A DNA stretch of 15,915 nt, from contig JAZDJQ010000015.1 of NCBI GenBank assembly GCA_043803765.1, positions 1-15,915 on the forward strand, read 5' to 3'. The translations under genes were made by a program, and so were the position numbers. Of the stretch, positions 1 to 15,915 are shown piece by piece. This stretch comes from Candidatus Iainarchaeum sp. (GTDB taxonomy: Archaea; Iainarchaeota; Iainarchaeia; Iainarchaeales; VGJJ01). The notes below the pieces were generated by a model, which was not told the origin of the DNA, ran no database searches, and was given only the letters and a program-made list of their open reading frames with translations. How positions within the stretch are numbered: the stretch's first letter is position 1; each line of letters opens with the position of its first letter.

Positions 1-246
1 TATCGGAGGAAAACTACGAAAAAAGATGCACGAAAATTTTGATCAAAAAGAATACGCACAAAGAAATATTGTTGAATCGATTAATTCAGCCATCAAACGA
101 ACCCTCGGAGGGTTCGTGGGTTCCCGCTCGAGCGGGAACCAAGAAAAACAAGCACTCCTAAAGGCACTAACCTACAATTTGGAAATAATCAACCGAAAAA
201 TCACTTTAACGATTAACTTCCTCTAAAAGAGGAAGTCAACAGAGCC
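1..246 (+). mobile_element. Right end of an IS5-family (IS4/IS5 superfamily, DDE) insertion sequence, cut by the window start
   Basis: The transposase C-terminus is followed by GTCAACAGAGCC (235-246). Its reverse complement GGCTCTGTTGAC resembles IS903/IS5-type terminal inverted repeats (GGCTYTGTTG). Unrelated coding sequence starts at 247. Confidence 0.85.
2..226 (+). CDS. DDE transposase, C-terminal part (5' partial)
   Basis: Frame is open from base 2 (IGGKLRKKMHENFDQKEYAQRNIVESINSAIKR...ALTYNL). It contains the Y(2)R(3)E(6)K signature of IS4/IS5 transposases. The ATG at 26 is internal. Confidence 0.9.
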   Translation: MGGKLRKKMHENFDQKEYAQRNIVESINSAIKRTLGGFVGSRSSGNQEKQALLKALTYNLEIINRKITLTINFL

Positions 247-591
247 ACTACTGAGCTTATTCAAAGTAATAATTTTTCACTTCCAACAGGGATTGAGGTT
301 AGTGTAAAAGCCGAAAGAAATGAATCGGGTGATTGGCAAATCTATTATAATGGAACTTCTATTGGACTTATTGTTCATGATGCACAATTTGATACATTTG
401 ATTACGCGCTTTTGCAATATTATCACATAAATGGAGCGGGCGGCCTTTTTGATGATATGAATGTTTTTGTTCCGGATATGAATCTTCCAGCTCCATCAGG
501 AGTATTGAATTTGGATAATTCAACCAGCTCGTTAGGCGTACAGTGTGTAAAAGGCGGTGTTGCACGTGCGGTTTGTTTAGAGCAACCCTAA
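247..591 (+). pseudogene. Startless 3' fragment (114 codons) of a probable secreted or surface protein interrupted by the IS
   Basis: Uninterrupted frame from the IS end to TAA at 589-591 (TTELIQSNNFSLPTGIEVSVKAERNESGDWQIYYNGTSIG...LFDDMNVF...CVKGGVARAVCLEQP). It is beta-rich, has four N-x-S/T sequons and is followed by a T-tract. Not in the ORF track. Confidence 0.7.
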
Positions 592-607
592 AACAATTTT
601 TTTTATT

Positions 608-955
608 TTATTCTATTCCGCATTCCCCTCGGTAGTATGCCCATTCTTCGCATGTTTTTCCATTGGGTAGTGTGCACATTCCTTGTTGTGCTCCTTCTTC
701 ATCCGTGATAATGTTGAGTGTTCCTCCTTGGTTGATGCAGTTCACGGATGCGGGGTTGGCTATTTGATTGTTGGTGCATTCTTCTTCCCATATTCGTATG
801 CATTTTTGTTTTTCTTCACACCAGGTGTATCCTGCGGATCCGATACAACCGTGACTGTCGGCATCTCCTCCAAGTGGAGGATTAGGTGATGCGATGCATC
901 CTGAGAATAGGGTGAGTGCAAGCGCGAGGAGCAGAATGTTTTTTTGGTTCGTCAT
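608..955 (-). CDS. Lipoprotein with a Cys-rich GGD-x-D-x-HGC module and a DUF333 domain
   Basis: ATG at 955 gives a signal peptide with lipobox LFSGC, then GGDADSHGCIGSAGYTWCEEKQKCIRIWEE, then the DUF333 pattern IANPASVNC..QGG...GMCTLPNG.TCEEWAYYRGEC. Confidence 0.85.
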   Translation of the reverse strand: MTNQKNILLLALALTLFSGCIASPNPPLGGDADSHGCIGSAGYTWCEEKQKCIRIWEEECTNNQIANPASVNCINQGGTLNIITDEEGAQQGMCTLPNGKTCEEWAYYRGECGIE

Positions 956-1108
956 ACGCGTTCCAATAAGTTTCACCGTTCTTTTGTCTTAATATTGTTT
1001 TCGTTATTATTTGGTTTTTTACTTTGCTTTTTTTCTTTTTATATTCCCGCTCTTTATTGGTATTTTTTCCCTCGTATTCTTATATTCCTCGGAGGAGTTA
1101 TACATACT

Positions 1109-1687
1109 ATGAATCATTTCTACCTCGACATTGAAACCGTTCCGAATGATAAGGAGGCCTATTTGGCGTTGGGTGAGGAATCACGGAAGAAGCTCTTGAA
1201 TCCTATTGATTCGCATATTGTGGCGATTGGGTTGCAGAAAAACGTGGAGCGTCCTCAAATTCTCTACGGAGAAGATGAGAAGGGATTGTTGGAGGCGTTT
1301 TGGACAGCATTAGCAAATGAGAAAGCGGGAAATAATGCGTATCGCTTAGTTGGGTTTAACGTCAAGGATTTTGATTTGCCTTTCCTTGTTACGCGTAGTT
1401 TTATTCGGGGAGTGAAGATTCAGCCTTTTCTTTTGAAGGATGTGGTGGATATTCGGGAGCAGTTGTCCGTGTTCAAGTACGGTCACACAAGAGGAAAACT
1501 GAAAGAGTATGCGACTCTTATTGGGATTACTATTTTGGATGATATCGAGGGGTCGAAGGTTGCGGAGACGTATTGGGATGGAAAGCATGATTTGTTGAAG
1601 GAATATTTAGCGAAAGACTTGGAAATTACTCAAAAGTTACATCAGCGCATGGTGGAATTGCGGATTACGGATATTGCGAGATGGTAA
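1109..1687 (+). CDS. DEDDy 3'-5' exonuclease (PolB-exonuclease-like / RNase_H_2 family), standalone
   Basis: ExoI YLDIET, ExoII GFNVKDFDLPFL, ExoIII YLAKD. The likely start is ATG 1109, with TTATAT at 1080-1085 and GGAGGA at 1091-1096. Confidence 0.85.
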   Translation: MNHFYLDIETVPNDKEAYLALGEESRKKLLNPIDSHIVAIGLQKNVERPQILYGEDEKGLLEAFWTALANEKAGNNAYRLVGFNVKDFDLPFLVTRSFIRGVKIQPFLLKDVVDIREQLSVFKYGHTRGKLKEYATLIGITILDDIEGSKVAETYWDGKHDLLKEYLAKDLEITQKLHQRMVELRITDIARW

Positions 1688-1764
1688 GAAAGGGGCATTT
1701 TTTTTACAGTAAGTGGTTTTTATCAAAATAAACCTTTTTAAGGAATGAAAATCTCAACGAGTGC

Positions 1765-2256
1765 ATGATGTGGCAGGTGTCCATGGGAGATAGTGTTCTT
1801 CCTATCATAATAGGATTAGTTTGGTTGGTTGTTATTCTTTATTTTGCTTTCTATCGCAAACCTAAGCAAACGCCACAACAAGCAATGGGGAGTAGTTCAT
1901 TACAAGTATATCCAAATGAAAACAACAAGGAAAGCATGACACAACCTATTCCAAAGGTTTCTCTTGAACCTGCTAATCCTATTCCTTTTCCTCGCACCTC
2001 ATCAACGTTGGAAACTCCTCCTGTGCAAAGGGTGATGCAGCAAAACCAAGTGTGGGAGGAAAAAGCGACGCAGCCCGACCCCTTTAGTGGTAAACCTCAA
2101 ACGGAAGTACAGGCGAAAGCCCAGCAGGTATTACTGCTTCTCCCCTATATTCGGCAATATCGTTCGCAGGGATACAATGACCAAAATATTTCGGAATTGC
2201 TTGCGCGGAATGGTTGGCCGGATAATTTGATTCGTATTGCGTTGGATCAGGCATAA
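1765..2256 (+). CDS. Single-pass membrane protein with a Pro/Gln-rich linker and a small C-terminal helical domain
   Basis: N-terminal hydrophobic helix followed by RKPK, a low-complexity linker, and C-terminal YIRQYRSQGY...ISELLARNGW...IRIAL. TATA-like TTTTTAAG at 1735-1742. Confidence 0.75.
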   Translation: MMWQVSMGDSVLPIIIGLVWLVVILYFAFYRKPKQTPQQAMGSSSLQVYPNENNKESMTQPIPKVSLEPANPIPFPRTSSTLETPPVQRVMQQNQVWEEKATQPDPFSGKPQTEVQAKAQQVLLLLPYIRQYRSQGYNDQNISELLARNGWPDNLIRIALDQA

Positions 2257-2269
2257 TTTTTTTGAGGGT

Positions 2270-2800
2270 TTAATTGTTTTCTCCTCGCGGGAATCGGAAG
2301 TATCGGGCGGTACTCCATGATTGGCTTTTTTGGTTGAGCCGATGATTGAGAATCGTATACACGCGAGTGAATTGCTGGAAGAATATTCGCCATTTTTGTT
2401 CGTCCATTTTTCTTGAAAGTGTTGCTAATTCCTTTTCTATTTTTTTCTTTTTCTTTCCGGTTGTCATCCGTTGAACGGTCCGATAGGCGAGTTTTCGTAA
2501 TTCTGGATCTGTTATTCCTGCCTTATCCAATGCATATCGTGCGGCGAGCCGTCCGTTCATTCGTTGGGCTGTCTGGAAATACTTTATTTGGGCATCAATC
2601 CTTTTGGCAATGTAGGTTTCCGGATCCACAACACGGATTCCTGTTCGGAGAACCATTCGGTTGAACGGTTCCGCGACCTTTTTTCCCGCCGTTTTTCGGA
2701 CGGCACGCTGAAGAACCGCCCATGTTCTTTCACGAGTCAAGGGGTTTTCCACTTTTTTCTTCCAGTCGTGGAGTCTTGCGGATTTCCATTTCCTTGCCAT
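2270..2800 (-). CDS. Hypothetical highly basic (Lys/Arg-rich) protein
   Basis: 176-aa ORF with ATG about 30 nt from a TATA-like element. It converges on the previous gene across a T-tract. No recognisable motif. Confidence 0.65.
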   Translation of the reverse strand: MARKWKSARLHDWKKKVENPLTRERTWAVLQRAVRKTAGKKVAEPFNRMVLRTGIRVVDPETYIAKRIDAQIKYFQTAQRMNGRLAARYALDKAGITDPELRKLAYRTVQRMTTGKKKKKIEKELATLSRKMDEQKWRIFFQQFTRVYTILNHRLNQKSQSWSTARYFRFPRGENN

Positions 2801-2830
2801 AGGACAATCTTGTATTCCTATTCGGGGAGG

Positions 2831-2839
2831 ATATATATA
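2831..2839. promoter_or_regulatory. TATA box, probably shared by rnpB (+) and the 2270-2800 gene (-)
   Basis: ATATATATA lies about 23 nt before the RNase P P1 helix and about 30 nt before the divergent ATG at 2800. Confidence 0.65.
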
Positions 2840-2861
2840 GGCTCTCTTCCGATTGAAAGTT

Positions 2862-3146
2862 GGAGTCGCCGGTGGTCCGCTGACGGTGGCCTGGAGAGTT
2901 TGGGGTTTTTCCCTGGGCTTTTTCCAAAGGCTGTTGAGGAAAGTCGGTCCACTCAGTCAAACCCGGAAAGGCTGCGGTAGTGGCTGCGGGGGCACAGAAA
3001 CGGTCTGCATTCGCGTGCAGGATGATTCGTTGAGAGGACGTTGCGCGAAATGCATTGAAACGGGTTCCCGCTCGGGGAGTGCAAGCCATTTATGGCGCTT
3101 AGGCGAATGCGGATAGAACAGAAGACCGCTTATGGCCGGCGACTCT
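2862..3146 (+). ncRNA. rnpB: Archaeal RNase P RNA (about 285 nt, reduced type M-like fold)
   Basis: P1 2863-2873/3135-3145. P2 2875-2880/3109-3114. GAGGAAAGTCGGTC (2936-2949) pairs with GACCGCT (3124-3130) in AACAGAAGACCGCTTA, with the conserved bulged U of P4. P5 2950-2954/3077-3081. ACAGAAA and TGAAAC flank P12, and GCTTAG-GCGAATG precedes P2'. GC-rich island with an upstream TATA box and a downstream T-tract. Confidence 0.95.
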
Positions 3147-3168
3147 TATTTTTTATTTTATTTTTTTT
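3146..3168 (+). terminator. Oligo-T archaeal terminator of rnpB, overlapping the 3' end of the convergent C39 gene
   Basis: Run of T-tracts immediately after P1'. Confidence 0.6.
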
Positions 3169-3659
3169 GTTGCGGTTTTCTTCTTGTGCATATGGCGGGG
3201 TTGAATAACAACCATGTTTCGTAGTAGTAAATCCGATTTTTTTCTCAAATAATCTCCCCTGAAATCGAACCAGTTTCTTTTGAATGTAGTAAGACGCATT
3301 GCCCGGATTTGTCCCCATTCAGGATCCATGAGGTAAATATTTTCGGAGTTCACCCATACTACTACGGAGTAGTGTCCGTCATCCCCATTCCACCAATCAA
3401 CAATAACCGGTATTTCTTTTTCTCTCACCCAATACCGGATATCTCGTAGAGTTGCATTTTCTTCTACGGATGCATTCAATCCTAGTTCTCGGGCAGTTTC
3501 GGATAATTTGTGGATGTTGGTTCCCGTTCTTTTGGTGGCCCCCATTCGGTGCGCAAGGTCTTTTTCTGTTTTTCGTATTCCGAAATAATAGAGAACGGCT
3601 TTTAGGGAGGCGGGACCGCAGAATGCAGTATCTTGTCGAAACGGGCGGATGTTGAGCAT
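3153..3659 (-). CDS. Standalone C39-family cysteine peptidase
   Basis: Q-x4-CG(P)ASL catalytic Cys motif, GHYSVV catalytic His, and LMDP. TATA-like TTTTAAG on the minus strand at 3684-3690. Confidence 0.88.
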   Translation of the reverse strand: MLNIRPFRQDTAFCGPASLKAVLYYFGIRKTEKDLAHRMGATKRTGTNIHKLSETARELGLNASVEENATLRDIRYWVREKEIPVIVDWWNGDDGHYSVVVWVNSENIYLMDPEWGQIRAMRLTTFKRNWFDFRGDYLRKKSDLLLRNMVVIQPRHMHKKKTATKKIK

Positions 3660-3797
3660 GGTAATACGCTCTTGAGGTCATGGCTTAAAATCATACCCCT
3701 GCCCATTTGACATACAATCGCATTTTGTTTGGCTGTTGGCTGTTGGGGTGATTGCGAAATCCTCCTTGTCTATTAGTGCCAATCCATTAATGCGGTT

Positions 3798-3881
3798 GCA
3801 GGTGTGCCGCAGCGGTCAACCGGGCTAGCTTGAGGTGCTAGTGACTCAGTGTCTTCGGCGGTTCGAATCCGCCCACCTGCA
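3798..3881 (+). tRNA. tRNA-Leu (anticodon GAG), long variable arm, no intron, CCA not encoded
   Basis: Acceptor GCAGGTG/CACCTGC with discriminator A. Anticodon arm CTAGC-TTGAGGT-GCTAG. Variable arm GAC-TCAGT-GTC. T arm GGCGG-TTCGAAT-CCGCC. Confidence 0.97.
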
Positions 3882-3918
3882 TTAAATGTTAAATAAAGGT
3901 GTAAAAAAAGGTGTTAAT

Positions 3919-4242
3919 ATGAAAATTGGAATTGTAGTAAGTACAAACGAACCGGAGATTGTCTGGAATGCCTTTCGATTTGGAGTTACCGCACTGACTT
4001 CAAAACACCAGGTAAAGATTTTTTTGATAAATAAGGGTGTGGAATTGGAGGACATCGGAAATGAAAAATATGATGTGAAAGAGCAGGTCAATTTTTTTGT
4101 GGGGAACAAAGGTCAGATATTGGCTTGTGGAACGTGTTTGAAATCAAGGCAGAAAGGGGATAGTGCTGTTTGTCCGATTTCAACCATGAAAGACTTATTG
4201 AAATTAGTTGAGGAGTCTGACAGAATCCTAACGTTTGGCTGA
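3919..4242 (+). CDS. DsrE/DsrF-like family protein
   Basis: MKIGIVVST..E..WNAFRF, VKIFL..KGVE, ACGTCLKSR, CPISTMKDL..LVEESDRILTF. SD-like AGGTG at 3909-3913 supports ATG 3919 over 3886. Confidence 0.85.
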   Translation: MKIGIVVSTNEPEIVWNAFRFGVTALTSKHQVKIFLINKGVELEDIGNEKYDVKEQVNFFVGNKGQILACGTCLKSRQKGDSAVCPISTMKDLLKLVEESDRILTFG

Positions 4243-4317
4243 AACATGTTTTAATATCAGTTTGAATGTTGGTTCGAATGGCGTACACTGTACTAACCGG
4301 TCAAACAATCCAATAGG

Positions 4318-5088
4318 ATGAAGATGCAAATGAGTGTTAATAAAACTCAAAAGAACAAGGCTGCTTGGGCGGTTGCATTTGATATTGATTGTGTAATAAC
4401 TAAAGGCGATATGATTAATTTTATCTCGGAAAATATTGGAAAGAAAGAAGAAGGAAATAAATGGGAAAAACGTTACCACGAATTGATGTTTGATGCTAAA
4501 ACGGATAGCGAATTAGAAAAAGCGGCAGAGGAAGGTTTGCGAAGCAAATATCATTCTGTTTTGGGTTTGGATTTAGATAGATTGAAAGAATTGATCAAAA
4601 CCATTCCTCTAACTGAACGGACTAAGGAAGCCCTTGATATCCTTCATAAGGAAAATGCCAAAATAATACTTGTTTCTGCGACATTATTGCCAATAGCTAA
4701 AGACCTCGCAGAAGTAAATTCTCTTCCGGTTGACCATTATATATGCTCAACATGCAATACTAAACAAGGAAAAATCGGTAAGACTAAGTTTATTTTAACC
4801 CCTAAAAAGAAGGGCGAACAACTAGCAACTCTGCTTAAAGATTTGGGTATCCCACTGACCAATTGTTTTGCCGTTGGAGATTCTATATCTGAAAAATACA
4901 TGTTTGAATTAGTAGGAAAGGGTAATAGTATTGGTTTTAATTGTCGAGCAAAGATGAGACCCCGCGTCGGATCCATCATTTATGAATATGGAGACAATAA
5001 AAGAGAACTATTGAGTGTGGCAAAACTAATTATTGAAAAAAGGTCTGCGGAAACAATTGAAACAAAGGAAAGTTGGAGAAAAAAATAA
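4318..5088 (+). CDS. HAD-superfamily hydrolase (phosphoserine phosphatase-like, subfamily IB)
   Basis: Motif I AFDID, motif II LVSAT, a motif III Lys (TPKKK), motif IV AVGDSISE. Start uncertain (4318, 4324 or 4330). Confidence 0.8.
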   Translation: MKMQMSVNKTQKNKAAWAVAFDIDCVITKGDMINFISENIGKKEEGNKWEKRYHELMFDAKTDSELEKAAEEGLRSKYHSVLGLDLDRLKELIKTIPLTERTKEALDILHKENAKIILVSATLLPIAKDLAEVNSLPVDHYICSTCNTKQGKIGKTKFILTPKKKGEQLATLLKDLGIPLTNCFAVGDSISEKYMFELVGKGNSIGFNCRAKMRPRVGSIIYEYGDNKRELLSVAKLIIEKRSAETIETKESWRKK

Positions 5089-5089
5089 G

Positions 5090-5123
5090 TAACGACGCCG
5101 TGTAAAAAATCACAGCGTCGTTA
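5090..5123. terminator. Inverted repeat between the convergent HAD and DUF1761 genes
   Basis: TAACGACGCCGTG (5090-5102) and CACAGCGTCGTTA (5111-5123) are complementary at 12 of 13 positions around an 8-nt AT loop. Confidence 0.5.
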
Positions 5124-5529
5124 GCACAATGGACATCGCCAGGGTGGATACCAAATAGTGTCCGCTGGAGAGATAGAACCATTCTATGGTTTTCTTTCCG
5201 TGTAGAACGCTCATCATTTTGGTTACGGCGATAAATCCCAGCCATACCCAGAATCCAATGATGACTCCGTCAACAACGGTACTTACGACAATCCATCCAA
5301 AGAGTTGTGCCAGAACAAATGCCTGCACTAATAGTAGGATGAATCCTTTTACCATTGTGTCAGACGACAATCCCTTTGTTCCTTTTTTCATATCCTTGGT
5401 GGAATGTCCTGATATTCTCATCCATTGCTTTCCGAAGAAAGAAGGGGAGTACCAGAGATTTCCTATGATTAAACTGACAACCGCTGCTACGATAACCGCC
5501 AGCCAGTTGACTCCTAATACTGCGATCAT
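5110..5529 (-). CDS. DUF1761 family membrane protein
   Basis: VNWLAVIVAAVV...IG.LWYSP..FGKQWM signature, four hydrophobic segments, and a GGAGG SD upstream on the minus strand. Confidence 0.88.
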   Translation of the reverse strand: MIAVLGVNWLAVIVAAVVSLIIGNLWYSPSFFGKQWMRISGHSTKDMKKGTKGLSSDTMVKGFILLLVQAFVLAQLFGWIVVSTVVDGVIIGFWVWLGFIAVTKMMSVLHGKKTIEWFYLSSGHYLVSTLAMSIVLTTL

Positions 5530-5567
5530 GTTCCTATCGCCTCCTCTTTATGGGAAAAAGCCCCTCC

Positions 5568-5574
5568 TTTAAAT
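5568..5574. promoter_or_regulatory. Palindromic TTTAAA TATA-like box between the divergent DUF1761 gene and alaS
   Basis: Lies centrally, about 39 nt from ATG 5529 and about 35 nt from ATG 5609. Confidence 0.5.
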
Positions 5575-5608
5575 GCTTGCGCTGGTTGGGTAGGTTGGGG
5601 AGTAGTAG

Positions 5609-8305
5609 ATGGCCGAAAAGAAGATTCTTCGGGAACGATTTTCGCGGGAATGGGAGAAGCATTACAAGGTGGATGCGCTCACGAGTAGAGGATTTCAGAG
5701 AAAGCAATGTAGTAATTGCAGTCGTTTTTTTTGGACAATTGATTCAAATAGAACGGCGTGTGCGGATTCGGAATGTACCGGATATGCGTTTATTGGGAAG
5801 AAGACCAAAAATTATTCATACGTTGAGACGTGGAAAAAAATAAGCGAGTATTTTGCAAAGAATAATCATACGGAGATAAAGCGTTTTCCTGTTGTTTCCC
5901 GTTGGCGGGATGATTTGTATTTTACGAATGCGAGTATTATTGACTTTCAACCCTACGTGGTGATGGGGGAAGTAGCCCCTCCTGCTAATCCCTTGATTGT
6001 TCCGCAGATGTGTTTGCGTTTCAATGATGTTGGAAATGTAGGAGTAACGGGACGGCATAATACCAGTTTTGTCATGTTTGGTCAGCATGCTTTTAACACG
6101 GAGAAAACGGGGTTGTTTTATTGGAAAAATGAGGCATTGGAGCACGATTATAATTATTTGACTCAAGTGATTGGAGTAAAACCCGAGGATTTGACTTTTC
6201 AAGAGGAAGTGTGGGCCGGCGGAGGAACATTTGGTCCTAGTATTGAGTATGCTGCTAATGGAGCAGAATTGGGAAATTGCGTATTCATGCAGTTTGAGGA
6301 ATTGGATAATGGTGAAAGTCGTGAGTTGAAAACCAAAGTAATTGATATGGGGGCAGGATTGGAACGATTGGCATGGTACACAACGGGAACACCTACGAGT
6401 TATGATACCGTGTATGGAAACGTCATTCATAATCTCAAACGAAATACCGGCGTTGATTTGGATGAGGAATTGTTTTTGCAGTATGCCAGGATTAGCGGTG
6501 TTATTGATATGGAAAGCGGAAACGTCAAACAGAAAAGAGAAGAGATTGCTAAAAAATTAGGAATGGATGAGAAAGAATTATTTTCTCGCATTGCCAGTTT
6601 GCAGGCATTGTACGCTATTACGGACCATCTCAAAACGATTTTGTATACGTGCACCGATGGTCAGCTTCCAAGTAATGGGGGTGGTGGATATAATCTGCGC
6701 TTGTTATTACGCCGTGTATTTGGTTTCAATTCAGAGTTTGCATTTAATTTGAATTATGATTCTATTCTCCAAGACCATGTGAAAGAGTTGAAGGGATTTG
6801 ATGATTCATTGCAAGAAGGACTTCCTACTGCAATCGAAGTAGTGAAGGAAGAGCAGAAAAAATTCAATATGTTGCAGGAAACGGGTAAGAAAAAAATGCA
6901 AATCATTGTGGAACGGATGAGAAAAGAAAACAAACCCATTGGGAAAAAGGACCTTATTACATTGTATGAGTCGCACGGCATTCCCTATGAGATGGCCGTG
7001 GACGCGGGGAAAAAAGAAGGAGTTGCGGTAGAGGAAGTGTTTGATTTCTATGAACAGATTGGAGTAAAGAATGAGAAGAAGAAAGAGAAAAAAACGGGAT
7101 TAGCCATGGAAGTGGAATCGTTTCCTGAAACGGAAACAATGTATTATGACAAATTATATGAAAATAAATTTCAGGCAAAAGTAGTGGGAAAAATTCAATC
7201 ATTTATTGCGTTGGATAAAACGCTTTTTTACCCGGAGGGCGGCGGGCAGAGTTTTGACACAGGAACAGTGAATAATATTGGAGTTAAAAGTGTTCAAAAA
7301 ATACAAAATCGTATCTTACATGAAGTAGAGAATCCAAACGTGTTTGAAATAGGACAAACGGTTGATGGTTTTATTTCACGTGAGAGGAGGGCCAATTTGA
7401 TGCACAATCATACGTGCACTCATTTAGTGAATGCGATGTGCCGCAAGGTACTTGGACAACACATTTGGCAGGCGGGTGCACAAAAGAGTCCTGAAAAAGC
7501 CCATTTGGATGTAACGCATTACAAGAAAATACATTCTTCCGAGATAACCAAAATCGAAGAATTAGTAGAAGCGCATATTCAGAAAAAAATTTCAGTGAAA
7601 AAATTCACGGCTTCCCGTACGGAAGCCGAACAAAAATATGGTTTTCGCATCTATCAAGGCGGATTTGTCCCGGGCAAAGAGTTGCGTCTCGTTGAGATTG
7701 AAGGGGTGGATATCCAGGCATGCGGGGGAACGCATATTAATAATACGGCAGAGATTGGTTTCTTCAAGGTGATAAAAGTGGAAAGCATACAGGATGGAAT
7801 TGAACGCATCACGTTTGCGACGGGAAAACCTGCATTGAAATGGGTGCAGGAACGTGAGGAAAAATTGCACCGTCTTACGAAAATTCTTAATACGACGGAG
7901 CAGGATTTGGAAAAGACGGCACAGAACATGATGGACGAGTATAAGCAGGCGCGTAAAAAAGTGGAGCAATTGCAGGAATATTATTTGAGGGGAATTGCCA
8001 AAGAATTGAAGGGAAAAGCAAAGGGGAGTAAGATTATTGAAAAGTTGGATGAGATGGAACCCGATGCCTTGTTGAAATTAGGGCAAATTATTGTGAATGA
8101 GAATCCTATGCTTTCCGTTGTATTAGTATCTAATTCGGCTAAAATGATAGTAGTGATGAGCGGGAGCGGGAGTACATTCAATGCGAAGAATGCTATTCAG
8201 CATATTCTTTCATTCGTGAAAGGAAGTGGTGGTGGAAGTGAGAAGCTTGGTCAGGCAAAATTGATTAGTTTGGATGGAATCGATGCGGCATTGATGAAAC
8301 TATAG
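5609..8305 (+). CDS. alaS: Alanine--tRNA ligase, archaeal type
   Basis: N-terminal CxxC..FW..C....C extension, VGVTGRH..F.M, WAGGG..GP..E, IDMG.GLER, DHLKT, GGGYNLR, FYPEGGGQ, editing motifs HTCTH and CGGTH, and C-terminal GSGGG. Confidence 0.98.
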   Translation: MAEKKILRERFSREWEKHYKVDALTSRGFQRKQCSNCSRFFWTIDSNRTACADSECTGYAFIGKKTKNYSYVETWKKISEYFAKNNHTEIKRFPVVSRWRDDLYFTNASIIDFQPYVVMGEVAPPANPLIVPQMCLRFNDVGNVGVTGRHNTSFVMFGQHAFNTEKTGLFYWKNEALEHDYNYLTQVIGVKPEDLTFQEEVWAGGGTFGPSIEYAANGAELGNCVFMQFEELDNGESRELKTKVIDMGAGLERLAWYTTGTPTSYDTVYGNVIHNLKRNTGVDLDEELFLQYARISGVIDMESGNVKQKREEIAKKLGMDEKELFSRIASLQALYAITDHLKTILYTCTDGQLPSNGGGGYNLRLLLRRVFGFNSEFAFNLNYDSILQDHVKELKGFDDSLQEGLPTAIEVVKEEQKKFNMLQETGKKKMQIIVERMRKENKPIGKKDLITLYESHGIPYEMAVDAGKKEGVAVEEVFDFYEQIGVKNEKKKEKKTGLAMEVESFPETETMYYDKLYENKFQAKVVGKIQSFIALDKTLFYPEGGGQSFDTGTVNNIGVKSVQKIQNRILHEVENPNVFEIGQTVDGFISRERRANLMHNHTCTHLVNAMCRKVLGQHIWQAGAQKSPEKAHLDVTHYKKIHSSEITKIEELVEAHIQKKISVKKFTASRTEAEQKYGFRIYQGGFVPGKELRLVEIEGVDIQACGGTHINNTAEIGFFKVIKVESIQDGIERITFATGKPALKWVQEREEKLHRLTKILNTTEQDLEKTAQNMMDEYKQARKKVEQLQEYYLRGIAKELKGKAKGSKIIEKLDEMEPDALLKLGQIIVNENPMLSVVLVSNSAKMIVVMSGSGSTFNAKNAIQHILSFVKGSGGGSEKLGQAKLISLDGIDAALMKL

Positions 8306-8320
8306 CAAAAAGCCTAAGTA

Positions 8321-8365
8321 TTTGAACAATTTAACGGGTTTTTTGCATACCGCAAATTATTCAAA
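8321..8365. terminator. Imperfect inverted repeat with T and A tracts between convergent alaS and vapC
   Basis: TTTGAACAATTT (8321-8332) and AAATTATTCAAA (8354-8365) are complementary at 11 of 12 positions. There is an internal T-run and an A8 run. Confidence 0.4.
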
Positions 8366-8385
8366 AAAAACGCGATGATTTTTCT

Positions 8386-8757
8386 TTATTTTGATGGTAT
8401 CCATTCAACGTTTGGTATTTCTTTGAAAGCTTTATCTCCTGTGAGAAATTTGCATTTTTCCGTTTTGGCTATTTGGTATCCAATGCAGTCCACATACGAC
8501 ATATTTTTCATCTTGTTTCGAAAACGAAATTTGACTGCTTCTTTTATTACATGATCAGAAATTTCAATCGTTTTATCAAGAAAGGAGGAATAATATTTTT
8601 CAGCTATTTCCTCATTTTGTTCAAGCAGTGCTGAATAATAAAGTTCCATCAAATTGAGTTTTGTTAAAATTATTTCGTGTTTTTCAAAAAATGGAATAAA
8701 TCGGGAATTGTCCTTCAAGTATTCAATAATAGCAAACGTATCAGCAAAATATTTCAT
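8386..8757 (-). CDS. vapC: PIN-domain toxin (VapC family)
   Basis: FADTFAIIE, LMELYY, MSYVDCIGY, FLTGDKAF carry the PIN acidic residues. ATG 8757 overlaps the antitoxin stop (TAATG). Confidence 0.92.
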   Translation of the reverse strand: MKYFADTFAIIEYLKDNSRFIPFFEKHEIILTKLNLMELYYSALLEQNEEIAEKYYSSFLDKTIEISDHVIKEAVKFRFRNKMKNMSYVDCIGYQIAKTEKCKFLTGDKAFKEIPNVEWIPSK

Positions 8758-8972
8758 TAATCCCACCCTTTTCTTATTTCATTCATAATATCTTGTGTGG
8801 AACGTTTCGATTTGAAAGTTCCGCGTAATTCCTTGATGTCGTTCACTCTTTGTACCGTAATAATTAGTTTGTCCTTTGGATTGATTTTCTGCTTTTTGAC
8901 TAATTTACTGTCTAAAATTACGCTAATGGAATTACCCCATTGTTTTGCCTCGGCAGCAATAGTATCACTCAT
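8757..8972 (-). CDS. AbrB/MazE/SpoVT-type antitoxin
   Basis: KQWGNSISVIL...INPKD.LII.V AbrB motif, 71 aa, translationally coupled upstream of the PIN gene. Confidence 0.88.
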   Translation of the reverse strand: MSDTIAAEAKQWGNSISVILDSKLVKKQKINPKDKLIITVQRVNDIKELRGTFKSKRSTQDIMNEIRKGWD

Positions 8973-9012
8973 AGTATCACTAAATGATACTTAGTGTCTA
9001 ACTTGTATATAA
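8959..9012 (-). promoter_or_regulatory. Promoter and putative auto-repression operator of the toxin-antitoxin operon
   Basis: TATA TTATATA (minus strand, 9012-9006) preceded by purine-rich AAAAGA. Direct repeat ATAGTATCACT at 8959-8969 and 8971-8981. Inverted AGTATCA-N5-TGATACT at 8973-8991. Confidence 0.7.
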
Positions 9013-9038
9013 TCTTTTAGAAGGCAAATCGCCTATTC

Positions 9039-10232
9039 TTAGAATCCGCCTTTGGGGTATTCGTTGATTTTTTGTATTTGGATATCTACAACTGTTTCCA
9101 CGTGTTCGGTGTGGGGAAATAAGTCGAATGCAGTTGCATTTGTTATTTTGTATTCGGCGTATTCTTCCAGCCATTCCAAATCTCGTATGAGTGCCGAAAG
9201 ATTGCATGAAACATAAACGAGTTGTGTTGGATTGAGTCGTAGTATTCTCCGTATTATTTTTTTGCTCAACCCCGATCGGGGCGGGTCGAGAATGATGGTG
9301 TTCCATTGTTCTTTTTGTTTTTCCATTTCTTGTAAATATTTTGGAACGTTTCCTTCTATAAATGTGCAGTGTTGTTCGGTTATTTGGTGTGCGTGCGCAT
9401 TTTTTTGAGCATACGTAATGGATTCGGGAGTGAGTTCCACTCCTTTTACTACGTTCCCGCGCATGGCAAGTGGAATGGAAAACAATCCCACTCCACAATA
9501 TAAGTCCAATACCTTATTTTTTGTTGGAACAAGTTGGGTGATGTGGTGTTGAATTTTTTCAGCCATTTTGGGATTAGTTTGGAAAAAGCATTTGGCATTG
9601 TAGGTGAAAGAAATTCCATTTATTTTTTCCGTGAGGAGCGGGTTTCCCCATGTTTGGAAAATCGTTCCTCCAAATGAATCATTAAATGCTGAGTGATGAA
9701 TCCATACGATTCCATCGGCGAGTTTTTCATGTAAGAGGGTTTCCGCGAGCGCATTCATTTCAGTAGCGTCTTCAGTTGTGAATGTGAGAAAGATAGCGAT
9801 GCGGGAAGATGGATTCTTCGACTCACGGATAACAACATAACGAAGGTAGCCTTTCTGCTTCAACACCGAGTAATATGTGGCCCATTCCGCATGGGAAAGG
9901 GTAGTGGCGAGATAGGCATATAGTTTTTGAGAGGCAGGAGACAGAAGTTGACAGGACGGCACGTTGAATGATTGAAAATGCCCCCCTTTGCGTCTAAATC
10001 CAAGCGTTTTGGATTGGTCGAAAAAGAAATCCGCTCGGTTTCGGTAAAATTGGAGGGAATTGGAGGGAACCCACCCCGCGTTTTCAACATAATATTGGAG
10101 GGCTTTTTCCACCCTTTCTTTTTTTTCTTTTTCTTGTACGGAATAGGAAACGCCCATTCTTGGACACCCGTTGCATTCATCCCGATGGGGGCACATGGAA
10201 TAGGTTTTTTCCTCGATTGGAGTGGAAAGCAT
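9039..10232 (-). CDS. RlmD/TrmA-family SAM-dependent RNA m5U methyltransferase with Fe-S motif and no TRAM domain
   Basis: CPHRDECNGC...C (4Fe-4S), YRNR, FFQTN, LDLYCGVG, ILDPPRSGL, YVSCN (catalytic Cys), DLFPHTEHVE. Confidence 0.93.
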   Translation of the reverse strand: MLSTPIEEKTYSMCPHRDECNGCPRMGVSYSVQEKEKKERVEKALQYYVENAGWVPSNSLQFYRNRADFFFDQSKTLGFRRKGGHFQSFNVPSCQLLSPASQKLYAYLATTLSHAEWATYYSVLKQKGYLRYVVIRESKNPSSRIAIFLTFTTEDATEMNALAETLLHEKLADGIVWIHHSAFNDSFGGTIFQTWGNPLLTEKINGISFTYNAKCFFQTNPKMAEKIQHHITQLVPTKNKVLDLYCGVGLFSIPLAMRGNVVKGVELTPESITYAQKNAHAHQITEQHCTFIEGNVPKYLQEMEKQKEQWNTIILDPPRSGLSKKIIRRILRLNPTQLVYVSCNLSALIRDLEWLEEYAEYKITNATAFDLFPHTEHVETVVDIQIQKINEYPKGGF

Positions 10233-10431
10233 ACGTTATTCTTCGCGGAATGCCTTTTAAGGGAAGTTTTTCCTTCCCCCGTAGCAGAAACGAGGAGACG
10301 TGGGAAATTCCTCTTTTCATTTTGGTGTTTGTTTCCCGTGTTGTTGATTGCAATGATTTTGCTTGCATTCACTCTTGGATACTCGATTGGTTCATGAATA
10401 GCTTTTTAACGATGAAATTGATGGTGGGTGT

Positions 10432-11400
10432 ATGGATGGCATCGTGTTGAATGTTCTTGTTTTTTTGGGAGCCAGCCTTATTTTGGTGAAAGCGTCCTCT
10501 TTTGCCGTAAAATACGTGGTAGGACTTGCTAAGGCATTTCATTTGACTGAATTCATGGCGGCATTCGTTTTGGCGGGATTTGTTTCGATTCTTCCTGAAT
10601 TTTTTATTGGGGTAAATGCAGCATTGGATGGTTTTACGGATGCTGGAATTGGCACGTTGATTGGGAATAATTTGGTTGATTTAACATTGGTTATTGGAAT
10701 CGTGGCGATTTTGGGAAGAGAACTTTCTACTTCGCGTTATGACCGCATGTCAACTATTCCATTCATTGTCATGATGGCGCTTCCTTTTGGTTTGATGTTA
10801 GACGGGTTGCTTTCTTTTATCGACGGATTGTTACTAATAACAGCCGCCATTCTCTATTTTGCGTGGTTGATTAGCCGTGAAGAAGTTCAATCTGCAAAAA
10901 AACCTATTGTGTGGAAACAGCTTCTCGTTCCTCTTTCAGGATTTGGATTGATGATGCTGATTATTTTTTTATCATCAAAGTATGTAGTGGAATCCGCAGT
11001 GAGTTTGTCTACTATTTTTGGTATTCCCGAGGTGTTTGCGGGACTGTTTATTATTTCAGTAGGTGCCTCGCTTCCCGAACTTACATTTTCGGTGCAGGCG
11101 GTTCTTTCCCGTCATAAGTCCATTGCGTTAGGGGATATTTTGGGAAATGTGGCGTTGGATGCCACTTTTTCTATTGGAGTGATGGCCATTATTCGTCCTA
11201 TCCCTATCCAGTTTCCTACCATCGGGGTGTCGGCGCTCATTATGGTATTTGCCGCGCTCATGCTAACCACCTACTTGGATAATGACCACAAACTTAACAC
11301 AAGGGATGGAATAGCATTGATTGGCCTGTTTATCGTGTTTGTTGTAGTACAGCTTGCGTTGAATGTTCCGGTTGCCCCCGCAGGAGTCGTTCACCCTTAG
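10432..11400 (+). CDS. Ca2+/cation (Na+/Ca2+) antiporter, CaCA/YrbG family
   Basis: Two alpha repeats (SILPEFF...GTLIGNN and GASLPELT...GDILGNV), about 10 hydrophobic segments, and TATA-like TTTTTAA at 10403-10409. Confidence 0.92.
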   Translation: MDGIVLNVLVFLGASLILVKASSFAVKYVVGLAKAFHLTEFMAAFVLAGFVSILPEFFIGVNAALDGFTDAGIGTLIGNNLVDLTLVIGIVAILGRELSTSRYDRMSTIPFIVMMALPFGLMLDGLLSFIDGLLLITAAILYFAWLISREEVQSAKKPIVWKQLLVPLSGFGLMMLIIFLSSKYVVESAVSLSTIFGIPEVFAGLFIISVGASLPELTFSVQAVLSRHKSIALGDILGNVALDATFSIGVMAIIRPIPIQFPTIGVSALIMVFAALMLTTYLDNDHKLNTRDGIALIGLFIVFVVVQLALNVPVAPAGVVHP

Positions 11401-11477
11401 AATATAATGCCCAGATATGGGAATAAATCAAAAGAGGGCAGTATTAAATACTCCAACCACGCATACTATTTTTTTGA

Positions 11478-12431
11478 ATGAAGATTTCCCACGTCCTCTC
11501 TACTAAGCAGTTTTCCGATCCTGAAATTCTTTCTCGTTTGTTTGATTTGGCGTGGGAGATGGAAAAAAATGTTAAGAACGATAAGCTTTTTCCTTCGCTT
11601 TCTACCAAGGTGTTAGCGGCTCTTTTTTATGAGCCTTCTACTCGTACGCGTTTTTCATTCGAATCGGCGATGCATCGATTAGGTGGAAGGGTTATTTCCA
11701 CGGAAGCAGCAAGCATTTTTTCATCCGTAACAAAAGGAGAAACCCTAGAGGATACTATCCGGATTATTTCCGGTTATGCGGATGTAATCGTATTGCGTCA
11801 TCCTGAAATGGGTGCTGCCCAGCGTGCATCGGTTGTATCGAGTGTTCCGGTTATTAATGCGGGGGATGGAATGGGGGAACACCCTACACAGGCATTGTTG
11901 GACATGTACACGATTTGGAGGGAAAAGAAGCGATTGGAAAATCTGAATGTGATTCTGATGGGGGATTTGCGTTATGGGAGAACGATTCATTCTCTTGTGT
12001 ATTTGCTTGCGCAGCAAAAAGGAATTAAACTTAATTTTGTTTCTCCTATTGAACTTCGCATTCCGGATTCATACCGTTTGTTTTTGAATGAAAAAAATAT
12101 TCCTTTCCAAGAAAATGAGAAGTTGGAAGAAAAATTAGATGGAATCGACGTGCTCTACATGACGCGTGTTCAAAAGGAACGTTTTGCTTCAATGGAAGAA
12201 TATGCAAAGGTAAAAGATAGTTGTATTATTTCGAAAGATGTTCTTTCTCGTTTGCCCATGGATGCTATTATCATGCACCCTCTTCCCCGCATCAATGAGA
12301 TTGCAGTAGAGGTAGACCAGGACCCGCGGGCGGCATACTTTCGTCAGGCCACGAACGGGTTATACGTGCGGATGGCATTGCTTGAATTGTTATTTGAAAG
12401 GAAAACACTCGAGCAGGAAGCGTTGAAGTAA
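11478..12431 (+). CDS. pyrB: Aspartate carbamoyltransferase catalytic subunit
   Basis: FYEPSTRTRFSFE, KGETLEDT, INAGDG..EHPTQ, GDLRYGRT.HSL, YMTRVQKERF, MHPLPR, YFRQ..NG..VRMA. TATA TATTAAATA at 11442-11450. Confidence 0.97.
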   Translation: MKISHVLSTKQFSDPEILSRLFDLAWEMEKNVKNDKLFPSLSTKVLAALFYEPSTRTRFSFESAMHRLGGRVISTEAASIFSSVTKGETLEDTIRIISGYADVIVLRHPEMGAAQRASVVSSVPVINAGDGMGEHPTQALLDMYTIWREKKRLENLNVILMGDLRYGRTIHSLVYLLAQQKGIKLNFVSPIELRIPDSYRLFLNEKNIPFQENEKLEEKLDGIDVLYMTRVQKERFASMEEYAKVKDSCIISKDVLSRLPMDAIIMHPLPRINEIAVEVDQDPRAAYFRQATNGLYVRMALLELLFERKTLEQEALK

Positions 12432-12493
12432 AAAAATGGAAATAATCGTTGTTCTTTCGCTAAGCATTTATTCTTTGTTGTTGTGAGGATGAG

Positions 12494-12874
12494 ATGAAAT
12501 ATGCTCACTCTCCTGAATGGACAAATGTCACGCATCGTTTGATTGATGAATTATCATTCACTCATATTCCAAAAGAAAGAATTTCCGTCTTCACATCGCA
12601 GGGTTCGAATTCACGCAGGGTGATTGCGCGTATTCATACCATGCCTAAAATTATCCAATTAGGAGCGAATCAGCCCCCTTTTTATGCCATTGAATTGATT
12701 TCGGAGAAGTTTGACCGGCAGAATGATGAGGAGAAAGTAAAAACGATTATTCACGAATTGTTGCACGTTCCTCATTCATTTAATGGGGGTTTTAGGGGGC
12801 ATAAGCAGTATGTGAATCATTCGACCGTGAATGCGATTTATACCAAGTGGAAAGCCCAGTCTCGATTAGGGTAA
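12494..12874 (+). CDS. Putative HExxH metallopeptidase (small archaeal / phage-metallopeptidase-like family)
   Basis: S.GS.SRR.IARIH, YAIELISEKFD, IIHELLHVP..F.GG.R.H. Confidence 0.8.
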   Translation: MKYAHSPEWTNVTHRLIDELSFTHIPKERISVFTSQGSNSRRVIARIHTMPKIIQLGANQPPFYAIELISEKFDRQNDEEKVKTIIHELLHVPHSFNGGFRGHKQYVNHSTVNAIYTKWKAQSRLG

Positions 12875-12931
12875 GGGGGAAAAATAGGGAAGGATGGGGC
12901 ATTAATAAGCCTTTTTCTTGTTTTTCATTCT

Positions 12932-15628
12932 ATGCCTTATTCTCGTGAGGAGAAATGGATTGCCCGTTGGAAAGAGTCAAAAATATTTCAGCCTTTTCCT
13001 AATCCGGACAAAAAGAAGTTTTTCCTTACCGTTCCGTATGCCTATCCTACAGGGCCGTTGCACGTAGGACATGGAAGAACGTATACAAACGGAGATGTGA
13101 TGGCTCGTTTTCATCGCATTAAAGGAGAGAATGTTTGGTGGCCAATGGGTTTTCACGTAACGGGAACGCCTGTTCTTGCAGTGAGCGATGCGATTAAACG
13201 GGGAGATGAGGATACGCGCCGATTATATCGGGAATATCTTTCCATTTATGAAAAAGACGCGCAGCGTGTGGAAACACTTCTTGCGTCATTTGCTAATCCG
13301 CAAAATGTGGCGGATTATTTCTCAGCCCATATTTCGGATGATTTGGATAAGATAGGGGCGTCGATTGATTGGCGTTCCAGTTTTACCACAATGGAATTGG
13401 AATATCAAAAATTTGTGCAGTGGCAATTTAGAAAACTATTTGAGAAAAAAGCACTCGTCAAGGGAAAATATCCCATTCTTTATTCGATTGCAGACAAGAA
13501 TGCAGTAGGAGAAGATGATATTCGCGATGGAGACGTGGACAAAGTTTCGGTTCAATCGTATGAATTGGTTAAGTTTCCTTTTGAGGATTGTTTTTTTGTT
13601 GCATCAACACTTCGTCCGGAAACTCTTTTTGGTGTTACGAACCTATGGGTCAATCCTAAAATAGAATACGTTAAAGTGTATGTGGATGGGGAATCATGGA
13701 TTATTGCCCAGCAGAGCGTTGAAAAACTCGCACAACAGGGGAAAAAAATACTGAATGCTAAAAAAATTGACATTTCACTCTACATTCATAAAAGGGCAGA
13801 ACATCCCCTTAATAGCGGGGAAAAAATCCCTGTTCTTCCCAGTTCATTTGTTTCTGCCGAGAGAGGAACGGGAATAGTATATTCTGTTCCCGGTCATGCT
13901 CCTTGGGATTTTGCCGCATTGAAAGATATTCAGGAAAAAGACTCGCAAACGAGAGGGATTGAGGTGAAATATATTATTCATTCTCCCGATTTTCCACGAA
14001 TGGATGAGTGGTTTGTCCAGCAGAAAAATCCTACGCTTAATCATAAGGATGCATTGCAGCGCATGACAGAGGAAGTGTACAAAAAGGAATTTTATGAAGG
14101 AATAATGAGTCCGGGAAATGCCTCGTTGAGTGGAATGAAAGTGAAGGATGCCGGTGGAAAAATGATTCAATTATTGAAAAAACAGCATCGGCATGATGTA
14201 GTGTATGAGCCTTCGCGCAGAGCCGTTACGCGTTCAGGCAATCCTGTGAGTGTGGCCGTATTAGATGACCAGTGGTTTTTGGATTATTCTTCTCCTGAGT
14301 GGAAGAAAAAAACCCACGCATTGCTTGATAGCATGACAGTTTATCCTTCTCATTTCAAGAAGGCTATTTCGGATGCCATTGATTGGCTTGAAAAACGTCC
14401 CTGTATTAGGAAAAGAGGACTTGGAACGCCTTTTCCTTTTGATGAGAATTGGATGATTGAACCCTTATCGGATTCCACAATGTATATGGTATTCTATGTG
14501 TTAATTCCTCATCTTCGTTCGATGCGAATAAATAGTGCTGATTTGGACGATGCATTTTTTGATCATGCCATTTTAGGGAAGAAACTCGCATCGAATGATA
14601 CTCGCTTTGCGATAGCAGAACGCGCGAATAAGGATTTAGAATATTGGTATCCGAATGATGTTCGGCATACCGCTCCTGCGCATATCTCCAATCATATTTC
14701 GTTCTTCCTTTTCACGCATACGTTATTGCTGAAAGAAAAATATTGGCCCAAATCCCTCACATTCAATGAAATGCTCGTACGAAATGGAATTAAAATGTCT
14801 AAGTCTAAAGGAAATGTTATTCCATTACAGCACGGGGTAAAAGAGTATGGTGCTGACCTTCTGCGTTTGTTTACTATTTCATCTGCTGGATTTGAGCGTG
14901 TGGCCGATTGGCGGGACAATCAAGTTCCGCAAGTGAAGAAAAAGTTGGAAGAAATGGAAGTTATTTTGCGGAGTGCGGCAACCTCGACGAACACGATGCA
15001 TTCCCCCGAAACGGAATGGTTGGTTGAAATTTTGCGCAAGCGGTTAGGCGAAGGATATGATGCATACGAAAAAATGGAATTCATGTCGGCTTCCCAGAAA
15101 ATATTTTTTGAAATGCTCAACGAGATAAAGCGGTTTAGAAAAGTGTTTGGATTGGATGAGAGTCCTGCCATTAAGCATGTATTAGATGAGTGGATTATTC
15201 TTATTTCTCCTATCACTCCTTTTCTTGCGGAAGAGATGTGGGAAATTGCCCATCATTCGGGTGATTTGACTAAGAAGTATGCCGTGGATGTGGAAAATGA
15301 AAAAGTGTACGTGAATGATATTTCATTTGCAAGCATGCAGTCGTTGAAACGTCCTGATGGAAGTCCTTCTGATGAAATGACTCAACGGGTAGAATTTATT
15401 GAAAAAGTGTTAGGGGACATGGAGCACGTGAAAAAAATGTTAAAGGGAAAAAAACCAATTGCTGCCTACGTGTATAGTGTGGAGGCAAAAGAAACAGCGT
15501 GGTTGAACGCTTCACGTGAACAACTCGCTAAGTATGCTCAAGTGGAAATAAAAATTAATGATGCGCATGACCCGTTGAATAAGAAACAGCGTGCACAGAA
15601 AGGCAAACCCGCATTGTATTTTGAGTGA
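12932..15628 (+). CDS. leuS: Leucine--tRNA ligase, archaeal type
   Basis: HVGH and KMSKS class I motifs, CP1 editing motifs STLRPET and GTGIVYSVPGHAPWD, WMIEPLSDST, C-terminal KPALYFE. TATA-like ATTAATAA at 12901-12908. Confidence 0.97.
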   Translation: MPYSREEKWIARWKESKIFQPFPNPDKKKFFLTVPYAYPTGPLHVGHGRTYTNGDVMARFHRIKGENVWWPMGFHVTGTPVLAVSDAIKRGDEDTRRLYREYLSIYEKDAQRVETLLASFANPQNVADYFSAHISDDLDKIGASIDWRSSFTTMELEYQKFVQWQFRKLFEKKALVKGKYPILYSIADKNAVGEDDIRDGDVDKVSVQSYELVKFPFEDCFFVASTLRPETLFGVTNLWVNPKIEYVKVYVDGESWIIAQQSVEKLAQQGKKILNAKKIDISLYIHKRAEHPLNSGEKIPVLPSSFVSAERGTGIVYSVPGHAPWDFAALKDIQEKDSQTRGIEVKYIIHSPDFPRMDEWFVQQKNPTLNHKDALQRMTEEVYKKEFYEGIMSPGNASLSGMKVKDAGGKMIQLLKKQHRHDVVYEPSRRAVTRSGNPVSVAVLDDQWFLDYSSPEWKKKTHALLDSMTVYPSHFKKAISDAIDWLEKRPCIRKRGLGTPFPFDENWMIEPLSDSTMYMVFYVLIPHLRSMRINSADLDDAFFDHAILGKKLASNDTRFAIAERANKDLEYWYPNDVRHTAPAHISNHISFFLFTHTLLLKEKYWPKSLTFNEMLVRNGIKMSKSKGNVIPLQHGVKEYGADLLRLFTISSAGFERVADWRDNQVPQVKKKLEEMEVILRSAATSTNTMHSPETEWLVEILRKRLGEGYDAYEKMEFMSASQKIFFEMLNEIKRFRKVFGLDESPAIKHVLDEWIILISPITPFLAEEMWEIAHHSGDLTKKYAVDVENEKVYVNDISFASMQSLKRPDGSPSDEMTQRVEFIEKVLGDMEHVKKMLKGKKPIAAYVYSVEAKETAWLNASREQLAKYAQVEIKINDAHDPLNKKQRAQKGKPALYFE

Positions 15629-15683
15629 TTCTTTCTTAGCGAAAGACGGTCTTTTAACAGGTAATAGCTACCATTGCTAAACC

Positions 15684-15788
15684 ATGGACCAATTGATTAA
15701 TCAAACAAAAGAAAAAACCGCAATCTTAAAACCATTCTGGCAGTCACTGTTTTTTTTAAAAGGTATACTTTTAAGGGGGGCTTGTTGA
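15684..15788 (+). CDS. Possible 34-aa peptide or gene remnant
   Basis: MDQLINQTKEKTAILKPFWQSLFFLKGILLRGAC. The ATG lies about 26 nt after TTTTAA (15652-15657), similar to real genes here. No recognisable homology. Confidence 0.25.
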   Translation: MDQLINQTKEKTAILKPFWQSLFFLKGILLRGAC

Positions 15789-15793
15789 AATCC

Positions 15794-15837
15794 TTTATAA
15801 ATAGCCTAAAATAGGAGGTTTTGCCTCCTACTTTAGG
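15794..15837 (+). promoter_or_regulatory. TATA box followed directly by a long inverted repeat (operator or 5' hairpin)
   Basis: TTTATAAATA at 15794-15803, then CCTAAAATAGGAGG (15805-15818) and CCTCCTACTTTAGG (15824-15837), complementary at 13 of 14 positions. Confidence 0.6.
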
Positions 15838-15847
15838 TGGTTTTCGT

Positions 15848-15915
15848 ATGAGTATTCTGATTCCTGTCGAATATAATTCCTTCTATTCGCTCGCGGAGCG
15901 AGCCTTTAGCGAGGC
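15848..15915 (+). CDS. Possible 5' end of a gene running off the window
   Basis: ATG preceded by SD-like AGGTGG (15835-15840) and a TATA box. The frame is open to the end (MSILIPVEYNSFYSLAERAFSE). Confidence 0.4.
   Translation, partial: MSILIPVEYNSFYSLAERAFSE

Follow-up and report, generated by a model that had tools for sequence, protein, structure and literature searches.

The locus described here raises the question of whether an archaeon of another lineage can carry the type M form of RNase P RNA, which to our knowledge has been documented so far only in Methanococcales and Archaeoglobaceae, and if so, how it came by it. RNase P is the enzyme that trims the 5' end of new tRNAs. An initial annotation of the window (the whole stretch of Candidatus Iainarchaeum DNA that was analysed, 15,915 nt) had placed an RNase P RNA with type M-like architecture at 2862-3146. 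This was checked with Infernal and the archaeal Rfam model (RF00373, RNaseP_arch). The match at 2864-3144 on the plus strand ran end to end over the model (positions 1-288), scoring 103.9 bits (gathering score 84; E-value 1.4e-28). It was the single RF00373 match in the host genome, which comprises 1.02 Mb in 19 contigs at 93.5% completeness. In several relatives, the bases flanking the Rfam match are complementary in different letters, which extends P1 by two pairs; the bounds were therefore set at 2862-3146 rather than 2864-3144, and the annotated position was borne out. The RNA has a length of 281-285 nt, and its gene occupies a 350-nt gap between minus-strand genes at 2270-2800 and 3153-3659. 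Three open reading frames of 87-138 codons, at 2564-2980 (+), 2730-3089 (-), and 2853-3116 (+), overlap the RNA and were read as spurious.

The flanks of the gene carry putative signals for its transcription. A TATA-like box read from the sequence, ATATATATA (2831-2839, plus strand), is centred approximately 27 nt 5' of 2862 and would be an archaeal promoter. An A/T-rich box was found at a similar upstream distance in most of the genus relatives compared. Directly 3' of the gene, a series of T-runs (T6, T4, and T8) at 3149-3168 on the plus strand is likely to be an archaeal terminator, and most of the compared relatives also have T-rich stretches 3' of the gene.

We determined the position of the host from its alanyl-tRNA synthetase (AlaRS; 898 aa, 5609-8305). 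Its relatives at 73-79% identity are mostly labelled 'uncultured archaeon' and include one Candidatus Iainarchaeum archaeon and one protein labelled Thaumarchaeota, and those at 42-53% identity belong to Iainarchaeum, Micrarchaeota, or Anstonellaceae. In the NCBI taxonomy, Candidatus Iainarchaeum stands in Candidatus Iainarchaeota, kingdom Nanobdellati, within DPANN. Because of both the AlaRS relatives and this placement, the host lies outside Methanococcales and Archaeoglobales, as had been supposed from its neighbouring genes.

The secondary structure was written from the sequence together with the Rfam alignment and was then scored against 14 RNase P RNAs from the host genus, aligned with MAFFT. 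The RNAs of two genomes (G002 and G005) were extended 5' before alignment, as their Infernal matches had begun inside an enlarged P3. In this alignment, standard pairs were found in 96.4% of 922 cells and changes on both sides in 26 of the 66 pairs, values that were reached by none of 500 shuffles. When the 3' partners were slid by 1-3 columns as a control, pairing fell to 35-45%. Pairs changed on both sides were found in P7 (4/4), P9 (4/5), P10/11 (4/8), P12 (7/11), and P15 (2/4). The fold that the initial annotation had drawn by hand was thus supported by covariation (n = 14), with every named helix at the annotated position or at most one base off. The minimum-free-energy fold of the single sequence (-115.1 kcal/mol, z-score only -2.1) disagrees with the comparative fold around P2, P5, and P7 and was not used.

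All elements of the RNA are given here on the plus strand. The 5' strand of P1 (2862-2874) pairs with 3133-3146, where G3135 is bulged, in 96.1% of cells. The first pair of P1 covaries, being CG in 8 of the 14 sequences, AU in 4, and UG in 1, with one cell unpaired. The 5' strand of P2 (2875-2880) pairs with 3109-3114 in 100% of cells, and 2 of its 6 pairs show double-sided changes. P3 (2884-2936) is expanded to 53 nt, with 45 nt in the Rfam alignment against 7 in the consensus; its base, CGGU with GUUG, is 100% paired in the genus. This helix measures approximately 28 nt in most relatives and is longer still in G002. The 5' strand of P4 (2941-2949) forms the pseudoknot with 3124-3131 and is 100% paired, with one covarying pair (CG in 10, UA in 4; n = 14). 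Since this strand is one base longer than its 3' partner, U2944 is left unpaired, a bulge that is also present in other RNase P RNAs. The Rfam alignment and the 14-sequence fold agree that the catalytic core of archaeal RNase P RNA, namely the P4 pseudoknot, the bulged U2944, and the conserved joining regions, has been kept. The segments GAGGAAAGUC, ACAGAAACG, UGAAACG, GCUUAG..GAAUG, and ACAGAAG..GCUUA all align to the RF00373 consensus.

Two helices of the initial annotation needed adjustment. P5 is present as annotated but has 5 bp, with its 5' strand (2950-2954) paired to 3077-3081, so that G3077 belongs to it; it is 100% paired and has one covarying pair (GC in 8, UA in 6). P7 had been given as 2962-2966/3072-3076. 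The part conserved in the genus is 2962-2965/3073-3076, to which this sequence alone adds a fifth pair, G2966-U3072. The register of the hand fold is nevertheless better than that of Rfam for P7, which leaves a G-G mismatch. P7 forms the specificity domain together with P9, P10/11, and P12, and this domain has been kept. The P9 hairpin, GCUGC-GGUA-GUGGC, lies at 2971-2984, and its loop in the genus relatives is mostly GGAA or GGGA. The 5' strand of P10/11 (2986-2993) forms 8 bp with 3064-3071, with 99.1% of cells paired. It is followed by the conserved J11/12 region, ACAGAAACGGU (2994-3004), which fits the Rfam consensus ACAGAAACGA, and the joining region UUGAAACGG (3055-3063) on the other side of P12 fits the Rfam consensus UGAAACG.

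P12 (3006-3054) is 49 nt long and has a K-turn-like core and a distal stem of 2 bp. In the core, G3024 and A3025 stand opposite G3037 and A3038 and are invariant in 14/14 sequences. The distal stem varies among the relatives as UC/GA, GC/GC, GU/AC, and AC/GU, as judged by eye. The G-A steps beside this covarying stem look like one K-turn, and no second, overlapping K-turn of the kind described for Methanococcales was recognised by eye in P12. A local hairpin, CUGCA/UGCAG (3005-3009/3016-3020), was considered in place of the long-range P12. In one relative (G003), G3007-C3053 is changed to A-U, which keeps the long-range helix and breaks the local hairpin; the latter was therefore rejected.

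The type M RNA is defined by the absence of P8, L15, P16, P17, and P6, and the loss of P8 is described as its key difference from type A (PMC3579882). The initial annotation had reported the same elements, together with P19, as apparently missing. As only a linker of AAAG (2967-2970; 3-5 nt in 14/14 sequences) lies between P7 and the single P9 hairpin, P8 is absent. In the Rfam alignment, the P8 columns are likewise deleted, the AAAG is left, and the hairpin at 2971-2984 is aligned to P9. P15 (3085-3096) is a closed hairpin of 4 bp with a 4-nt loop, GCCA-UUUA-UGGC, 12 nt in total, which makes L15, P16, and P17 impossible; in the Rfam alignment, 4 nt inside P15 replace 37 model positions. Its covarying pairs include, for example, GCCA/UGGC against GUCU/AGAC, and it is flanked directly by a conserved CAA linker (3082-3084) and GCUUAG. 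The latter begins the conserved J15/2 region, GCUUAGGCGAAU (3097-3108), which fits the Rfam consensus. With no strand past P17, a P6 pseudoknot is impossible, and J5/7, AGUCAAA (2955-2961), is unpaired and has no P6 partner. We also searched for a P6-like pseudoknot between J5/7 and the P15 loop. The best complementarity was 2-3 nt in 14/14 sequences, and shuffled loops performed equally well; this candidate was rejected, as its complementarity gave no signal above chance. Finally, the sequence and the Rfam alignment show that J2/4, AGAACAGAA (3115-3123), is only 9 nt long, so that there is no insert at the P19 position; the initial annotation had P2' running straight into the P4' region. The spacing from the J15/2 motif to the ACAGAAG motif is 15 here and up to 137 in other families of the phylum.

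An RF00373 match alone does not tell the type of an RNA, since types A and M share one Rfam family, and an ordinary type A RNA whose P8 and P15-P17/P6 elements had been overlooked or misfolded would also give such a match. There is, however, no physical room for these elements in the 4 nt between P7 and P9 and the 12 nt of the whole P15, the flanking helices covary in register, and no P6-like pairing was found. A deletion introduced during assembly is also unlikely, because the same layout was found in 14 genomes of the genus and in two contigs from RNA libraries. We therefore give practically no credence to an overlooked type A RNA. Both P8 and the P15-L15-P16-P17 arm with its P6 pseudoknot, which characterise type A, are missing. 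Type T/P RNA of Thermoproteaceae lacks most of P10-P12, and here P10/11 (8 bp) and P12 (49 nt) are both present and covary. The RNA keeps P1-P5, P7, P9, P10/11, P12, and a terminal P15. These results demonstrate that the RNA at 2862-3146 has the published type M architecture, as had been proposed, in a host that belongs to Iainarchaeota and not to the Methanococcales or Archaeoglobaceae that gave the type its name, a nonstructural part of its description.

We then examined RNA-library assemblies for this RNA. A contig of 169 nt from a groundwater metatranscriptome, at a word depth of 629, shows 2 differences over 2926-3076, and one of 201 nt from a soil RNA library shows 14 over 2935-3105; both come from close relatives and not from this strain, they do not show ends or strand, and they may include DNA carry-over. 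Among the changes in the soil contig, those at 2987 and 3070 and at 2989 and 3068 are paired changes in P10/11, and those at 2991 and 2966 each convert a G-U pair to A-U. The loose end of this contig resembles the short P3 seen elsewhere in the genus. In the groundwater and soil RNA assemblies, neither the flanks of the gene nor its two ends were covered, and two further RNA-library runs (X3 and X4) yielded no contig covering the gene.

The protein partners of the RNA were searched for in the host genome, as the initial annotation had suggested. Pfam matches were found for Pop5 (47.4 bits), Rpp21 (50.3 bits), Rpp29 (79.9 bits), and L7Ae (80.3 bits, with L30e second), and no Pfam match was found for PIN_5/HARP. 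The absence of HARP has also been reported for the DPANN genomes examined in PMC6380272, and the presence of all five RNase P proteins has been reported for Diapherotrites (PMC4919917). The Pfam model of Rpp30 (RNase_P_p30) gave a single match of 15.5 bits in the host genome, to an unrelated ORF of 651 aa, which was rejected as Rpp30. The gene order around Pop5 is L15e, a candidate Rpp30 ORF, Pop5, proteasome alpha, and SBDS. The candidate ORF has 175 aa from its likely start, and a 195-aa reading of it gave nothing in Pfam or NCBIfam. A phmmer search of the PDB with the single sequence was empty, and a homologue search returned only 3 proteins. Counterparts were found in 16/16 other genomes of the genus (39-63% identity) and, with the same query, in none of 24 other genera; Pop5 adjoins the ORF in 17/17 loci.

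A profile of 19 sequences of this ORF was then compared with the PDB, and its only two matches were both Rpp30 (E 0.04-0.05). Its AlphaFold model had a pLDDT of 89, and each of the best 7 Foldseek matches was an Rpp30 chain, one of them from the M. jannaschii holoenzyme (TM 0.70-0.75, E from 3e-5). The predicted complex of Pop5 with the Rpp30-like protein scored 0.80, but one control scored 0.66, and no weight was attached to this result in either direction. We assigned the 175-aa ORF beside Pop5 as Rpp30, by its predicted TIM-barrel-like fold and gene order only. With the four Pfam matches, the host thus encodes all five protein subunits of RNase P. With a limit of E = 0.001, the Pfam model detects Rpp30 in 17 of the 24 other genera compared within the order, and in the host genus it gives only weak matches to unrelated ORFs of approximately 580 aa. 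Rpp30 has diverged fast in the host genus.

These results bear on whether the RNA is still in use. It could be a decaying, non-functional remnant, with tRNA 5' processing carried out by another enzyme or not needed, as in Nanoarchaeum equitans. DPANN genomes are reduced, and the Rpp30 of the host genus is beyond Pfam detection; moreover, N. equitans is described as having no RNase P, and the RNA of the nanoarchaeon Nst1 as much shortened (PMC3655853). However, compensatory changes keep every helix of the host RNA, and its conserved core regions are all intact. The genes of the five proteins are present and conserved, including the Rpp30-like ORF in 16/16 other genomes of the genus and the adjacent Pop5 in 17/17 loci, HARP was not found in the host genome by Pfam, and one metatranscriptome assembly contains a near-identical RNA in abundance. 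Decay is consequently a highly improbable account of this gene.

Next, we investigated how far the reduced architecture extends. Among 41 close relatives, 31 gave an RF00373 match, as did 105 of the 121 genomes that were sampled phylum-wide. Among the 108 Iainarchaeota RNAs compared, P15 was placed by sequence landmarks in 99 and left unplaced in 9. In 92 of the 99, P15 is a hairpin of 9-20 nt with at least 3 bp. The other 7 comprise 2 with fewer than 3 bp by the rule, 2 landmark errors (impossibly short), and 3 long strings, which still contain a hairpin at one end. In the Rfam alignments of 9 order-level relatives, 2-6 nt replace 35-39 model positions in 8, and the ninth (L002) has a 13-nt P15 hairpin by landmarks. 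Micrarchaeota, which were reached via AlaRS loci, gave RF00373 matches in 39 of 41 sampled genomes. A P15 hairpin was found in 26 of 31 of their RNAs by the automatic rule and in 4 more by eye, and that of L166 is longer; one unpublished genome is left out of this count. These results demonstrate that the minimal P15 characterises Iainarchaeota throughout the sampled phylum, as well as Micrarchaeota.

The region of P8 and P9 was more variable. The number of hairpins before J11/12 was counted by constrained energy folding, which is approximate, in 102 RNAs (99 from Iainarchaeota and 3 from Micrarchaeota): one hairpin was found in 52, two in 41, three in 7, and none in 2. By the same approximate folding, 18 of 24 families include at least one RNA with a single hairpin and 13 include at least one with two or more, 7 families falling into both groups; in the host family, all 15 RNAs have one hairpin. 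Of 5 Micrarchaeota RNAs viewed in their Rfam alignments, 4 have their only hairpin placed at P8 instead of P9. Thus, only the loss of P8 varies, patchily, among the Iainarchaeota families. Given a closed P15 throughout the sampled phylum and in Micrarchaeota, and given repeated loss of P8 in different families, the reduction is old and lineage-wide.

The initial annotation had proposed that the reduction arose independently of the euryarchaeal one. Independence is still the most economical reading, although the reduction cannot be assigned to this genome or genus, since the closed P15 is phylum-wide and shared with Micrarchaeota. The layout might instead have been gained horizontally from a euryarchaeon with a type M RNA; for Archaeoglobaceae, a lateral exchange of RNase P RNA has indeed been put forward to account for the presence and absence of P8 (PMC3579882). 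Such a transfer would have to predate both phyla, because nearly all sampled Iainarchaeota and Micrarchaeota have the closed P15. Micrarchaeota also seem to keep the hairpin aligned to P8 and not P9, which points to separate paths of reduction, and the Rfam alignments show ordinary divergence with nothing foreign-looking. We regard a transfer as improbable. Type A is the commonest archaeal form and resembles the bacterial RNA (PMC3579882), and if type A is taken as the ancestral state, the DPANN reduction most likely arose independently of that in Methanococcales and Archaeoglobaceae. Taken together, we are confident, short of certainty, that the locus is a single functional RNase P RNA gene of type M architecture, the product of an old and lineage-wide reduction that was likely independent of euryarchaeal type M.

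A broader reading, which we favour by a little over even, is that a type M-like RNA with closed P15 is the ground state of at least two DPANN phyla and has gone on shrinking along separate paths. In Iainarchaeota, P8 may have been lost repeatedly, and in Micrarchaeota the P9-aligned hairpin. P12 may have been nearly deleted in several families, with one RNA as short as 187 nt, and inserts may have been gained at the P19 position. The RNAs may form a progressive, natural series of ribozyme minimisation, in which all five subunits were kept in the one genome checked, that of the host.

P8 and P6 are taken to brace the type A fold, and the type M RNA serves as the standard model of a catalytic RNA whose jobs have been taken over by proteins. 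In the host enzyme, the RNA would supply the active site through P4 and its joining regions, and P9-P12 would supply the surface that reads the tRNA elbow. There is no L15 to pair with the 3' RCCA of the tRNA; in the host genome, the 3' CCA is encoded by 0/28 tRNA genes (ARAGORN). By analogy with the studied Methanococcales enzymes, the five protein partners would most likely be needed for pre-tRNA cleavage in trans. The type M RNAs studied need proteins to cleave in trans, and in these enzymes POP5-RPP30 is located on the catalytic domain and the K-turns of P12 are the binding sites of L7Ae (PMC9371926, PMC5499556). RPP21-RPP29 is reported to bind the specificity domain (PMC4919917). The same division of labour among the proteins, including the contact of L7Ae, may hold for the host enzyme.

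We compared the RNA with known systems, judging its likeness to types M and A by the Rfam consensus and published descriptions. On this basis, it shares with type M of Methanococcales and Archaeoglobaceae the missing and kept elements, a similar length, and the five protein partners, and differs in its DPANN host and its 53-nt P3; one K-turn-like core was recognised in its P12, against the published double K-turn, which binds two copies of L7Ae. Type M variants that keep P8 have been described in Archaeoglobus profundus, A. veneficus, and Ferroglobus placidus (PMC3579882). In them a closed P15 occurs together with P8, which shows that the two reductions can be uncoupled, the same pattern as across the Iainarchaeota families; unlike these variants, the host RNA and its genus have no P8, and P8-bearing forms are found in other families of the phylum. 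Type A, as in Pyrococcus and Methanothermobacter and in the RF00373 consensus, has the same family, catalytic core, conserved regions, and P10/11-P12 specificity domain, but the host RNA has neither its P8 nor its P15-L15-P16-P17 arm, by which the P6 pseudoknot is closed. Type T (also called type P; RF02357) of Thermoproteaceae is likewise a natural reduction of the archaeal RNA. Its catalytic domain remains type A-like and its specificity domain is mostly gone, whereas the host RNA has kept the specificity domain and lost the periphery of the catalytic domain. The RNA of Nst1 is also reduced and also from DPANN, and is described as 'considerably shorter' and not foldable into the typical structure (PMC3655853); in contrast, the host RNA is a complete type M fold supported by covariation.

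No paper describing this architecture of RNase P RNA for DPANN, or the proposed series of minimised forms, was found in a search that covered sources outside subscription journals. The RNA is thus an expected housekeeping RNA with a known reduced architecture, typical of its phylum, in a lineage for which it has apparently not been written up. If type M is the rule in two large DPANN phyla, these would offer many independent replicates of the shift from RNA to protein, as well as small natural RNAs with P8, P9, or P12 deleted for reconstitution and structural work. The RNase P machinery of these genomes would be underreported by automated annotation, since spurious ORFs overlap the RNA and the Rpp30 of the host genus is missed by both Pfam and NCBIfam.

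In this analysis, the Rpp30-like gene of the window's genome was located outside the window, on contig C4 (L063:1836-2423, minus strand), and was assigned by fold and gene order. Divergence has carried the genus's Rpp30 past detection by Pfam and NCBIfam. Its top seven Foldseek matches were all Rpp30, and the gene is flanked by those for L15e and Pop5. The protein is identifiable only by its fold and its L15e/Pop5 position, and annotation pipelines would call it missing.

The RNase P RNA of the window has an enlarged P3 of 53 nt (2884-2936), compared with about 28 nt in the majority of genus members. In the congener G002 (L026:1502-1807, minus strand), P3 is longer still. Because of this enlargement, the Infernal matches of G002 and of a second congener, G005, began inside P3. 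Inserts at the P19 position, between the 3' strands of P2 and P4, are found in many RNase P RNAs of Iainarchaeota and range in length from tens of nucleotides to over 100 nt, as in loci L016 (1681-1763), L022 (about 75 nt), and L123 and L133 (137 nt from the J15/2 motif to the ACAGAAG motif); those of the window's genus have none. Two members of family f17, L148 (genome G090) and L162 (genome G127), have one or two additional hairpins after the closed P15 hairpin and before the GCUUAG joining region; such hairpins were not seen in the rest of the sample.

The RNase P RNA of genome G023 (L014:1501-1687, minus strand) is only 187 nt long, yet it matched the Rfam model over its full length with 111 bits. 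It has no P8, and in place of P12 it has 2 nt, compared with 45 in the model. In several further families, just 14-22 nt separate the J11/12 motif from the UGAAACG motif, so these RNAs seem to lack the P12 site where L7Ae usually binds. Micrarchaeota RNase P RNAs (L164-L168 and L169-L194) are mostly 190-250 nt long and share the closed P15 with the window's RNA. Since their lone hairpin, which has a UUAAG-type loop, was aligned by Rfam to P8 and not to P9, a reduction route different from that of Iainarchaeota is suggested.

The window's RNase P RNA gene is overlapped by three ORFs (2564-2980, plus; 2730-3089, minus; 2853-3116, plus), which are 87-138 codons long. These are probably spurious, and any one of them could mask the RNA if picked by a gene caller. 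A stand-alone C39-like peptidase gene (3153-3659, minus strand) adjoins the RNA. This gene and those for a PIN-domain protein (8386-8766, minus strand) and a 'putative phage metallopeptidase' domain protein (12494-12874, plus strand) are interspersed with the housekeeping genes AlaRS, LeuRS, pyrB, and a tRNA U5-methyltransferase-like gene. Genome G039 has its RNase P RNA (L009:1501-1746, minus strand) downstream of the 23S rRNA gene (L009:2815-3246, minus strand), about 1.07 kb from that gene's 3' end; both are encoded on one strand.
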